The translations under genes were made by a program, and so were the position numbers. Of a stretch of DNA of 64,000 nt, positions 1 through 64,000 are shown one piece after another. How positions within the stretch are numbered: position 1 is the first letter of the stretch; the number at the start of each line of letters is the position of its first letter. The notes below the pieces were generated by a model that saw only the letters and a list, made by a program, of their open reading frames with translations, ran no database searches and was not told where the DNA came from. This stretch comes from an uncultured Candidatus Saccharibacteria bacterium. Lineage in GTDB: Bacteria; Patescibacteriota; Minisyncoccia; Phycocordibacterales; UBA918. The stretch is from contig CAZKFF010000001.1 of the NCBI GenBank assembly GCA_964552045.1, positions 120-64,119 of the forward strand. The letters are read 5' to 3'.

Positions 1-30
1 AGTAGATCAATCCACAGCGACGACTACAAA

Positions 31-219
31 ATGATTATAAAGCGCCTCAAAGAGGCGCGCCTTGAAGTTGGTCTATCCCAGCAAGATGTAGCGGACAAAC
101 TTGATAAACCACAATCTTACGTTTCAAAAATTGAGTCTGGTGAGCGGCGTTTGGATGTTGCTGAAATGAAGGCGTTTGCAAAAATTTACAAAAAGCCGTT
201 GGATTACTTCGTGAATTAG
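31..219 (+). CDS. XRE-family helix-turn-helix transcriptional regulator; candidate controller (C) protein of the adjacent restriction-modification system
   Basis: 62 aa with the Cro/C1-type HTH signature (LSQQDVADKL...SYVSKIESG). Lies 4 nt upstream of a co-oriented ORF and is convergent with a DNA MTase, the classic C-R-M layout. Confidence 0.7.
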   Translation: MIIKRLKEARLEVGLSQQDVADKLDKPQSYVSKIESGERRLDVAEMKAFAKIYKKPLDYFVN

Positions 220-223
220 ACCC

Positions 224-922
224 ATGCCTAAGAATAAGAAAGACACAGTTAAAGAATCGATCTCTCTCATAGAGTCTATTGCAAAAAAGAGACAGAGGCT
301 TTCTGTTGAGGAAGCAAGGGTTTTGATTAGTGAAATTACTAAACTCACAAAAATTCTCTTGGTTTCCAGTGGATTCCCTATAAGAGATGTGACCAGACTT
401 ACCACAAAACTTAGGGACGCTGGACGTAGGTCACCCCCGTGGACACCTTATTCAGGTCGAGTTCCGGGCAGACCTCAAGACGGAGCGGATGGCAATCGGC
501 GCTTGAGATGGCTATTTCCAAAAACCCATAAGTTTTATGCTGACGAAATTACAGCGACATTGGTCGAGGTGAAATATTATCTACAAGTACTGTCTATGAC
601 CAATGCGCCCAAGCTCCCAAAAGGTGCATTCGAGGGGACATTTGATTGGCTTGTGAAGCACAAAATATCACCCGGTGCGTATTTAGACCCAATACAGTTG
701 GTTCCAATTGATCTAAAAGTGATTCTTAATGAGTTAAGAAATCTCCACTCAGGGCATTTGGTGCCGCTAGATCGTAGTGGCAAGCATGAGCCAGCGAATA
801 CTTTTCTTGTCTATGCACGAAGTAACCAGCTTCAAGGAAATTTGACGCTAAATGAACTACTCGACTTAATGAAGCGAATCCTAGACAAACACCACAGCGA
901 GCTGCATGACGAGATTATATAG
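224..922 (+). CDS. hypothetical protein; putative type II restriction endonuclease, inferred from context
   Basis: 232-aa intact ORF directly downstream of the C-like HTH gene. Its stop overlaps the stop of the convergent MTase gene. No nuclease motif recognised by eye, so the assignment rests only on the C-R-M arrangement. Confidence 0.35.
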   Translation: MPKNKKDTVKESISLIESIAKKRQRLSVEEARVLISEITKLTKILLVSSGFPIRDVTRLTTKLRDAGRRSPPWTPYSGRVPGRPQDGADGNRRLRWLFPKTHKFYADEITATLVEVKYYLQVLSMTNAPKLPKGAFEGTFDWLVKHKISPGAYLDPIQLVPIDLKVILNELRNLHSGHLVPLDRSGKHEPANTFLVYARSNQLQGNLTLNELLDLMKRILDKHHSELHDEII

Positions 923-2909
923 CTAACACTTCCTCTAGTTCATTTATTCCAGAAGTGAGGTCGTCTATCGCTTTTTGCCGCGCACTCTCCCCGTCCCTTA
1001 TCCTTTTTACAACCTTTTCGTAAACTTTTTTGTCTTTTGGAACTGGAATTTTTAGATTACCAATGTACTCAGGCGTAATCTCATCAATTACAGAACCATA
1101 AACACCACGCGCTATTGTCTCTTGTGCATATCTCGTTTTAAGGAAAGCAAATAAATACTCCGATGCCATTTTTTCTTGGTCGGGAATAACTCTAATTACA
1201 TGTTCTGAAAATGCATAACCGTCCCATGCTTGAGGTACCGTCGAAACAATTCCGACAGAACCGCTTCTGGTAATAAGGATCCAGCCTTTTTTCACTTTCA
1301 ACTCTTCTATCTTTTTATTTTCCAGACTCATCCACTTATCAGCCCGTAATAGGAGTTGAGTGACGTTAGTTCCACCTAAGAAAGGGACGGCTTCTTGACT
1401 TGGCTCAACGTAGTTTCTTGCAAAACGCCCGGGAAAAAAAATATTTTTAACAACATTATTTAGCTCAACGTACTCCCACTGTTTGTTGTGAGTTTTGCTA
1501 GTAGGTTTGACTGCTTTATGTGATTTGTAATAGCGGGCGTCGAATCTCAAAAGAGGGTCTTCACTAATTTGTTTAGGTGTGACCTTGAAGCTAATTTCTG
1601 AACTAAATTTCTTTTTCTTTTTAAAGTTCGAGTAGTCAGCCTCAACAACATGAAAATCACTTAAAATTTGATCTGTAACAGAACCGTCACGCTCTCTAAC
1701 GTATGTAGGATTTCCTCGTCTATCGTGTCCAATCCACTTAGGAGTGGACATGAAGATTTCGGGATCCGAATCTAAATCTATTTGCTCTAAAGGTTTTTTC
1801 CTTCTTTTCAAAACCAGTAGCGACGCTTTAGTCCCAGTGTGAGGCTGAAAAGTTTCTGGCGGCAGATCAACAACAGCTAAAATCTGCGCGTGTCTCAGAA
1901 TCCATTGGCGGACAAAAAGAGTTTGTGGACCAGAAACAATCTGATAAGGAACAACTATTGCCAACCTACCGGCATCAGGTTTAAGAAGTCTTATATTTCT
2001 CTCAATAAACAAAATATCAGGAGCACGCTGTACAACGGCAGACTCGTCACCAAATAAACCAGTCCTCGTATATTTTTTTGCTAAGTCAAATTGAGAAAGG
2101 AGTTCCGGATCTTTGATCGTAATCTTTGTACCAAAAGGAGGGTTGGTTGCGAGGCAGGAATAACTGCTTTCGTTAAGTCTACTTGAGGGATCAATTTTGA
2201 GAGAATCGCCATTAGCAACAAAATCTACATCTTGAGCACCTAGCTGAAACGACATTGTTGAATTTGCTATTTCCGAAAGCTCTTTATCGAGCTCCTGTCC
2301 AGCAATTGACTCTTTTGCAAGTTTTCTTGCTTTTTCTTCATCACCGTCAGCCAGTTTTTTTATGTGTTTGAGTGCTGCCATCAAAAACCCCCCTGTGCCT
2401 GCACAAATATCAGCAAAGTTGTCTCCTTTTAGAGGATTGAAATCAAGTAGCTTTATAGATAATTGGGTGACTCTTTGGTCGGTAAAAAATTGACCTCCAT
2501 TTGATTTCGTCCAGTGTGATCTAAAGATTTCCATTGAGTCGCCAAATACATCTCGTTCGGAAGTGAGGATATCAATGTCAAAGATTTTTTCGTAAACATG
2601 CGCAATGTTTAAGTCAGTGAGATTTATCTCATTTCCATCCTCGTAAAATCTGGACTGCTTATTAGCTGCCCCAAAATTCTTTCTAACAAAGCTTGCTACA
2701 TTCTTCACATCAATAGCCTGACCATTTAATCTATGTCCCCTTGAGGAGAGTGGGGGTTTGTTGATTTTATTCTTCTCGGCATAAGCCAGAGCCCTATATA
2801 TTTTTCCAACCTCCTTAGCAATAGCTGTAGGAACCTTCACCGGAGAATTGGCGTATAGGTAGTCATAAATGGAGTTCACTCGTGATTCAAGATGTATGAT
2901 CGTACTCAT
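915..2909 (-). CDS. N6-adenine DNA methyltransferase (gamma class) with fused C-terminal HsdS-like target recognition domain
   Basis: Motif I DICAGTGGFLMAA and motif IV TNPPFG are present. The C-terminal about 180 aa (GWILITRSGSVGIVSTV...NLKIPVPKD) match the type I specificity-subunit TRD pattern. Start moved to MSTIIHLE (Met-15 of the track ORF), 7 nt after a TATAAT box. Confidence 0.8.
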   Translation of the reverse strand: MSTIIHLESRVNSIYDYLYANSPVKVPTAIAKEVGKIYRALAYAEKNKINKPPLSSRGHRLNGQAIDVKNVASFVRKNFGAANKQSRFYEDGNEINLTDLNIAHVYEKIFDIDILTSERDVFGDSMEIFRSHWTKSNGGQFFTDQRVTQLSIKLLDFNPLKGDNFADICAGTGGFLMAALKHIKKLADGDEEKARKLAKESIAGQELDKELSEIANSTMSFQLGAQDVDFVANGDSLKIDPSSRLNESSYSCLATNPPFGTKITIKDPELLSQFDLAKKYTRTGLFGDESAVVQRAPDILFIERNIRLLKPDAGRLAIVVPYQIVSGPQTLFVRQWILRHAQILAVVDLPPETFQPHTGTKASLLVLKRRKKPLEQIDLDSDPEIFMSTPKWIGHDRRGNPTYVRERDGSVTDQILSDFHVVEADYSNFKKKKKFSSEISFKVTPKQISEDPLLRFDARYYKSHKAVKPTSKTHNKQWEYVELNNVVKNIFFPGRFARNYVEPSQEAVPFLGGTNVTQLLLRADKWMSLENKKIEELKVKKGWILITRSGSVGIVSTVPQAWDGYAFSEHVIRVIPDQEKMASEYLFAFLKTRYAQETIARGVYGSVIDEITPEYIGNLKIPVPKDKKVYEKVVKRIRDGESARQKAIDDLTSGINELEEVLAI

Positions 2910-2920
2910 ACATAAATTAT

Positions 2921-2958
2921 ATGCAAAATTTGCACAATGCAAAATTTGCATTGTGCAT
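2921..2958 (-). promoter_or_regulatory. tandem 14-bp direct repeats (ATGCAAAATTTGCA x2, each near-palindromic) overlapping the -35/spacer of the MTase promoter; candidate operator. TATAAT lies 7 nt upstream of the ATG, suggesting a leaderless mRNA
   Basis: Read directly from the sequence: atgcaaaatttgcaca / atgcaaaatttgcatt, 17 nt apart. On the minus strand it reads tgcaaattttgcaTATAATttatgtATG. Confidence 0.45.
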
Positions 2959-3005
2959 AACTTACTCAGGCAACTTCCTGTAACAAACGGGACATATCCG
3001 GGTCT

Positions 3006-3950
3006 TTACAGAACCTTACCTTTTGACCAGTACTCCTCAAACGCACTGCGAGCATCATCATAATTTTCTGACAAACTCACTTCTGATCGTTGTCCAGCAG
3101 ATATTGCATTCACGTTTGGTACGTTTCTCAGATACCCAACACCATCGAGAATCCATCGATCATGTGTGTCTCGTATCAATTTACTGTCTATAGTTGCCCA
3201 GGTTGTTTTGATACCTTTGTTTTCCATCTCCTGTTTGAACCGTTTGAAGTACCTTCGTACGTCGCTTCCCAAATTTACGTCTCCCATGTCCAAAGATAGA
3301 ATGCGTATTTCTTTTATTTTCTCTGCATCAGCAACACTCCATAACCATTCCAGCGCCTCTTTCTGGAAATGTTTATCGAGCCATGAAATGGATCCCTCAC
3401 ATTCTCCAAGTACTCGCTTTATCCAGAGGATGTTAGAGAATGGTCGCGATGGGTCAATAAAGATATTTTTTGGCGTATGAGGAGTATCGGGTGAGATAAG
3501 TACTTTCACAGCCCTAGTTTTCTTGTTGTAGGTGATAACACCTGCGTAATTCAAGAAGTCTAGGAAATGCGTCAATGGCTCGTTGGAATCATAGAACCAA
3601 AAGCCCGTAGCCTTTAGGACCGTAAGTACTTGATCAACAGTTACGTCCGATACTCCCCACAAATATTGCTGTAATGCAATCGTGGGAGGAAAGGATAGAA
3701 GCAAGTGCCTTAACATCTCGGTTTCCTCTCCATCACGGCGGATGTACAGCGACTCAAATATCGCTCGTCCGGCCTCAGAAAGCTCACCTGTAGCACCGAC
3801 ATCAAAAACTCCAAGCTCTTCCCAGAAAGTATAGTCGTCTCCCAGTTCATACCGATCTACTGAACCGTTCTCACCAGCCGCCTGTATATAAGGCAGCATT
3901 TTCTTCCAGTTATTCTGTGGCAGAAGTGTTGTCGTTTCCGTGTTTATCAT
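3006..3950 (-). CDS. hypothetical protein (island protein B), second gene of a two-gene operon of unknown function
   Basis: 314-aa ORF with AT-rich island composition. It overlaps the upstream ORF by 41 nt. An alternative start at Met-18 (3899) would leave a 10-nt gap. The C-terminal segment THDRWILDGVGYLRNVPNVN loosely resembles a PLD-type HxK..D..N signature but is not canonical. Confidence 0.55.
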   Translation of the reverse strand: MINTETTTLLPQNNWKKMLPYIQAAGENGSVDRYELGDDYTFWEELGVFDVGATGELSEAGRAIFESLYIRRDGEETEMLRHLLLSFPPTIALQQYLWGVSDVTVDQVLTVLKATGFWFYDSNEPLTHFLDFLNYAGVITYNKKTRAVKVLISPDTPHTPKNIFIDPSRPFSNILWIKRVLGECEGSISWLDKHFQKEALEWLWSVADAEKIKEIRILSLDMGDVNLGSDVRRYFKRFKQEMENKGIKTTWATIDSKLIRDTHDRWILDGVGYLRNVPNVNAISAGQRSEVSLSENYDDARSAFEEYWSKGKVL

Positions 3951-4707
3951 TTTCCTTTGGCTTTGCGTCTGTTACTGCTTTGTCCAGTGCTGCGATCTCA
4001 CTTCCAAACTTTCCGATGGCAAATAAGTACGCGATTTCTGTAGGGTAAGAAATTACAATACCGCTCGGTAACTCGACTTCCTGCATCCCCGTTTTAACTT
4101 GACGTTCTGACTTCTCTGCTCCAAACCGCTGTGATTGCGAGTGTTCACTATTGTCGGTTTCTTCGTCTGTCGTATCTGCCGTGTCTTTAGAGATGGCCTC
4201 ACTAACAATGCCGTTAGAGTACAAGCCTGCAAATTCAAGAGAATCCTTGAATGTTTGCACTACAGTATCGGCAACCTTGCGGCCTATTCCGAATTGTCTG
4301 ACAAGAATGTTGTTAAGAGTAGGAGGAACTGCACGTCCCGAATATTCACTGATGAGAGACTCAAACAACTTCGGATGCTTCGCCGCCTCTAATATTGCAG
4401 CATTTTTCTCCTCCTCTGTTGTATAATGAAGTATCTGCTCAGCAAGATCAGAGTTCTTATATGCGTTACCTTTGCGCTCTAAGAGTCCGTAATGTACCAG
4501 AGCTGCAACTTTAGGGGCTGAAGCACCGCTAAGCGTTGCGTAACCCATAGAAACAGCTGCAGAAGCCCGGTCAAACTGAGATTTAGGATAAGCAGCGATA
4601 AGTTTCTTACTGTACTCAACAGCTTCACCAAGAGGGATGGCGGGGTACGCTGTGCTCCGTTCTCTCTTTGTAGTCTTCTTCGCCTCTGTATTTTGATTGT
4701 CAGTCAT
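3910..4707 (-). CDS. hypothetical protein (island protein A), first gene of the two-gene operon
   Basis: 265 aa from MTDNQNTEAKK; the track ORF extends 7 codons further. Acidic C-terminal tail and no recognisable motif. Co-oriented with and overlapping the downstream ORF. Confidence 0.55.
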   Translation of the reverse strand: MTDNQNTEAKKTTKRERSTAYPAIPLGEAVEYSKKLIAAYPKSQFDRASAAVSMGYATLSGASAPKVAALVHYGLLERKGNAYKNSDLAEQILHYTTEEEKNAAILEAAKHPKLFESLISEYSGRAVPPTLNNILVRQFGIGRKVADTVVQTFKDSLEFAGLYSNGIVSEAISKDTADTTDEETDNSEHSQSQRFGAEKSERQVKTGMQEVELPSGIVISYPTEIAYLFAIGKFGSEIAALDKAVTDAKPKENDKHGNDNTSATE

Positions 4708-4914
4708 AATAATTTTATTTAATCCCATTCCAGTTGGGAGTTTTGTAATACTTAAAATATACTCTCTGTACTATATGCTTGTCAAGCGCAATCTTTACTT
4801 TGTGAAAAATGCCAGAATAACCCAGTAAAGTAGCCATTTTTATATCTATAAGAAACGAGTTACAAAGCGACATGCACCATATTTTTTGTAGTACAGAAAA
4901 GTCTTTGGGTACTT

Positions 4915-5775
4915 TGTAACATGGGGAGCAACCCCGCCCGCCAGGGCGGGGTTTGTGCGCGCACGGGTGGGAGCCGTGAACACGGCATGGGGCAAGCACA
5001 TAAGGCAGCGCCGTCGGGCTATTTCCGCTAGGAGCGTCCAGGGCTAAAGGACGAGCGCCGACGTTAATTTGCAATACAGAAATCTAGCAGCGGAAGCGAC
5101 ACCACAAACGCGCTATTGAAAACGAGGATGGGGGTTGTGCGAGGGCGGACTCCGAAGGCACGTTAAACGAAGCCGCAAAGCGCAAGTAAAGTACAAACGC
5201 AATGAAGCACTGAAGACGCTAATGAATCACTGCGAGGAGGAGCCCGACGCTGGGGGAAGGATTCCTTCCTTCCCCCAATCTAGTGTCCTGCCTTTTCCAC
5301 CGCCCCGCAGGGCGGAATGGAAAAGAAAAGCAGGACCCATAGGCACCTAGGCGCTCGTAGCCCTAGCGGAAATAGCCCGAGGCGGATGCCGAGGGTGCCT
5401 CCCTTTAGCCTCTGGACTACCATAGAAATCTAGGAAATGGCACGAGGCACCGAATTGGAAGCGCCTTCCTTCTTCCACGTTTAGTGGAAGAACGCCCGGA
5501 AGAAAAAATCCTTTTCCATATCCAAAAAAATATCCCCCGCCAAAAAAGAAAAAGGAATACTGCAAAGGATTTTTCTGGAGGGCGTACCGCCGGAACGGAG
5601 TGGAGGCGGAAGGAGGCGCGTATCGAGTTACCACGCAAGCGGAGCGTACGATTCGGTCTCAAGCCACCACGCGCTCCGCGCGGGCGGATCACTTCTCGCT
5701 ACGCTCGAAAAAAGTTCGGATTTCATCATATAGACGGAGCTGAGGAATTTAGGAACCCCGCGCACGCGGGGTTTT
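4915..5775. ncRNA. candidate structured non-coding RNA region of unassigned class (GC-rich, ORF-poor, multiple stable hairpins)
   Basis: No credible ORF, only overlapping Arg-rich junk ORFs on both strands. Hairpins at 4926-4956 (10 bp), 5273-5297 (10 bp), 5306-5322 and 5468-5486. An intrinsic terminator on the + strand at about 5748-5775 closes the region. Weak, inconclusive similarity to the RNase P P4 region (AGAACGCCCGGAAGA). Confidence 0.25.
5748..5775 (+). terminator. rho-independent terminator (aaccccgcgcacgcggggttttt)
   Basis: 8-bp GC-rich stem with a 4-nt loop, followed by a run of 5 T. Confidence 0.6.
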
Positions 5776-5832
5776 TAAATTTCTGAAGCTCCGGCGGAGA
5801 AAGCAACCGAGTTGCTTTCGTCAGGATTCGAA

Positions 5833-5878
5833 AGGAATTTGCATATTTCCGCTATTCCTAATGCGGAAATGCAAATTC
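5833..5878. repeat. long imperfect inverted repeat (17-19 bp arms, 10-nt spacer): ggaatttgcatatttccgc-tattcctaat-gcggaaatgcaaattcc
   Basis: Read directly from the sequence. The right arm is the reverse complement of the left arm apart from a 2-nt bulge. Confidence 0.7.
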
Positions 5879-5951
5879 CCGGGCAGGTAAATCTTATGAA
5901 TGTAACGAATTAGATTTGGACGCCGAATCCTGCCGCCGGAGCCAAACAGGG

Positions 5952-5986
5952 CGAGACTTCCGATTTCGGGAGTCTTTTTCTTTATT
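5952..5986 (+). terminator. rho-independent terminator-like hairpin (agacttccg-attt-cgggagtct) followed by ttttctttattt
   Basis: 9-bp stem containing one G-U pair, then a T-rich tract. Lies about 140 nt upstream of the 6123 gene. Confidence 0.4.
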
Positions 5987-6122
5987 TGAACCGTCATTGA
6001 AGAATTCGAAAATCTGAATGGATGATTTTATTGACTGGATCCTGTAAGTTTCGAAATTCATGCCGCCCGTCCAATTCACACTGATCCAGTAAAAAGACGG
6101 TTTTGTGTGCTATTTTTAAGCC

Positions 6123-7295
6123 ATGAGGAAATTCTTCCTGCTGTTTGGGTTTCTCGCACTCCTTCTTTTGTTGTCAGCGCTGTATCTTCTCTGGGGAAGA
6201 TCACCCGCGGAAACACTGCCCACTTATTTTTCATATACTGATGAAGAACTTCAGATGATCCGTGGTCTCCATTCAGATAAGGCCATCACATTTGAAGATC
6301 TCCAGGCATGGGACGACGCCATCTTCAATCTGATCCAGGAGAACAAGACCGGTACAACAAAGGCCTCGCAGATATATACGTATCTTCTGGTGGCACAGCG
6401 CGATGCAGCTTTCATATCCTATAACGATACCGGCAAATTCCGCGGGAGCATTGATGCAGTTTCCAAGGGGGTTATCTGCGCATTCATGCCTGATGATTGC
6501 CTCTATATCACAACAGACAGCGATGCATATTCTGATGCGCTCGCTCAGATCGTGCTCGCTAAGGTCGAAAAGCGAATCGCGGATGACCAAAGCCAGCTGC
6601 ATACATATCCGCTGCAGTCAGAGGATCCCTATTGGTTGAACAAACGCGATGAAGCATTCAACGGACAGGACGTCGGATCATGGATGCCCTGGTCGATCGC
6701 CTCAGTTGCTGATTTCAATCTGCCTCCCCCGCCGGAGCTTGGTTCGGATGAACGAGCGCAGCAGCTGCAGGAAGTGCGGGATGCGGTTGACGGCATCACT
6801 GACGAACAGAAGCGTGCTGTTATCTATTGGGCTGACGGCCCGGGCACGAAGACCGCAGCGGCACAATGGCTCGAATTGGCAACTACGCACATGAAGGAAA
6901 CTGGCATGACCGACCTCCGTAGAATATTCATGATCAGATCGATCCTTGAGATGGCCATTGCTGACACGATCATCGCTTCTCACGATGTCAAATACACCTA
7001 CTGGGAGCGGCGCCCGGGCTCGCTCGATGCATCAATCGTGACGGTCATACCGACTCCGAACCATCCGAGCTATCCGTCAAACAGCGCAGCGATCGGCATG
7101 ACTGCGGCAACGGTCATGGCATACTTCTTCCCTGAAAAGTCATCAGAATGGCTCAGCATTGCCGAGGAAATAGGCAATACGCGCGTATGGTCCGGCATAC
7201 ACTTCCCACTTGACGTACAGGAGGGCTATGCACAGGGGAAAAAGATCGCCGAAGCGGTGCTCCAGAAAGAATTCGGGGACAGCCAGCCTCAGTAA
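6123..7295 (+). CDS. secreted PAP2-superfamily protein (acid phosphatase / vanadium-haloperoxidase-like)
   Basis: N-terminal signal/TM segment. PAP2 motifs present: KYTYWERRP (KX6RP), PSYPS and RVWSGIHFPLD (RX5HX3D). Confidence 0.7.
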   Translation: MRKFFLLFGFLALLLLLSALYLLWGRSPAETLPTYFSYTDEELQMIRGLHSDKAITFEDLQAWDDAIFNLIQENKTGTTKASQIYTYLLVAQRDAAFISYNDTGKFRGSIDAVSKGVICAFMPDDCLYITTDSDAYSDALAQIVLAKVEKRIADDQSQLHTYPLQSEDPYWLNKRDEAFNGQDVGSWMPWSIASVADFNLPPPPELGSDERAQQLQEVRDAVDGITDEQKRAVIYWADGPGTKTAAAQWLELATTHMKETGMTDLRRIFMIRSILEMAIADTIIASHDVKYTYWERRPGSLDASIVTVIPTPNHPSYPSNSAAIGMTAATVMAYFFPEKSSEWLSIAEEIGNTRVWSGIHFPLDVQEGYAQGKKIAEAVLQKEFGDSQPQ

Positions 7296-7304
7296 GTCTC
7301 TATC

Positions 7305-8300
7305 GTGATCATTTTTTATAAACTTGGCAGAAGATTGTTCGCAGGCTATGTGCTGCTTGCACTTTTTGTTGCAGTCACCGGCGGCATTGGCGTCTATGTA
7401 TCGCAACAGATCAGCGACTCCTTCTTGACTACCGCCAACAATGCGACCCCTGCTATCCGGGCGTTGTTCGAAATAAAGAGCACACTCAATGACATCGACA
7501 CGCTGACCGCCGATTTCGAACTGGCGAAGAATCCGGCGGTATCCGCTGAGCCGTCGCAGGAAATCAATGTACTGCGAAGCGGATTGATCGGACAGATCGA
7601 GCGCATGGGCGACAAGATCACCCAGTATCGTGAGACGAGTACGAATGCAAACGAAGCCGAGATCGTGCAAAAGATTGTCGATCAGAATGACCGCATCATT
7701 TCCAAAGCGCTTGGATTCATTGAACTTACGGAGAACACCGACGGACAAACACTCACACAACAACGGGATGCGCTTCGAAACGAAGCAGCGACCATGCATA
7801 AGATCATCGATGCAGTGATAACCCGCGAGATACAAAGCATCCAGATCGATACTGAAAATTCAAAGAAACTTGCCGATTCGCTTATTGTTATTATCACAGC
7901 CATTGCGCTGTGCGCTTTTGTCATTGCACTCCTGGTCGGGTTTTTTCTCTCAAACTATATATCCCGGTCAACGCAGATACTGCTCGATGCGATCGGCAAA
8001 GTGAAAGACGGGGTTCTCTCTGTTGATATCCCCCTGCATACCAAAGACGAAATGGGCCTGATCGGAGAAAGTTTCAGAGACCTTGCACACAAACTGCAGA
8101 TCGCGCAGCAGAAAATAGAACGGAATGCAGATGAGCTGGCCGCGACAAATCAGGCGCTCTATGACAAGAATGCGGAGCTGGAAAAATTCAACAAAATGAT
8201 GATCGGGCGGGAGATAAAAATGGTCGAACTGAAAGAAGAGATCAGGCAGCTGAGGTCAGACGGTTCTTCTTCGCAACCTGATGCTTCGCACCAGAGTTAA
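7305..8300 (+). CDS. membrane protein with a periplasmic sensor-like region and a HAMP domain, no recognisable output domain
   Basis: Two TM segments flank an about 170-aa loop. HAMP-like segment STQILLDAIGKVKDGVLSVDIPLHTKDEMGLIGESFRDLAHKL, then a coiled coil. Confidence 0.6.
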   Translation: MIIFYKLGRRLFAGYVLLALFVAVTGGIGVYVSQQISDSFLTTANNATPAIRALFEIKSTLNDIDTLTADFELAKNPAVSAEPSQEINVLRSGLIGQIERMGDKITQYRETSTNANEAEIVQKIVDQNDRIISKALGFIELTENTDGQTLTQQRDALRNEAATMHKIIDAVITREIQSIQIDTENSKKLADSLIVIITAIALCAFVIALLVGFFLSNYISRSTQILLDAIGKVKDGVLSVDIPLHTKDEMGLIGESFRDLAHKLQIAQQKIERNADELAATNQALYDKNAELEKFNKMMIGREIKMVELKEEIRQLRSDGSSSQPDASHQS

Positions 8301-8307
8301 AGTCTCT

Positions 8308-8475
8308 ATGAAGCACAAAAAAATACTCTATGTGGTATGCGCACTTTTCGCTATTTCCTGTGGCGTGTTCATGTTCGTGTACGGTGAAATGGACGACAGT
8401 CCTGGAGGACAGCTGCTCGGGCTTCTTCTGGCTATCGCTGGTATCGGTATCATCATCAAAAAGGTGAAGGGATGA
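8308..8475 (+). CDS. small two-TM membrane protein
   Basis: 55 aa, MKHKKILYVVCALFAISCGVFMFVY...LLLAIAGIGIIIKKVKG. Starts 8 nt after the stop of the HAMP protein. Confidence 0.4.
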   Translation: MKHKKILYVVCALFAISCGVFMFVYGEMDDSPGGQLLGLLLAIAGIGIIIKKVKG

Positions 8476-8507
8476 GCTTCCACACAAATCCCTCCACGCA
8501 CAGACAA

Positions 8508-9008
8508 TCAGGCTCGTTTCTTCTTTTCTAGTAACTCCTGAAGCTGTACAACCAGTTTCTGCAGCGTTTTGATCTTTTCTTCCAGAGCCTTTACATCAGT
8601 GTCAGATGCCGCTTGCGCTGCCGCCTGTTTTCCCCAGCAGGATCGTGCCGAATTCCACGGATCGGTGCCCTGCATCATGTATAAGTGTTTTGCATAAGCG
8701 AGATTCCCTCCCAGGGTGGTAATGTCGTGGCCCAGCGCTTTTGCTGCAGTATCATGCACACGCTCATATATCTGAAATACGCCGACCATGCCGCCTCCCC
8801 ATCCTCCACGGAGCGGCAATCCGTCACTTCCAAACTGGCGGAACTTTGACTCGCACTGTGCAATTGCGATCATCACCGGAATATCGCTAAAAAATGATTT
8901 CACCTCTTCTTCGGTCGAAGAAGCAAAAGTTATGTGCGGCACAAAAAATGTTCCCACGAGGAGCGCACAAAGCAGGTACAACGCACCTGCTGCAGGTATT
9001 CTTCTCAT
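8508..9008 (-). CDS. secreted lytic-transglycosylase/lysozyme-like domain protein with a C-terminal coiled coil
   Basis: Signal peptide present. AQCESKF...GMVGVFQIY resembles the SLT E-S...GLMQ core. The call is tentative. Confidence 0.4.
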   Translation of the reverse strand: MRRIPAAGALYLLCALLVGTFFVPHITFASSTEEEVKSFFSDIPVMIAIAQCESKFRQFGSDGLPLRGGWGGGMVGVFQIYERVHDTAAKALGHDITTLGGNLAYAKHLYMMQGTDPWNSARSCWGKQAAAQAASDTDVKALEEKIKTLQKLVVQLQELLEKKKRA

Positions 9009-9159
9009 CTTCCCATTTTAGCAACCTCTTCACGTGAGACAAGCTCTGCGTTTGCCTGCAATGCACGAGCTTCATCATCCCTTCATAACTCTTTCATCAC
9101 AATCTGGTGAAGTATGTGGGGTAGTCACAAAACTACACTTATTTGCTTAAATATATTAT

Positions 9160-9906
9160 ATGTCCCACACAAAAACAGTTCCTTACGCAGCAGCAGTGCT
9201 TGCAACAGTGCTAGTAGCAATGATGTCAACAACGGCATTCGCATTCCATTCGCCAGAGCATTACAGTCTTTTTGGCGAAGCAGCATATGTCTCTCCGGGT
9301 AATGCCTCCAACCGTGCTGTTGACCTCAGCTCTGATACCGACCCAGGATATGGCGGTATAGCATTCAGCGTAGAGGATGGAACCACCTTCGCAGATCTGG
9401 AGACTCTGAGCACTGATTACATGTTTGAAGCGGATGATTCGTGTGAAGGCGGTTCACCGCGTTTCCAAATTGGTCTTGAAGATGAGGACAGCGGCGACTC
9501 AGGAAACATCTTTGTCTACTTTGGTAGTGAGCCCAATTACAACGACTGCCCTTCCGGAGTCTGGACCAATACAGGTGACCTTCTTGGCTTTGGTTCGGTG
9601 GATTCGAGCCAGCTTGATGGCGGCACATTCTATGACTCATATGCAGACGCACTCGCGGCATATGGCGACTACACCGTTACCGAACTCTCGCTCGTAGTTG
9701 ATGCCGGATGGGCTGCAGAAGACGCTGAACAATCCGTGACAATAGACAACTCACAGGTCAACGATACGCTCTTCACGTATGAGATCCCGACCCCTGCTTC
9801 AAAAGATGAATGCAAGAAAGGGGGCTGGATGAACCGTGCTGACGACAACGGCAACGCGTTCAAGAATCAGGGACAGTGTGTCTCGTTTGCTGCACACCAG
9901 CAATAA
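9160..9906 (+). CDS. secreted acidic hypothetical protein
   Basis: Signal peptide MSHTKTVPYAAAVLATVLVAMMSTTAFA. Rich in D/E/G/S, with C-terminal cysteines. Confidence 0.55.
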   Translation: MSHTKTVPYAAAVLATVLVAMMSTTAFAFHSPEHYSLFGEAAYVSPGNASNRAVDLSSDTDPGYGGIAFSVEDGTTFADLETLSTDYMFEADDSCEGGSPRFQIGLEDEDSGDSGNIFVYFGSEPNYNDCPSGVWTNTGDLLGFGSVDSSQLDGGTFYDSYADALAAYGDYTVTELSLVVDAGWAAEDAEQSVTIDNSQVNDTLFTYEIPTPASKDECKKGGWMNRADDNGNAFKNQGQCVSFAAHQQ

Positions 9907-10112
9907 CAAGCCGGCAAAGACACAGAAAGAAAACCACCCCTGGGGTGGTTCTTTCTGTGTCTCATAAGGCTGCAGCTGCGTATGAAGACGAGATGAAGAC
10001 AGGATACCACTGTGTATAAAAATCCTTTATGTTGAGCCGGTTTCTTATGCAGTTCCCGGCATGTATTCTTAGGTGTACAGTCTTGTCCACTTTTATTATG
10101 ATGTGACGTACA

Positions 10113-12173
10113 GTGAAGCGATACTCTGAAAAACTCTGGCCGATCACGAACAAAGGACTACTAGCCTATATTCTCGTATTTGCAGTGTATCTTGCGGCGG
10201 CTAAGTTCTCGCTCTTTGTTTTCTTTGTTTTTGATACGAATCCAGCGCTTATCTGGCCGCCGGTCGGACTTGGCCTGGCAGCAACGATCCTCTTCGGATA
10301 CCGCATGTGGATCCCCATCTTCCTCGCTCATTTTCTTGCCTACTTTTCTGAGTTTCCTGATGCGCTCACACTCTCTGCTCTGTTCGCTGCATCGTACGCG
10401 CTCCAGGCAGTGGCCGGACGATACATATTCTTCGCGCTCGATTTCGAAAGCACCTTTGAAAAGGTGCGGAATACTATCATCTTCATCATCTGTTGCTTTT
10501 TTATAACAATGATAGAACCGACGCTCGTCACCGCCATACAGATAGCTACCGACACGCTCTGGAACAGCAGTCCGCAGATCACCTGGGCACGGTCGTGGGG
10601 GGCGGGCCTCTTCAGCGCACTCGTCTACACCCCATTCATACTGTTCTGGTTCGGGCCGTTCAAAATGGCATCCCTTTCGGTCAAAGAGCGGCTAGAAATG
10701 CTGCTCGCGTTTACGCTCCTGGTGGTTGTCAACTATACCGTCTTCTGGACAGAAGCCGCGCAGTTCCTCGGTATCTTCATCATCTTTCTTCTTCCTGCAG
10801 TGCTTATCTGGTTTGCGCTCCGCCTCCATCCCCGCTGGCTGTCTCTGGCGATCTTCATCACCTCCGTCCATGGCGTTGCGGGCATGCTGTTTACCCCATC
10901 CGGACCAGCAGAGCTCGGCGGGCAGCTTCTTTCTGCTGAGATATACATATGCCTTATTGCGGCAATCTTTTATGTGTTCGCCGCAGTGGTAGACGAACGC
11001 CGGACTGCATATAAGGAACTGCAGCATGCGTACAAGGTCACATCTGAATCAGACAAAGCAAAAAACGAATTCATCGCCATACTCGCGCACGAATTACGCA
11101 ATCCGCTTGCACCGATCATCAGCTCGCTCGAGTTTTTGAAGCACAAACAGCAGGATGCGGAAACCCATGAAGTGCTTGAGAACGTCAGCCAGCATGCGCT
11201 CATGATACGCCGACTTCTTGATGACCTGCTCGACCTCGCGCGACTGTCGCAGAACAAGATAAAGCTCCGCAAAGAGAATGTGTCAGCCTCAAAGATCGTC
11301 CAGGAATCGCTTGAAAGCATTGTCCATCATGCAAAGGAACGAAACCTGAATATCGTCCAGAAGAGCCCGAAAGAGGACATACTATTCTTCGCCGATCCTG
11401 TGCGCATGAAACAAGTGATCATTAATCTGCTCCATAATGCGTGCAAATATACCAATCCCGGAGGTACGATCACGCTCGGCTACGGGGTTGCAGACGGTAA
11501 TTTCTTTGTGAGGATCGACGACACGGGAATCGGCATGGCCCCTGAACTCATTGCCCACATCTTTGAGCCGTTCCGGCAGCTTGCTGATGGTTCTAACTAC
11601 GGGACAGGTCTCGGGATCGGGCTCTTCCTCACACTGAAGCTTGTCGAGATACACGAGGGCCGCATTGACGTGTACAGCGAGGGTCCAGGGAAAGGAAGTT
11701 CCTTCACCATACGCATCCCCATGCCCGTCTCCCTCCAGGAAAAGGTCAAGGAAACAGAGACGGAAATCACCAAACAGGTTGTCGAAAGCCCCGCCGAATC
11801 CGCTCAGAAGCAGCGTATTCTCATCGTGGATGACAATGAGGCTGCCGCAAACATCCTTCAGAAACTATTGAAACTGAACAAGTACGCAACTGCAGTTGCG
11901 TACTCAGGCAGGCAGGCGCTTGACCTGCTTCCCACATTTGCTCCGCATGTCATATTCCTCGATATCGGTATGCCTGACATGGACGGTTATCAAACAGCGC
12001 AGAAAATACGTGAACACGCCTGGAGCGGCACCATTGTCGCTTTGAGCGGATACGGACAGGAGTCCGACAAAGAGAAAACCCGCGCAGCAGGATTTGACCA
12101 TCACCTGGTGAAACCGGTCGGTATCGAGGATATCGAGATGATTCTCGCACGCATCCGTACCGCAGAGACATAG
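10113..12173 (+). CDS. hybrid sensor histidine kinase / response regulator (polytopic N-terminal sensor, HisKA, HATPase, C-terminal receiver)
   Basis: HisKA H-box FIAILAHELRNPLAPI. ATPase G-boxes DDTGIGM and GTGLGIGL. Receiver RILIVDDNEAAANIL...LDIGMPDMDGY. Confidence 0.85.
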   Translation: MKRYSEKLWPITNKGLLAYILVFAVYLAAAKFSLFVFFVFDTNPALIWPPVGLGLAATILFGYRMWIPIFLAHFLAYFSEFPDALTLSALFAASYALQAVAGRYIFFALDFESTFEKVRNTIIFIICCFFITMIEPTLVTAIQIATDTLWNSSPQITWARSWGAGLFSALVYTPFILFWFGPFKMASLSVKERLEMLLAFTLLVVVNYTVFWTEAAQFLGIFIIFLLPAVLIWFALRLHPRWLSLAIFITSVHGVAGMLFTPSGPAELGGQLLSAEIYICLIAAIFYVFAAVVDERRTAYKELQHAYKVTSESDKAKNEFIAILAHELRNPLAPIISSLEFLKHKQQDAETHEVLENVSQHALMIRRLLDDLLDLARLSQNKIKLRKENVSASKIVQESLESIVHHAKERNLNIVQKSPKEDILFFADPVRMKQVIINLLHNACKYTNPGGTITLGYGVADGNFFVRIDDTGIGMAPELIAHIFEPFRQLADGSNYGTGLGIGLFLTLKLVEIHEGRIDVYSEGPGKGSSFTIRIPMPVSLQEKVKETETEITKQVVESPAESAQKQRILIVDDNEAAANILQKLLKLNKYATAVAYSGRQALDLLPTFAPHVIFLDIGMPDMDGYQTAQKIREHAWSGTIVALSGYGQESDKEKTRAAGFDHHLVKPVGIEDIEMILARIRTAET

Positions 12174-12227
12174 GACACATCATCTCTTCATGTACTTCAT
12201 ATATGCTCTGTATGGAGTTCTTTAACC

Positions 12228-12791
12228 ATGAGGTATGACATGCCTTCCAAAACACGGCCAAAGCCTGCCTTCGCCTCACTTGCAGAAGCGGCAGAAGCAC
12301 AGAAGCGCATCGGGACATTGTTGCGGCAGATACACGCATGTGAAGATCAGTTTGAAAAGGAACGGGAAGTCATAGACAAGAAGGAAGACGACGCCATCCG
12401 TCCACTGCAGGCAGAAGCGCTGGAGCTCGGCAAACAGGTCTATGCGTTCGCCGTACAGCACAAAACCGAGCTTACCGACGGCGGCACACACAAGACCGTG
12501 AAACTTCCGATGCGCGCCGGCTCCTTCGCATGGTACACCACCCCTCCGGCGATCACGATCGAGAACGCACAGGAGGTGCTGCAGCGCATCAAGGAACTCG
12601 GCCTGCTGCGGTTCGTCAGGACCAAAGAGGAAGTGAACAGAGAGGCACTCCTCCAGGAACACACAATCGCCTCCACGATCGCGGGCGTGACAGTGTCCCG
12701 GCAGGACAAGTTCGCCATAAAACCAACCGGCGTCAAAGTACGACTTGAGTGCAATACGAAGACCAAGCGCTGGAAGATCGCCCTCCCGTAA
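12228..12791 (+). CDS. phage Mu Gam-like DNA-end-binding protein (Ku-like host-nuclease inhibitor family)
   Basis: From memory, ELTDGGTHKTVKL...LGLLRFVRTKEEVNREALLQE...IAGVTV aligns residue-for-residue with Mu Gam (ELTNGGKVKTANL...LGLQRFIRTKQEINKEAILLEP...VAGITV). Confidence 0.75.
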   Translation: MRYDMPSKTRPKPAFASLAEAAEAQKRIGTLLRQIHACEDQFEKEREVIDKKEDDAIRPLQAEALELGKQVYAFAVQHKTELTDGGTHKTVKLPMRAGSFAWYTTPPAITIENAQEVLQRIKELGLLRFVRTKEEVNREALLQEHTIASTIAGVTVSRQDKFAIKPTGVKVRLECNTKTKRWKIALP

Positions 12792-12827
12792 TATACTTTC
12801 TCTGGAGCCGCCTTCAGGCGGCTCCTT

Positions 12828-13031
12828 TTATTTGTGCTTCTTCTGTGGCAAGCCCGTGCGCTTTGTACTCGCCAATTCATGAAGCTCTTTTTTTGTCATT
12901 GATTCATACATTCCTTTGGATGCGCCCTTCAGCTCGCTTTTCTTTGTCTCACCCCTTTTTGCCGAAAGCGCAGCGCCTGCTGCCATCTGCTGCTTCTTTG
13001 ATTTTGCTGGCATAGTATTATCTTTATCCAT
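12828..13031 (-). CDS. small basic conserved hypothetical protein
   Basis: 67 aa, Lys-rich. Followed on the opposite side by a plausible terminator hairpin at about 12795-12822 (ggagccgccttcaggcggctcc). Confidence 0.4.
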   Translation of the reverse strand: MDKDNTMPAKSKKQQMAAGAALSAKRGETKKSELKGASKGMYESMTKKELHELASTKRTGLPQKKHK

Positions 13032-13875
13032 TAATTACCTCTCCCCCGTTGACATGAATGGTCTGTCCGGTGATGTACGTCGCGTCCCGTGACGCCAGAA
13101 AAATAATTGCGGGGGCAACCTCGTCCGGCTGGCCCGGACGTTTCATAGGCACCTGCTGCCCGAAGCTCGCCACCTTTTCCGGCGGAAATGTCGAGGGTAT
13201 CAACGGCGTCCAGATGGGTCCGGGCGCCACCGCATTGACACGCACATTTTTCTTGATGAGATTGCGCGACAGCGATCGGGTGAATGCCACAATAGCGCCT
13301 TTGGTGGAAGAATAATCCAAGAGCTGTGGACTGCCTGCATACGCAGTGATCGATGCGATATTGATGATCGATGAACCGCCTTCCATATGCGGAACAGCAG
13401 CCTGCGTCATATAGAACATGGAAAATATATTGGTGGCGAAGGTCTGCTGTAACTGCTCCTCCGTAATATCTTCTATGTTCTTTTGGGGATGTTGTTCCGC
13501 AGCATTGTTGCATAGAACATCAATACGCCCGAAGAGGCCCATAGTTTCTGTCACCACCCGAACACACTCCTCCTTCTTGCTGATGTCGGCTGATATCGAT
13601 AAGACTTCGCTGTCCGTTTCTTCGATCAGCTGGCGGGTCTTTTGTGCATCCTCGTGTTCATTCAAATAGACAATGACAACCTTCGCCCCTTCCTTGGCAA
13701 ACCCTATCGCCGTTGCTTTGCCTATGCCGCTGTCACCGCCGGTTATGATCGCCACCTTACCTTCGAACTTTCCTGCGCTGCGATAATCGCGCATCTCATC
13801 CTGCGGCTTTGGCTCCATCGGTTGTGTCCGTCCCGGCTGGACGTTTTGATGCTGCATTGGAAGGGTGTTATTCAT
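13024..13875 (-). CDS. short-chain dehydrogenase/reductase, general-stress-protein-39 (YdaD/YhdF)-like
   Basis: GKVAIITGGDSGIGKA Rossmann motif, NNAA, and the catalytic YSSTK. The N-terminal extension is typical of the YdaD family. Confidence 0.8.
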   Translation of the reverse strand: MNNTLPMQHQNVQPGRTQPMEPKPQDEMRDYRSAGKFEGKVAIITGGDSGIGKATAIGFAKEGAKVVIVYLNEHEDAQKTRQLIEETDSEVLSISADISKKEECVRVVTETMGLFGRIDVLCNNAAEQHPQKNIEDITEEQLQQTFATNIFSMFYMTQAAVPHMEGGSSIINIASITAYAGSPQLLDYSSTKGAIVAFTRSLSRNLIKKNVRVNAVAPGPIWTPLIPSTFPPEKVASFGQQVPMKRPGQPDEVAPAIIFLASRDATYITGQTIHVNGGEVING

Positions 13876-13977
13876 GAAATTTATTCTAAAAAACTCCTAT
13901 GAAGAAGACATGAATGGCACACGCAAACGTTCAGCTTGCACTGAGAGAGAAAAACGAGATAATATGCGCAACTAAAA

Positions 13978-14586
13978 ATGATCACACAAAAAAGAACTCG
14001 CAGAGCTTCCGCACAGAAGCATTCCGTGCAGGTTCCGGAACAGAAGAGCCTTCCATTATTCATACACGCACCGGCACGTTCGGTACAATATTTCGGCGTA
14101 GTCAACTATGCAACCACCGAGCGCGTCATTGAAGAGATTGCCGGCCTTGTTACAGAATCACCCTATGAGGAGATATACCTCTCGGTTACGTCTGCGGGCG
14201 GTCCGACCGGCACTGCCATGAGCTTTTACGACCACATGCAGTATGTGCTCAAGCCAAATCTGGTCACCATCGGTTCAGGTGATGTGGATTCTTCGGGTAT
14301 CATCATATTCTTATCCGGCAATAAGCGATTCATCACCAAGAACACCACGCTGCTGCTTCATCGCGCAGGACGGGTCTTTGACGAGGGTAAGCGGCTGACT
14401 GCGGCGGAGCTTGAGGCAATGTACCGTGAGGATTACCTTAAGGACTTTCAGTACGCTTCAGTGCTTGCTGAACGGTCGAATGGAAGGCTTACTGCGCAGA
14501 AAGCACTGCAGCTGATGGACAACAATGTCATTCTCACGCCGGTTGAAATGATCTCATACGGACTTGCGGACTCTATTCTGGAGTAA
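13978..14586 (+). CDS. ClpP/S14-family serine-protease-like protein
   Basis: Collinear with ClpP: SAGGPTGTAMSFYDHMQ, TIGSGDVDSSG (Ser), LLLHRAG (His), and a C-terminal ISYGLADSIL matching ClpP AVEYGLVDSIL. The start codon is uncertain. Confidence 0.55.
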   Translation: MITQKRTRRASAQKHSVQVPEQKSLPLFIHAPARSVQYFGVVNYATTERVIEEIAGLVTESPYEEIYLSVTSAGGPTGTAMSFYDHMQYVLKPNLVTIGSGDVDSSGIIIFLSGNKRFITKNTTLLLHRAGRVFDEGKRLTAAELEAMYREDYLKDFQYASVLAERSNGRLTAQKALQLMDNNVILTPVEMISYGLADSILE

Positions 14587-14687
14587 CAGCAATTAGCTCG
14601 TCACGTTTTAATCAGAGCTTCATGCCCACCGAGTACAGTTGATGTATGGTCGAATTTTAAAAGATCAACCATAACAAACACAATTGT

Positions 14688-14876
14688 ATGGCAGACAATA
14701 ATACGGACAAGCGCGGTTTCGCTTCAATGGATGCTGAAAAGCAGCGTGAAATTGCAAGCAAGGGCGGCAAAGCCGCTCATGAAAAAGGGACAGCGCATGA
14801 GTTCGACTCAGCAGAGGCTCGCGAAGCGGGCCGCAAAGGTGGACAAGCTCGTGGCGGCGGCAACAATAATGAATAA
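14688..14876 (+). CDS. KGG-repeat stress-induced protein (YciG/GsiB-like)
   Basis: SKGGKAAHEKGTAHEFDSAEAREAGRKGG matches the KGG motif family. Confidence 0.8.
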   Translation: MADNNTDKRGFASMDAEKQREIASKGGKAAHEKGTAHEFDSAEAREAGRKGGQARGGGNNNE

Positions 14877-14955
14877 TAATGCTCTCTAATACCACATCTA
14901 CGTTTCCCCCCACAAAAATGGACTCCGTTCCCGCGGAGTCCATTTTGTAATGAAA

Positions 14956-15966
14956 TTACCAGGCATCAATAGAACTCATGCATGCATCACGGCGTTCGGC
15001 ATTGAGTGACTCACACAGAAGTATATATGCATTCCGATCTTCCTCTCCGCGTCCAATGAACTGCCAACTTGCGCCTTCCCGACACAAGGCCTGTGCGTGT
15101 TCGTGCGGCATGGTATTACACTCTTTAATGACCACATCGTACGCATAGCGGGACTGCTCGGTTATCGTGTTCCCGATTCCTTGGAAGCAGGCATTGGAAT
15201 TGGCCGTACCCACAGAAAGCTCCGCACAGAGCTCTCCCATCCTCTTATAGTCATTGCTCAAATGCCTCGCCCACCATTGTGGCTGCTCCTGAAAGCAGGA
15301 AGCCTGGAACTGTTCCGGCAGGCTTATGCACGGTAGATACATGTTTTCTCCCAACGGACGGTAATAATCTTCGGAAGGCTCCTCCATAGTGTGAAAATTA
15401 TATTCCATAAATACCCCGCCGGTGCATCCGCCGGTTGGTTTTGCTGAAATGGTCGTGCACCAGGTAAGTGCATCGAGAAGATTCTCATAACCAGTGTAGA
15501 CCAACAAACCATGCCCCAAGCCATGCTGACAGCGGGTATCTACCGATCCATACTTTTCCTTGCAGGCAGCATCAAGTTCAGGGAGTATCTCGATCCCCTT
15601 GGCATAAATGGCTGCGTTAAAAAAGCCATGGTAGCATCCGAAACCAAAGGAACCGTCGCACTCTCCGAGCCCTTTCATATCGTATTCCTCATACAGCAAC
15701 TCCCCGAGCATGTGCATGAGTGTATGCGTCTGCGTACCCCGCTGTGTTATTTCTTCGATGATACGGCCATAGACATCCTGCGGTTCGTGCTGCTTAAAAA
15801 GCTCTCGCCATGCTTCTTTCTGCTGCAGCAACACCTCATTGGGCGAGAGTGCACGCACCTCGATGTTTCTGCTCTCTGCTGCATCCCACTGCGCGTATGC
15901 AGCAAACCCGAGAAGCGCTACGCCGATTGCACACAGTGTAACTGTATATGTATGTGCTTTTTTCAT
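14956..15966 (-). CDS. secreted Cys/His-rich hypothetical protein
   Basis: Start moved to MKKAHTYTV..., a signal-anchor 2 nt downstream of the upstream gene's stop. Contains many Cys plus HGLGHG and CYHGF motifs. Confidence 0.55.
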   Translation of the reverse strand: MKKAHTYTVTLCAIGVALLGFAAYAQWDAAESRNIEVRALSPNEVLLQQKEAWRELFKQHEPQDVYGRIIEEITQRGTQTHTLMHMLGELLYEEYDMKGLGECDGSFGFGCYHGFFNAAIYAKGIEILPELDAACKEKYGSVDTRCQHGLGHGLLVYTGYENLLDALTWCTTISAKPTGGCTGGVFMEYNFHTMEEPSEDYYRPLGENMYLPCISLPEQFQASCFQEQPQWWARHLSNDYKRMGELCAELSVGTANSNACFQGIGNTITEQSRYAYDVVIKECNTMPHEHAQALCREGASWQFIGRGEEDRNAYILLCESLNAERRDACMSSIDAW

Positions 15967-15968
15967 AC

Positions 15969-16661
15969 TTATTGGCTTTGTTGCAGGCACGCAGACAGCT
16001 GTGCTGTCTGCGTCCATCCGCATTCTCCCCCTTGCTGGCGTTCGCAGACAGCATCCTGATAGCATGCGTACGCTTCTCGGTATTCGCAGGTCGAGGCCAG
16101 GTCTGGATCGTCACTGCACAGTTGGGCCGAGCAGCCACCGACATAACACGCTCCCGCAGTTGGATCTTCAGCAGGTTCAGTCTCAGCACCAGACCGCTTC
16201 ACCACTTCGAACTCAAACACGTACTCGTCTTGTTCTATGGTCCTCGTGGATATGCTTTTCGGGTCCACACCCGTGAATGTAATTCGCTCTGCTTCGGTTG
16301 TAAGGATATCTCCGAGCGCCAGCGTATCTGTACTTGTCCCTAATCCGGACACAGTCTGCAGCACAACCCGGACGGTTCCTGCCTGAATGCACTGCACATC
16401 ACTCGGGCATCTGCTGTCCTCGGTTATTTCGAGCACCGTGATGTGAACCCCTTCAAAGGCTGCTGTTCCCCCCACAGACAGCTGCACATCTCCATATGGC
16501 AGCAGTTGAAGCGTATCGGTCTGCGTGGCCGGATCAGGGTGCATTTTTCCCCCGTCCTGCAGGGGCGCATTTTCATTGGAATTCCAACGAACAAACACTG
16601 CTGCGGTAACGCACAGTATGCACAGTACCGCAAGGAGGATGGCCAGCACGTCCTTTTGCAT
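15969..16661 (-). CDS. membrane-anchored hypothetical protein with a Cys-rich C-terminal domain
   Basis: N-terminal TM segment. C-terminal ACYVGGCSAQLCSDD...CEYREAYACYQDAVCERQQGGECGW carries eight cysteines. Confidence 0.55.
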   Translation of the reverse strand: MQKDVLAILLAVLCILCVTAAVFVRWNSNENAPLQDGGKMHPDPATQTDTLQLLPYGDVQLSVGGTAAFEGVHITVLEITEDSRCPSDVQCIQAGTVRVVLQTVSGLGTSTDTLALGDILTTEAERITFTGVDPKSISTRTIEQDEYVFEFEVVKRSGAETEPAEDPTAGACYVGGCSAQLCSDDPDLASTCEYREAYACYQDAVCERQQGGECGWTQTAQLSACLQQSQ

Positions 16662-16681
16662 ATGCCGTCAGTATAGCATCA

Positions 16682-17455
16682 TTACTCTTCCTGCAGCCTG
16701 TTTGCATGCAAGATCGTCCCTGTGACCGCTTCGCGTTCGCCGTGTATGAATGAGAGGACCAATGCTGCAGCCTCATCGGGTGTGCGTATCTTCCCGGCTT
16801 TGGGATCGCTTTCGATCAGAGTTCGTATCTCATCGGTGATCCATCCGGTGTCCGTGGGTCCAGGATCGACCGCATTGATGGTGATGCCCAGAGTGCGCAG
16901 CTCGAGTTCGAGCTGAAGTGTCAGCATTTCAAGCCCCGCTTTGGTTATCGCATACGGCAACTCCCCTTCCATGATCCCCAATGACTGCCCCGATGTGAGA
17001 TTCACGATCCGCCCTCCAGTCTCCTTCCTGAAGTGCTGTACGAACTCCCGGCACAGAAGCACTGCTGCGCGAACATTCACGGCATAGTGCGCATCAAGCA
17101 GGGCTGCATCCACATCCATAAATGACTGACGAGTGGACACACATGCGTTGTTGATGAGCATGTCCGGTGTGCCGAAAGTGCGGACAACTTCTCGCATAAG
17201 CTGTGCGGGTGTTTCACTATCGCTTAAGTCCGCCTCGAATGCTGCAGCTTGTCCACCGCATTTCTGAAACTCTGCGGCGAACGCAACCGGATCCTCCTGA
17301 CTTCCCTGCAGATTCCCTCCCTCGTCATACGCCCGCCAATAGGTATAAAAAATGGACGCCCCTTTTTTCGCAAGAGCCGTACAGACCGCGTATCCAATGC
17401 CGGACCTGCGTCCAACACCGGTTACAAGCGCCACTTTTCCGTCCAATGCTTTCAT
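16682..17455 (-). CDS. short-chain dehydrogenase/reductase family oxidoreductase
   Basis: GKVALVTGVGRRSGIGYA and YAITKAG motifs. Start moved to MKALDGKV. Confidence 0.75.
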   Translation of the reverse strand: MKALDGKVALVTGVGRRSGIGYAVCTALAKKGASIFYTYWRAYDEGGNLQGSQEDPVAFAAEFQKCGGQAAAFEADLSDSETPAQLMREVVRTFGTPDMLINNACVSTRQSFMDVDAALLDAHYAVNVRAAVLLCREFVQHFRKETGGRIVNLTSGQSLGIMEGELPYAITKAGLEMLTLQLELELRTLGITINAVDPGPTDTGWITDEIRTLIESDPKAGKIRTPDEAAALVLSFIHGEREAVTGTILHANRLQEE

Positions 17456-17535
17456 ATCCCGATTATACAGACTTTTGGAGAAGCGCCTAGACACTGTTAC
17501 TGTTGTGTTCTAAGCTAGAGCATAAGGAGGAACAC

Positions 17536-17814
17536 ATGGGACAGATGCTGCACTGCGATAGTTCCGTCCTTCGTGGAGAAATGATCTTCGAGGACAGGGC
17601 GCATTTCTATCCGCCCCATCTGCTTGAAGCCTGGAAGAAAAAGCTTCAAGAACGTACCTGCCAAGCCGTTGAATGGCAATACGTCGATGGCAGGTTCGTC
17701 CAGCTGTACACTACTGGCGATCCTGACACGGTCACCGACGAAATGCGCTGCGGAGGGCTCGACATCGAGACATTCGCACGCACATACTTTGCTTCACAGC
17801 AAAAGCCGCCGTAG
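17536..17814 (+). CDS. hypothetical protein
   Basis: AAGGAGG ribosome-binding site 6 nt before the ATG at 17536. Ends just before an intrinsic terminator. Confidence 0.4.
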   Translation: MGQMLHCDSSVLRGEMIFEDRAHFYPPHLLEAWKKKLQERTCQAVEWQYVDGRFVQLYTTGDPDTVTDEMRCGGLDIETFARTYFASQQKPP

Positions 17815-17828
17815 GCGGCTTTTTTTTG
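17800..17828 (+). terminator. rho-independent terminator (aaaagccgccgtaggcggcttttttttgg)
   Basis: 7-bp GC stem followed by 8 T. Confidence 0.7.
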
Positions 17829-17927
17829 GGCGTGTCCAGGTCATAGCTGTTTCTTCATGGAGTCTTCATAAAAACTTCATACACTCGGGTGTCTGGCTCA
17901 ACAGATATATTGTACTATTAAGCAATT

Positions 17928-18602
17928 ATGCGAATACTCGTGATCGAAGACAACGTGAAGCTTGCAGAGTCCATTAAGAAGGGCTTGGCTAAAAATGGCT
18001 ATGCCGCAGACTGTATTTATGACGGGCAGGAAGCGGCTGAGCAGTTGTTCATGAACAATCAGGATTATGACGCCGTCATTCTCGACCTCATGCTCCCCAA
18101 CCGCAGCGGGCTTGATATCTGCATGGCGGCACGTGAGCGCGGTATCAGCACTCCGATCATCGTATTGACGGCAAAAGACGAGAAGGCCGATTCCATCGTA
18201 CTTCTCAATGCCGGGGCAGACGATTACATGGTCAAGCCTTTCGCATTTGAAGAGCTTCTTGCCCGTATCCGCGCGGTGACGCGCCGTCCGAGCGAGGCGC
18301 TTCCGACAGAATTGAGCGTGCACGATGTCCGACTCAATGTGAACACGAGAAAGGTATTTGTCGGCAATGAAGAAGTGGCATTTACCCTGAAGGAGTTTGC
18401 AATACTCGAACTCTTCATGCGCAATCCAGACCGCGTGCTCACGCGCGAGTTCATTCTTGATCACGTGTGGGACTTCAATTTTAATTCATTAAGCAATGTG
18501 GTAGACGTTCATGTTAAGAATCTCAGACAAAAACTGGCAACTACTAAACAAGGAGATATCATTGAAACAGTTACCGGTGTGGGTTACCGCATCAAGGCGT
18601 AA
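17928..18602 (+). CDS. OmpR-family two-component response regulator
   Basis: Receiver MRILVIEDNVKL...LDLMLP plus a winged-helix C-terminus ending ...VTGVGYRIKA. Confidence 0.9.
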   Translation: MRILVIEDNVKLAESIKKGLAKNGYAADCIYDGQEAAEQLFMNNQDYDAVILDLMLPNRSGLDICMAARERGISTPIIVLTAKDEKADSIVLLNAGADDYMVKPFAFEELLARIRAVTRRPSEALPTELSVHDVRLNVNTRKVFVGNEEVAFTLKEFAILELFMRNPDRVLTREFILDHVWDFNFNSLSNVVDVHVKNLRQKLATTKQGDIIETVTGVGYRIKA

Positions 18603-19650
18603 CTATCAAAGTAACATCTTTACACGCACGTGGTGGAACATAGTCATATTCCACACTTTTTTCGTGCTCGTTATGGTCATCGTCTTCGGCTATGTGCTCT
18701 ACTACACAAAACTTAATTTGTTTTCGACCGTCAATAATATGCTCGACGTGATCATCCAGGGCGGGACCGTCGATGCCGCCTTGATCACCCGCACCTCGAG
18801 CGCGCTCGATCGGATCAATTTTCTCGTATTGTCCAGCATGGTGTTCTTTGCTGCAATAACCGGAGTCCTCGCAGCACACATCACACTTGTGCCGACGCGC
18901 AATGAGTTTGCCCAGCGCAAGAAATTCATTACTGCGGTGGCGCACGAGCTGCGTACTCCGCTTGCGGTCTTGCGGACGAGCAATGAGGTGGCACTGTATG
19001 ACGTATACGACACCGAGTCCGTGCGCAGTACGCTTGAAGAGAATATCGAAGAGACCAAGCATATGGCTAACATTCTCAACAATCTTGTCATCTTCAGCCG
19101 CGTGGAAACGGAGGAATCCCTGTCATTTGAACGGGTCGATCTCAATACCGTACTGCAATCCGTCGGGAAGAAACTGGAGAAATTCGCCGACAAACATGCG
19201 GTGACGCTCGCTATTGAACATTCAGAACTGCCGCTCATCTCTGCAAATCTTACCGCCATTGAGCAGATATTCTATAACCTCATCAAAAACGCGATCATTT
19301 ATTCAAAGCCGGAAGGAGGCACGGTGAACACCAAAGTGACCGCGACGGCAACACACGTCACCATAGCCATAACCGACAACGGTATTGGCATGTCGCAGAG
19401 GAACCTGAAACATATCTTCGAGCCCTTCTTCCGCATCAATCCGGACAGTTCCCCCTCGGCTGCCGGAACAGGACTCGGCCTCGCACTGGTGCTCGAGATC
19501 ATGAAGATCCACAAAGGAACGATCCAGGTGGAAAGCCAGGAAGGGATTGGTACGACCTTCACCCTGCAGTTTCCCCTTGCTGCGGCCACGCTCATCAATG
19601 AACCGCTCCCGCAGAGCGAGCGGTCTGTCACCTTCTCGTTTGAGAAATGA
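18511..19650 (+). CDS. two-component sensor histidine kinase
   Basis: H-box AVAHELRTPLAVL, DNGIGM and GTGLGLAL. The track start overlaps the regulator gene by 92 nt, and the only downstream Met (18673) would cut the first TM helix, so the true start is uncertain. Confidence 0.8.
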   Translation: MLRISDKNWQLLNKEISLKQLPVWVTASRRNYQSNIFTRTWWNIVIFHTFFVLVMVIVFGYVLYYTKLNLFSTVNNMLDVIIQGGTVDAALITRTSSALDRINFLVLSSMVFFAAITGVLAAHITLVPTRNEFAQRKKFITAVAHELRTPLAVLRTSNEVALYDVYDTESVRSTLEENIEETKHMANILNNLVIFSRVETEESLSFERVDLNTVLQSVGKKLEKFADKHAVTLAIEHSELPLISANLTAIEQIFYNLIKNAIIYSKPEGGTVNTKVTATATHVTIAITDNGIGMSQRNLKHIFEPFFRINPDSSPSAAGTGLGLALVLEIMKIHKGTIQVESQEGIGTTFTLQFPLAAATLINEPLPQSERSVTFSFEK

Positions 19651-19674
19651 GCTTCACGCTATGCTCATGCATAC

Positions 19675-20319
19675 ATGCGCATACTTACATGCATGCGCAT
19701 GTTCCAGTCATCTCTGTGGATCAAATACCTTATACTTACAACACTCATCGCCATCGGTGCGTATCAGCTCTTGCAACGGGATTGGCACTCGTTTCTAATG
19801 GTGAGCCAGGCATTTGTCTTCAGTCTCATCCCTACATTTCTACGGAAAGCATATGGTGTGCGCACGCCGCATATCCTGCAGGCAGGAGTCGCTATCTTTA
19901 TGTTTGCGACCATATTCCTCGGTGAAGTAGGCAATTTTTATGAGCGGTTCTGGTGGTGGGATCTCATCTGGCATACGCTCGCCGGGGTCGTGTGCGGTCT
20001 AATCGGCTACATCATCCTCATACTTACCTACCGCAGGCAGAATGTGCAGCTCAACCCCGTCTTCAGTTCCGTGTTCGCAGTTTCTTTCTCGCTTGCCCTG
20101 AGCACTTTCTGGGAAATAATAGAATTCGCCGTCGATCTTGCATTGAATACGAATATGCAACCAAGCGGAAGCGACACAATGTGGGATCTGATTGTGGGCC
20201 TTTTCGGAGCGCTTATAAGCGCAGCAGGTGGCTTCCGGTATCTCCAGTACAGCGAGCATATCGGAATGAACGCCATCATTGACGATGGCGTTCGTAGAAA
20301 TAAGCATCCGTATTGGTGA
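19675..20319 (+). CDS. polytopic inner-membrane protein, YjdF/DUF2238-like
   Basis: Six or seven TM segments. Recalled family motif YERFWWWDLIWHTLAG. Confidence 0.45.
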   Translation: MRILTCMRMFQSSLWIKYLILTTLIAIGAYQLLQRDWHSFLMVSQAFVFSLIPTFLRKAYGVRTPHILQAGVAIFMFATIFLGEVGNFYERFWWWDLIWHTLAGVVCGLIGYIILILTYRRQNVQLNPVFSSVFAVSFSLALSTFWEIIEFAVDLALNTNMQPSGSDTMWDLIVGLFGALISAAGGFRYLQYSEHIGMNAIIDDGVRRNKHPYW

Positions 20320-20324
20320 AGCCT

Positions 20325-20531
20325 TCAGGCGAGGCCGTATGCCTCCCGTACTGCCTTCCAGGCTGCGGTGACCGCGACTTCATTGAGCGTATGCTCGTCA
20401 TCATACGCACGGGAACGTTCGTGCTGCCTCCATACCCGGTCGTATGCTCTCGTGAATATTTTTCGTGCATGGGGCGCTGCAAGCAATGATTTGAATACCG
20501 ACTCAGGGAGCTCCTCTTGTGAATACAACAT
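20325..20531 (-). CDS. chaB: ChaB-family protein
   Basis: 69 aa from MLYSQEELPESV. The pattern ELPE..LP.HA..I....Y...W........AW.AV...Y matches the ChaB fold family; the track ORF is over-extended. Confidence 0.6.
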   Translation of the reverse strand: MLYSQEELPESVFKSLLAAPHARKIFTRAYDRVWRQHERSRAYDDEHTLNEVAVTAAWKAVREAYGLA

Positions 20532-20693
20532 AGAACAAAAATAACTTTTACCTACTAATGCAACTCTACGTTGCCTGTAGTGCAGGTAAGCATACACGGC
20601 CGTCATGAAGAAAACATGAACAGGTCGCACATCATTTTCTTTTCATGTTTGCTGCATATAATCGGTATTATGAGCCGTCTAACCTCTCTGCAT

Positions 20694-21203
20694 ATGGAAA
20701 ATCTATCCGCGGTGTATCTCTTTATGATCAACAATATGTGGGACATTGAAAATCAGCTTGTCCTGCAGTTGCCGAAGCTGAGTGCTCTTTGTACCAACCC
20801 AGAGCTGCATCAGACGCTTCAAGATCACGCACAACAGACGCAGGATCATAAAATGCGTCTGGAGGAGCTGCTGCAGCACCACCTGCAGCAGCTCTCCTAC
20901 GAGCAGGACAGCGCCTTTGAAGCCTTCCTTCAGAATGCCGCATCCACTGTTGCGCTTATTTCAGACAACAATGTGAAAGATGCATATGTTCTGGCATCTG
21001 CATCGACCATTGAGCATATTGAAATATCGCGCTATGAAACACTGCTGGAATGGGCAAAGCTTTTAAATGACGAACTCGGCATTGAGCTACTGAGGCGCAC
21101 CCTTGAGGAAGAAGCGGCAGCGCAAGCGAACATATCCTCGCTCGCTGTAGGTACGGTTTTTAAGCTCGGTCTTGATGAAAAAGCCGCTGAAAGCGGCAAG
21201 TGA
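20694..21203 (+). CDS. DUF892 (YciE/YciF-like) ferritin-like stress protein
   Basis: From MENLSAVYLFMINNMWDIENQLVLQLPKLSALCTNPELHQTLQDHAQQTQDHKMRLEEL, matching the DUF892 N-terminal consensus. The track start is upstream in a likely non-coding leader. Confidence 0.7.
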   Translation: MENLSAVYLFMINNMWDIENQLVLQLPKLSALCTNPELHQTLQDHAQQTQDHKMRLEELLQHHLQQLSYEQDSAFEAFLQNAASTVALISDNNVKDAYVLASASTIEHIEISRYETLLEWAKLLNDELGIELLRRTLEEEAAAQANISSLAVGTVFKLGLDEKAAESGK

Positions 21204-21379
21204 ACGGTCATATACAGAACCGGAGCAATAGCGTTGTGGCCTGTGTGATTCCGATGCGTGGCGTTACTGTGATATGCGCTTGTTCCACAGCAAGATCACT
21301 TTCTCGATGAGGGTCCGAACGACATCCTGCGTGGGGCGGTCGAAGAAAGTGCGAGCAAAGGGAGTGAAATGACGAGCCA

Positions 21380-22126
21380 TCACTGCAGCGGAGCAAAAAT
21401 CATCGTGCCGTTGTCCCTGTTGAGGTTCAACCGTAAGAGATCTTCATCAATGACGAATGAATCAGTGAGCATAAGGTCATTCGTATATGCGGTCTCCAGA
21501 GAGCCCTCACAGTACATTTTCGTTGCGATAGCAGGACTCAGGCTCAACACCTCTTTGTCAACCACGAACGTACCGGACAGCGCATTACAGTCAGTTGAAC
21601 TTGTATACTGCTCTGTCGGCAGAAATGACAGCACAAACGACTCTCCATCCGGTTTTACCGTACTGCCGTCGGCTTTCTCTGTGCGCTGCCAGACCCAGGC
21701 ATTTCCCAGGAGAGGACTCTCCACCTTCTGTGCCTTACCCGTAACCTCCAATGAGTCAGTTACGGAAAAAATACCCTGTATTGGATACTTCTCCCAATAA
21801 TCAGTGCTGAGATCTTCGATAGGTGTCATAACACCCGATGCGCTGATCATATCCCCTGCAACCAGAGCGGGCGCAGGTACCGAAAGCAGTCCAAGGTCAA
21901 GCGCATAATATGCTCCGTTGATATTCCTGATGCCAGCTGCGCAGTCAGCGGTCGGTTGCTCCATGTGATCTGTCGTCGGAAGACACAGGTATTCACCTTC
22001 CATGCTCACCGATTCTTTATTCGGCGCATCAGCCTGCTTTTCCTGATAGATGTAGCTGTTGAGCCAAAAGAACGCGAGTACAAGGAGCATGAAGATCCCA
22101 CCGACTCCCAGTGCAATTTTTTTCAT
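21380..22126 (-). CDS. membrane-anchored META/HslJ-like domain protein
   Basis: N-terminal TM segment. C-terminal CNALSGTFVVD...MYCEGSLETAYTNDLMLTDSFVIDEDLLRLNLNRDNGTMIF matches the META/DUF306 pattern. Confidence 0.55.
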   Translation of the reverse strand: MKKIALGVGGIFMLLVLAFFWLNSYIYQEKQADAPNKESVSMEGEYLCLPTTDHMEQPTADCAAGIRNINGAYYALDLGLLSVPAPALVAGDMISASGVMTPIEDLSTDYWEKYPIQGIFSVTDSLEVTGKAQKVESPLLGNAWVWQRTEKADGSTVKPDGESFVLSFLPTEQYTSSTDCNALSGTFVVDKEVLSLSPAIATKMYCEGSLETAYTNDLMLTDSFVIDEDLLRLNLNRDNGTMIFAPLQ

Positions 22127-22264
22127 GCCTGCAGTATATCATTTTTGAGTAACGTGTCCTGCTGTCTCCTAAAGCGTATCAGCCTTCAAAAACAAGTGGA
22201 CGTGTACAACGCCTAAAAATAGAGTATAGTCGGTGCGGGTAATAGCAACAGGCGGGGAATACAC

Positions 22265-22723
22265 ATGGCGTATACACGCGATCACGGCGCGCTCGCGCTC
22301 CGGTACCTTATGGTGCGGAGCAAAGATGGACTGACCCACTATGAAAAATTGCACGGGGCGCTTTTCTTTCAGGAAAACTTCTCTACTTTCCTGCAACACG
22401 GCAGAGAGTGCCACCGGTGCGCGTGCGAAGCGCATGTGCCCTACTTCAGTGTTCTGCTCGCCTTCCGCCTGTACGGCGGCATTACAAGCGAACCTGACGA
22501 TCTTTTTTTATGGATGTGCTACATCTATGTGCTGTATATCATGGAGCAGGATGTGTTCGACATCGGTCAAGCGGGCTACTCGCGCATGCAGTACTATGCG
22601 TCGGAGCTTGGCGTGCGCGAAGAGGACATGCTCATCTTCTACCGGGAGCTCGCTGACGATCTTTGGGAACTCCGTTTGGAGAAACTTGTCGGTTTGCCGG
22701 TGCGCGTGAAGCTCGCATCGTAA
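22265..22723 (+). CDS. hypothetical protein
   Basis: 152-aa ORF ending at a bidirectional terminator. Confidence 0.4.
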   Translation: MAYTRDHGALALRYLMVRSKDGLTHYEKLHGALFFQENFSTFLQHGRECHRCACEAHVPYFSVLLAFRLYGGITSEPDDLFLWMCYIYVLYIMEQDVFDIGQAGYSRMQYYASELGVREEDMLIFYRELADDLWELRLEKLVGLPVRVKLAS

Positions 22724-22727
22724 GACC

Positions 22728-22765
22728 TGCAAAAAGGCGCCGCAAACTGCGGCGCCTTTATCAGT
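22728..22765. terminator. bidirectional terminator hairpin (aggcgccgcaaactgcggcgcct) between convergent genes
   Basis: 10-bp GC-rich stem flanked by A-run and T-run sequence on either side. Confidence 0.6.
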
Positions 22766-22769
22766 TATT

Positions 22770-23987
22770 TTAATCTATGAGCTTCCACAGGCCCGAATCC
22801 TCTTCTCCGTCGATTTTGAAGATCGCAACGCCCCGGAGCCCATATTCCTCTGCAAGCGCCATCTTCTCCTCTATGGCACCGTCATCACTGTAGCCCACGT
22901 ATCGCACCGGCACGGTCATCCCGGTTGCGTTCGCAAACAGCAGCGCTTTTGCTGCAGCCTCATTGCCCTGCCGTGTTCCCTCCGGAGTCGGCAACGCGTT
23001 GAGCACCTTGTAAATCGACGACTCAGGGAAATACGTGTAGCTGAGCTCCCCCGCTTTATTGCGTCCTGGTTCGACGTCATATTCCTCAGCGATATCAAGA
23101 ATGTCAGGGATATTCAGTGCGCCGATGCGCTTGTAATTGCTATACCAATTGGGCGCAACAGCAATTTCGTAATGATACCCGTATGTCGGAATCCCAAGCA
23201 GTATCTTGTCCTCAGGAATGTCCTCAAGCGCAAGCTTGATGACCTTCTCCACCCAGTCAGCGTCCGATACCGGGAAGTACGGTTCGCCTGACTTAGACTC
23301 ATTGAGGTGCAGGTCAGCACGCTGCTGATCGTACGCCATGATCTCAACCCGATCGCAGTATTCCCCGATCGCTTCATAGTCATTGGCATACTCTAAAACC
23401 TCGGGTACATTCGTATAGAGCGAGGACGGCGGCGTGCGAGCCTCTACGGTACACGTGAGCATCTTATCCTCATCCTCGAGCTCGTCCTTCAACTCCTTTA
23501 GGAATTGTGAGAAGTGGTCTTTTGTGGAGGAGAGCTTCTCCTCATAGTCGATATCAATGCCGTCAAAGTCGTGCTCCTCCACCTCATCCATGATCGCATC
23601 AATGTGCTTTTTGCGGAGGCTCTTATAGCTTAAGTTCGCGTGCACGCTGCCGCCGTCGCTTGTCATGACCGTCGGAATTACCTCCACGTGGTTCTTGCGG
23701 GCAAGCTTGATGAATTTCCTCCATTCGCTGTCGGAAAGCCCTGCCAAGTCCTTGATGCTGCCGTCGCTTTGGAGAGTGTATGCAAACGGGAATACCATGT
23801 CGAGATCATCAATGTGCTTCGTCGCATCCTTGACCCCTTTGGAGTCAGCCCAGTATGGGATCCAACCGGAAACCTCGAGATCCTCATACTCGGCGGCAAA
23901 CGCAAAGATGGGGAATGAGTTGAAGATGATAAGCAATCCGATTGCGGTTACGAGCGCGTGAAATAACAAACGTTTAACTAAAGTCAT
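22770..23987 (-). CDS. secreted glycoside hydrolase family 18 (chitinase-like) protein
   Basis: GH18 catalytic motif FDGIDIDYE. N-terminal signal/TM segment. Confidence 0.8.
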   Translation of the reverse strand: MTLVKRLLFHALVTAIGLLIIFNSFPIFAFAAEYEDLEVSGWIPYWADSKGVKDATKHIDDLDMVFPFAYTLQSDGSIKDLAGLSDSEWRKFIKLARKNHVEVIPTVMTSDGGSVHANLSYKSLRKKHIDAIMDEVEEHDFDGIDIDYEEKLSSTKDHFSQFLKELKDELEDEDKMLTCTVEARTPPSSLYTNVPEVLEYANDYEAIGEYCDRVEIMAYDQQRADLHLNESKSGEPYFPVSDADWVEKVIKLALEDIPEDKILLGIPTYGYHYEIAVAPNWYSNYKRIGALNIPDILDIAEEYDVEPGRNKAGELSYTYFPESSIYKVLNALPTPEGTRQGNEAAAKALLFANATGMTVPVRYVGYSDDGAIEEKMALAEEYGLRGVAIFKIDGEEDSGLWKLID

Positions 23988-24074
23988 ATATACAAATATG
24001 ACGCCTTGAACTACAATCTCTTACACAGCAACGCGCGCTGTTCTGTTGCGTAGTGCGCAACGTGATGCATACCT

Positions 24075-24674
24075 ATGAAATTCTCTGAAAACACAAAATA
24101 CATGGCTGCCACGATCGGCCTTCTGCTGCTCTGCGCAGCCTATGGACTCTATCACTATGGGGATACGCTCAGAGAGCGGTTCTTCCCTGTTGCTACACAG
24201 GCAGTGCATGTCCATGCCGATTTTTCTTTTTATATACTCGGAGAGAGGGTCGATCTCACCGCAGAGAAGTACCAGTCGAGCGCAGAAAGTGTGAAGCATC
24301 CTGATGTACATTTCCACGACGGAGTCGATACGCTGATCCACCGGCATGCGGACGGCACCACGCTCGGCACATTCATGGCGTCGCTCGGGTTTACGCTGAC
24401 CGATTCGTGTGTCACTACGGACACGGGAGCGGAATACTGCACCGACGATACCAATGCGCTGCTATTGTTTGTAAATGGCATGGTTGCTGATAGTCCTTCA
24501 ACGTATATTACCCAGGAGGAAGATCGTCTCCTTTTGTATTACGGCGATCCTCAGTCGGCCGATATACGCCGGCTCCAGGCAGAGATCACTGATGAAGCGT
24601 GCATATACTCCGGAAACTGTCCCGAGCGTGGAGAGCCTCCGTTTGAGACCTGCGGTTTAACGTGTGAGATATGA
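24075..24674 (+). CDS. membrane-anchored hypothetical protein
   Basis: N-terminal TM segment. His/Asp-rich with C-terminal cysteines. Its stop overlaps the start of the next gene (ATGA). Confidence 0.45.
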   Translation: MKFSENTKYMAATIGLLLLCAAYGLYHYGDTLRERFFPVATQAVHVHADFSFYILGERVDLTAEKYQSSAESVKHPDVHFHDGVDTLIHRHADGTTLGTFMASLGFTLTDSCVTTDTGAEYCTDDTNALLLFVNGMVADSPSTYITQEEDRLLLYYGDPQSADIRRLQAEITDEACIYSGNCPERGEPPFETCGLTCEI

Positions 24675-25003
24675 ATCCTGTGCAGGGTAGTTTCAGCAGC
24701 AGAGTGTGGGAGCTGGCACTGTCCATTCCCGAAGGCCGCGTCACCACATACGGCGCACTTGCCAGAGCTGCAGGTGGCACTGGTATGGCAGCACGCAGCA
24801 TAACGAGCATACTCTCAAAATCGCCGAATGTTCGCGCTATTCCCTTCCACCGCATAGTCTACGCAAACGGCAGGGTCTGGCTCGACCCCGCGCATGAAAA
24901 AAATCGCCGCGCTTTGTACAAGAAAGAGCGTATACTCGTCGATGCAAATGGACGCATCACAAATTTTGATGAGGTTTTCTATGATTGCCGTGAGCAATTT
25001 TGA
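24671..25003 (+). CDS. MGMT-family alkyltransferase-like protein lacking the active-site Cys (Atl/YbaZ-like)
   Basis: DNA-binding wing TTYGALARAAGG...AARSI. IPFHRIV stands where Ogt has PCHRVV, so the cysteine is absent. Confidence 0.55.
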   Translation: MNPVQGSFSSRVWELALSIPEGRVTTYGALARAAGGTGMAARSITSILSKSPNVRAIPFHRIVYANGRVWLDPAHEKNRRALYKKERILVDANGRITNFDEVFYDCREQF

Positions 25004-25147
25004 CAGTATATGAAGTGTGTGTTATGTTGTACGCAACTTAAGAAACTCGTGTGGGGCTCTTGAGATGCAGACGGACCAGTCTTGGCGTTTGATTTATTTA
25101 CCTGCACAGCCCAAGCCGTTTTCGGCTTTAACACAAACCTAAACCCA

Positions 25148-26479
25148 ATGAATACAACATATAACCGACAGGGTCGGAGCGGCAATTCGAGCTCACATCC
25201 CCGTCAAACAGGCGCACGCGGCGGGCATTCCCGCTCTTTTAGTCATACACGCCCCTCACATGCACCCTCACATCACAGATCATCACGACCAAAGAGAACG
25301 TTTCATGGCGGTTCGAGCCGCTCCTGGAGTTCGCACCGCGATAACAGCGACCGTCGTCGGGGAGGACGCAAAATGCCGACATTCGATCCCTCGCAGTTCA
25401 TCAACAAGAATCCGGTAGATCAGAAAGAGGTGGCATACGAAGCAAAGCATAAGTTCACCGATTTCGGGCTCGACAAGAAGTTCGCATATACCATCACCTC
25501 AGGCGGAATGACCGTTCCGACCCCCATCCAGGACCAGATCATTCCGATCATTCTTGATGGAAAAGACGTTATTGGTCTCGCTGAGACAGGAACCGGAAAG
25601 ACGGCTGCATTTCTGATCCCACTCATTCAGAAAACCCTCAAAGAATATGGCCGACAGACACTGATTCTTGCACCGACACGGGAACTCGCCATCCAGATCG
25701 AAGATGAGCTGCGCAAGCTTTCTTCTGGCTTCAAACTCTTCTCTACCATTTGTGTCGGAGGTACGAGTATCCGGCCGCAGATACAAGGATTGCGCAGGAA
25801 GAACCATTTCATCATCGGGACGCCAGGTCGCGTACTCGACCTTATCGAACGCGGTAATATTCGTCCGCAGCACATCCGTACGGTAGTCCTTGATGAAGCT
25901 GACCGAATGCTCGACATGGGGTTCATTCATGATATGCGTAAGATCCTTGAAGACATTCCCACCAATCACGAAACGCTTTTCTTTTCAGCGACCATGTCAA
26001 AAGAGATCGAAAAGCTTGTGCTTGACTTCCTTCATGAGCCGGTGACGGTATCGGTGAAGAAGAAAGACGTGACCAACAGCATACAGCAGGATGTCGTACG
26101 GTACGGAAACCACAACAAATTCGAAACGTTGGTCGAGCTTTTGAACAGTGATGAATGCAAGCGCGTGCTTATCTTCGGGGCGATGAAGCACAGCGTTGAG
26201 AAGCTCAGCAATGAACTGTCGCGCGCCGGCATCCGTTCGGAATCGATCCATGGCAACAAATCACATGGCCAACGCCAGACAGCGCTCAAGAAGTTCAAGA
26301 GCGGCAATGCAAAAGTGCTTGTGGCAACTGACGTTGCCGCGCGCGGCATCCACGTGGACGGGGTCACGCACGTCATCAATTATGACCTGCCGAATACCTT
26401 TGAGGATTATGTGCACCGCATCGGCCGCACTGGCCGCGGCAGTGCCAAAGGCAAGGCTCTGACATTTGTACAGGAATAA
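25148..26479 (+). CDS. DEAD-box ATP-dependent RNA helicase with an Arg/Ser/His-rich N-terminal extension
   Basis: Q-motif, AETGTGKT, DEAD (VLDEADRMLDMGF), SAT and HRIGRTGR. Start taken at MNTTYNRQ; the track ORF begins 22 codons earlier. Confidence 0.85.
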   Translation: MNTTYNRQGRSGNSSSHPRQTGARGGHSRSFSHTRPSHAPSHHRSSRPKRTFHGGSSRSWSSHRDNSDRRRGGRKMPTFDPSQFINKNPVDQKEVAYEAKHKFTDFGLDKKFAYTITSGGMTVPTPIQDQIIPIILDGKDVIGLAETGTGKTAAFLIPLIQKTLKEYGRQTLILAPTRELAIQIEDELRKLSSGFKLFSTICVGGTSIRPQIQGLRRKNHFIIGTPGRVLDLIERGNIRPQHIRTVVLDEADRMLDMGFIHDMRKILEDIPTNHETLFFSATMSKEIEKLVLDFLHEPVTVSVKKKDVTNSIQQDVVRYGNHNKFETLVELLNSDECKRVLIFGAMKHSVEKLSNELSRAGIRSESIHGNKSHGQRQTALKKFKSGNAKVLVATDVAARGIHVDGVTHVINYDLPNTFEDYVHRIGRTGRGSAKGKALTFVQE

Positions 26480-26667
26480 ACAAAAGCGCGAACCCGAAGG
26501 GGTCCGCGCTTTTGTAACAGAGCCATATGTTCTTTTCATCGTACTTTCATGGATCGGGTGTAAGAAATCCTGGGTTGATGCGTCTTAGCGCACGGGAGGA
26601 GGCAATTTGTTGCGTGTATGTGCAGCAGCCCACAGTAACTACATTCTCACAACAGGGTACCTCCTAT

Positions 26668-27033
26668 ATGAAAGTACATCGTGTTCTTCGTGCAGTCCTG
26701 CTTGCGACTGCAGTGTCTTTCGGCGTAACTGGTGTTGCGTCCGCCGCTGAGACCTGCAGAGCAAGCTGGTATGGCCCCGGCTTCAATGGCAATACCATGG
26801 CCAATGGAAACCGGTTCAACCAGAACGATGCGTCAGTGGTCGCCCACAAGACACTCCCGTTCGGCACAAAGGTCCGCATCACCAATCTCGACAACGGAAA
26901 GGCCATCATCGCCGTTGTACAAGATCGCGGGCCGTACCATAAGGGACGTTGCGTCGACGTCTCGAAGGCAGGGGGTGAGAAGCTTGGGCTCATCGGGCCC
27001 GGCACTGCGCGTGTACGCGTGCAAACACTCTAG
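26668..27033 (+). CDS. RlpA-like double-psi beta-barrel (DPBB) domain secreted protein
   Basis: Signal peptide MKVHRVLRAVLLATAVSFGVTGVASA, then ETCRASWYGPGFNGNTMANG...HKTLPFGTKVRITN, matching the RlpA/expansin-like DPBB pattern. Confidence 0.65.
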   Translation: MKVHRVLRAVLLATAVSFGVTGVASAAETCRASWYGPGFNGNTMANGNRFNQNDASVVAHKTLPFGTKVRITNLDNGKAIIAVVQDRGPYHKGRCVDVSKAGGEKLGLIGPGTARVRVQTL

Positions 27034-27073
27034 CCGCACCGCTCAAGGGTATTTGTGACCATTGAGCAACCAT

Positions 27074-27107
27074 CCAGGGCTTCCTGCGCATGCGCAGGAA
27101 GCCCTTT
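27074..27107 (+). terminator. rho-independent terminator (gggcttcctgcgc-at-gcgcaggaagccc, then ttttcc)
   Basis: Perfect 13-bp palindrome followed by a T-run. Confidence 0.7.
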
Positions 27108-27137
27108 TCCATAGAATGCTTGGTATACTTCAGGTAT

Positions 27138-27206
27138 ATGAAAGCGATCATCGGAGCTATTCTGCTGTTTGTCTGCCTTTTGCTGCTCAACGCATTCTTC
27201 TCTTAA
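27138..27206 (+). CDS. possible 22-aa hydrophobic micropeptide (MKAIIGAILLFVCLLLLNAFFS)
   Basis: ATG preceded by a tatact -10-like box and a weak aggt. The product is entirely hydrophobic. Lies between two terminators. Speculative. Confidence 0.2.
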   Translation: MKAIIGAILLFVCLLLLNAFFS

Positions 27207-27331
27207 TTGACAAAGCAGCTTTATATTGTAAAGTTGGCCTGGAATTCCTGTCCGTATGGACAGGTCGCTGGCGCGCCAGTAGGAGGGTACCGCTTCTGCC
27301 CTGGATAAGAAGCCGCATGAGGATATGCACC

Positions 27332-27646
27332 ATGCCTGCACCCAACACAGTCCATATATCCGACGGACCGGGCAAGTTCGAATTGCTCGTTTCTCTCTTC
27401 GAGGGCAACAAGGTCCCGCGCACCAAGGTGCGATTCAAGATCTCCAATGGCCGCATCAGTGACCGGGATACCGAGAATCTTGATGTGGCTATCACGATGG
27501 TCGCGCAGGAAGACGGGTCGGGAGACTCGTGGCTCTTCGAGGGTTACACGCGCGATTCACCGCGCGGCAAGGTCCATGGCCTCTACTCGACCAGAAGCCG
27601 TTCCGGCTGGTATGCCCGCGGTGCTTCATATCTGCAAATGCAGTAA
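27332..27646 (+). CDS. hypothetical protein
   Basis: GAGGA ribosome-binding site 8 nt before the ATG at 27332. The track ORF runs upstream through a terminator, so the longer start is rejected. Followed by a terminator. Confidence 0.45.
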   Translation: MPAPNTVHISDGPGKFELLVSLFEGNKVPRTKVRFKISNGRISDRDTENLDVAITMVAQEDGSGDSWLFEGYTRDSPRGKVHGLYSTRSRSGWYARGASYLQMQ

Positions 27647-27650
27647 ATCA

Positions 27651-27690
27651 GCATGACCTTTTGACCCCGGAGGTATCAACCTCCGGGGTC
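27651..27690 (+). terminator. rho-independent terminator (gaccccggaggt-atcaa-cctccggggtc, then atatttatt)
   Basis: 12-bp perfect stem followed by a T-rich tail. Confidence 0.65.
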
Positions 27691-27694
27691 ATAT

Positions 27695-28684
27695 TTATTG
27701 TTCTGCCATGTAGAGTCCGAGATGCCCCATAGCACCGCGCAATGGATCAGAGGTCATATTTTCATACAGCGCTTCGGTTGAGATCACATCGCCGGGCTTT
27801 AACTCTATATTCCGAACTCCATGCGGCGTATCAAAGCGATATGCGTCATCTGCTGAACGTTTCGTTTCAAAAACCTCAATGACCTCTCCGTTCTTCTTGA
27901 CCGTAAGCGACTTCCCTCCTTCCCAGCCGTGCAGGTGTGCACCCCAGTAGACGATGCGCGAGGGCTCTTCTACACGCAGACGCGAAGCGTCGTTCGCTTC
28001 AGTGGTACCCCCGAATATATACGACTCTGTGTGCGGAGGAACAGTAAATGTGTGCGACAGCTCTCTACAGGGAGTATCAGACAGTCGCAACAGATGATAC
28101 GAGAGCGGTTTCAATGCCGACGTGTCCCCTTCTGCTTGAAGCAGATCGAACTGCAGTGAGACATCCGTATACGTCTCACCCGGACCAAGCGGCGGCTGCG
28201 GATTATGGAACATCGCATCGAGCAGAAGCGGAGTGCCTTTTGGGATAAATACACCAAATCCATCGGGGAAATGTGATTCAGGACTATGCTGCTGGTCTTG
28301 AGACACAGAGACCAGCGGACGAGGGCTCTCTTCGGGACACTCCTGATCACGCTCATCAAGCCTGAATATCGTCCCGTGATGAAGCGTGAGCGCAGGAGCG
28401 CCGTGTACCTCATAGCGCATCCCCACTACCCACATATCGTGCGGAGCGCGGTATTCGCCCGAGCGTACATTGACATGATGGCCGTCGTCGCTGATAGAAT
28501 CCACCCCCACCGTGTGATCATGCGGCGGTAATATCGGGATCGTTTCAGTCTCTAAAGTAAGCACTGCTGCGCTTTGAGCGGTGAAAACCTGTAGCCCAAC
28601 AAAGGCAGCGGCTGCGGTACATAGGAGGGACGCAATTACGAACGAGCGTTTCAAAGCTGAGATGATATATCGGATAACATACAT
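27695..28684 (-). CDS. secreted hypothetical protein
   Basis: Start moved to MYVIRYIISALKRSFVIASLLCTAAAAF (signal peptide). The longer track ORF would overlap the upstream gene and its terminator. Confidence 0.5.
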   Translation of the reverse strand: MYVIRYIISALKRSFVIASLLCTAAAAFVGLQVFTAQSAAVLTLETETIPILPPHDHTVGVDSISDDGHHVNVRSGEYRAPHDMWVVGMRYEVHGAPALTLHHGTIFRLDERDQECPEESPRPLVSVSQDQQHSPESHFPDGFGVFIPKGTPLLLDAMFHNPQPPLGPGETYTDVSLQFDLLQAEGDTSALKPLSYHLLRLSDTPCRELSHTFTVPPHTESYIFGGTTEANDASRLRVEEPSRIVYWGAHLHGWEGGKSLTVKKNGEVIEVFETKRSADDAYRFDTPHGVRNIELKPGDVISTEALYENMTSDPLRGAMGHLGLYMAEQ

Positions 28685-28756
28685 GATATGAAAAGTATAG
28701 CAGAGCTCTCTGGACGCCCGGTGCTTGTGGCGCTGTGCCAAGATAAAAAAATAAGG

Positions 28757-28785
28757 CCCGCAGACAATGTTGTCTGCGGGCCTAA
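28757..28785 (-). terminator. rho-independent terminator (ggcccgcagacaa-tg-ttgtctgcgggcc) with a T-run on the minus strand
   Basis: 13-bp perfect stem. The minus-strand reading continues with tttttttatctt. Confidence 0.7.
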
Positions 28786-28794
28786 GGATCGGTC

Positions 28795-29289
28795 TTAGGA
28801 CTGCATCGTGCCGAAGGGATAGCTGCCCAGAACTTTCTGGTTCTTCTTCGCGTCGCGTTGGAGGAGAACAAGGCTCTGTGCACGGTGCTGTGCACCGGGT
28901 CCGAAAGTTCTTCCGTTCACCGTTGATACATGCGGACGGAAGCCGGCCCCTGTCCACTTCAGGTTCTTCACGGCGCCACCCTTCTCGACAATGCTGCACA
29001 ATAGCCGCGTATGCAGCAGATCGAGTACGCTGTCGCGCACAAGCACATGAACCGGCACATCATTTTCCGGACCGAACAGTGCGGGATCGCCGGAGGCGAG
29101 TGCGATATAGCCCTCGCACACAGCCGCCGCAAGCGACGCGAGTTCATCTGCAAGAGAGTCCGGATCGGCTTTTTCTCCCAACGTGAACCACTGCATGAGC
29201 GTGCAGTGGAGCGGCAGCGACTCGTTTGGCCCATACGCTGAGCCGGCGAGCATGTCTTCTATCGGCAAAACAACAAGATATTCATGCAT
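28795..29289 (-). CDS. 2H phosphoesterase superfamily protein (LigT / 2'-5' RNA ligase-like)
   Basis: Two H-x-T/S-x motifs at the expected spacing (LHCTLM and PHVSTV). Confidence 0.55.
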   Translation of the reverse strand: MHEYLVVLPIEDMLAGSAYGPNESLPLHCTLMQWFTLGEKADPDSLADELASLAAAVCEGYIALASGDPALFGPENDVPVHVLVRDSVLDLLHTRLLCSIVEKGGAVKNLKWTGAGFRPHVSTVNGRTFGPGAQHRAQSLVLLQRDAKKNQKVLGSYPFGTMQS

Positions 29290-29374
29290 CGGAAGTCTCC
29301 CAAGGAATCAAGGAACTGCCGCCACACTACAACAGGAATGTTCAAAAGTCTACGATCAAATAAATCCTTCAGAA

Positions 29375-29719
29375 TCAGTCAATTCGCAACCACTCTCCAT
29401 TATGGTACTTAGCGACCGAATGACCGCCCACAGGAATGCCGTCACTGCCGAAGAAAGTCACATGCACCGCTGTTTCCATGCTTCTGTTCTCAGGATAGCT
29501 GCCTTCCCTTCCATAGGAATATTCAGTTGTTCCTCCATCACTGTCCTGTTCTTTCAGTCTGATCTCCCACAGGTATACCCCTTTCTCATCTTCTTTCTTC
29601 CGTATCTCTTCGTATTCTTTCCCTTCAACAAGTTCCTCAAACACCGCGGCAATTTCATCCTCTGAAGGAACTTTCTCGGACGCGTTTTCAAATGTTGGCG
29701 GTTTTTCTATCATAGTCAC
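29375..29719 (-). CDS. acidic hypothetical protein
   Basis: 114-aa ORF, Glu-rich. Confidence 0.4.
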   Translation of the reverse strand: MTMIEKPPTFENASEKVPSEDEIAAVFEELVEGKEYEEIRKKEDEKGVYLWEIRLKEQDSDGGTTEYSYGREGSYPENRSMETAVHVTFFGSDGIPVGGHSVAKYHNGEWLRID

Positions 29720-29838
29720 AGTCTACCATTGTGTGATGCAACGTCATGGTCAGGATGTAACATAGCAAGCATTTATTGACTTTTATTATTTTCATGCTAT
29801 TATATAAACACACTATTTACCCATCACAGGAGGCTATA

Positions 29839-30234
29839 GTGCCTGATCTTCGCATTGAACTTTCCAAGGAAACCGTGGCGATCATCGCCAAGAAGACGGG
29901 CAAGGATACCGCAGGTGTCATGGCATTGCTCATCGACTCTGCGGTCGAGTCGGCTTTCGCGTCTGTCGGCAAGGAGCTCGACCTCAAACAAAGCGACTTC
30001 TGGGCTCGTACGAACGAGTGCCACTCGGACGTCACCGTGGTGTTCGTCGACGTGACCATGCTCATGAAGCCGAACCGGACCCCCACGGTGCGCAAGAAAC
30101 TCGCCGAAGGGATCAAGCTCGGCCTCAGCCAGCTTCTGCGGTTTGGGGGCAACAATACGAGCGGCATCAATGTCCTCGTCTGGATCAGCATGAAGGATCC
30201 CGACGCCGACTACGCCGAGACCAATCCCGACTGA
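29839..30234 (+). CDS. hypothetical protein
   Basis: AGGAGG ribosome-binding site 7 nt upstream of a GTG at 29839; the track ATG further upstream has no RBS. Internal duplication, possibly a tautomerase-like fold, but not supported. Confidence 0.4.
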   Translation: MPDLRIELSKETVAIIAKKTGKDTAGVMALLIDSAVESAFASVGKELDLKQSDFWARTNECHSDVTVVFVDVTMLMKPNRTPTVRKKLAEGIKLGLSQLLRFGGNNTSGINVLVWISMKDPDADYAETNPD

Positions 30235-30597
30235 GGCTTTTATGCCTCAGGGTGTGGCAACAATTCAAAGGCTTGGAGATCTGCAAGGATCCCGAGCCTT
30301 TTATTCTTATATGAGTTCAAAACGAATGATCTTCACTGGCGTATCAGCCCTTACCCTGTCTCCATAGTACTGCCGGTAATGTGCATACATATCTTCTTCG
30401 CTCTCGTACTTCTCATGGCCGTCAAAATCTTCAGTCGTCACCTCCCCCATTTTCTTTTCCCGTACTGACACGAGCTTCGCCTGTACGAATTTCTCTCCCG
30501 TATCCCAGTTGATCAGATCAACTTCATCACCCTCCTTTTCTAGCTCTCACTTCAAAGAGGACTCAAACCAACTCAAATTATGCTAATGTTGCTCAAT

Positions 30598-31410
30598 ATG
30601 AAGCCATATATTGTGCTTGATAAACGAGTCGGCGAGACACCCCTCTCTTGTTTGGAGGACTACAGAGCTGCGCATTCAGAGTTTGCAGATGTTCCCATGG
30701 CATATGCAGGCAGGCTTGACCCGATGGCATCGGGGAAGCTTTTGATATTGCTCGGAGAAGAGTGTAAGGTGCAGGAAAAATACCACAATCTCGACAAGGA
30801 ATATGAATTTGAGATTCTGTTCGGCGTCAGTTCTGACTCAGGCGATGTGCTCGGGCTGTTGGAGCACAGCAGCAAAAGCATTGTCGCTCGTGCAGACATC
30901 ATCAGTGTCCTGCGTGAGCTTGAAGGAGAGGTTGAACTGCCCTATCCGCACTTCTCTGCAAAGACGGTAAAAGGAAAGCCCCTCCACACCTGGAAAGTTG
31001 AAGGCCGCATCAATGAGGTAACTATCCCCACAAAGCATTCGCACATATATAAGCTCGAACTTCGGGATATACAGACCAAAACCACACAGGAAGTGTATGA
31101 CTACTCCACACAAAAAATCGAAACTATCCCGAAGGTGACCGATACCCGCAAGGCATTAGGCAATGACTTCCGCCGTGCTGAAGTGCGCGACTCCTGGAAG
31201 CAATTCCTGATGCATGCACAGTCAGATCAGCAGTTCACCGTAGCGAAGCTTCGCTGCGTCTGTTCTTCCGGCACCTATATGCGCACACTTGCAGGAGTGA
31301 TCGCAAAAACGCTCGGCACCACGGGCCTCGCATATTCCATACACCGGACGCAGATAGGCGTCTACACAAAACTCCCCTTTAACTGGGGTGTGTGGCGCAC
31401 AAAATACTAA
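30598..31410 (+). CDS. truB: tRNA pseudouridine synthase, TruB family
   Basis: GRLDPMASGKLLILLGE matches the catalytic-Asp motif of TruB (GTLDPLATGVL). Start taken at MKPYIVLDKRV. Confidence 0.65.
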   Translation: MKPYIVLDKRVGETPLSCLEDYRAAHSEFADVPMAYAGRLDPMASGKLLILLGEECKVQEKYHNLDKEYEFEILFGVSSDSGDVLGLLEHSSKSIVARADIISVLRELEGEVELPYPHFSAKTVKGKPLHTWKVEGRINEVTIPTKHSHIYKLELRDIQTKTTQEVYDYSTQKIETIPKVTDTRKALGNDFRRAEVRDSWKQFLMHAQSDQQFTVAKLRCVCSSGTYMRTLAGVIAKTLGTTGLAYSIHRTQIGVYTKLPFNWGVWRTKY

Positions 31411-31420
31411 GCGTCAGACC

Positions 31421-33403
31421 TCAATGCTTTCCGAGGCTCTGCAGTTGCTTGTACTTGCTGATATAGTCGTCAACGGTGACCACCAGCTCTGCATGGCTCC
31501 AGATAAGCGGCGCCGTTGAGAGATGCTCACCCGTGTGCGGATGTATCTGCTCGGGAAGCACTCCTCCCTTGGTTGCGTGCGCGCAGGTCCACTGCAGTAT
31601 CTCGTACGGGCGCTTGAGGTCGCTCAATTTCTTTGCAGTAAGGATATGGTATTGTGCCACCCATAGGGTGGTGATCACCCATGGATTAGGGCTCCCCGCA
31701 TCCTGCATCGTATAGTAATTGTCCCGTTCATATCGCACGTAGCCTTCGCTCTGCGCGTGCACGCGGAGTTTCTCTTCCACGGTCTTGAATGCGTCCTTGA
31801 TGCGTGGGTCATCAGCATCCACTACCCCGAAATACAGCGGGCCAAAGAAACTGCTGAGGTCAACGGTCATGTCGTATGTCGGATCTTCGGACTCCGATGC
31901 GTGTATGTGCTTGATGAACATCTTAATATCGCTACTGTAGAGGTGCTCAAGGATCGCGCTCTGCATGCGCTGCGCAACTGCGCTGTATGTGCGAGCCGAT
32001 TCGTCCTTCCCGAGCAGATTTGCGAAATGCGCGGCAGCGACCAGACCCCCGTAAACGCATGAAGCGGTGTAGGTGGAGATGCCAAATTTCTCTTCCCAGA
32101 GATCGTAGGAATTCCGCGGCAGGCCATACTCTGCCTCAATGAATTCGCACAGGAAATCGGCAGCCTTTTCAATGAACGGATTGTAGAGCGATTCGATGAA
32201 TTCGATATTTTTGGTGAGCTCATAGTGGCGCCAGAGCATATAGAGCGGCAATGCGGTCTCATCCTCCTGGATTGGCAGCTGCGGGACGCCATTGTGCATC
32301 CACGGGTGCCATGAACTGCCAAGGGTGCCGTCGGCGCGGTATTTGTGCATGAGATATCCGTCACGCTCAAGGCGGTCGCAGACAAAGGTGAAGAAGCGCG
32401 CGGTGACGTCGGTGTACCCCATACGGTCGAGCGCGTGTGCAACAAAAGCACCGTCACGCGGCCACACGTAGCTGTACGTATCGCGTCCATGATGAAGCAT
32501 ATCCGTATCGCTCGACGCAATAATCGCTCCGCGGTTGTCAGTATGCACCCGGATGGTGGTAAGCGATCGCTTGAAGAGCGTCTGCAGTTCCGGGGACAAA
32601 AGCGACAAATCACGATCCTCCTTATCAACCCATGCCTTCCAGTAATTCTTTGTTGAAAGAAGCAGCTGATCGGGAGACTCCTCAAGCACTTGCGTATTGA
32701 GGTCGTGTACGTCAGCGATGGTCTGTCCGCACACGATCCAGTAATCAATCTCGGTATGCGAAAGCGCGTCCATCTCGCAGGTGATGCCGATGACAGAATC
32801 AACCGAGCCGTGTTCAATCGGATTTTTCTCCAGGATGCCGTCCTGAGCATCGTGGAACGTGCCATCCTTTCCTTCTATACCGAACAGGCCGATGTTGTAG
32901 TCAGTGAACTGCTTCCCTTCATGGAATGCATTGACGAGGAAGCTACAGTGGCCTTTGTAGTGCACTAAGGCCCGGACGCGCGGATCATAAAAACCCGTAT
33001 CTCCCCTGCGCGATTCGGAGATACGGAACTGCTGGGAGAAGAAGACCTTTATCTCCCGCTTCTCATCACGCTCATTGCCAAGTGTGAACGACCGTATGAA
33101 GACATCCTTTTCGTTATGGACCGCGTCGGCGCTTGAAAGCGTCACGCCGATGGTGTTATTGACCGCATGCAGGCTGCCCACCACCGTCTCCGCGTCCGAA
33201 CCGACAACGATCTCCCATGACGGATCATCAAGCCAGAAAAGTGCTCCGTCAACATAGACACCGATACGATGCACAAAGTTTCCTGACGCGCCGCTCACAT
33301 GATTGCTGTGCCCGACAAACGGGAAATAGAAATCACGCACCTGGCCGCGGTAATCGAGGCCGACAAGCATGTTTCCATTTCCTAACGTGACAGCGCGGGC
33401 CAT
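31421..33403 (-). CDS. glycoside hydrolase family 15 protein (glucoamylase/glucodextranase-like)
   Basis: From memory, a 660-aa GH15-like architecture with conserved YSYVWPRDGAFVAHAL and IRVHTDNRGAIIASSDTD segments. Confidence 0.7.
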   Translation of the reverse strand: MARAVTLGNGNMLVGLDYRGQVRDFYFPFVGHSNHVSGASGNFVHRIGVYVDGALFWLDDPSWEIVVGSDAETVVGSLHAVNNTIGVTLSSADAVHNEKDVFIRSFTLGNERDEKREIKVFFSQQFRISESRRGDTGFYDPRVRALVHYKGHCSFLVNAFHEGKQFTDYNIGLFGIEGKDGTFHDAQDGILEKNPIEHGSVDSVIGITCEMDALSHTEIDYWIVCGQTIADVHDLNTQVLEESPDQLLLSTKNYWKAWVDKEDRDLSLLSPELQTLFKRSLTTIRVHTDNRGAIIASSDTDMLHHGRDTYSYVWPRDGAFVAHALDRMGYTDVTARFFTFVCDRLERDGYLMHKYRADGTLGSSWHPWMHNGVPQLPIQEDETALPLYMLWRHYELTKNIEFIESLYNPFIEKAADFLCEFIEAEYGLPRNSYDLWEEKFGISTYTASCVYGGLVAAAHFANLLGKDESARTYSAVAQRMQSAILEHLYSSDIKMFIKHIHASESEDPTYDMTVDLSSFFGPLYFGVVDADDPRIKDAFKTVEEKLRVHAQSEGYVRYERDNYYTMQDAGSPNPWVITTLWVAQYHILTAKKLSDLKRPYEILQWTCAHATKGGVLPEQIHPHTGEHLSTAPLIWSHAELVVTVDDYISKYKQLQSLGKH

Positions 33404-33406
33404 GGA

Positions 33407-33814
33407 CTATGACACAATATAGTTACGCAAGTGCATCTCAACGATCTTCTGGGCACGCTCTTTCTTCTTCGCGGTGCGCAGCGCCTGCGCGCAGTGTGCA
33501 TCGCCCAGCACATGTTCGACCCAATCCGCAAAATCGTTCTTCTCTTTCGTGACATGATGGAGGAATATCTCGTCATCCATCGAACCGAACGCGAGCTGTA
33601 AATCCGCGAGATTGCGGAGGATCTGTCCGTCGCGCGACCAGAAACACTCCCCATCAATGGCGCACACCATCGCACGAAACTCACTCTTCTTTGATGGAGT
33701 TTTTGTTGCCGGGGCTTTCCGTTCGGAAGTCCGTTTCGAGGTTGCTTTCTTAGCGGCGATCTTTTTTGCCGCTTTTTTTGGTTTGGTCTTGATTGAAGAC
33801 GTAGGCATAGGCAT
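33407..33814 (-). CDS. hypothetical protein with a Lys/Ala-rich histone-H1-like N-terminal tail
   Basis: N-terminus KPKKAAKKIAAKKATSKRTSERKAPATKTPSKK, then a conserved-looking C-terminal domain. Confidence 0.45.
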   Translation of the reverse strand: MPMPTSSIKTKPKKAAKKIAAKKATSKRTSERKAPATKTPSKKSEFRAMVCAIDGECFWSRDGQILRNLADLQLAFGSMDDEIFLHHVTKEKNDFADWVEHVLGDAHCAQALRTAKKKERAQKIVEMHLRNYIVS

Positions 33815-35159
33815 TGCTTAGTTTATGCGAATAAATGGCCAATACAGAGGCGACAAAATCAACCGTCTTGCCAAACCAATCTTTCAGCTGGTCTGCAAAC
33901 GTCTGTTCATATACCTCCTCCACAACACGTTCCCTCTGTACCTCAGTGAGTCGCTTCGCTTCTACTGCATGTTGTACCCTTAATTGTAAATCACACAGCG
34001 CGTTCATGAAAGCAATATATGCATCATATGGGGATTGGTACGGAGAGAAGTATGCGTGCACATCTCCGTCGTTGGACCACTTCGTGCACATATAATAGAA
34101 ATGATCGGAGGTCTGCAGCTTGCGCCACGTCTCAATGAGTTCCTTGTCTTCCGTATAGAGCACGTCTTTCTCAAGCGCATAGATGGCACGTATCGCATCC
34201 TTCTGAATATCGTTGCCGGTCCATGCAGTGAGGTCGCGGTCGGTGTCGGCCCAGGTGAGTATGTTCGGCACATCTATCTCTCCGACTGCATCGTAGGTTG
34301 CGATGGTCTCAGACGGGGTCATGAAGGATGTGTCCGGATGACGCGTCAGAAGCGCAGGCAGTGCTTTCATAAAATTGAAGATGCCAGTGTCCTCCCACTG
34401 ATGCTCGCCGAAGGTCTCATAATCCATGAAGAGATTAATGGTGTTCCCGTCTCCATGATGCGCATGGATCCACTGCGCATAGGTTTCAGCCGAGAGCGGA
34501 TAGCTTGCCCACTGCTTATTGCCGAAACGGAACGCAACATCGTCCGAGAGTTTGTAATTCTTCAGGAGCACTTTGATCCTGCTGCATCCGACCGGTTTGT
34601 ACACATAGTTCGGGCTCCGCCATCCCAGAACCGGATCCCACCCTTCGGCCATGATGCCGAGGTAGCCATGATCATCGCACCATTGCGCAAGGTCGTTGCG
34701 GTACGACAGTTCTGTGTTGCGGAACACCCGCGGGGTATAGCCGAACAGCTCATGGACGCGCTTCGCGTGCTGCGCGACCTGCCGCTCGAACTCCGGCACC
34801 GAGTAGAAGAACGCAAGCGAGTGATGATAGGTGTCAGCGAGGATCTCGACGCGTCCGGTCGCCACCAGTTCTTGGAAGCTTTCGAGGACATCGGGCGCAT
34901 ATGCTTCGAACTGATCAAGCACAGTCCCTGAGAATGACAAAGCAAACCGGAACTGGTCATGCTCTCCCAAGAGCTGTTTCAGCACGCGGTTCATCGGGCG
35001 GTACGATTTTTCTGCGACCTTCTCCACGATCTTCCTGTTATTGAGATCGCTCTCGCTCCCGTCGTTGAAGTACTGATTATCATTGCCAATATCGAATACC
35101 CGATAGCGCTTGACGCGATATGGCTGGTGCACATGAAAATACGGACAGACAGTAAGCAT
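33750..35159 (-). CDS. glycoside hydrolase family 57 protein (alpha-amylase / branching-enzyme-like)
   Basis: N-terminal MLTVCPYFHVHQPYR is the GH57 signature. Start moved to Met-23 of the track ORF. Confidence 0.75.
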   Translation of the reverse strand: MLTVCPYFHVHQPYRVKRYRVFDIGNDNQYFNDGSESDLNNRKIVEKVAEKSYRPMNRVLKQLLGEHDQFRFALSFSGTVLDQFEAYAPDVLESFQELVATGRVEILADTYHHSLAFFYSVPEFERQVAQHAKRVHELFGYTPRVFRNTELSYRNDLAQWCDDHGYLGIMAEGWDPVLGWRSPNYVYKPVGCSRIKVLLKNYKLSDDVAFRFGNKQWASYPLSAETYAQWIHAHHGDGNTINLFMDYETFGEHQWEDTGIFNFMKALPALLTRHPDTSFMTPSETIATYDAVGEIDVPNILTWADTDRDLTAWTGNDIQKDAIRAIYALEKDVLYTEDKELIETWRKLQTSDHFYYMCTKWSNDGDVHAYFSPYQSPYDAYIAFMNALCDLQLRVQHAVEAKRLTEVQRERVVEEVYEQTFADQLKDWFGKTVDFVASVLAIYSHKLSNAYAYVFNQDQTKKSGKKDRR

Positions 35160-35161
35160 GG

Positions 35162-36373
35162 CTATGTAAGCAATTCTACCAAACGCCGGTACAAAGAGAT
35201 AACCTTTGACGCAGCATGTTCCCACGAAAGCTTCTTGATCTCGTGTTTTCCTTCGCGCACCAGCTGATCCTTCATGACCGGATACCGGAGCGAGGCAAGT
35301 ATCTTGTTTGCCATTTCCTCGACGTCCCAGAAATCGACCTTGAGCACATGGGATACGACCTCAGAGACTCCTGACTGTTTGGAGATAAGCGACGGCGCGC
35401 CGTGCTGGATCGCTTCAAGCGGCACAAGTCCGAACGGTTCGGATACCGACGGCATGACTACGAGATCGACGCTCTGATACATCCGGTCGCGCTCCTCGTA
35501 CCACAACGCTCCAGCGAAGATGACGTTGTCTGACAGCCCCAAAGCGCCCACCTTATGCATGATCTGCGCGGTCATGTCTCCCTTGCCTGAAATGACGAAC
35601 ACCACATTTGGGTCGGCATCCACAACCTTGCGAGCCGCCTCAACGAAATAGTCCACTCCCTTCTGGATAGTGATGCGCCCATGGTAGAGCACGATCTTCT
35701 TGCCCTGCGCTTTCAGTTCCTGCAGTGCCGGTTCGTGGCGGAGCGGCTCATTGACATCGCAGCCATTGTGCACGACCTCTACCTTCTGCGGATCGGCATC
35801 GTGCTTCTCAATGATGATATTCCTGGTGAAGTTGCTCACCGTCACAATGCAGTCAGCAAGGGCAAACGCCTCTTTTTCGATCTTGAAAACCTCAGGATCG
35901 ATATTGTCGCTTGCTGCCTGGTCGAATGCGGTTGCATGGACGTGGAGCACGAGCGGTTTGCCGGTTGCTTTCTTCGCCGCGACTCCCGCAAGATACGCCG
36001 TCCAATCGTGCGCATGGATGATGTCGAACTCCTCTTCGAGCGCTATCTGCGCCGCCTTGTGCGCGAATGCGTGGACCTCCTCAAGGATCGTCCGTGAATA
36101 CAACCTCCGCTTGCCATATTCGTCGTAGACATCGATAAGCGTCTGCGATCCCGCATACGGCACCAAACCGGAAGGAACTTCCCGATACTTGATCATCTTT
36201 TCTACATCAGCGAAGATGAATCTGCCATCGCCATGCACCGGCTGCGAACGCGGCAATACGAAAATGACCTCGATGCCTCCGCGGGCGAGCTCACGAGAAA
36301 GACCCTGGCAGGCTATGCCAAGTCCTCCGGTGGTATGAGGCGGGTAATCCCAGCCAAAAGTAAGGACTTTCAT
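35162..36373 (-). CDS. GT-B glycosyltransferase (group 1, glycogen/alpha-glucan synthase-like)
   Basis: N-terminal GWDYPPHTTGGLGIACQGLSRELARGGIEV and LVLHVHAT. Lies upstream of and adjacent to the GH57 gene. Confidence 0.7.
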   Translation of the reverse strand: MKVLTFGWDYPPHTTGGLGIACQGLSRELARGGIEVIFVLPRSQPVHGDGRFIFADVEKMIKYREVPSGLVPYAGSQTLIDVYDEYGKRRLYSRTILEEVHAFAHKAAQIALEEEFDIIHAHDWTAYLAGVAAKKATGKPLVLHVHATAFDQAASDNIDPEVFKIEKEAFALADCIVTVSNFTRNIIIEKHDADPQKVEVVHNGCDVNEPLRHEPALQELKAQGKKIVLYHGRITIQKGVDYFVEAARKVVDADPNVVFVISGKGDMTAQIMHKVGALGLSDNVIFAGALWYEERDRMYQSVDLVVMPSVSEPFGLVPLEAIQHGAPSLISKQSGVSEVVSHVLKVDFWDVEEMANKILASLRYPVMKDQLVREGKHEIKKLSWEHAASKVISLYRRLVELLT

Positions 36374-36489
36374 GTACGGAAGAAGTACACTGCGGGTGGT
36401 ATGAAATGTACAGAAAGCGCGAGGGAATACTGCAGTGTTACCTCATATTATCACGTTACACTGAGCGGTTTATTGAGTTATATACTGTA

Positions 36490-36518
36490 TTGACGTCGTA
36501 CAATCTCTCTGCTACTAT
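36490..36518 (+). promoter_or_regulatory. sigma70-like promoter (TTGACG-17 nt-TACTAT) about 10 nt upstream of the bL33 start codon
   Basis: Read directly from the sequence: ttgacgtcgtacaatctctctgcTACTATtgccccactATG. Confidence 0.4.
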
Positions 36519-36527
36519 TGCCCCACT

Positions 36528-36707
36528 ATGTCACAAGAACGACTCATACGAATGGTTACCAAGGGCGACGAGAACGGCGTCGGCAAAAACCATGTCTACT
36601 ACACAACCTACAACAACAAGGTCAAGAAAGACCCGAGCAAGAAGTACGAGGCTAAGAAGTACAATCCGGTCGCAAAGAAGCATACCGTGTACACGCAGAA
36701 GAAATAA
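36528..36707 (+). CDS. rpmG: 50S ribosomal protein bL33, non-zinc (C-) form; absent from the ORF track because it is only 59 aa
   Basis: MSQERLIRMVTKGDENGVGKNHVYYTTYNNKVKKDPSKKYEAKKYNPVAKKHTVYTQKK aligns with E. coli L33 ([46 protein letters not shown]). A terminator follows. Confidence 0.7.
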   Translation: MSQERLIRMVTKGDENGVGKNHVYYTTYNNKVKKDPSKKYEAKKYNPVAKKHTVYTQKK

Positions 36708-36708
36708 A

Positions 36709-36745
36709 GAAAAAGATCGCCTACAGGCGATCTTTTTCTTTATTC
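36709..36745. terminator. bidirectional terminator hairpin (aagatcgcc-tacag-ggcgatctt, then T-run)
   Basis: 9-bp stem. Serves both the + strand gene ending at 36707 and the convergent gene ending at 36740. Confidence 0.6.
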
Positions 36746-37771
36746 GTGTTCCATTGCCGATTCGTACGCTCCGGTATCCGCAAGGCTATTGAGGCGCAGT
36801 CGCTTCAGTAGTGCCTCCTGCGCTGCAGGAATGTTCTCTTCCTTGCCCTGCCAGGTCTTCAAAACCGGCTCCTCAATGCCGCGTGAATACGAGAATGCAA
36901 ACTCCCATGGCAGATCATCTCGCTTGTTCTCCTGTTCTGCGATCGCGTCGAGGTTCGCTGTCGCACGTTCGGGAGTCTGGCCACCGGAGAGGAATACAAT
37001 GCCGCCGACATTCTCCGGCACAGCGTTCTTGAAGGTGCGCAACGTGGCTTCGGCCACTTCCGCAGGAGCAGTCTGGTCCGGATGTTCGCTTCCGGCGAGG
37101 ACCATGCTGCTTTTGAGGATAAGGCCCCTGCAATCGACTTTTTGTTCATCGAGGGCGTCGAACACGATCTGGAGTGTCTGTGTAGTGACCGCCTCGGCTC
37201 TGCGCAGATCGTGGCTTCCTGCATGCAGCACCTCAGGTTCGACCATGGGAACGATACCCGCTTCCTGACAGAGCGCGGCATACCGTGCGAGTGAAAACGC
37301 ATCAGCCCGGATATTCTCGATGGTGGGGGTCGATGCGCCGATAGTAATGACCGCCCTCCATTTAGCTGCGCGCGCACCCATATTGTAGTAATCAGCCAGG
37401 CGTTTGCTCAGATCATCGAGCCCTTGGGTCACCACTTCCCCGGGAAAATTGGTGTGCGGTACAGTGCCCTTATCCACCTTGATGATGGGGATGATGCCCT
37501 TCGCGATCAAAAGGTCGGCGAACACCACTCCGTCATCAGTATGATTGCGGATGGTGCCGTCATGCATGATGACACCGGTGACATACTGCTCAATGCCCAT
37601 AGTGGTGAACAGAAGCTGGCGGTACTTCCGCCGCATCTCCGCTTCTTCCGGAACGCCCACAGCCTTCAGCTGCCTGTTCATTGATGTGGGACTCTGGTCC
37701 GCTGCCAAGATACCCTTTCCTTTTGATACGAGAGCCTGCGCAGTATCGTACAGTTTTTGATGATCAGCCAT
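36740..37771 (-). CDS. fba: fructose-bisphosphate aldolase, class I
   Basis: KGKGILAADQSPTS and overall class I FBA collinearity. Start taken at MADHQKLYDTAQ. Confidence 0.8.
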   Translation of the reverse strand: MADHQKLYDTAQALVSKGKGILAADQSPTSMNRQLKAVGVPEEAEMRRKYRQLLFTTMGIEQYVTGVIMHDGTIRNHTDDGVVFADLLIAKGIIPIIKVDKGTVPHTNFPGEVVTQGLDDLSKRLADYYNMGARAAKWRAVITIGASTPTIENIRADAFSLARYAALCQEAGIVPMVEPEVLHAGSHDLRRAEAVTTQTLQIVFDALDEQKVDCRGLILKSSMVLAGSEHPDQTAPAEVAEATLRTFKNAVPENVGGIVFLSGGQTPERATANLDAIAEQENKRDDLPWEFAFSYSRGIEEPVLKTWQGKEENIPAAQEALLKRLRLNSLADTGAYESAMEHE

Positions 37772-37822
37772 ATCTCTAGTGTAACGCGTCCTGTTGTGGA
37801 AAAAGCGTCGTAATGTGAGCAA

Positions 37823-38593
37823 CTATGCCCTGATCTTCCACCCGATCTTGAAAAGATACACCACTAACGTACCCAATCCGAACAGAAGCGTGAGGATGAC
37901 CGCCAATCCGATCAGTGGATCGGCTTCGCTGACATCGATCATGCTCTTGCGTATGCCGTTTATGAAATAGAAGAATGGATTGAGGAGTGTAATGGTCCGT
38001 GCAAGTTCAGGGAGCATGGTAAGTGAATAGAAAATGCCGCCAAGATAGGTGAACGGCGTGATGATGAATGTATTGAGCATCTGCAGCTGTTCGAAGCCTT
38101 CTGCCCACAGCGCAACCAGCATGCCGAGCATCGCGAAGATCGCTGCAACTGCTGAGATGTAGAACACGAACTCCAGAGGGTCATTGAGTGTCACCGCGCC
38201 GAAGAGGAGTCCCACTACAATGATGAGAAATGCGACCATAAGCGCGCGGATGACTGCGGCGAACACGAATCCGAATATCATTTCTATGTATGAGAACGGT
38301 GCAATAAGGATCTCTTCAATACCGCGCGAAAAACGCATGAAGTAGAGCGCTGAGGAGGCACTCGCAAACGACGCGTTGATAATGGAAAGCATCAGAATGC
38401 CCGGAAAGACGAACGTGATATACGGTACGCCGTTTATCTCATCAATAGCCGATCCGATGACGCTGCCAAATATGAATATATAGAGCCCTGCAGATATCAC
38501 CGGAGCAGCAAGCGTCTGAATGACCACGCGGAAGGTGCGGGTTATTTCCCTGCGCACGAATGTTCCGAGACCGATCCAATTTATTCCGTTCAT
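37823..38593 (-). CDS. ABC-2 family transporter permease
   Basis: Six TM helices. Start taken at MNGINWIGLG, 1 nt after the stop of the upstream ATPase gene. Confidence 0.75.
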   Translation of the reverse strand: MNGINWIGLGTFVRREITRTFRVVIQTLAAPVISAGLYIFIFGSVIGSAIDEINGVPYITFVFPGILMLSIINASFASASSALYFMRFSRGIEEILIAPFSYIEMIFGFVFAAVIRALMVAFLIIVVGLLFGAVTLNDPLEFVFYISAVAAIFAMLGMLVALWAEGFEQLQMLNTFIITPFTYLGGIFYSLTMLPELARTITLLNPFFYFINGIRKSMIDVSEADPLIGLAVILTLLFGLGTLVVYLFKIGWKIRA

Positions 38594-38594
38594 A

Positions 38595-39335
38595 TTATTT
38601 CGCATTCGATGAACCAGTAATCTCCAAATACCGTTCTTCGAGGCTCTTCCCTCCCTCAAGGAACGATTCCTTCGTGCCCTCCGCGACGATTTTTCCATGG
38701 TTGATGATGCCGATGTACTCGCACAGATGCTGCACCTCCTCAAGATAATGCGACGTAAGGATGATCGTCTTGCCGCTTTCGTTCATCTCCTGCAGATAAC
38801 GCCATAGCTGGCGGCGCTGTTCGACATCGACCCCGGCAGTCGGCTCATCGAGAATAAGCAGATCAGGCGTATGCACCAGGGCCCGGCCGAGCATGACGCG
38901 GCGCTTGAGTCCGCCCGAGAGCTTCTGGAACTTCACATTGCGATGCTCCTCCAGATCGAACTGCGCGATCAGCTCATTGACCTTTGCGTCGCGCTGCGCT
39001 TTAGGCGTACCATAATAACCTGCCATGTAGTCCATCAGCTGCGCTGGGGTTGAGAAGATGTCAACATTGAACTCCTGCGGAGAGAGACCTACCTTTGTAC
39101 GAGCTTTTTTATATTCCTTCACTACATCGGTCCCATCAACGAGAATTGATCCGGAAGTCGGCTGGGCAATGCCGGTGATGCAGTGGATGGTCGTCGATTT
39201 CCCTGCACCATTCGGACCGAGCAGTCCGTAGAACGTTCCGCGTGGTATAGTCAGAGAAAGATCGTCAACGGCAACCTTATCGCCGTATCTCTTCGTCAGA
39301 TTTTTGATCTCGAGCATCGGTGTTGCGTTTTGCAT
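38595..39335 (-). CDS. ABC transporter ATP-binding protein
   Basis: Walker A GPNGAGKST, signature LSGGLKRR, Walker B LILDEPTAGVD. Confidence 0.9.
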   Translation of the reverse strand: MQNATPMLEIKNLTKRYGDKVAVDDLSLTIPRGTFYGLLGPNGAGKSTTIHCITGIAQPTSGSILVDGTDVVKEYKKARTKVGLSPQEFNVDIFSTPAQLMDYMAGYYGTPKAQRDAKVNELIAQFDLEEHRNVKFQKLSGGLKRRVMLGRALVHTPDLLILDEPTAGVDVEQRRQLWRYLQEMNESGKTIILTSHYLEEVQHLCEYIGIINHGKIVAEGTKESFLEGGKSLEERYLEITGSSNAK

Positions 39336-39349
39336 GGCGTAAGTTTACC

Positions 39350-40096
39350 ATGCGTTTTATGACGCAAGAAGAGCGGTGGCTTCTGGAGGCGTACGGCGGC
39401 AAAAAAACCTCCGGTTTTTTTGCCGCCTTCAAACGCCTGCAGCAGGGCGAACCGCTCGCGTATATCATCGGAAGCATTCCATTCCTCAATACAACCATTT
39501 ATCTTGATTCCCGGCCGCTTATTCCTCGCGCCGAAACAGAATATTGGGTATCGCTGGCAGTGGACGATATACGGCAATCCGGCATACAAGCGCCGAAAGT
39601 GCTCGACCTGTGCGCCGGCTCCGGCTGTATTGGTGTGGCTGTCGCTCATCACATTCCTCAGGCAATGGTGCACTTTGCTGAAATCGACCGGATACACCAC
39701 GACACGATCAGAAAGAATATCAGGAGCAATGGCATAGATGAGTCACATACGGACGTTATGGGCGGAAATCTGTTCGAAGCAGCACTCCCGCCGTACGATT
39801 ACATTCTTTCGAATCCTCCCTATATACCTGAGGGAAGCGAACGTGTCGCCCAAAGTGTCAGGGATCATGAGCCGAAGCTGGCTCTCTACGGCGGCAAAAA
39901 CGGGACAGATATCATTGCACGCATCCTCACACACACGCCGCATTATCTTGCCGCAACCGGCACCCTCTTTATCGAGCATGAACCCGAACAGTCTGCAGCG
40001 ATCGCCATACTTGCCCGTAAAAACGGTCTGGTCGCTGTTACACACAGCGACCAGTACGGCGTCTCTCGCTACAGCACAGTTGCTGTGGCACAATAG
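39350..40096 (+). CDS. prmC: release-factor glutamine N5-methyltransferase (PrmC/HemK family)
   Basis: GEPLAYIIG, RPLIPRAETE, VLDLCAGSGCIG and the catalytic NPPYI. Confidence 0.8.
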   Translation: MRFMTQEERWLLEAYGGKKTSGFFAAFKRLQQGEPLAYIIGSIPFLNTTIYLDSRPLIPRAETEYWVSLAVDDIRQSGIQAPKVLDLCAGSGCIGVAVAHHIPQAMVHFAEIDRIHHDTIRKNIRSNGIDESHTDVMGGNLFEAALPPYDYILSNPPYIPEGSERVAQSVRDHEPKLALYGGKNGTDIIARILTHTPHYLAATGTLFIEHEPEQSAAIAILARKNGLVAVTHSDQYGVSRYSTVAVAQ

Positions 40097-40107
40097 AAGG
40101 AACACGT

Positions 40108-40314
40108 ATGGCACTTGATGCATTTTTATCTACCGGACTGCAGGCGCTTTTCTATCTCATCACGCTCATCTTTGTTTTGTATTCGCTCTTCATCGCCTAC
40201 CACTGGTTCACCTACGGCAGCAGCAGAACAACCGCGACAATTTCTTTGGCCATCTACCTCCTGGTGAGCGCGCCGCTTTTCCTGACTATGGCGTTCAGTC
40301 TGAGTGTCCTGTAA
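40108..40314 (+). CDS. small two-TM membrane protein
   Basis: 68 aa and hydrophobic. Immediately upstream of the PH-domain membrane protein. Confidence 0.45.
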   Translation: MALDAFLSTGLQALFYLITLIFVLYSLFIAYHWFTYGSSRTTATISLAIYLLVSAPLFLTMAFSLSVL

Positions 40315-40318
40315 AAAT

Positions 40319-40858
40319 ATGATATTTGAAAAAATCCAGCTGGAAGAAGACGAAGCGGTCATTGCGCTCATCAGGCGTCATTGGTTCTATGTATTCAAGC
40401 AGGTCATGGTTATCTTTGTACTTATGCTCATGCCCGTTTTCGTCCCGCTGCTTTTGCATTCCTATCCCGCTGTCTCCGCTCTGCTCGCGTCCTATACGCC
40501 GCATCTGTTTTTCCTCTACGCATTCTGGCTTTTGCTGCTTTGGATGATGCTCGCCATGATCTGGACCGACTATTATCTGGACATATGGACCATCACGAAT
40601 CGGCGCATCATCAAGGTCGACCAGATCGCACTTTTCAGACGTCAGACGGCGAGCTTCCGTCTGGAGCGGTTGCAGGATATACATGTCGAAATAAACGGCA
40701 TCATCGCCACGCTTCTTGATTATGGGACCATACACGCAGAGACAGCGAGCGGACATGATGACGATTTCACCGCAGTGTATATGCCGAAGCCGCAGGAGAT
40801 AAAAGCGCTCATACTCAAAGCGTCCGATGCACTCATAGAAAAAACGCCGGCCGTTTAA
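40319..40858 (+). CDS. bacterial PH-domain (bPH_2/YdbS-like) membrane protein
   Basis: Two TM helices, then WTITNRRIIKVDQIALFRRQTASFRLERLQDIHVEINGIIATLLDYGTIHAETAS, matching the bPH_2 pattern. Confidence 0.6.
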   Translation: MIFEKIQLEEDEAVIALIRRHWFYVFKQVMVIFVLMLMPVFVPLLLHSYPAVSALLASYTPHLFFLYAFWLLLLWMMLAMIWTDYYLDIWTITNRRIIKVDQIALFRRQTASFRLERLQDIHVEINGIIATLLDYGTIHAETASGHDDDFTAVYMPKPQEIKALILKASDALIEKTPAV

Positions 40859-42327
40859 AAGGAGAACCTTCGCACTTTCCAGTAGAGGTCTTCTTCCAGA
40901 ACCTCTCCGAGATACATCTTCCCGTCTGGCAGGAACAATTTACTCTCAGTCATACTTCCTGCACTCACAATGGGAACATCATTCCAGACAGCACTCACCT
41001 TCAGCATCGCATCAAGCTGGTACTCAAGCGAAAAGGGGTCTGTGAACCACGAATGAGAGATCGGATGGGCGATGAAATCAGGATATCGATAGTGTTGCGC
41101 CATGCGCACGCCGTACGGCACCATGGTCTCGAAGCAGAACAATATACCCGGCAGATGCTGCGGATATGAAGCCTCATCATGTACTGTTCCGGGCTCAAAA
41201 CGGGTGAAATCCTCCACGTGTGCCATCTCTTCGTCGCTTAAGAAGAACGAGAGCAGGAACCGGTACATATATGACAGATATTCACCCTGCGGGACCAGAT
41301 AGCGCTTGTCGAAAAAATAAGCCGCATTATCCCGGAGATCGTACATATGTGCACGAAGAACATCCACGCCGCGGTCATCAACCGCCGGGCCGCTGTCGAC
41401 GATGACGGTATCTGTCTTCTGCGTCTGCGCGTGCGCCCACAAAAGCAGTGCCTCTGTATCAGTGAATGCGCTTTCGAGCTGTGCGTCTTCCGACAAAATG
41501 ATCGTATCGGGTCCGTTGCGGAGTGCGCTCCCGACCGCCTTCTTCAATTCCTCATGCTTGACCTGTGCCGCACCTTCCTGCGATTCAAACCGATGGCTGA
41601 AATAGGTCTCAATCGCGATCACTTCCCTTCCAAGGGTTGCGTGTTCATGAACAGTGACAACAGGAAGGAGCATAGACGCGGCAACTGCAACCGTCGTAAT
41701 CACGACGGTTGCAGCCTGCGTGCGTCTGCTGTGTACACACAAGATGAACGTGCACGTACCGATGAGTGCAGCAATATATGAAAGACCATATACCCCCGCA
41801 ATTGCAGCAAGCTGCAGCATGTGTGGCTCCTCTGCGAGCAGATAACCCAGATAGCCATAGCTGAATCCCATGTTCAAAAAACTTCCCGGGCCGAATGCAT
41901 ACACAGAAAACAGGAATGATCTGAATATCTCAGTTGCCACCCACAACAGCGGGACAAACAACAGCGTTCTCGGAACGTTCAACATGCACGCCCGGGTAAT
42001 GACTGCGAATACTCCCCCACTTATGCCCATGGCGCTTGAGGTGAGCACCCAATAGACACCGATGGCTGCAAGCTGGATAACAACCGGAGCCTCTGCCAAC
42101 CACTGTATGGGAAAGGTGCTCCATACCCAAAAGAATGATCCGCCGTAATGCAACGTCCCAGCAAGCGTCCCGTAGAGGAACAGCCGCATAGGCGACCGCT
42201 CAAGGCGCACGCCATATAAGAAAAAGAAAAGACCAGGTATGAAACACCAGAAGCAGGCAGAGTAGACGAACGAGACCGCAAAAAACAGGCCGCTTAAGGT
42301 GAAGGCAGGTAATGGACGTATCCGCAT
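40855..42327 (-). CDS. lnt: apolipoprotein N-acyltransferase-like protein (polytopic N-terminus plus C-terminal CN-hydrolase domain)
   Basis: Six to seven N-terminal TM helices. The C-terminal nitrilase-type domain has a Cys in ILFCFETMVPY, where Lnt has ICYEIIFP. Start taken at MRIRPLPAFTL. Confidence 0.6.
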   Translation of the reverse strand: MRIRPLPAFTLSGLFFAVSFVYSACFWCFIPGLFFFLYGVRLERSPMRLFLYGTLAGTLHYGGSFFWVWSTFPIQWLAEAPVVIQLAAIGVYWVLTSSAMGISGGVFAVITRACMLNVPRTLLFVPLLWVATEIFRSFLFSVYAFGPGSFLNMGFSYGYLGYLLAEEPHMLQLAAIAGVYGLSYIAALIGTCTFILCVHSRRTQAATVVITTVAVAASMLLPVVTVHEHATLGREVIAIETYFSHRFESQEGAAQVKHEELKKAVGSALRNGPDTIILSEDAQLESAFTDTEALLLWAHAQTQKTDTVIVDSGPAVDDRGVDVLRAHMYDLRDNAAYFFDKRYLVPQGEYLSYMYRFLLSFFLSDEEMAHVEDFTRFEPGTVHDEASYPQHLPGILFCFETMVPYGVRMAQHYRYPDFIAHPISHSWFTDPFSLEYQLDAMLKVSAVWNDVPIVSAGSMTESKLFLPDGKMYLGEVLEEDLYWKVRRFSF

Positions 42328-42384
42328 GGGTCCATTATACGGCACGCGTCGTATCAAAGAGGTGCGGCGCTGCATACAGCAAAA

Positions 42385-42427
42385 AGGCGGTGCACAGCAT
42401 TTCCTTAAAGGAAATGCTGTGCACCGC
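42385..42427 (-). terminator. rho-independent terminator with a 19-bp perfect stem (ggcggtgcacagcatttcc-ttaaa-ggaaatgctgtgcaccgcc)
   Basis: On the minus strand the hairpin is followed by ttttt. Lies just downstream of the gene ending at 42439. Confidence 0.75.
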
Positions 42428-42438
42428 CGCTCGCGCAC

Positions 42439-42969
42439 CTAGCCGCCCGCTTTGAACGCGGGACCGGTCATGTCTTCGAAGTAGAAGAACCGGAGTGTGT
42501 CGTCGCCCACAGACCGCAGCGCGATGCCCGCAGGGGCCATGTCAACCGCGCGGATAAGGAGATGCGCCGGCCGGTGATCCAGATCCTTCCTGCTCGGAGG
42601 AAGGGTGAATGTGGTTTCCGTGTTGCCGGCGATCTCGTCAGCGACAGGAATGAAGCTCGACACGATGTAGTTGAGGTCCGAGACGAACCAGTCGAACTGT
42701 TCCTGAGAATCGAAGACCTGCGCCACCTCCACGGCAGCTCCGTCGTCGAAGGTGAAGTAGAGACCCTTACAGACCCAGAGCTTGAAGTCGCCCTGCGTTG
42801 TTTCGGTCACACTCCCGTCTTCAGCGTAGCTGAGCGTGCCATATTCACCGTCAAACCGTGCATTGCAGCCGGAAGCTTCGTGAGTGGCCTCCTGCGCCGC
42901 AGCGTACGAAACGACGGCGGGAGCGAAGAATACCGCAAGGCATGCAGCCGTGCGAAGAAGTGTATGCAT
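42439..42969 (-). CDS. secreted hypothetical protein
   Basis: Start taken at MHTLLRTAACLAVFFAPAVVSYAAA (signal peptide). The track ORF is over-extended. Confidence 0.5.
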   Translation of the reverse strand: MHTLLRTAACLAVFFAPAVVSYAAAQEATHEASGCNARFDGEYGTLSYAEDGSVTETTQGDFKLWVCKGLYFTFDDGAAVEVAQVFDSQEQFDWFVSDLNYIVSSFIPVADEIAGNTETTFTLPPSRKDLDHRPAHLLIRAVDMAPAGIALRSVGDDTLRFFYFEDMTGPAFKAGG

Positions 42970-43145
42970 GTCCGCCTCCATGGCGTTTTGTAAATAACTG
43001 GATAGACCTGACTGAACTGTAAATTGTAAATCAGTGTTTGTCAATACCTCTCTATGAAGCCCGTATGAAGCAAAAAGAGCGATGCGCTGAGCTTTCGAAA
43101 GAAAGCATGTGCGCATCGCCCTTGCCTACAATGTGCTCGCATACT

Positions 43146-43397
43146 TCACCACACAGTGAAGTCGGGAGCGACGCAGAGATCCTCGTTCTCCGGAGTTTCC
43201 TCCAGAGTGAAGACGTACTCGTCTTCGCCGACCTTCTTCAGGCCGGCGTCGGCGCAGTACACCTGCTCGCCCTCCGCGATCTGCAGCACGATGGGCTCAT
43301 CGACGAAGAGGTCGTCGATGACGATCTCATCAGCAATGGCCGCCGGTGCAATGCTGAGCATCAGAACCGCAAGTGCGGCAACAGTGACTTTGGACAT
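43146..43397 (-). CDS. small secreted acidic protein
   Basis: Signal peptide MSKVTVAALAVLMLSIAPAAIA. 83 aa. Confidence 0.45.
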   Translation of the reverse strand: MSKVTVAALAVLMLSIAPAAIADEIVIDDLFVDEPIVLQIAEGEQVYCADAGLKKVGEDEYVFTLEETPENEDLCVAPDFTVW

Positions 43398-43604
43398 CTG
43401 TCCCTCCTGTAAAGTTCTCGATCAGCTATTGATCTTGAAGACTACTATATACTATTTAGAACATTTTGTCAAGTAATCAGCAAGAGCCCGTATATAACAC
43501 GAAACGCGGCTCCGAGGCAAAGAACACCCAACTGAGCCGTTTTCTGAGCCGCATAGTACCTGTCAGTATTTGCAGAAACGCACAGCCTCCCCTACAATCT
43601 TCAT

Positions 43605-44837
43605 ATGAGCAAAGAAAAACTCCCCACGGAGCCCTACAAGGGTGTCCGTGACTTTTACCCTGAAGATATGGCTGTACTGCAGTACATTTTTTCTGTATGG
43701 TCGCACACAGCAGAATCGTTCGGTTATGAGCGGTATGACGCTTCGATCCTCGAACCCGCTGAGCTCTACCGCAGCAAGACAAGCGATGAAATAGTCAATG
43801 AGCAGACATATACCTTTATCGATCGCGGTGGCCGTGAAGTTACGCTCAGACCTGAAATGACTCCAACAGTCGCGCGCATGATCGCTCAACGCCGCCGGGA
43901 TCTTTCCTTTCCGGTACGATGGTATTCGATCCCGAACCTGTTCCGTTATGAGCGCCCACAGCGCGGTCGGTTGCGCGAACACTACCAGCTCAACTGCGAC
44001 ATGTTCGGTGCAGACGATTACACGGCAGACGTCGAACTGATCGCGCTCGCTTCGCAGATGCTCTTGAATTTCGGCGCAGAGCCCGACATGTTTGAAATAC
44101 GTCTCAATGACCGTAGCTGGCTTGATGCGATATTCAGCGATTACGGATTCACTGTGGAAGAGAAACAGCGGATGCTCGCACTCCTTGACCGCAAAGAAAA
44201 GATCGACAACTTCGACGAAGAAGCGCAAAAGATCGCCGGCAGACCCTTCGTACTGCCTGAGCAAATTGCGGAGGACAGCAATCTTGCTCGGGTGCGCGCA
44301 GGACTGCGTGAACTCGGCATAGAAAATGTCAGGATCTCACCTTCGACCGTACGCGGATTTACATACTATACGGGTACTATCTTTGAGATCTTCGATGTAT
44401 CCGGAGAGAATAAGCGATCACTTCTTGGCGGCGGACGCTACGATGATCTCACGGGACTGTTCAGCTCCGAGCCGATCTGCGGCATCGGTTTTGGAATGGG
44501 CGACGTCACCATGCGGGATTTTCTGGAGACGCACAACCTGCTGACCTCGCACATCACTGCTCCGCTGTTGGCTATCATCCCGACCGACGCTCGGCTCAAT
44601 CTGGAAGGTCAGCGCCTCGCCCAGGAATTCCGCTCAGCAGGCATCTCTGCATCTGTTGATATTTCAGGCAAGAAGATCGGCAAGAAAATAAGTGATGCTG
44701 CGGAAGCATTTGTCACGTATGCGCTCGTGCTCGGTGATGATGAGATGCAGTCGCACATCTTTACGGTGAAAAACCTCGGGGAGAAAACTGAATTCTCTGG
44801 TACACTTGCAGAACTTATTGCTAATATTGCTGCATGA
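43605..44837 (+). CDS. hisS: histidine--tRNA ligase
   Basis: Class II motifs; GVRDFYPEDM, TLRPEMTPTVARM, GGGRYDDL and GFGMG are all HisRS-typical. Confidence 0.9.
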   Translation: MSKEKLPTEPYKGVRDFYPEDMAVLQYIFSVWSHTAESFGYERYDASILEPAELYRSKTSDEIVNEQTYTFIDRGGREVTLRPEMTPTVARMIAQRRRDLSFPVRWYSIPNLFRYERPQRGRLREHYQLNCDMFGADDYTADVELIALASQMLLNFGAEPDMFEIRLNDRSWLDAIFSDYGFTVEEKQRMLALLDRKEKIDNFDEEAQKIAGRPFVLPEQIAEDSNLARVRAGLRELGIENVRISPSTVRGFTYYTGTIFEIFDVSGENKRSLLGGGRYDDLTGLFSSEPICGIGFGMGDVTMRDFLETHNLLTSHITAPLLAIIPTDARLNLEGQRLAQEFRSAGISASVDISGKKIGKKISDAAEAFVTYALVLGDDEMQSHIFTVKNLGEKTEFSGTLAELIANIAA

Positions 44838-45412
44838 TGCGCTACGTAGTCTTTGATCTTGAAACACAGAATATATTCCAGGACGTCGGCTCAACCGATG
44901 TGACTTCGCTTGATATCTCAGTAGCGAGCATGTACGACTCTGTTGAGGATACATACACGACCGTAAGCGTAGACGAACTTCACACGCTGTGGCCGATCAT
45001 AGAAAAGGCGGATGCGCTTGTGGGATACAACAGCAATCATTTCGATATTCCGTTGCTCAATAAATATTATCCGGGCGATCTGACCCACATCAAAAGCATT
45101 GATATTCTCGAATCAATACGTGAGTCCCTTGGCCGACGGTTGCGACTTGATTCTGTTGCGCAGGCGACCATAGGTGCGAAGAAGAGCGCAGACGGGCTCC
45201 AGGCTGTGCGCTGGTGGCGCGAAGGTAAGATTAATGAGATCAAAAAATACTGTGAACAGGATGTTCGTGTCACCAAAAAGGTCTTCGATTATGCCTTAGC
45301 CCACGGCCATGTGCTCTTCAAGGACGGGTACCGCAAACGAGAGATACCTTTGGATACCTCTTCATGGAGCGTCAAGGAAGATGCGACGCTTACGCACTCC
45401 CTCCCCTTTTGA
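44834..45412 (+). CDS. DEDDh-family 3'-5' exonuclease
   Basis: Exo I VFDLETQ, Exo II YNSNHFDIPLL, Exo III YCEQDVRVT. Overlaps hisS by 4 nt. Confidence 0.7.
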   Translation: MMRYVVFDLETQNIFQDVGSTDVTSLDISVASMYDSVEDTYTTVSVDELHTLWPIIEKADALVGYNSNHFDIPLLNKYYPGDLTHIKSIDILESIRESLGRRLRLDSVAQATIGAKKSADGLQAVRWWREGKINEIKKYCEQDVRVTKKVFDYALAHGHVLFKDGYRKREIPLDTSSWSVKEDATLTHSLPF

Positions 45413-46222
45413 TCAACCGAAGAAGAAGACGAACACTACGAATCCTGCGAGAATGATACGATACCAGATGAATGGCCAGAGCGTGTGCGTGCGGACGAAG
45501 CCGAGCAGAAAATGAATTGCAAGAAGCCCGGTAATGAATGCAGTGACTGAACCGATGAAGACCGGACCCCACGCAATGGGAGCATCAGAAACGATCAACT
45601 CGAGCAGTTTTTTCAGACCTGCACCGGTGATTACCGGCAATGCCAGCAAGAACGCGAAGCGCGCAGCTTCTGGGCGTGACAACCCCATGAGCATACCGCC
45701 CGCTATGGTTGCACCTGAACGGGACATTCCGGGAATGAGCGCGAGCACCTGAAACAGTCCGATCTTGAAGCCCGAGAGTACGGTTACCTCGTTGGTGCGG
45801 ACGGTGGTCTGGTATTTATATTCCGCATAGATGAAGAACAGTGAACCGGCGACCAAAACGCCTGCAACAAGAAGCGGCGAACGGAAGGTGGATTCCATGA
45901 CCGATTCAAGCAACAGTCCGAAGATCACTGCGGGAATGGTTGCTATCATAAGCGCGTACAGCAGTGTCTCTTCTTTCTTATTCACCGGCAGTCTCCCCAA
46001 TTTTCGTAGCCCTGTCTGCGTCAAAAGCCAGATGTCGGGAAAGAAATACACGAATACAGCAGCAACAGTTGCAAGCTGCAGGACTGCATCCACTGCAAGC
46101 CCCTGCGCGTCATTGAGACCAAAAACCGTACGGGCGAGAATCAGGTGTCCTGTTGATGAAACGGGCAAAAATTCGGTCAGACCTTGGACGATACCCAGGA
46201 AGAGTGCCTCTATCGTTGTCAT
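45413..46222 (-). CDS. uppP: undecaprenyl-diphosphate phosphatase
   Basis: LGIVQGLTEFLPVSSTGHL N-terminal signature and eight TM helices. Confidence 0.85.
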   Translation of the reverse strand: MTTIEALFLGIVQGLTEFLPVSSTGHLILARTVFGLNDAQGLAVDAVLQLATVAAVFVYFFPDIWLLTQTGLRKLGRLPVNKKEETLLYALMIATIPAVIFGLLLESVMESTFRSPLLVAGVLVAGSLFFIYAEYKYQTTVRTNEVTVLSGFKIGLFQVLALIPGMSRSGATIAGGMLMGLSRPEAARFAFLLALPVITGAGLKKLLELIVSDAPIAWGPVFIGSVTAFITGLLAIHFLLGFVRTHTLWPFIWYRIILAGFVVFVFFFG

Positions 46223-46318
46223 ACCTGTATTGTAGCCTTATATAGAGGCATTTTCCAAGGAGCATCCTGTACAATTGTGGTATACTGCAGGCATATACAC
46301 TAAACACATCAACATATT

Positions 46319-47110
46319 ATGGATGAACGCACTCCACAGGAAGCTGTAGAACCACAGACCCCTCCGATTGCCGCAGCAAAACCGACGCGCAATTCTCTTG
46401 CCATTCCCGTCTCGATCGTGTTCGGATTTGCCCTGGTAGCAGCAGCTGTATTCTTCAATGGCAACGCGCTTCCTTTTGTTTCACCCGCAGACAATGACGG
46501 CACGCTTTTGGATACTGAGGAGCCGACAACAGGTGAGATACGCGCCGTTGATGAGACAGATCATGTGCGCGGCAATCCCAATGCACCCATTGTCATGGTT
46601 GAATACTCAGACTATGAATGCCCGTTCTGCAAGAACTTCCATGAAACCATGCGTCAGATCATGAACGCGTACGGTACGGACGGAAAGGTGGCATGGGTGT
46701 ACCGTCACTTCCCGCTCGAACAGCTTCACCCGAGCGCGCCGTATATCGCGCAAGCGTCTGAATGTGTAGCTGAGCTCGGCGGCAACGATGCGTTCTGGAA
46801 ATTCACCGATCTGGTGTTTGGCGAACGGGCAGCTAATGAACCGACCAATACCGCACGTCTGACCGAATTTGCAACAACCGCCGGGGTGAGCGGCACAGCC
46901 TTCGACGCCTGCGTTGCCGAGGGTCGCACCAAAGCGCGGGTAGAGGCTGACTTCGCCGATGCGGTTAAAGCCGGCGGCAAAGGTACGCCGTATACGCTTG
47001 TGCTCGTCGGCGGACAGCAGGGCGTTATAAGCGGCGCACAGCCGTATGCGACAGTAAGCAAAATCCTTGATACGCTCATCGAACAGATCGAAGGCGGGAC
47101 TCAGGAATAA
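46319..47110 (+). CDS. DsbA-like thioredoxin-fold thiol-disulfide oxidoreductase (membrane-anchored)
   Basis: TM anchor followed by a CPFC active site in a thioredoxin-like context (YSDYECPFCKNFH). Confidence 0.75.
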   Translation: MDERTPQEAVEPQTPPIAAAKPTRNSLAIPVSIVFGFALVAAAVFFNGNALPFVSPADNDGTLLDTEEPTTGEIRAVDETDHVRGNPNAPIVMVEYSDYECPFCKNFHETMRQIMNAYGTDGKVAWVYRHFPLEQLHPSAPYIAQASECVAELGGNDAFWKFTDLVFGERAANEPTNTARLTEFATTAGVSGTAFDACVAEGRTKARVEADFADAVKAGGKGTPYTLVLVGGQQGVISGAQPYATVSKILDTLIEQIEGGTQE

Positions 47111-47118
47111 TGCCGAAT

Positions 47119-47153
47119 GACAAAGCCCGGCGCCAAAGGCGCCGGGCTTTGTC
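47119..47153. terminator. bidirectional terminator, 16-bp perfect stem (gacaaagcccggcgcc-aaa-ggcgccgggctttgtc)
   Basis: Lies between the convergent genes ending at 47110 and 47152. Confidence 0.7.
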
Positions 47154-50148
47154 ATTGCCTGCGCTGCAAGAGCGCGGCATATGTACAGTAGTCACAGACC
47201 TTCTCATCGCAGGGGATTGCAAGAAATTCACCATGTATGATCTCTGTTGTAACGCGCAGGATCTCCTCACGCAATGCCTGTATATCTTCGTCAGTTATCT
47301 CGAACACCTCTTCGTGGATCACTCCCTTTGCATCTGGTTCTATGAATGAGAGCACACCGGTTCTGCATGCGTAGCGCTCGTCGCCGTACAGCGAAAGCAG
47401 GAGTGCGTAAAAAGTGAGCTGACGTTTGTATTCCCCGTTGCCTGCCTGGGTCTTCCCTTCAATGGCATTGCGGGTCTTTGGTTTGCCGGTCTTATAATCC
47501 ACCACACGCAGTACTCTTCCCTGCGCATCGATATCCAGCCGGTCGAGCGTGCCGGTGAGCGTAAGCTCGGGAAATGCAGCGATACCCGTCTGCAAAACAA
47601 CGCTGATGGAAAATTCCTCTTTGACTGTTTCGGGAAGAGACGAATACATTGCGCCGATATACGGAAAGAGGCTCCGCATGCCTTTTTCGTGGAGCTGCGC
47701 ATACTCTTCCTGTGAGAGGGGCAATTTCGACAGTGCGGACTCAAGCCACTGCTTGATGTACGGGTCGCCGGGAAGCTCCCCATGCTTTGTATGATGCGCG
47801 GTTACTTTCTGCATAACCCCATGGATCACCGTTCCAAATAGCAGTGGCATTGCACGCACCTCAGGAATACGCAGTACATTCCGGTACAGATAGTTCCAGG
47901 GGCTTTGCAGATAATTGTTCAGTGCTGTAGCAGAAAGTCCCCGTTCCCGCAGCATGTAGGCAAGAAACGCTGCATCGATCTCAGCTGCAGCCGGAACAGT
48001 GCAAAGCGACGCCACAGGATCGAATGCGTCCTCAGCAGCTTCAGTGTTCAAAACCGTCACCTGTTTTGGAGCGATCTCACCCAGCAGCCGTGAGGCGATG
48101 AGCGATTTGCCGTCGCTGTTTTTTTGCGCATGCGAAAGGGTAAGCGTCTCTTTAGCACGCGTCATCGCCACAAACAAGAGCCGGCGCTCATCGTCATACT
48201 GATCGAACATATCCGCATCAATGTGACGGGTCAGTGGTACATCGAAATTGTTCCGGTGCGCTGAGCCGCCCCAGTTGGCATCGTGGAGATGCGGAACAAA
48301 CACATGCGCGAATTCGAGCCCTTTTGATTTATGTGCCGTAAGAACCTGCACTGCATGCGTATGCAATGCAAGGTAGGGAGCATTGAGAGGAAGTCTGTAC
48401 TGCATGTATGCGCAGAGCGAATCATACACATCTTTCAGTGTAGTCGTCTGCTTCTGCAGCGAGAGTATATCGAACTCATCATAGAGACGGCGTATGACCT
48501 TCCCATTCTCGACAGCGTCCGAAGAGAGCGCCATCTGCAGCAGCCCGCTTTCCTGCAGCAGATATTCCAATACGCGGGAAGGACTCTGCACCACTTCACG
48601 CCTGCGCGCTTCTTCGAGCACCGAGGCGATGCGCAGGAATTTTTCGGGCTCGGACACCCGTGCCTCTTCCAAAAGTTCCCGATCTGCAATGAGACTCCAG
48701 AGCGGTACAGAAAAGCTGCGTGCAGACAATACTTTCAAAAGATCATCAGGGGCGATCCCCCAGTATGCCCCATGGAGGAGCGTGAACAGCTGCCGTTCTG
48801 AATCGTGGGATACAGCAGCCCCGATGAGATTGAACACAGACGTGGTCAACGGGTGCTGCAAAATGTCCCCATCAGCAGTTGCCTCAACCGCAATGCCTCT
48901 TTTCCGCAAAAGCGACGCAAACTGCTCCACCTCTCTGTTGGTCCGTACAATGACGGCTATCTCTTCGCTGTGCACGCCCTCTGCAATATGCTTCTCGATC
49001 GCATCAGCCACCCACGTATCTTCGACAGTCTGGTGGGAGAACGACGCGTTGTATACTGCTCCCTTTGCTCCAGGTTGAGCCTGAAGCGGAATACGCAGAT
49101 CAGAAGCAGGACTCTCACCGGCAGTGATAAGACTGAAAGCAGCGTCAAGTATGGCCTGCCCTGAGCGGTAATTATGCGTCAAAGCGATGGTGGCTGTACC
49201 GGTAAAGGAATCCTCAAAGTAAAGGAAATTCTCAAGCGAAGCTCCCTGAAACCGGTAGATCGCCTGTTTTTCATCCCCCACTACGAACACATTCGGACTG
49301 GCGTGGTAAGAACTGAGCAGTTCGAGAATACGATTCTGGCTGCCGTTCACATCCTGGTGCTCATCCGCAAGGATGTACTGGTACTGTTCCTGTAGATCCA
49401 AAAGCATATCTTCATGCTGCTGCAGCGAGCGGATACTCTCAACGATCATATCTTCGAAATCAAAGAGACGGCGTTCCTGCAGTAGCGCTTCATATGCCCG
49501 ATAGACCAGAAGCAATTCCTTATTCTTTGCAATGCTCTTCTCCTTCTTCTGATAGTCGCCACGGACCTTTCCCTTATGCGGACCTTTGGTATGCATCTTT
49601 TCCATACCCAAAAGGACATGCTCCTGTGCGCCGATGATCGACGCCAAACCGTCTGGGTCGACGTTCTCCTGCTTCAGTGCGGAGAGTATCCGCAGTAGCG
49701 CAGTGACATAATAGGAAGGATCACCGAGCGGGCGGAGCAGACGAAATCCGTCCGATTGCAAGATGTGCTCAATAATATCTATCTTCTCAAGCTCGCTTGC
49801 CGGACGGCCGCCGATAATGCGCGCATATGCATCGGGATAGTCAGTTATAAGCTGCTGACAGAAGCCGTGGAATGTGGCGATCCTTACCCGGTAGGCCTGT
49901 GCCCCTGCGTATTTTGCGAGACGCTCGCGCATAGCCGACGCGCCTGACTCCGTGAATGTAAGCGCGAGGATATTTTCCGGCTGTATATCCGTCTCCATCA
50001 GTATCTTGGCTATGCGGAGCGTCAGTATCTGGGTCTTCCCGGTACCAGGACCGGCAATGACCATGACCGGCCCTTCTATTGTATCCACCGCCTTTTTTTG
50101 CTCAGCATTGAGCTTCCCGTAGGCTTCGTTGAATGCCGTTTCGTGCAT
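47152..50148 (-). CDS. UvrD/PcrA-family SF1 helicase fused to a C-terminal RecB/Cas4-like PD-(D/E)xK nuclease with a Cys cluster (AddA-like)
   Basis: Walker A AGPGTGKT and UvrD motifs. C-terminal GTLDRLDID...VVDYKTGK (RecB motifs II-III) plus C...CDEKVCDYC. Confidence 0.8.
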   Translation of the reverse strand: MHETAFNEAYGKLNAEQKKAVDTIEGPVMVIAGPGTGKTQILTLRIAKILMETDIQPENILALTFTESGASAMRERLAKYAGAQAYRVRIATFHGFCQQLITDYPDAYARIIGGRPASELEKIDIIEHILQSDGFRLLRPLGDPSYYVTALLRILSALKQENVDPDGLASIIGAQEHVLLGMEKMHTKGPHKGKVRGDYQKKEKSIAKNKELLLVYRAYEALLQERRLFDFEDMIVESIRSLQQHEDMLLDLQEQYQYILADEHQDVNGSQNRILELLSSYHASPNVFVVGDEKQAIYRFQGASLENFLYFEDSFTGTATIALTHNYRSGQAILDAAFSLITAGESPASDLRIPLQAQPGAKGAVYNASFSHQTVEDTWVADAIEKHIAEGVHSEEIAVIVRTNREVEQFASLLRKRGIAVEATADGDILQHPLTTSVFNLIGAAVSHDSERQLFTLLHGAYWGIAPDDLLKVLSARSFSVPLWSLIADRELLEEARVSEPEKFLRIASVLEEARRREVVQSPSRVLEYLLQESGLLQMALSSDAVENGKVIRRLYDEFDILSLQKQTTTLKDVYDSLCAYMQYRLPLNAPYLALHTHAVQVLTAHKSKGLEFAHVFVPHLHDANWGGSAHRNNFDVPLTRHIDADMFDQYDDERRLLFVAMTRAKETLTLSHAQKNSDGKSLIASRLLGEIAPKQVTVLNTEAAEDAFDPVASLCTVPAAAEIDAAFLAYMLRERGLSATALNNYLQSPWNYLYRNVLRIPEVRAMPLLFGTVIHGVMQKVTAHHTKHGELPGDPYIKQWLESALSKLPLSQEEYAQLHEKGMRSLFPYIGAMYSSLPETVKEEFSISVVLQTGIAAFPELTLTGTLDRLDIDAQGRVLRVVDYKTGKPKTRNAIEGKTQAGNGEYKRQLTFYALLLSLYGDERYACRTGVLSFIEPDAKGVIHEEVFEITDEDIQALREEILRVTTEIIHGEFLAIPCDEKVCDYCTYAALLQRRQ

Positions 50149-50211
50149 GAGACTTATTATAGACCAAAAAGAAAAGGCCCGCCGAGGCGGACCCTTTGGT
50201 TTTGTTGTACG

Positions 50212-51303
50212 TTAGTCGAGCAATTCGAGTTTGCGCGTATCAGCGCTTACCACGCCTGCTATCGTACGGATATGCGGCATAAGCTCCGGCACACCCTCCT
50301 GGAGCGCCTGAAGCGACTGGTCGAGCATGTAGCGCACCTTCTCCTTCTTGAGCGCTGCTCCGAAGGCGCCTTCTTCGTGACGATGAAGCGCCGCGATCAA
50401 GAGCAGGACGCCAGGCTCCTTTGGGATCCGCCCAGCGTTCAGGTTGCCCTGGACGATGGACCCGGCGACCCTGACATTGTCAGGCCACGCCAGCGAATAC
50501 GGACCGATGATGAGCGCCGTATTCGGCATGTGCAGCCAGTCGAAGCCGCGCCCGACAGCGATCACCTGCTCACGGTGCTCAAAGTCCATAGGCTTCTTAC
50601 CGGAGTTCCGAACCTTCTGTACATGCCGGATGTTTCCCTCAACGAGCGGGATGAGGTCCATCAGCATGCGAGTGCTCATGTTCGGATACAACTCGTCGAG
50701 CAAAACCCGGATATCAATGTCCGTTATGGAGCTGTCGAGCTCAGCCACGCGCAGCTCTTTTCCGCCTTCGCCGTGGAAGATGAGCGATTCCTCGTCGGTC
50801 TCGATACCGATAGCGATCGCATATGCAGCTGGACCTTTGATGTCGGCACTACCCACAGCACGATTGAACTGCTCCTGCAGCTTGAACGCCTCGGCTTGTG
50901 CAGCGTCTGTATCGTACTCGAATCCGGCGCAGCCGCGATGATGATCCCCTTTCGAGAAATGATAGGAGCTCATCACCAGGACTTCACGCCCTTTGGCGAT
51001 CGGAAAGTTCACACCGTCCCGAATGAGTTCCTGGAAAAAGGGCCATCCATAGTCGAATTTGCCGCCGATGTTCCGGAACGGCTGCAGAATGCCCGGCGGG
51101 GTTTCCGTGTACAGGGAAATGTTAAGCCGACCATCCATGCACTTCAGGACGAGAATCTCTGTCGGATGCTGTGCACGGTACAGGCGACGTTTCAGTTGTG
51201 CATCAGGATTGACGAATGCTGCGCTCTGCGCCTCATTGCGGTCCATAATGAACTTGACAATATCCCCCTCAATGACTCTATTGTTGTAGTTTTCCATAAA
51301 CAT
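50212..51303 (-). CDS. hypothetical protein with beta-carbonic-anhydrase-like metal-binding motifs
   Basis: KCMDGR (CxDxR) and HHRGCAG (HxxC) at a beta-CA-like spacing. Long divergent C-terminal region. Confidence 0.35.
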   Translation of the reverse strand: MFMENYNNRVIEGDIVKFIMDRNEAQSAAFVNPDAQLKRRLYRAQHPTEILVLKCMDGRLNISLYTETPPGILQPFRNIGGKFDYGWPFFQELIRDGVNFPIAKGREVLVMSSYHFSKGDHHRGCAGFEYDTDAAQAEAFKLQEQFNRAVGSADIKGPAAYAIAIGIETDEESLIFHGEGGKELRVAELDSSITDIDIRVLLDELYPNMSTRMLMDLIPLVEGNIRHVQKVRNSGKKPMDFEHREQVIAVGRGFDWLHMPNTALIIGPYSLAWPDNVRVAGSIVQGNLNAGRIPKEPGVLLLIAALHRHEEGAFGAALKKEKVRYMLDQSLQALQEGVPELMPHIRTIAGVVSADTRKLELLD

Positions 51304-51444
51304 GCTGGCTCTCCCTTGGATTAAGAACTGATAGCAATCGAGGATGATATACCTATTTTAGCCAGGGCACAAGCATTGAGTGTGGGTACCCAGAAAATAA
51401 CCTGGACGCAAAAAATGCGCCGCAAACCCGGCGTTTTTCATCTG

Positions 51445-52224
51445 CTACGCCGCATCATCAAGGTAGAGTTCGTACACGGTAGCCACAAACAACGGCAGGA
51501 CCAGAGCGAGCAATAGTTCCTCAACGGGAACCACCTCCCCAAAAAGCGTAAAGGTGAAAAGGTAGTCATGTACATATGCAAAGACCTTATGCGTATTCCC
51601 TACGGCCAGTACCACGCCGCACAGAAGCGGTACCCAGGCGATAAGGCAAAATGAAAACAACTTCTCAAAGAACCGCACGGAAAGTGAACGGTGAACAGCA
51701 AGAGCAGCAATGCTCGACGCGATACATATGCCGATGATCCACAAGTAGGAATGCGTGAAAAATATCCCATGGAGGAGATAGTGGTGGAGCGCGATGAGTC
51801 CGAGTATGCCCGCAGTGAATACTCCAAAGGCAACAAAGCGCACGCGAGCGCTTGAGGTCGTATACCGGCCATCATCGAAAATGAGCTCATACAGCAGTGC
51901 AAGGAAGAGCGTCTGCAGGACCGAAGAAAGAATGATCTCTACAGGGACCAACCCGAAGATCCGCAGCTCATCAACGCCAAGGGTATACCAGATACCGTAT
52001 ATATGGGCAATGCCCTCGAGCAATAGTCCCATACCCGCACCAAAAACGATCACCGCAAACACAACTGCAGGTGGTGCGGCAGAGAACCGCGCCAAGAAAT
52101 ATGACGGCAGGCCGAACAGCACGAGTGACGTGAGCAGGAGTCCGGCTTCAAAGCTGTAGAGCGCATACGTTCCGAGCGCGTAGTATACAAGCGCGGAGAA
52201 TCCGAGAAGAACCGTTCTGTGCAT
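51445..52224 (-). CDS. polytopic membrane protein, possibly lycopene-cyclase-domain family
   Basis: Internal duplication, each half carrying a P-x-E-E/I motif (GLVPVEIIL and VVPVEELLL). Start taken at MHRTVLLGF. Confidence 0.35.
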   Translation of the reverse strand: MHRTVLLGFSALVYYALGTYALYSFEAGLLLTSLVLFGLPSYFLARFSAAPPAVVFAVIVFGAGMGLLLEGIAHIYGIWYTLGVDELRIFGLVPVEIILSSVLQTLFLALLYELIFDDGRYTTSSARVRFVAFGVFTAGILGLIALHHYLLHGIFFTHSYLWIIGICIASSIAALAVHRSLSVRFFEKLFSFCLIAWVPLLCGVVLAVGNTHKVFAYVHDYLFTFTLFGEVVPVEELLLALVLPLFVATVYELYLDDAA

Positions 52225-52391
52225 ATGGAGATATTGTAGCACCACAAAAAGAGCCGAGAACAGAGTCCTCGGCCTTTTTGTGAAGAAGCGAATACTTGCA
52301 GCTTCTGCAAGACCTTTTGTGTCAGATTCGATCCGAAGTAAGAATCTGTCCAAAAGGTGTACAGCTTCTGTAAGAAGTATAACTTTTGTTC

Positions 52392-53705
52392 TTAGTATGA
52401 TTTCAAACGTCTCGCTTTCTCGTGCTGCCGTATCTTTTCCAATGCCTTCGCTTCGATCTGACGGATACGCTCGCGGGTAACACCAAACTCTTTCCCCACT
52501 TCCTCGAGCGTATGGTACGTCCCGTCCAGCAGACCGTGACGCATCTCCAGGATTTTACGTTCCTTTTCCGAAAGCGAATCGAGGATCTCCTGGATCTGAT
52601 CAGTAAGAATGCTGTGTGCGACTTCCTGGTCAGGCGAAGTTATCTTGTCGTCAGCGATGAAGTCAGAGAGTCGTGAGCGGTCATCATCATCACCGATCGG
52701 CAGCTCAAGTGAAATGGTGTCCTGACTGATCTTCTCGATCTGATAGATCTTATCGACTTCAACCCCCATTTCAGTTGCGATCTCTTCTGGCATCGGATCG
52801 CGTCCGAGGTCCTGCGAGAGCCGGCGTGATACCTGCTTGTATTTCGCCATAGTCTCGACCATGTGTACCGGAATGCGGATGGTCCGCGACTGGTCAGCGA
52901 GTGCACGGGTGATCGCCTGACGGATCCACCAAGTAGCGTACGTCGAGAATTTGAATCCCTTGGTATGGTCAAACTTATCAACTGCCTTGAAGAGACCGAG
53001 ATTTCCCTCTTGGATGAGGTCGAGCAGCGTAAGGTCCGGTGAGCGACCTACATATTTCTTCGCGATAGAGACTACCAGACGCAGGTTTGCGCGCGCAAGC
53101 AAATTGCGCGCTTCTTCGTCGCCCTCGACAATGCGCTTGGCAAGCGTACGCTCTTCAAGCGCGGTCAAAAGCGGATACTGTCCGATCTCTCGCAGATACA
53201 TCTGAATGGAGTCATAGCCGCTTTCATTGCGTTTGTATGAATTCTTGCGTTCGAGCAGCTCCACGCTGGGATCTTCTCCGAGCATGCCGCCGCTTTGCAG
53301 AACATCAATGCCGGCAACACCAAAACGCTCGTACATTTCGTCGAGGAACGGAACATCCTTTTCTATCTGCGGGAAATACTTCAGGATCTCGTCGAACGTG
53401 ACGTAGCCGCGCTCTCTGCCCAGACGCATCAATTCTCCGGCCTTTGCCTCAAGTATCTTTTGGTTCTTGCTTAATTTCAGCGGCACGCTCTTTTTCGCCG
53501 GGGCTTTCTTTGTTGCAGCTTTCTTTGCGGGTGCCTTCTTCGCAGGTTTCTTTAGAGCAGTCTTCTTCGCACTTTTCTTTGGCTTTATGTTTTTGGCTTT
53601 TGCAGGGGTTTTTACTGCTTTCTTAGCCACTTTTTTTGTTGCCTTTTTAACGACTTTTTTGGTCGCTTTTTTCGTTGTTTTTTTGGTTGCCTTTTTTGCA
53701 GCCAT
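52392..53705 (-). CDS. rpoD: RNA polymerase primary sigma factor (sigma-70/RpoD) with a Lys/Ala-rich histone-H1-like N-terminal extension
   Basis: Region 2 [18 protein letters not shown]...[14 protein letters not shown] and region 4 [23 protein letters not shown]. The N-terminal about 75 aa are AKKA/TKKA repeats. Confidence 0.9.
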
Positions 53706-53739
53706 AATGGGACAACTATACAGTAAATCTTTAAAAAAT

Positions 53740-55500
53740 CTAGTCCCCTAGAAAATGCTGAACGCCGAATATTCTGGAAGAGAGTGTCCGCTGCACCTCT
53801 GATATTTCAGACAGACAGCGGGCAACGTGCTTCTCATCCTCGACCATTTCTGCCTGTTTGAGCTCCTCCTTGAGGTCCTGAACCTTCTGCCGTGCCACAT
53901 GCCGGGAGAGCTCATTGAGTTTGTCGCTTATTTCTTCTGAGAGCTGTTTGGCCGATACCGAACCAACATATGATTCAATAGTGAATGAGATCGGACTGAC
54001 CTCTTCCGGCTGCAGGGCATAGTTCTCAATACCGATCTTCTCGCCGGTAACATCAAAAAATGCATCCGCAAGCCTTTCCTTGCGTTGGCCTGCCAATACC
54101 GTATGCAGCACCACGAGATATTTTTTCAATTCTTCACTGCGCCCCTGCGCCTCTTTCGGACCGGATGTCTCTCCGGCTACCTTCGTCTCCGGCACGTGGA
54201 CGCCTAACGGTTTCTCCGACTGTTCGGTCAGCCGTTCCACCTCGTACTGTATCGCATCCTTGCTTGTTCCCGTGCGTTCTGCGATCACTCCCTCGAAATG
54301 ATCCTGGTCCATTTTATTGGCGATCTTCGCAACGAAAGGCAGTACTTCTTCGCGCACGCGGAGCTTATAGCTGCGTTCATTCTTCTTTTCGGTTTCGAGC
54401 ACATCAAGCAGATACTCGACCACCGGTTTCGCCCCACCGACGATCTTGCGGAACTTTGCTATATCCTCACGCACCATATCAGCAGGGTCTTTGCCGCCGA
54501 TCATATTGGCAACCTTGATGTCGATGCCGCGCGGCAGCATGATGTCGGCGGCCCGCTTTACTGCAGCTACCCCTGCCCTATCCGCATCGAGCGCGAGCAC
54601 AACCCGGTTGGAAAGACGCTGGAGGAGCATGACGTGGTGCGGCGTTAAAGCTGTACCGGAGACAGCCACAGCGTTGGTGTAGCCTGCCTGATGCGAAAGT
54701 ACAACATCGAATTGACCCTCAACAACGAGCGAGAAATCAAGGTGACGAATACCCTGTTTGGCCTTGTCGTAGCCAAAAAGTATCTCTGATTTATTGAACA
54801 GTTCCGTTTCGGGCGAATTGACATACTTCGGCGCTTCGCTGTCTTTGCTCAGAATACGTCCCGAGTACGCAACCACCTTTCCGTTTGCATCACAGATTGG
54901 AAACATAATCCGGTCACGGAACAGGTCATAGGGTTCCTTCCCCGCGTCTGCTCCTTTGATCAGGCCAACTTTCAGAAGCTCCTGTCTGGTAAAGCCCTTG
55001 CGTTCCATATGCTCTTTAAGTTCTCTCCAGCCGTGCTGCGGAGGACCTGGCGCATATCCAATGCGCCATTTCGCAATGGTTTCTGCAGACACTCCTCTGT
55101 TAGTAAGGTACTGCAGGACTTCAGGATTCTTTTCGCGGCATTCCTCAAAGAAACGGGTCGCTTCTTCAAGCGCATCGAACAGACGTTCGCGCTGCGATCT
55201 TTTCTGCGGATCCTCCGGGGTGAGCTCGATCCCTGCCTTTGCCGCAAGAATGCGGAGCGCCTCCTTGAAATCAACCCCCTCCATCTTCTGTATGAAGGTG
55301 AAAATATCCCCGCCTTGGCTTGAGGAAAAGCAGTAGTACATACCTCTATCGGGCGAGACATAGAACGACGGTGTGCGTTCATTGGTGAACGGAGACTTTC
55401 CCTTGAAGTTCTTCCCCGCCTGATGAAGCTCAACATACGGAGACACGACGTCGACAATAGACAATCGTTCCTTGATACGTTCAACTGAGTCAGACGCCAT
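53740..55500 (-). CDS. dnaG: DNA primase
   Basis: TOPRIM domain [16 protein letters not shown] and an N-terminal zinc-binding-domain homolog. Lies upstream of rpoD (macromolecular-synthesis operon). Confidence 0.85.
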
Positions 55501-55529
55501 AGTACGGCTATTTTACACCAAAAACACAT

Positions 55530-55565
55530 AAACAGCCCGGAGTGAGTACCGGGCTGTTTAGGGTG
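55530..55565 (-). terminator. rho-independent terminator downstream of rpoC (aacagcccgg-...-ccgggctgtt, T-run on the minus strand)
   Basis: About 10-bp perfect stem. The minus-strand reading continues tatgtgtttttgg. Confidence 0.6.
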
Positions 55566-55582
55566 CCTTTTGGGCTTATATT

Positions 55583-58500
55583 CTATCCCTCTTTCTGGAC
55601 ATCTTCGATCATCTGGGATTTCTGTGATCCCTTGAAACCGGTACCGGCAGGGATAAGCTTTCCGATGATCACATTCTCCATCAATCCGGCAAGATTGTCG
55701 TTGCTTCCCTTCACTGCCGCATTGATCAGAACACGGGTTGTGTTCTGGAATGACGCTGCGGAGAGGAAGCTCTTTCTTGAGAGCGAAGACTCGGTGATGC
55801 CCATGATGAGCTTGCTTGCCTTCGCCGGATCCTTTCCTTCGGCAGCCAATGCATTGTTCGCCTCAACAAAGATCCACTCCTCGACAACCTCTCCCGGAGT
55901 GAAGTGGCTGTCGCCGGAGTTGGTGATCTTTACGCGGCTCATCATCTGCTTGACGATGAGCTCAATATGCTTGCGCGCAATGGTCACACCCTGGAGCTCA
56001 TAGATCTTGTTGATCTCAGAGATGATGTATTCCTGCGTCTGTTCCTTCGTACCGTATTTGAACATGTCCGGCAGGTATGCGGAACCGTCCGTGAGGAGCT
56101 GTCCGGCTTTGACATTCTCGCCCTTGGAGACGATCACGGTTCGTCGATAATTCGCCTCGTATTCGATGATATCGCTCTTCTTCGGCGCATACTTCGAATC
56201 CTTGGCAGGAACCACCACGATGATCTTCTCTTTTCCTTCCGTGCGGATCTCGCTTACAAAACCGTCGGTCTTGGAGATGACTGCAGGGTTCTTCGGAAGA
56301 CGCTTTTCAAAGACCTCCTCTACGCGGGGCAGACCCTGCGTCACGTCTCCGCCGACTGCCGAGGTACCTCCGGCGTGCTTTGTGTTCATCGTGAGCTGTG
56401 TACCTGGTTCACCGATCGCCTGTGCAGCGACCGTACCAACAGCCTCGCCGATATCGACGAGCGCATTGGTGGTGAGGTCCACTCCGTAACACTGCTGGCA
56501 GACACCGCGCAGTGTATTGCAGGTCATAGGTGAACGGACGACAACCGACGCTGCGGTCGATCCTTCAACAGCGAGCGCGTCGCGCCGCGTGAGCATGTGA
56601 CCCTTCTTGAACAAGATGGTACCATCCTGGTCAACAACATCAGCGGCAAGCACGCGGCCTTTGATCGCCTTCGAGAATGCGATCTGAATTCCTGATGCGC
56701 TGAGGCGTCCGATAGAAACTCCTTCCTTGGTCTTGCAGTCGGCCTCAGTAACGATCGCATCCTGTGCAACGACGAAGAGACGTCGAGTAAGGTATCCTGC
56801 TTTCGCTGTCTGGAGCGCGGTGTCCGCAAGTCCCTTGCGGGAGCCGTGCGTGGTGATGAAGTACTCGATCGGACTCATACCTTCCTTCATGGAAGAAATG
56901 ACCGGAAATTCGAGCGTTTCACCGCGCGTGTTGACAATGAGTCCCTTCATACCGATCATCTGTGCGATCTGCCGCATTGATCCTCGTGCTCCTGACTTCC
57001 AGAGGTCATATGCAGAGCCATTCGGATTCATGCGGTCAGGGATGACCTCCTCGAGCGAACTCTTGGTACGGTGCCAGATCTCGATGATCATACGGCGTCG
57101 TTCGTCGCGGGACAGAAGTCCCTGCTCGAAATGCTCTATGATTGCACGCTCTTCTTCGCGTGCGTCTGCGATGATCTGCTGCTTTTCCTTGGGCACAATC
57201 ACTTCGTCAATGCCCCAAGTTGTTCCGGAAACAGTTGCATATTTGAAACCGAATTTCTTGATCTTGTTTACAACAGATGGAACCACATCAACTCCCTGAT
57301 CGTCGATAAGATCGAGTACGACCCCGAAGAGATCCCGCTGGGTCACCAGCTGGTTAATGTATGCATGATCAGACGGAAGTACGCTGTTGAATAAGAGACG
57401 TCCAACCGATGTTTCAAAGAGCTGGCCTTCAAATTGCGCATACTTTGGCGTGTTTGTTGCGAGTACCTTTATCTTTGCACGGAAGTCAACAATGCCATAG
57501 TCATACGCATTGATCGCATCGTTTGGTGAGGCGAAGAATTTGTTTTCCCCTTTCGCTCCCTCGATTATCTTCGTCATCCAGAATGAGCCGAGCGCCATAT
57601 CCATGAGCGATTCAGACACCACCGGCTCGCTTGAACCCGGCTTGAGCACGTTCTTGTTTGCTGAGATGATCTCCCGGGCTTCCATCTGCGCCTCGTCTGA
57701 AAGCGGCACATGCACTGCCATCTGGTCTCCGTCGAAGTCAGCATTGAATGCTTTACATACCAATGGATGCACCTGGATGGCGTTGCCTTCAATCAGTACC
57801 GGGCGGAATGCCTGGATACCCTGTCGGTGGAGTGTCGGCGCACGGTTAAGGAGTACATGCTTACTTGAGATCACTTCCTCAAGGATCGCCCATACTTCCG
57901 GCACGCCGTCCTCAATGAGACGCCCAGCGCCGCGGATGTTGTACGCAAGTTCCTGTCGGAGAAGCTTGGAGATCACGAACGGACGGAACAGCTCGAGCGC
58001 CATATGCTTCGGCAGACCGCACTGGTCGAGCTCGAGGTCTGGACCGATGACGATCACTGAACGGCCTGAATAGTCCACACGCTTACCAAGGAGGTTCTGA
58101 CGGAAGTATCCCTGCTTTGACTTCAGATAATCAGAAAGCGACTTCAGCGGACGGCGCTGCGCCTGGCTCATCGCTGAGTACGCGGTGTTTCCGTGGCGGA
58201 TCGAGTTGTCGATAAGCGCGTCAACCGCTTCCTGGAGGATACGCTTCTCGTTTCGGAGAATAACGTCAGGCGCCATGATGTCAATGAGTTTCTTGAGGCG
58301 ATTGTTTCGGTTGATCACCCGGCGGTAAAGATCGTTGAGGTCTGATGACGCATGGCGTCCTCCTTCAAGCGCGACCATAGGACGCAATGCTGGCGGGATG
58401 ACCGGAATACGGTTGAGGAACATCCATTCAGGACGAACGCCTGAGTGGATCATGCCGCGTATGAGATTGAGCCGCTTATCGAGCTTTGCCCGGTCAGCGA

Positions 58501-59242
58501 CGCCAGCCTTTTCGCGCTGGGCCTCAAGTTCTTCCTTCAGTTTAGTGAGATCAATGTTCTTGAAGAGCTCGTAGATGGACTCTGCACCGATCTTCGCCTC
58601 AAAGAGCGTCGAATATTTCACTGAGAACTTGTGGAATGAGGTCTCGTCGAGAACGGTACCCTGCGTGAGACTCTCGATCTCGTTCTTTGTCTCGGTCATG
58701 CGTGTCTTCAGTGCCTCGCGAGCTTCTTCGTTCTGCAATTCCTTGAGCTTTGATTTGTACTCAGTATCGAGCTCTTTCAGAAGACGTGCACGCTCCTCTT
58801 CTGAAACTTTCGTGACAATGTATCCTGCAAAGTAGATGACCTTCTCGACGGAAGCTGCGGTGATGCCGAGGATCAATGCAATACGGCTTGGCACGCCGCG
58901 CAAGAACCAGATGTGTGAGACCGGTACGCAGAGCTCAATGTGACCCATGCGTTCGCGACGGACGATAGCGCGAGTGACTTCAACACCGCACTTCTCACAG
59001 ACGATACCCTTGTAGCGGATGCCGCGGTACTTCTTACACGAACATTCGTAGTCCTCAACAGGTCCAAAGATGCGCTCGTCGAACAGGCCGTGCTTTTCAG
59101 GGCGCTGCGTTCGGTAGTTGATGGTCTCCGGCTTGGTGACCTCGCCATATGACCACTCAAGGATCTTGTCAGGCGATGCGAGCTTGAGGCTCACTTCGCT
59201 GAATTGAGTGGGGGTTCCTCGTTTTTGTGTATTTGGATTCAT
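55583..59242 (-). CDS. rpoC: DNA-directed RNA polymerase subunit beta'
   Basis: 1219 aa. NADFDGD catalytic motif, zinc-binding Cys clusters, overall collinearity. Confidence 0.95.
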   Translation of the reverse strand: MNPNTQKRGTPTQFSEVSLKLASPDKILEWSYGEVTKPETINYRTQRPEKHGLFDERIFGPVEDYECSCKKYRGIRYKGIVCEKCGVEVTRAIVRRERMGHIELCVPVSHIWFLRGVPSRIALILGITAASVEKVIYFAGYIVTKVSEEERARLLKELDTEYKSKLKELQNEEAREALKTRMTETKNEIESLTQGTVLDETSFHKFSVKYSTLFEAKIGAESIYELFKNIDLTKLKEELEAQREKAGVADRAKLDKRLNLIRGMIHSGVRPEWMFLNRIPVIPPALRPMVALEGGRHASSDLNDLYRRVINRNNRLKKLIDIMAPDVILRNEKRILQEAVDALIDNSIRHGNTAYSAMSQAQRRPLKSLSDYLKSKQGYFRQNLLGKRVDYSGRSVIVIGPDLELDQCGLPKHMALELFRPFVISKLLRQELAYNIRGAGRLIEDGVPEVWAILEEVISSKHVLLNRAPTLHRQGIQAFRPVLIEGNAIQVHPLVCKAFNADFDGDQMAVHVPLSDEAQMEAREIISANKNVLKPGSSEPVVSESLMDMALGSFWMTKIIEGAKGENKFFASPNDAINAYDYGIVDFRAKIKVLATNTPKYAQFEGQLFETSVGRLLFNSVLPSDHAYINQLVTQRDLFGVVLDLIDDQGVDVVPSVVNKIKKFGFKYATVSGTTWGIDEVIVPKEKQQIIADAREEERAIIEHFEQGLLSRDERRRMIIEIWHRTKSSLEEVIPDRMNPNGSAYDLWKSGARGSMRQIAQMIGMKGLIVNTRGETLEFPVISSMKEGMSPIEYFITTHGSRKGLADTALQTAKAGYLTRRLFVVAQDAIVTEADCKTKEGVSIGRLSASGIQIAFSKAIKGRVLAADVVDQDGTILFKKGHMLTRRDALAVEGSTAASVVVRSPMTCNTLRGVCQQCYGVDLTTNALVDIGEAVGTVAAQAIGEPGTQLTMNTKHAGGTSAVGGDVTQGLPRVEEVFEKRLPKNPAVISKTDGFVSEIRTEGKEKIIVVVPAKDSKYAPKKSDIIEYEANYRRTVIVSKGENVKAGQLLTDGSAYLPDMFKYGTKEQTQEYIISEINKIYELQGVTIARKHIELIVKQMMSRVKITNSGDSHFTPGEVVEEWIFVEANNALAAEGKDPAKASKLIMGITESSLSRKSFLSAASFQNTTRVLINAAVKGSNDNLAGLMENVIIGKLIPAGTGFKGSQKSQMIEDVQKEG

Positions 59243-59264
59243 ACTTTTTACTTTCTATTGAGGA

Positions 59265-62200
59265 CTAATAATTTCGTTCTTCATGCTCTTCCCGCTTCAG
59301 ATCGACATCAAGCGAGAGTCCGCGGAGCTGATTAACAAGCACATTGAATGCAGCCGGCGTGTGCGGATGCGCGATCTTCTCGCCGCGCACGATCGCATCG
59401 AATGCTGCTGAACGTCCAACAATATCGTCTGACTTGATGGTGAGCATTTCGCGAAGCGTATACGCCGCTCCATATCCGAGCAATGCCCATACTTCCATTT
59501 CTCCGAATCGCTGACCGCCGATCTGTGCCTTACCTCCGAGCGGCTGCTGGGTAATAAGCGAGTAGGGGCCGATAGATCGCATGTGGATCTTGTCCTCCAC
59601 CATGTGATGGAGCTTGAGGATATACATGTAGCCCACTGCTGTACGCTGCTCGAACTCCTCACCGGTACGTCCGTCGCGGAGCTGGATCTTTCCGTCTTCC
59701 GGAATGCCTGCTTCTGCGAGCTCTGCCTTGATCTCGGCTTCAGTTGCCGATGCAAATGGCGGCACGATCGCCTGATAACCGAGCGTATTTGCTGCCATAC
59801 CGAGGTGAAGCTCAAGGATCTGCCCGAGGTTCATACGTGACGGAACTCCCAGCGGGGTGAGAATGATATCCACCGGACGTCCGTCTTCCATGTATGGCAT
59901 ATCTTCTTCAGGAAGTATACGTGAGATGACTCCCTTGTTACCGTGTCGTCCTGCGAGCTTGTCTCCCACGGAGACATTACGCACCTGTGCGATCGTGATA
60001 TGGATCTTCTTGATGACACCGCTTTCGAGCTGGTCGCCGTTTTCGCGCGAGAATATCTTGACGCCGATGACGCGGCCGCGCTTTCCTGCCTCAAGGCGCA
60101 GTGAAGAATCCTTTACATCCTTCGCCTTCTCTCCGAAGATAGAACGCAAAAGCCGCTCTTCTGGAGTAAGCTGCGCTTCTCCCTTCGGCGTTACTTTACC
60201 GACGAGGATATCGCCGGGACGAACTTCAGCGCCGATGCGGATGATGCCGTTCTCATCAAGGTTGCGAAGTTTCAGTTCGCTCACGTTCGGAATGTCTGGA
60301 GTGGTGACTTCAGGTCCAAGCTTCGTGTCACGTACGGAGACATCGAGTTCATCGAGGTGGATCGTTGCAAACTTGCTGTTCTTAACGAGACGCTCAGAGA
60401 TGATGATCGCGTCTTCGTAGTTGGCGCCGTTCCAGCTCATGAATGCGACGAGCGCATTCTGTCCGACCGCCATCTGTCCCTGGTCTGTCGATGAGGTGTC
60501 AGCAAGCAGATCGCCGCGCTTTACCTTCTGTCCGACTGTCACTGCTGCCCGGTGATAGAATGCCGAGAAGTCGTTGGTACGCTGGAATGTGGTGAGCTCA
60601 TACTCATGCTTCTTCCCTTCCTTATTCTTGACCACAATATGTCGCGCATCAGCTTCGACAACCTCTCCTGCTTCTGCAGCGATGATAACGCGTCCGGTGT
60701 CCTTTGCGGCCATGCCTTCAATACCTGTTGCTACAATTGGCGCCTCAGGCACGATGCACGGAGTCGCCTGCTTCTGCATGTTCGAACCCATGAGCGTACG
60801 GTTCGCGTCGTCGTGATTGAGGAACGGGATCATCGAGGTTGCCACAGAAAATGCCTGGTTGGTTGCAATATCCATGTAGTCGACCTCCTTGCGTGAAGCA
60901 AGGAGCGGCTCGCCGTTTCGTCGTGCTTCGACGATGTCAGGCTTGATCTTCCCCTTTTCATCCACCTCTACCGCAGCATGGGCAATGACAAAGCCTTCTT
61001 CTTCATGCGCATTGAGATACACCACCTCTCCGGTAAGTACGCCCTTTTCAACCTTCACATACGGGGTCTCGATGATACCGAAGCGGTTCACGCGTGCGTA
61101 CATCGAAAGACGCAGGATCAGACCGATGTTTGGTCCTTCCGGCGTATGGATCGGACAGAGTCGTCCGTAGTGGCTTGGATGCACGTCGCGCACCTCAAAG
61201 CCGGCGCGCTCGCGCGTGAGTCCGCCTGGTCCAAGTGCTGAGAGCGTACGGAGTCCTTCGAGCTCTGCGAGGATGTTCTGCTGTGGCATGAACTGTGAGA
61301 GCTGGTTGGTAGTGAAGAATTCCTTGATCGCAGCCTGGAGCGGTCGCGGATTGATGATCTGCATTGGAAGCGATGTCTCTGCCTCGATCGTGGACATGCG
61401 GTCCTGGATATTTCGCTTCATGCGGGTCATACCGACGCGGACGCGCTGCTGGAGCATTTCGCCGAAGTAGCGAACACGACGGAAGCCGAGGTGGTCGATG
61501 TCATCAGGCTGGGCTCCAGGCTCATGATTGAGCTTGATGATGTTCGAGATGATCAGACGCAAATCCTCAAGCGTGATCGTACGTTCGTCTGTGGCCTTCT
61601 TGTCCGTTGGACGTCCATTGCGCTCATTGAAATGATGCCGTCCGATCTCTGAGAGATCGTAACGGTCAGCCGAGAAGATCGAGTTCACGAACTCGCGCGC
61701 ATTCTCGACGGTCGCAAGGTCCCCGTCGCGGAGACGCTTATATATCTCGATGTATGCATCCTCAACCGTCTTCGACGGATCCTTCGCAAGGGTGGCCTTT
61801 ATGTATTCGCTCCCCCGCTCCACGTCCTTGAAGAGGTTCACCATCTCCTTTTCATCGCTCAATCCGAATACCCGGAGGAGTGAGGTCACCGGGATCTTCT
61901 TCTTGCGGTCGATCTTGATGTAGATGACTCCATCATGCTCAGACTCGATCTCAACCCATGCGCCGCGTGCCGGGATGATCTTGGCGCCGAAGTAGGTGCG
62001 GCCTTTCAGTTCCTGTGCAGTGAAGAATACACCGTACGAACGCGCGAGCTGCGGTACGATGACACGCTCCACGCCATTGATGATGAATGTGCCATGTTCG
62101 GTCATGACTGGAATATCTGTCATGAAGATCTCCTGGTCCTTTTCGCTTTCAAATGTCTTGTTCTTCAGGACCACCGTCGCACGCAACGGAGCATCGTACG

Positions 62201-62477
62201 TGAGCTTATTCTCCTTAGCGTATGCAGGCGTGCACTTCGGATTTCCGAGTTCGTATTTCTTGAACTTGAGTTCGAACTTCTTGTCAGAATAATCGGCGAT
62301 AGGAGAAAACTCCTGGAAGATCTGCTTGAGTCCTTCCTCCACGAACCACTTGAACGATTCACGCTGCGGCTCAATAAGGTCCGGCAGGTCAACGAGCGGA
62401 TCCTTCGCGAGCTTGAATCGCTTCTGGGGCATCGCTCCCACAGAAGCGTACTCCTCTGCCTTTGGCTTGGTATTCAT
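59265..62477 (-). CDS. rpoB: DNA-directed RNA polymerase subunit beta
   Basis: 1070 aa. Conserved rif-region and catalytic segments. Ends 22 nt upstream of rpoC. Confidence 0.95.
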   Translation of the reverse strand: MNTKPKAEEYASVGAMPQKRFKLAKDPLVDLPDLIEPQRESFKWFVEEGLKQIFQEFSPIADYSDKKFELKFKKYELGNPKCTPAYAKENKLTYDAPLRATVVLKNKTFESEKDQEIFMTDIPVMTEHGTFIINGVERVIVPQLARSYGVFFTAQELKGRTYFGAKIIPARGAWVEIESEHDGVIYIKIDRKKKIPVTSLLRVFGLSDEKEMVNLFKDVERGSEYIKATLAKDPSKTVEDAYIEIYKRLRDGDLATVENAREFVNSIFSADRYDLSEIGRHHFNERNGRPTDKKATDERTITLEDLRLIISNIIKLNHEPGAQPDDIDHLGFRRVRYFGEMLQQRVRVGMTRMKRNIQDRMSTIEAETSLPMQIINPRPLQAAIKEFFTTNQLSQFMPQQNILAELEGLRTLSALGPGGLTRERAGFEVRDVHPSHYGRLCPIHTPEGPNIGLILRLSMYARVNRFGIIETPYVKVEKGVLTGEVVYLNAHEEEGFVIAHAAVEVDEKGKIKPDIVEARRNGEPLLASRKEVDYMDIATNQAFSVATSMIPFLNHDDANRTLMGSNMQKQATPCIVPEAPIVATGIEGMAAKDTGRVIIAAEAGEVVEADARHIVVKNKEGKKHEYELTTFQRTNDFSAFYHRAAVTVGQKVKRGDLLADTSSTDQGQMAVGQNALVAFMSWNGANYEDAIIISERLVKNSKFATIHLDELDVSVRDTKLGPEVTTPDIPNVSELKLRNLDENGIIRIGAEVRPGDILVGKVTPKGEAQLTPEERLLRSIFGEKAKDVKDSSLRLEAGKRGRVIGVKIFSRENGDQLESGVIKKIHITIAQVRNVSVGDKLAGRHGNKGVISRILPEEDMPYMEDGRPVDIILTPLGVPSRMNLGQILELHLGMAANTLGYQAIVPPFASATEAEIKAELAEAGIPEDGKIQLRDGRTGEEFEQRTAVGYMYILKLHHMVEDKIHMRSIGPYSLITQQPLGGKAQIGGQRFGEMEVWALLGYGAAYTLREMLTIKSDDIVGRSAAFDAIVRGEKIAHPHTPAAFNVLVNQLRGLSLDVDLKREEHEERNY

Positions 62478-62518
62478 AACTATGACTACGAATGATTATT
62501 CGGCAATACAAAACACAA

Positions 62519-62560
62519 AAACCACGCACGGTGCGTGTTCATTCTTGTATTTATTTTTGC
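62519..62560 (-). promoter_or_regulatory. hairpin plus U-tract in the rpoB 5' leader; candidate attenuator
   Basis: The minus strand reads gaacacgcaccgtgcgtggtttttgtgttttg about 50 nt upstream of the rpoB ATG. Confidence 0.35.
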
Positions 62561-62786
62561 ACGGTTACTAATGGCATCACGTACGTGATTGATGTTTGTA
62601 AAAACGGTCTCTTGCGAAAGTGTTCCCGCACTTTCTCACGTCGCTTTTACTCCCTCCTTTGAAGCGGCTGTACCGCTTTTTCCCAACCCTGCATCTAGCA
62701 ATCGTAACTCACTCCTTAGATTTGCGTTGTGGGCGGCATTGTACAGAATTTATCAAAAACAGTCAATGGGTCTTGTTGTACACGAC

Positions 62787-62813
62787 ACAAAAACCTGCAT
62801 TGCTGCAGGTTTT
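62787..62813 (-). terminator. terminator hairpin downstream of the 62850..63320 gene (aaacctgca-ttgc-tgcaggttt)
   Basis: 9-bp stem with T-runs on both strands. An AT-rich agtaaat repeat tract follows at 62818-62848. Confidence 0.5.
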
Positions 62814-62849
62814 TGCTCTTCTATATATAGTAAATAGTAAATATAGTAA

Positions 62850-63320
62850 TTACTTGAGCAATCTGATCTTGCCGATCACCGGCAATTCCTTCATCTGACC
62901 CTGCGCAGCGTTGATGATGCCGAGTATGGCGAGCACCAAAAATGCGAGGTTAAGAAGCGGCAGGAGGAATACACCCATCATGTAGAGGATCATGACAAGC
63001 ATGTTTCCGACCACGTAGAGCGCCACCCAGCCGATAAGCAAAATAAGCTGCTGGTTCGCATGGAAACGGGCAAATGCATTATTCTTTGATGACTCCTGCA
63101 GAAGCGGCAAGAAGAAGAGGAACGGCAGGATATACCCCAATATCGCATAGAGCTTGTGATCCCCGACTTCATCGTTCTGTGCAGTCTCTGCTGCGGGAGC
63201 AGTTTCTGCAGAGGCTGCAGCTGCCGTAGCAGCAGCTTGTGTGTCCATAGTGCTCTGGTCCTGTGTTCCTTCTGCCTGTGGAGCTGTCGTCGGCTCCATA
63301 GAATCTCCTTGATCGTCCAT
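62850..63320 (-). CDS. DUF4870-like membrane protein with an acidic, low-complexity N-terminus
   Basis: YAILGYILPFLFFLPLL...FARFHANQQLILLI matches the DUF4870 core (FHANQAL). Confidence 0.55.
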   Translation of the reverse strand: MDDQGDSMEPTTAPQAEGTQDQSTMDTQAAATAAAASAETAPAAETAQNDEVGDHKLYAILGYILPFLFFLPLLQESSKNNAFARFHANQQLILLIGWVALYVVGNMLVMILYMMGVFLLPLLNLAFLVLAILGIINAAQGQMKELPVIGKIRLLK

Positions 63321-63379
63321 GATATATGAATTTAAACTGTGTAATTACTGAAAATCTAAACTGTACATATTCTAGCACA

Positions 63380-64000
63380 TCAGTTCTTGTTGTCCTGCCG
63401 ATATTTCTCTATCTGTGCATGGTGCCCTGAGAGAAATACTTTCGGAACAGGATATTTTTTCCCTTTGTACATAAAATGCTCAGGACGGGTATACATTTCC
63501 CCGCTAGATACCCGTGCCTCTTCGCGCGACTCGAACGTACCCAACACCCCGGGGATCTGCCGGGACACGCTGTCGATGATACACAGCGCCGGCAGCTCTC
63601 CACCGGTGAGCACAGAGTCTCCCACTGAAACCTCCTCAGCCTTGAGGATCTTTTTTACGCGCGAGTCGATCCCCTCATATCGTCCTGAGATAAGGACAAG
63701 GTGTTCGTACTTCTCTGTCAACTTCTTCGCCATAGTTGTGTCAAATTTCTTCCCGCGTGGAGACATGATGAGGGTCTTTATTTTCGTGTGGTCTTTCCTG
63801 CGTCCAACGGCTTTTTCCCAGGCCCGCAATATCGGTTCAGCGTACATGACCATGCCCGGCCCCCCTCCATACGGTTTGTCATCCACCTTCTTATGCTTGT
63901 TCTTTGAGAAGTCTCGAGGGTTGTAATACGACACTGCTATTTTTTTGCCGCGTATCTTTGCCCCTTTACCCTTGTCGGTTTTCTGCGCGCGGCCCAAAAC
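63380..64000 (-). CDS. trmD: tRNA (guanine37-N1)-methyltransferase, N-terminally truncated by the window edge
   Basis: VDDKPYGGGPGMVM...LISGRYEGIDSRV matches the TrmD core. The ORF runs to the end of the window. Confidence 0.8.
   Translation of the reverse strand, partial: VLGRAQKTDKGKGAKIRGKKIAVSYYNPRDFSKNKHKKVDDKPYGGGPGMVMYAEPILRAWEKAVGRRKDHTKIKTLIMSPRGKKFDTTMAKKLTEKYEHLVLISGRYEGIDSRVKKILKAEEVSVGDSVLTGGELPALCIIDSVSRQIPGVLGTFESREEARVSSGEMYTRPEHFMYKGKKYPVPKVFLSGHHAQIEKYRQDNKN

Follow-up and report, generated by a model that had tools for sequence, protein, structure and literature searches.

A large structured RNA element of CPR/Patescibacteria at the border of a low-GC defence island

Introduction

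Bacteria have yielded only a small number of large folded RNAs whose function is unknown (GOLLD, ROOL, OLE, raiA and HEARO), and each of them opened new biology. GOLLD and ROOL are often found next to tRNA genes and to variable or mobile DNA, a setting that resembles that of the element described here. In IS200/605 elements, the end of the omega/reRNA scaffold coincides exactly with the element boundary, past which the RNA continues into flanking sequence. Class C group II introns insert downstream of terminator hairpins. The CPR accounts for a large share of bacterial diversity, its tiny genomes can hardly spare 0.8 kb for non-coding sequence, and a few Saccharibacteria are now genetically tractable; an element of this kind in the CPR is therefore both surprising and testable. 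In the literature that we searched, no large RNA of the CPR was described, and the only relevant paper concerned group I introns in Patescibacteria tRNA genes. GOLLD, ROOL and OLE have been described as large 'ornate' bacterial non-coding RNAs of unknown function, in Rfam and in cryo-EM work (PMC12286853).

Here we analysed a 64-kb window (the whole stretch of DNA under study, 64,000 nucleotides), in which positions 4924–5740 are one copy of a multi-domain structured RNA element of approximately 0.82 kb that is unmatched by catalogued families and nearly confined to CPR/Patescibacteria genomes and metagenomes. The original prediction had placed a large structured non-coding RNA at the island border, with a long transcript ending near 5775, and this central claim is upheld by approximately 45 other loci, sharp ends, compensatory base changes and a terminator after the element. 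Like GOLLD, ROOL and OLE, the element falls in the range of 0.6–0.8 kb, has many covarying helices and long invariant unpaired stretches, and is adjoined by no conserved partner gene. Unlike them, it is unmatched by their covariance models, has no viral-contig matches, abuts the stop codon of the upstream gene and brackets gene blocks with inverted long and short forms; it occurs in CPR/Patescibacteria, whereas GOLLD, ROOL and OLE occur in Firmicutes, rumen or lake phage contexts. To our knowledge, no other RNA has inverted long and short forms that bracket variable, defence-rich gene blocks.

Results and discussion

The conserved unit at the island border

As predicted, the gap 4729–6122 holds no credible protein: none of its ORFs exceeds 119 aa, and they overlap one another on the two strands and gave no Pfam match at E<=1. 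A reading as a pseudogene or small-protein gene was rejected, as there was no Pfam match and the frame and position of the ORFs vary between copies. The low-GC island does terminate here, with homology to a second copy of the island module ending at 4907; the Logan contig concerned (L004) is 88% identical across window 3017–4907, and similarity ceases at 4907. The presumed island cargo in the window comprises a fused methylase/specificity gene and two unknown genes. The claim that the region is GC-rich holds for 4924–5740 (56.3%) and fails for 4729–6122 as a whole (49.8%, compared with 52.1% in the rest of the window), GC being 33% at 4729–4923 and 39% at 5991–6122. Because these flanks are low in GC and are promoter or upstream regions of the neighbouring genes, the relevant unit is 4924–5779 and not the whole of 4729–6122. 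A sigma70-like TTGACA-18-TATATT on the minus strand (4785–4756) is the promoter of the divergent 272-aa gene. The features of the border and of the element are listed below.

4729–4907, minus strand: promoter/upstream region of the divergent 272-aa island gene, also the final stretch of island 'module B'
4924–5740, plus strand: long form of the conserved structured RNA element, 817 nt, defined by homologues and covariation
4930–4953, plus strand: P1 hairpin AACCCCGCCC-GCCA-GGGCGGGGTT, immediately 3' of GGGAGC
5011–5383, plus strand: central domain, from RNAalifold on 20 homologues with the helices mapped to the window
5455–5621, plus strand: multi-helix junction of the 3' module (closing helix Ha, hairpin Hb, long stem Hc/Hd, hairpin He)
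5497–5740, plus strand: 3' module, the equivalent of the 'short form' that also occurs stand-alone elsewhere
5751–5779, plus strand: intrinsic-terminator-like hairpin, CCCCGCG-CA-CGCGGGG followed by TTTTT, with an A/T-rich extension (−28.1 kcal/mol; inverted repeat I3)

Positions 4924–5740 form a single, sharply bounded element of 817 nt. The full-length homologues L012, L018, L032 and L016 are 817–857 nt long, with ends identical to those of the window copy: a conserved GGGAGC at the 5' end and ...GTTCGGATTTCATCATATAGACGGAGC at the 3' end, beyond which the sequences diverge. This 3' boundary is followed by 10–35 nt of variable sequence and then by a terminator. Both of the plus-strand terminator-like hairpins noted originally are present (5753–5773 and 5953–5976, each with a T-run). 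The hairpin 5751–5779 starts 10 nt past the element and is symmetric enough for both directions, and hairpin and T-run terminators also stand 3' of the element in L012, L013, L025, L030 and L034.

Distribution of homologues

Using exact 24-mer and 20-mer seeds, a mode of retrieval that biases the sample toward conserved subfamilies, we obtained homologues at 75–89% identity on 36 metagenome contigs and in 6 GTDB genomes, nearly all of them labelled CPR/Patescibacteria. The element is kept in approximately 45 other loci. Comparison by blastn and nhmmer showed all retrieved homologues to be full-length or contig-truncated copies, and approximately half of the element copies are cut by contig ends. 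The 24-mer at 5504–5527 is exact in 6 GTDB genomes. Near-identity extends across MAGs labelled Saccharibacteria, Paceibacteria and Kaiserbacteria, labels that may, like some of the inverted repeats at contig ends (L015), reflect errors of assembly or binning; the closest named RpoD relatives of the window are Parcubacteria and Kaiserbacteria. Two motif scans of 2.9 million viral contigs gave 0 matches, and the region was unmatched by blastn in phage and plasmid collections. A search for same-strain assemblies through the neighbouring genes returned nothing longer than short Logan contigs; in one of them, the break falls within the element, at window 5711.

Fold and covariation

The plus strand of 4924–5780 folds with a z-score of −11.8, far beyond chance, and RNAalifold on 20 homologues gave a consensus of 96 pairs with 98.2% paired. 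When the fold was checked on homologues, strong compensatory base-pair changes were found, in agreement with the predicted structured RNA. In the 5' two-thirds, changes on both sides were detected in 26 of the 96 pairs, compared with 11.4±1.7 in shuffled alignments (0/500) and 2–7 pairs in slid controls; helices 10–12 have both-side changes in 19 pairs. In the 3' junction, an alignment guided by a fitted model (covariance model R1) gave compensatory changes in 36 of 38 pairs, compared with 24.9 in shuffles (0/500) and 14–20 in slid controls, and the covariation score was 0.406 against 0.139. The R1 model recovers 35 copies, and nine homologues folded singly gave the same junction architecture with different base pairs. 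The structure of the element is thus supported by covariation, and single G-C to G-U changes are tolerated in its helices.

At the P1 position, a hairpin of at least 6 bp is present in 30 of 31 distinct copies with unrelated stem sequences, and its loops are of two types, a tetraloop or a 13-nt loop with CCUCC. The central domain, in support of which inverted repeat I1 was recovered independently, is closed by a 24-bp long-range helix (5011–5035 with 5360–5383); the strands of this helix lie approximately 350 nt apart, and compensatory changes preserve both this helix and the multi-branch junctions. A second helix pairs 5053–5059 with 5350–5356, and inside the domain lie an invariant hairpin (5036–5052) and two covarying hairpins (5251–5277 and 5286–5335). 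The hairpins that had been picked out originally were found at 4930–4953 and 5251–5277, along with many further ones. The 3' module opens with a long hairpin (5497–5577), the stem of which covaries completely between subfamilies, while its loop (5522–5556) is a conserved A-rich/CCCCC motif. The element also contains an invariant 49-nt block, and its long unpaired stretches are invariant. With 817 nt, many covarying helices, conserved unpaired regions and no coding capacity, it agrees in these respects with a large ornate non-coding RNA.

Comparison with catalogued RNA families

With 4227 Rfam 15 models, cmscan of the whole window gave no match to the element at the gathering score, and at E<=10 on 4600–6300 there were at most chance-level matches on it; likewise, no family was placed on the element in 16 homologous loci (gathering score) or in 5 loci (E<=1). 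The same searches did detect tRNAs and group I introns in the homologous loci. ARAGORN predicted 0 genes in the whole window and 0 in 5700–6150 with the intron option, and as a positive control it found a tRNA-Asn with a 250-nt intron in L010. The suggestion of a tmRNA, RNase P RNA or other Rfam family was therefore not sustained by cmscan and ARAGORN. As a tmRNA, the element was rejected for having no tRNA-like domain or tag ORF and no Rfam tmRNA match at the gathering score or at E<=10; as an RNase P RNA, for leaving RNaseP_bact_a/b unmatched on the window at E<=10 and on homologous loci. The segment once read as 'P4-like', AGAACGCCCGGAAGA, proved to be merely the 3' strand of one hairpin and the start of the next helix, and is substituted by other sequence in a sister subfamily. 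The covariance models of GOLLD, ROOL, OLE, HEARO and raiA were unmatched (window at E<=10; 16 loci; 5 loci at E<=1). Group I and group II introns were also rejected, as no Rfam family of either matched the element, and Intron_gpII (domain V/VI) was unmatched at E<=10 on the window and on the homologues. A GUGCG does occur at 4955–4959, after P1, and seems to be internal rather than a boundary, because the conserved unit starts 31 nt earlier, at GGGAGC, and includes P1. An omega-RNA of the IS200/605 type was set aside in view of the absence of OrfB/TnpB, IscB and Y1 transposase domains among the Pfam matches listed for the flanking and cargo ORFs.

Short forms and inverted pairs

The 3' part of approximately 245 nt also stands alone as a short form, and the 3'-only copies in L010, L011, L013 and L014 begin at the base of hairpin 5497–5577. 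In eight loci (L015, L019, L020, L025, L033, L035, L039 and L049), the short form lies inverted, 3–10 kb upstream of the long form, and the pair brackets co-directional genes that read toward the long form. Identity within a pair is 99–100% in L025, L035 and L020 and 88% in L019; between loci it is 72–98%, mostly 77–93%. The copies of L010 and L012, from one MAG, are 99–100% identical, and in L035 a lineage-specific insertion is common to both inverted copies. The cargo is variable: besides type I/II restriction-modification systems, helicases, SMODS and ATPases, it includes PurL and others. Three of these loci (L025, L033 and L035) have a common outer flank of the short form and differing cargo, a pattern that suggests a single hot spot in the chromosome more than separate insertions. 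No target-site duplication was present at the outer ends of L025 and L035, and no transposase, integrase, TnpB, IscB or Cas protein was among the Pfam matches listed for approximately 90 neighbouring and cargo ORFs; the family summary of these matches covers the 25 commonest families, and several of the ORFs were unmatched. The bracket architecture was seen only in homologous loci: no inverted partner of the window copy lies inside the 64-kb window, and any such partner would lie left of position 1. At hairpin 5497–5577, two inverted copies abut in L014, the loop is reverse-complemented in L043, and both ends of contig L015 stop.

Strand and genetic context

Assignment to the plus strand rests on context, because neither folding energies (plus more stable in 11 of 19 copies) nor G-U versus A-C counts separate the strands, many G-U pairs occurring in the consensus of either one. 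A same-strand ORF lies upstream in 29 of 34 loci and ends within 35 nt of GGGAGC in 24 of these 29, with no terminator between the two in those 24; the upstream gene is divergent in the window and in four other loci. We found no convincing promoter upstream of 4924 in the window. A promoter-like TATAAT precedes the stand-alone short forms of L004 and L010, and copy 1 of L040 is preceded by a terminator. An all-against-all blastp of 320 flanking ORFs revealed no neighbour protein common to more than three loci; the neighbours are variable and often belong to restriction-modification or other defence systems, with ArgRS directly upstream of the element in three loci and a reverse transcriptase gene upstream in L030/L041. 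From this context we infer that the RNA is made from the plus strand. The usual route would be read-through from the gene ending 0–35 nt upstream. For the window copy, whose neighbour is divergent, transcription would begin at its own weak start site; trimming at GGGAGC and termination at 5751–5779 would then give the final RNA.

Interpretation of the element

The element probably represents a new family of large RNAs, and its modules may delimit a hot spot of cargo exchange. One possible form of this, which we put forward tentatively, is an 'ornate' trans-acting RNA (a scaffold or RNP component) with conserved modules that double as borders or homology arms of such a hot spot in the CPR. The strongly conserved modules would then be the fixed borders of a slot where cargo passes between CPR lineages, and the end of the low-GC island 17 nt short of the RNA would be accounted for. 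The near-identical inverted copies, the near-identity across classes and the contig breaks are explained by DNA mobility no less well than by a housekeeping RNA. An RNA-bounded gene-cassette system, in which the long and the inverted short form define a portable slot for defence and metabolic operons exchanged among distant CPR lineages and the RNA or the DNA of hairpin 5497–5577 takes part in recombination, is on balance unlikely; the RNA or hairpin DNA would there act as a guide, ribozyme or recombinase landing site, beyond mere homology. If true, such a cassette would be a new mobile-cargo platform built around a large RNA instead of a transposase gene.

It is rather unlikely that the element forms a structured terminus of mobile DNA, with the ~245-bp modules as terminal inverted repeats of a transposon-like cargo carrier whose enzyme is encoded elsewhere. 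The fold would in that case be an element-encoded guide or regulatory RNA, like the omega/reRNA at the right end of IS200/605. Inverted copies 99–100% identical in three of the four measured loci and in one MAG, including the L035 insertion, agree with such an origin, as do the sharp 3' boundary followed by 10–35 nt of variable sequence and a terminator, the near-identity across MAGs labelled Saccharibacteria, Paceibacteria and Kaiserbacteria, the cutting of about half of the copies by contig ends and the cargo rich in defence genes. Omega/reRNA systems (TnpB, IscB; HEARO) offer a parallel in the ~250-nt short form that ends at a conserved boundary and continues into variable flank before the terminator, and in dispersed copies at the ends of variable DNA, but no TnpB, IscB or TnpA was near the element among the matches listed, the HEARO model was unmatched, the long form is three times larger, and long inverted repeats, not subterminal hairpins, make up the ends. 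The inverted repeats of 200–330 bp, 99–100% identical in three of four measured loci, which flank 3–10 kb of cargo including restriction-modification systems, resemble those of composite transposons and invertible segments; here, however, the repeat is a covariation-supported RNA module and not an insertion sequence, an extra 570-nt RNA domain lies inside one end only, and neither transposase or invertase nor target duplication was found. A mobile end is further opposed by the lack of integrase and Cas matches among those listed for the ~90 ORFs, by PurL, transketolase-like and glutamate dehydrogenase genes in the cargo, by ArgRS directly upstream in three loci, by the common outer flank with differing cargo in L025, L033 and L035, and by the 0 motif matches in 2.9 million viral contigs.

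That the element acts in cis, within the 3' untranslated region of the upstream operon (protecting it from 3' exonucleases, serving as a platform for processing or termination, or acting as an insulator), and not as a trans-acting RNA is decidedly unlikely. Its placement would suit this role, with a same-strand ORF ending 0–35 nt before GGGAGC and no intervening terminator in 24 of 34 loci and a terminator after the element, but 820 nt of near-invariant multi-domain fold far exceed what a stabiliser or terminator needs. Moreover, the upstream genes are mutually unrelated and, in the window and four other loci, divergent, while short forms stand alone behind TATAAT in L004 and L010 and copy 1 of L040 follows a terminator. 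A DNA-level repeat (a REP/MITE-like palindrome or recombination site) without RNA function, its hairpins being cruciform-forming palindromes, is highly improbable: rearrangement is indeed centred on hairpin 5497–5577, where the 3'-only copies start and where the events in L014, L043 and L015 all fall, but duplex DNA has no reason for the compensatory changes that keep a helix of strands ~350 nt apart and multi-branch junctions, and the invariant unpaired stretches and tolerated G-C to G-U changes also speak against it. That the element belongs, as a divergent member, to the tmRNA, RNase P RNA, group II intron or GOLLD/ROOL/OLE class, or that it is a decayed protein gene, is largely refuted and barely credible. 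The GOLLD-like size and the island-border site near tRNA genes, like that of many tmRNA genes, would favour it, and as with tmRNA and tRNA integration targets a conserved RNA gene stands exactly at the end of a low-GC defence island with tRNA-Asn genes or relics adjoining; unlike such targets, the element lacks a tRNA-like domain or tag ORF, has its islands on the 5' and not the 3' side, and has an inverted rather than a direct duplicated piece, with no integrase seen. With class C group II introns it has in common GUGCG, the group II 5' consensus, after a GC-rich hairpin, an ORF-less length of ~0.8 kb, multiple copies and strong structure, and the reverse transcriptase gene of L030/L041 points the same way. 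Against this, there is no domain V/VI match and no intron-encoded protein, and the consensus fold does not form a six-domain wheel; GGGAGC and P1 belong to the conserved unit and not to an exon; and no Rfam model of any such class matched at E<=10 (window) or E<=1 (five homologues) while controls nearby were detected, ARAGORN found no tmRNA, and neither a conserved ORF nor a Pfam match was present.

In size, the probable new RNA family equals GOLLD. Its nucleotide identity is 75–89% between MAGs that carry the labels of different CPR classes, and neither Rfam 15 nor the literature searched contains it. It would also account for recurrent assembly breaks in CPR metagenome bins.

Sequence downstream of the element

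Three further features were recorded between the first terminator and the next gene.

5788–5945, plus strand: unconserved cloverleaf-like fold, from folding z-scores and a weak tRNA-Asn alignment
5953–5986, plus strand: second intrinsic-terminator-like hairpin with T-run (scan: 10-bp stem, loop of 4, tail TTTCTTTATT)
5987–6122, plus strand: AT-rich upstream region (GC 39%) of the PAP2-family gene 6123–7295 (Pfam PAP2 match)

Synteny through the PAP2 gene gave no relative in GTDB genomes, and its closest homologues, in L002 and L003 (~50% identity), have no comparable gap upstream; the RNA is therefore not tied to PAP2. No homologue of 5741–6122 was found in any fetched locus. A second transcript of approximately 200 nt (5780–5986), as originally proposed, was not substantiated, since this stretch folds very well, yet has no homologue in the fetched loci and is relic-like. 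The z-scores of 5780–5990 were −8.3 on the plus and −7.0 on the minus strand. The 3' part of the cloverleaf-like fold (~5876–5945) ends in CCTGC-CGCCGGA-G-CCA and aligns weakly to the tRNA-Asn genes of L011 and L010; with low confidence, 5780–5990 looks like a decayed tRNA-Asn-type relic followed by a terminator.

Composition of the interval at the island boundary

The 1.4-kb interval of the original prediction was resolved into four parts by a reading of 4300–6600 combined with ORF, promoter and composition scans:

4729–4923: AT-rich part, 33% GC, carrying the promoter of the divergent 272-aa gene
4785–4756 (− strand): promoter of the divergent 272-aa gene, TTGACA-18-TATATT (promoter scan)
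4924–5779: block of 56% GC with a strong terminator hairpin at its end (composition and terminator scans)
5780–5990: second fold, very stable and with a separate terminator
5991–6122: AT-rich region upstream of the PAP2-family gene

The description of the whole interval as GC-rich therefore held for the 56% GC block, but not for the AT-rich parts at either end of the interval. Both proposed terminators were recovered, one closing the GC-rich block and the other belonging to the second fold, and the absence of a plausible protein was borne out, as none of the short overlapping ORFs matched Pfam. Both strands of 4924–5780 folded far better than shuffled sequences (z=−11.8 for the + strand and −9.0 for the − strand). 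The PAP2/haloperoxidase-like gene is without close relatives, with 52% identity to the nearest. For a CPR genome, signalling genes are plentiful at 7305–12173 and elsewhere in the window, among them those for a 4HB_MCP/HAMP protein and for a MASE1 histidine kinase that has a receiver domain.

Relatives and boundaries of the element

The downstream PAP2 gene was rejected as a route to relatives, its nearest homologues being approximately 50% identical and without a comparable gap. The first lead came from the island side: Logan contig L004 is 88% identical to 3017–4907 and divergent beyond, and a 24-mer at its far end is identical to 5504–5527. This exact 24-mer was present in six GTDB genomes, five with a CPR label (Roizman-, Sacchari- (two contigs of one MAG), Pacei- and Kaiserbacteria). 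The Saccharibacteria contig L012 aligned end-to-end with 4924–5740, hereafter the element (84% identity by blastn, 88% mean column identity), and all 36 metagenome contigs retrieved with a 20-mer taken from the 5′ half contained the element. Over 82–85% of its length, the RpoD encoded in the window shares 92–94% identity with proteins that bear the names Parcubacteria and Kaiserbacteria, which places the window itself in a CPR genome.

Every copy starts with GGGAG(C/U); in nearly every case a hairpin, P1, and UGUGCGCGCAC come next. The 3′ end is ...GUUCGGAUUUCAUCAUAUAGACGGAGC in the window's subfamily, with sequences diverging beyond, and a related ...AUCAC in other subfamilies. Full-length copies measure 817–857 nt; contig ends cut approximately half of the copies, and one of these, on a Logan contig of the window's own strain, begins inside the element, at 5711. 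Hairpin-plus-T-run terminators lie downstream in the window, L012, L013, L025, L030 and L034. In L014 and L018, the element end GACGGAGC is followed by CAAACAG; the same end is split in the window (GACGGAGC at 5733–5740, CCGGAGC-CAAACAG at 5936–5948), as if approximately 200 nt (5741–5940) had been inserted with a GGAGC repeat.

Rfam at gathering score gave no family in the window, and at E≤10 the region gave only chance-level matches to terminator-like hairpins. Neither tRNA nor tmRNA was detected in the window, and the tmRNA or RNase P suggested for this boundary was not found. Because Rfam 15 was silent on the element in the window and 21 homologous loci, while the same searches detected nearby tRNAs and group I introns, we excluded tmRNA, RNase P, GOLLD, ROOL, OLE, HEARO and group II introns as families. 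A literature search found no description of the element, and its family is probably not yet described.

Structure and covariation

The RNAalifold consensus of 20 homologues, which was mapped onto the window, comprised 96 pairs, including a 24-bp long-range helix (5011–5035 with 5360–5383) that closes a domain with several hairpins. In this alignment, 98.2% of cells were paired, and both sides had changed in 26 pairs, compared with 11.4±1.7 in shuffles (0/500) and 2–7 with slid partners. P1 forms a hairpin in 30 of the 31 distinct copies, its stems being unrelated between them. MAFFT misaligned the 3′ third because whole helices covary: the stem AAAAAUCCUUU/AAAGGAUUUUU of the window is CCCCGUUUUCCGC/GCGGAAACGGGG in a sister subfamily, with the A-rich/CCCCC loop between them conserved. 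Each folded alone, nine of nine homologues formed the same multi-helix junction, and a covariance model of 5455–5621 recovered 35 copies. In an alignment fitted to the model, 36 of 38 pairs of the 3′ junction showed compensatory change, compared with 24.9 in shuffles (0/500) and 14–20 with slid partners. No conserved ORF was found inside the element, the frame and position of ORFs varying between copies. We conclude that the element is a selected RNA fold, and this conserved, structured RNA element is very probably real, with 4924–5740 as one of its copies.

In one subfamily (L034, L035, L037, L025 and L028), the P1 tetraloop of window 4930–4953 is replaced by a conserved 13-nt loop, AUUCCUCCUGUCCUU, which includes CCUCC, resembling the 3′ end of 16S rRNA. 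An invariant unpaired GCGAGGAGGAGCC lies at 5238–5250; the 13-nt loop and this stretch could base-pair with one another, or with ribosomes or mRNAs. Contig L040 carries two diverged tandem copies (385–960 and 1588–2412, approximately 71% identical), the first without P1 and preceded by a terminator. The hairpin loop has a GGGGG run in the first copy and CCCCCC in the second, and these loops could pair with each other.

Folding energies and G-U counts did not separate the strands. Context favours the + strand: the nearest upstream ORF was co-directional in 29 of 34 loci, ending ≤35 nt from GGGAG in 24 of the 29 (often 0–6 nt), and terminators lie downstream. The window is one of the five exceptions, its upstream neighbour being divergent, and no convincing promoter for the element was found in it.

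Neighbouring genes and inverted pairs

No protein family is a constant neighbour of the element. Among the upstream genes are those for restriction enzymes (HsdR, type ISP and others), for methylase and specificity subunits, for OLD/AbiEii-type ATPases, and for a SMODS protein and a reverse transcriptase; ArgRS (three loci) and ordinary metabolic genes occur there as well. The 3′ approximately 245 nt (5497–5740) also occurs alone, as in L010, L011, L013 and L014. Using nhmmer and the covariance model, we detected this short form inverted 3–10 kb upstream of the long form in L015, L019, L020, L025, L033, L035, L039 and L049, and the genes between them, the cargo, almost all point towards the long form. 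In the four measurable loci, the short form was 99.0% (L025), 99.7% (L035), 100% (L020) and 88% (L019) identical to the 3′ module of its partner, and the L010 and L012 copies, which lie on different contigs of a single MAG, were 100% identical; copies of different loci were 72–98% identical, mostly 77–93%. Sequence outside the short form is common to L025, L033 and L035 and the cargo differs, so that these loci look like one hot spot with exchangeable content.

The hairpin at 5497–5577 is a focus of rearrangement: its base is the start of the short forms, two inverted copies meet at it in L014, and both ends of contig L015 stop within it. In L043 (approximately 1230–1290, equivalent to window 5522–5556), the A-rich/CCCCC loop is present as its exact reverse complement with the stem kept, which suggests DNA inversion between the two stem arms; the copy was scored on both strands by the covariance model.

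We tentatively read the element as a trans-acting ornate RNA whose conserved modules might also serve to delimit a hot spot of cargo exchange. That the modules are instead the termini of a mobile element in which a guide-like RNA is embedded seems unlikely; the inverted, often near-identical pairs bear on both readings, and neither a transposase or integrase in the cargo nor a target duplication was found. In L035, L004 and L010, the gene that comes first beyond the inverted short form is an XRE regulator, and the window starts with one at 31–219; we therefore predict the inverted partner of its element just to the left of the window.

Past the inverted short form, on the side of its 3′ terminus, L025 (after 11010), L035 (after 11832) and L033 (before 676) share a further conserved GC-rich stretch (...AGCGCAAAATCTGGGCGCGCCGAAGGCGCGCTGTATGG...). 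This stretch had no Rfam match in L035; it may represent an additional conserved RNA or extend the element.

Island modules and the second fold

The island is modular. A cassette at 129–2979 (a 232-aa ORF and a fused N6-methylase/specificity gene) is 92% identical to 8300–11149 of the CPR-like contig L007, in an unrelated context. In L007, an approximately 25-nt direct repeat (CGCACTGCGCTCATCCACTTAGAGA) flanks the cassette, whose left end interrupts an XRE gene mid-way. Tandem/palindromic TGCAAAATTTGCACAATGCAAAATTTGCATTGTGCA at 2925–2960, which shortly precedes the start of the methylase gene and is conserved in L007, resembles the operators to which restriction-modification controller proteins bind. 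The 314-aa and 272-aa genes (3017–4907) are 88% identical to L004 31–1919, where the restriction module that they adjoin is a different one (HTH, EcoRI-type methylase, GmrSD/HNH). Neither has a match in Pfam or PADLOC. Together they resemble a mobile unit of two genes, and may be an undescribed defence pair.

The fold at 5780–5990 is very stable (z=−8.3), with no homologue in any of the loci compared. In its 3′ part it resembles a decayed tRNA-Asn with the terminal sequence ...CCUGC-CGCCGGA-G-CCA. L010 and L011 have intact tRNA-Asn genes flanking the element, that of L010 containing a group I intron. We read the fold, with low confidence, as a relic rather than as the second RNA gene, a transcript of approximately 200 nt, of the original prediction. 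Beside the element, but on the other strand, L010 (4681–5003) and L024 (7758–8013) carry group I introns. The L010 intron, of 250 nt, interrupts the tRNA-Asn gene, in agreement with the group I introns published in tRNA genes of Patescibacteria (PMC13011429).

Follow-up and report, generated by a model that had tools for sequence, protein, structure and literature searches.

Within the 64,000-nucleotide stretch of DNA analyzed here (the window), a short open reading frame (ORF) at 36528..36707 on the plus strand raises the question of whether it is a gene at all and, given a product resembling the ribosomal protein bL33 in a form devoid of zinc-binding cysteines (C-), whether it supplies the everyday ribosome or a substitute reserved for zinc scarcity. 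A first-pass annotation had read the frame as a missed rpmG gene behind a near-leaderless promoter and had hinted at the second of these roles. We consider it probable, with good confidence, that this is the housekeeping C- bL33 gene of a member of the Patescibacteria (CPR; Parcubacteria/Kaiserbacteria-type), transcribed as a unit of its own with a near-leaderless mRNA and translated from Met1 into 59 amino acids.

For comparison, GTDB genomes were scanned, one per species, and 176 of them encode this bL33 subtype; the best 80 of the 176 were examined (L006-L085), and the window together with these 80 related species-level Patescibacteria loci (~20 kb each, 1.23 Mb in total) forms the comparison set. 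Direct support from the data below extends to the identity of the protein, its C- state, the selection acting on it, and its conserved promoter, start context and terminator.

Identity of the reading frame as a cysteine-free bL33

The ORF comprises 59 codons and a TAA stop, its translation (MSQERLIRMVTKGDENGVGKNHVYYTTYNNKVKKDPSKKYEAKKYNPVAKKHTVYTQKK) contains no cysteine, and matches to the product were found in Pfam, NCBIfam and the PDB. The Pfam Ribosomal_L33 search that had been proposed as a check on the L33 assignment was passed: the window protein scored 26.2 bits against PF00471 (E 1e-5; gathering cutoff, 25), and all 31 aligned members of its family matched the same model, with a best E of 2.8e-13. 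Scores against the more exacting NCBIfam models fell short, narrowly for the rpmG_bact equivalog TIGR01023 (22.9 bits against a cutoff of 23.95), a miss that we attribute to the divergent N-terminal loop, and well below the cutoff for NF001860 (24.5 bits against 50). A phmmer search of all PDB chains, listed up to E 10, gave 38 matches; 37 of these are L33, among them every match below E 0.8, the best being Deinococcus radiodurans L33 at E 2e-6; with a profile of the 31 family members the best E fell to 4e-8 and all 23 matches were L33. The motif string on which the L33 assignment had originally been based is broadly right, except that the window reads KYE in place of KLE and GKNH in place of G.GH.

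Structure prediction agrees with these matches. An AF2 model built from the family alignment (pLDDT 75) contains four strands, at residues 5-11, 23-28, 41-46 and 51-57, and its top Foldseek matches in the PDB are all ribosome entries, bacterial and mitochondrial. On the ribosome chains the model superposes over 55-59 columns with TM scores of 0.6-0.77 and an rmsd of 2-2.8 A, the Foldseek E-values of ~0.01 reflecting the short length of the protein; matched entries in which the chain is named L33 include 7unr_5, 6spb_3, 9h91_1, 7jil_c and 5dm6_1, among several. The predicted four-stranded, zinc-ribbon-like fold of the window protein thus matches bL33 chains. With Pfam, the PDB matches and the predicted fold in agreement, the earlier L33 assignment holds, and 36528..36707 is a genuine rpmG gene encoding bL33.

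So short an ORF, with marginal scores against curated models, might be taken for a chance frame or a decayed remnant without expression, a reading to which we assign next to no probability. Disruption of the frame in close relatives had been named as the observation that would speak against the gene, and instead the ORF is unbroken in all 81 sequences (the window and the best 80 of 176 species-level loci), with 59 amino acids in 78 of them and 60 in three. Mean column entropies across the 81 are 0.38, 0.31 and 1.20 bits for codon positions 1, 2 and 3, and this concentration of variation at the third position points to purifying selection on the bL33 protein. Conservation of promoter and terminator in relatives, described below, and a predicted fold that is that of bL33 speak against a chance frame as well, and the comparative data effectively refute this explanation.

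The gene is also already on record. A search of ~5.8 billion proteins yielded 63 homologue clusters; all those carrying an organism name belong to Patescibacteria, several are named L33 by NCBI or JGI, and 28 of the 63 lack a precomputed Pfam match. The identical 59-aa protein has been called on 28 public contigs, and NCBI gives proteins of relatives the name 50S ribosomal protein L33. The description of the gene as missed is accurate for the ORF-length cutoff used in the first-pass annotation and for nothing beyond it: both the gene and its exact protein are in public databases, which makes the assignment correct but ordinary.

Its closest likeness is to the L33 of E. coli (RpmG) and of D. 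radiodurans (PDB 1nwx, 7a0r), with which the window protein shares the PF00471 family, the predicted four-stranded fold and the absence of all four zinc-ligand cysteines. With D. radiodurans L33 it further shares a near-identical C-terminal motif, K-K-Y-(D/N)-P-V-A-K-K-H-x-V-(Y/F). Relative to E. coli L33, however, it carries three additional residues (KGD) after strand 1, giving a GDENGVGKxH loop, and three more (NKV) in the next loop, YNNKVKKDPSKK; these two insertions account for its marginal HMM scores. Aligned to Thermus thermophilus L33, which we take as the cysteine-containing (C+) reference for the ligand positions, the four ligand sites of the window protein are occupied by N16, G19, N46 and A49. 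Both CxxC zinc knuckles are therefore absent, bearing out the earlier description of a zinc-free C- form. Among the 81 orthologues, 75 have no cysteine and six have a single cysteine at a non-ligand position. The window bL33 hence belongs to the C- type, in common with the only L33 of E. coli or D. radiodurans, and, like these proteins, is expected to need no zinc for folding.

Promoter, start codon and transcript end of rpmG

Upstream of rpmG, a -35 hexamer TTGACG (36490..36495, plus strand) and an extended -10 element TGcTACTAT (36510..36518, plus strand; hexamer TACTAT at 36513-36518) are separated by a 17-nt spacer, with 9 nt left between the end of the -10 hexamer and the ATG. The TTGACG-17-TACTAT promoter that had been placed about 10 nt before the start codon is accordingly present and recurs in orthologues. 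Judged from the window alone it would carry little weight: the pattern TTGAC-N17-19-TANNNT-N8-10-ATG occurs once in the window against 0.26 expected, 24 of 100 shuffles contain it one or more times, and significance from the single sequence is thus absent. The case for a real promoter lies instead in its conservation across 80 orthologous upstream regions. Among the best 80 of 176, TTGAC is found 37-40 nt before the ATG in 78 of 80 distinct upstream regions, and the consensus between -10 and ATG is nnnnCCACT. TANNNT ends 9 nt before the start in 43 of the 80 loci and 10 nt before it in 31, and the TG extension and a T-rich stretch just upstream are likewise conserved (n = 80). By comparison, the spacer and the region upstream of the -35 hold less than 0.35 bits per position across the 80 orthologues, i.e., are unconserved.

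The 9 nt between the -10 element and the rpmG ATG (TGCCCCACT) contain no Shine-Dalgarno sequence. Across the 80 loci the four bases preceding the ATG are C in 73, A in 76, C in 65 and T in 77, and a -10 element ending 9-10 nt upstream leads one to expect transcription to start at the conserved A at -3. In the window this places the predicted start site at A36525 (C-A at -4/-3), with a predicted leader ACT at 36525..36527 (plus strand); we infer a leader of ~3 nt (2-4 nt), too short to accommodate a Shine-Dalgarno sequence. A strong sigma-70-type promoter so near the ATG would yield an mRNA beginning ~3 nt before the AUG, on which translation of rpmG would start by a leaderless or 5'-end-dependent route, and its expression is expected to be constitutive. 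In strictly leaderless genes the distance from the -10 to the ATG is typically 6-7 nt, and that of rpmG, at 9-10 nt, is longer. The arrangement resembles the leaderless mRNAs of Actinobacteria and Deinococcus-Thermus in the proximity of the -10 to the ATG, in the absence of a Shine-Dalgarno sequence and in being common to many genes of the lineage. It differs from them in that the rpmG -10 ends 9-10 rather than ~6-7 nt before the ATG, which predicts a leader of 2-4 nt, and in that the promoter has a full -35 together with the TG extension. The predicted near-leaderless mRNA also sets the window gene apart from the rpmG of E. coli and D. radiodurans.

Conservation at this site continues into the coding sequence. 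At 36524-36538 and its equivalents in the 80 related loci, CCACT-ATG-TCA-CA is conserved beyond what the protein requires: 76 of 78 sequences encode Ser2 by TCA, whereas six different codons are found for Ser11, a difference that indicates a nucleotide-level constraint on the 5' end of rpmG mRNA. A constraint of this kind, covering the first 12 nt of the transcript, might reflect tuned 5'-end-dependent initiation, the initial transcribed sequence or autoregulation by bL33. Neither Rfam at gathering thresholds nor a tRNA search gave a match anywhere in the window, which indicates that no known ribosomal-protein leader RNA is present in it. One GTDB genome (locus L006, CBFGXL010000001.1) encodes a bL33 identical at every residue to that of the window, yet its DNA differs clearly from window positions 36460-36527 outside the -35, the -10 and CACT, and the pair illustrates constraint confined, as it appears, to these elements. 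In one other locus (L031, minus strand, position 3147 after reverse complementation), a ribosomal protein S16-like gene (MLMMRLQRFGRKNDPSFRIV...) is preceded by TTGACC-N17-TAGTCT and then tctggCCACTAT-ATG, with CCACT context as in rpmG, which hints at a start-site motif common to ribosomal protein promoters.

Public calls of this exact gene disagree about the position of the start codon, giving products of either 59 or 51 aa (P0008, P0075-P0080). The shorter calls begin at an internal ATG (Met9; 36552..36554, plus strand); one of them, P0008, is identical throughout to residues 9-59 and carries the JGI name "ribosomal protein L33". A 51-aa product from 36552, which would give the mRNA a leader of ~27 nt, has the choice of public gene callers on several contigs, that JGI name and a length (51 aa) typical of L33 in its favor. 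The comparative data nonetheless favor the longer form. The N-terminus MSQ[DE]xL[IV][KR] is conserved among orthologues, with M1, S2, Q3 and L6 near-invariant, so that residues 1-8 show protein-level conservation; most orthologues carry Leu or Ile at residue 9 and consequently lack the alternative Met9 start. The first strand of the L33 fold is made up of residues 5-11 in the AF2 model, and these align with the residues before VSSAG in E. coli. No Shine-Dalgarno sequence lies ahead of 36552, and the conserved promoter would place the AUG of Met1 at the 5' end of the mRNA. We therefore regard the 51-aa product as quite unlikely and Met1 as very likely the true start of a 59-aa protein, the 51-aa calls, which lack the conserved first strand, then being N-terminally truncated; our reading of Met9 is that it is not a real start.

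At its other end the gene runs into a hairpin. The predicted bidirectional intrinsic terminator at ~36703..36744 is a perfect hairpin of 19-20 bp (-28.5 kcal/mol; z, -6.97 against shuffles) with the core GATCGCC-TACA-GGCGATC, an A-rich 5' arm holding the rpmG stop codon (36705-36707) and a T-rich 3' arm holding the stop codon of a convergent aldolase gene (36740-36742). Most orthologous loci have a strong hairpin starting at the stop codon or close to it (median -22.6 kcal/mol), typically with an A-rich 5' and a T-rich 3' arm, the conservation being one of structure and not of sequence; these hairpins were judged by energy and position, a criterion requiring a T tract after the stem being unfit where the tract lies inside a long stem. 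The 36703-36744 hairpin was absent from the output of a simple terminator scan of the window. The hairpin terminator claimed to follow the gene is thus corroborated by its energy and by analogous hairpins in most orthologous loci, and fits a bidirectional intrinsic terminator common to rpmG and the aldolase gene, at which transcription of rpmG would end. With its promoter, ~3-nt leader, 59 codons and terminator, rpmG is a self-contained unit.

The convergent neighbor (36740..37771, minus strand) encodes a class I fructose-bisphosphate aldolase (Pfam Glycolytic on the public gene call) and is the downstream neighbor of rpmG in 72 of the related loci (best 80 of 176). The surrounding order is conserved, running through GH15, a small ORF, GH57 and a GT4/GT5 glycosyltransferase (minus strand) to rpmG (plus strand), and beyond it through the class I aldolase, an ABC-2 permease and an ABC ATPase (minus strand) to a methyltransferase (plus strand). 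In contrast to the rpmG of E. coli and D. radiodurans, the window gene is monocistronic, between a glycogen-type cluster and fba, and it stands in neither the rpmB-rpmG nor the rpmG-secE-nusG context. The classical slot upstream of secE-nusG-rplK could not be recognized either: rplJ/L and rplK/A were not found upstream of the rpoB and rpoC genes of the window, and no homologue of L11, NusG, L28 or Fur was found in the window or the 80 related loci. The rpoB and rpoC genes lie at 55583-62477 (minus strand), with genes for a membrane protein and trmD upstream of them.

The rest of the window holds two-component systems, restriction-modification genes, helicases, HisRS, UppP, rpoB/rpoC and trmD, among others. 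Three further features have no relation to rpmG: a type I restriction-modification protein in which methylase and specificity parts are fused (N6_Mtase and Methylase_S; 915-2951, minus strand), a phage Mu Gam-like protein (12228-12791, plus strand) and a product weakly similar (E 4e-6) to the carboxysome-shell carbonic anhydrase catalytic domain (50212-51303, minus strand).

The question of a zinc-limitation paralogue

The C- state of the protein and the solitary position of rpmG, apart from other ribosomal protein genes, are what one would also expect of a zinc-independent paralogue, repressed by Zur, made only in zinc scarcity and replacing a Cys-containing bL33 encoded elsewhere. Such L33 paralogues, C- and under Zur control, are well established in other bacteria (e.g., PMC5007448 and PMC5912738). 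Among them are B. subtilis RpmGC and the RpmG1 of the mycobacterial AltRP operon, which the window protein resembles in being a Cys-free L33; it differs from both in that its gene has no Zur box, no linkage to zinc genes or to other C- paralogue genes, and no Cys-containing partner in the 64-kb window plus 1.23 Mb of related loci.

Each of these points was followed in the comparison set. The Zur box suggested as a check did not materialize: no operator over the rpmG promoter is conserved across the 80 orthologous promoters (best 80 of 176), in which only the -35, the extended -10 and CACT-ATG are conserved, with no palindrome resembling a Zur box. No zinc-uptake, COG0523, Fur-family or other C- paralogue genes were found within the 64-kb window, and no Fur-family match was found in any of the sequence examined; the neighbors of rpmG (GH15, GH57, the GT4/GT5 glycosyltransferase, class I aldolase, ABC-2 transporter and methyltransferase) are of glycogen-type and glycolytic character. 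Neither an operator nor a gene linkage of the kind that marks Zur-regulated paralogues is therefore seen at the window rpmG. The other proposed check, a search for a second, Cys-containing rpmG, also came back empty, with no further copy in six-frame translations of the 64-kb window and the 80 related loci (1.23 Mb, ~20 kb per genome). It was run by phmmer with three L33 queries (E. coli, C-; T. thermophilus, C+; Bacillus-like, C+) and with the family profile; extra matches at E 0.3-1 were noise, and the search has little power genome-wide. One locus of this bL33 type came from each of the 80 listed genomes (best 80 of 176).

At 36421-36463, in the interval separating rpmG from the divergent glycosyltransferase gene, two inverted repeats overlap, one a 14-nt palindrome and the other of 15-1-15 form with 80% complementarity. 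As a Zur box of rpmG they were rejected, being situated upstream of the promoter (more than 25 nt from the -35) in a region that is unconserved across orthologous loci over the 60 nt examined. Their minus strand reads TGATAATAT, which is probably the promoter or operator of the divergent GT-GH57-GH15 operon of glycogen type.

Evidence from outside the lineage points the same way. A profile search of 1.84 billion representative proteins gave 48 matches at E up to 0.001, and all 22 of these that were retrieved are C- in the second knuckle, although some keep a single cysteine in the first. As the nearest outgroup L33s are likewise C-, the C- state of the bL33 of this lineage seems to go back to the ancestor of a wide group and does not look like the sign of a back-up copy of recent origin. 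A sole C- L33 is, moreover, normal in many bacteria, E. coli and D. radiodurans among them. The hint of a zinc-limitation paralogue thus finds no support in the 64-kb window and the 1.23 Mb of related loci, which show no conserved operator, no zinc or Zur genes near rpmG and no second copy, or in the likewise C- nearest outgroups, and we consider a Zur-repressed stand-in very unlikely here. The housekeeping reading is preferred, under which the window rpmG would be the main or only bL33 gene of the organism.

Possible short leaders across the lineage and the reach of the subtype

Because several unrelated gene families show a promoter immediately before the start codon, the near-leaderless feature is not specific to rpmG. 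We surveyed the window and 79 related loci (L007-L085), comprising 1,241 ORFs of at least 100 aa and 1,537 candidate ATG starts, for an extended -10 element (TGNTANNNT). The element ended 6, 7, 8, 9 or 10 nt before the candidate ATG in 47, 52, 26, 65 and 23 cases, respectively, i.e., at 213 of the 1,537 candidates, compared to ~5-10 at other offsets, although syntenic orthologues inflate these counts. Internal in-frame ATGs, scaled to the same number as a control, gave 0-5 per offset, and Shine-Dalgarno 4-mers were only weakly enriched at candidate starts in the same survey. Genes with promoter-adjacent starts encode the aldolase, TruB, UppP, an ABC ATPase and an RNase-H-like exonuclease, among others; examples of such ATGs in the window are at 6123, 30598 and 44834/44837 (plus strand) and at 39335 and 37771 (minus strand).

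At 39335-39350 the start codons of the ABC ATPase (ATG at 39335, minus strand) and of the methyltransferase (ATG at 39350, plus strand) diverge from positions only 14 nt apart. The intervening 14-mer, GGCGTAAGTTTACC, is -10-like on both strands, with TAAACT 6 nt from the ATG on the minus strand and TAAGTT 4 nt from it on the plus strand, and would combine two leaderless promoters face to face in a compact space.

From the survey, mRNAs with no leader or a very short one would seem to be common in this Patescibacteria lineage. A wider proposal is that, throughout the Parcubacteria/Kaiserbacteria type, a large part of the genes that lead operons are transcribed from extended -10 promoters ending 6-10 nt before the start codon, which would make translation of leaderless mRNAs or of mRNAs with 2-4-nt leaders a main route of initiation, with rpmG as one instance; we put this forward as a tentative and, for now, rather doubtful possibility. 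A literature search for papers describing leaderless mRNAs in CPR bacteria found none.

As a single gene, the window rpmG is what one would expect for bL33 in a CPR bacterium, and its significance is small. The subtype to which it belongs nevertheless sits at the limits of detection, passing the Pfam model by ~1 bit and failing TIGR01023 by ~1 bit. Given such threshold-level scores, and with 28 of the 63 homologue clusters lacking a Pfam match, HMM surveys of ribosomal protein loss in CPR bacteria could undercount it. Tsurumaki et al. (2022; PMC9297842) report loss of bL33 in Peregrinibacteria, Gracilibacteria and Absconditabacteria, not in Parcubacteria, and the threshold caveat bears on surveys of this kind. 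In the start-codon disagreement between public calls of this gene, the comparative data favor 59 aa over 51 aa. Widespread leaderless initiation in the lineage, if true, could improve the prediction of gene starts in CPR bacteria, and could be worth a study of its own.
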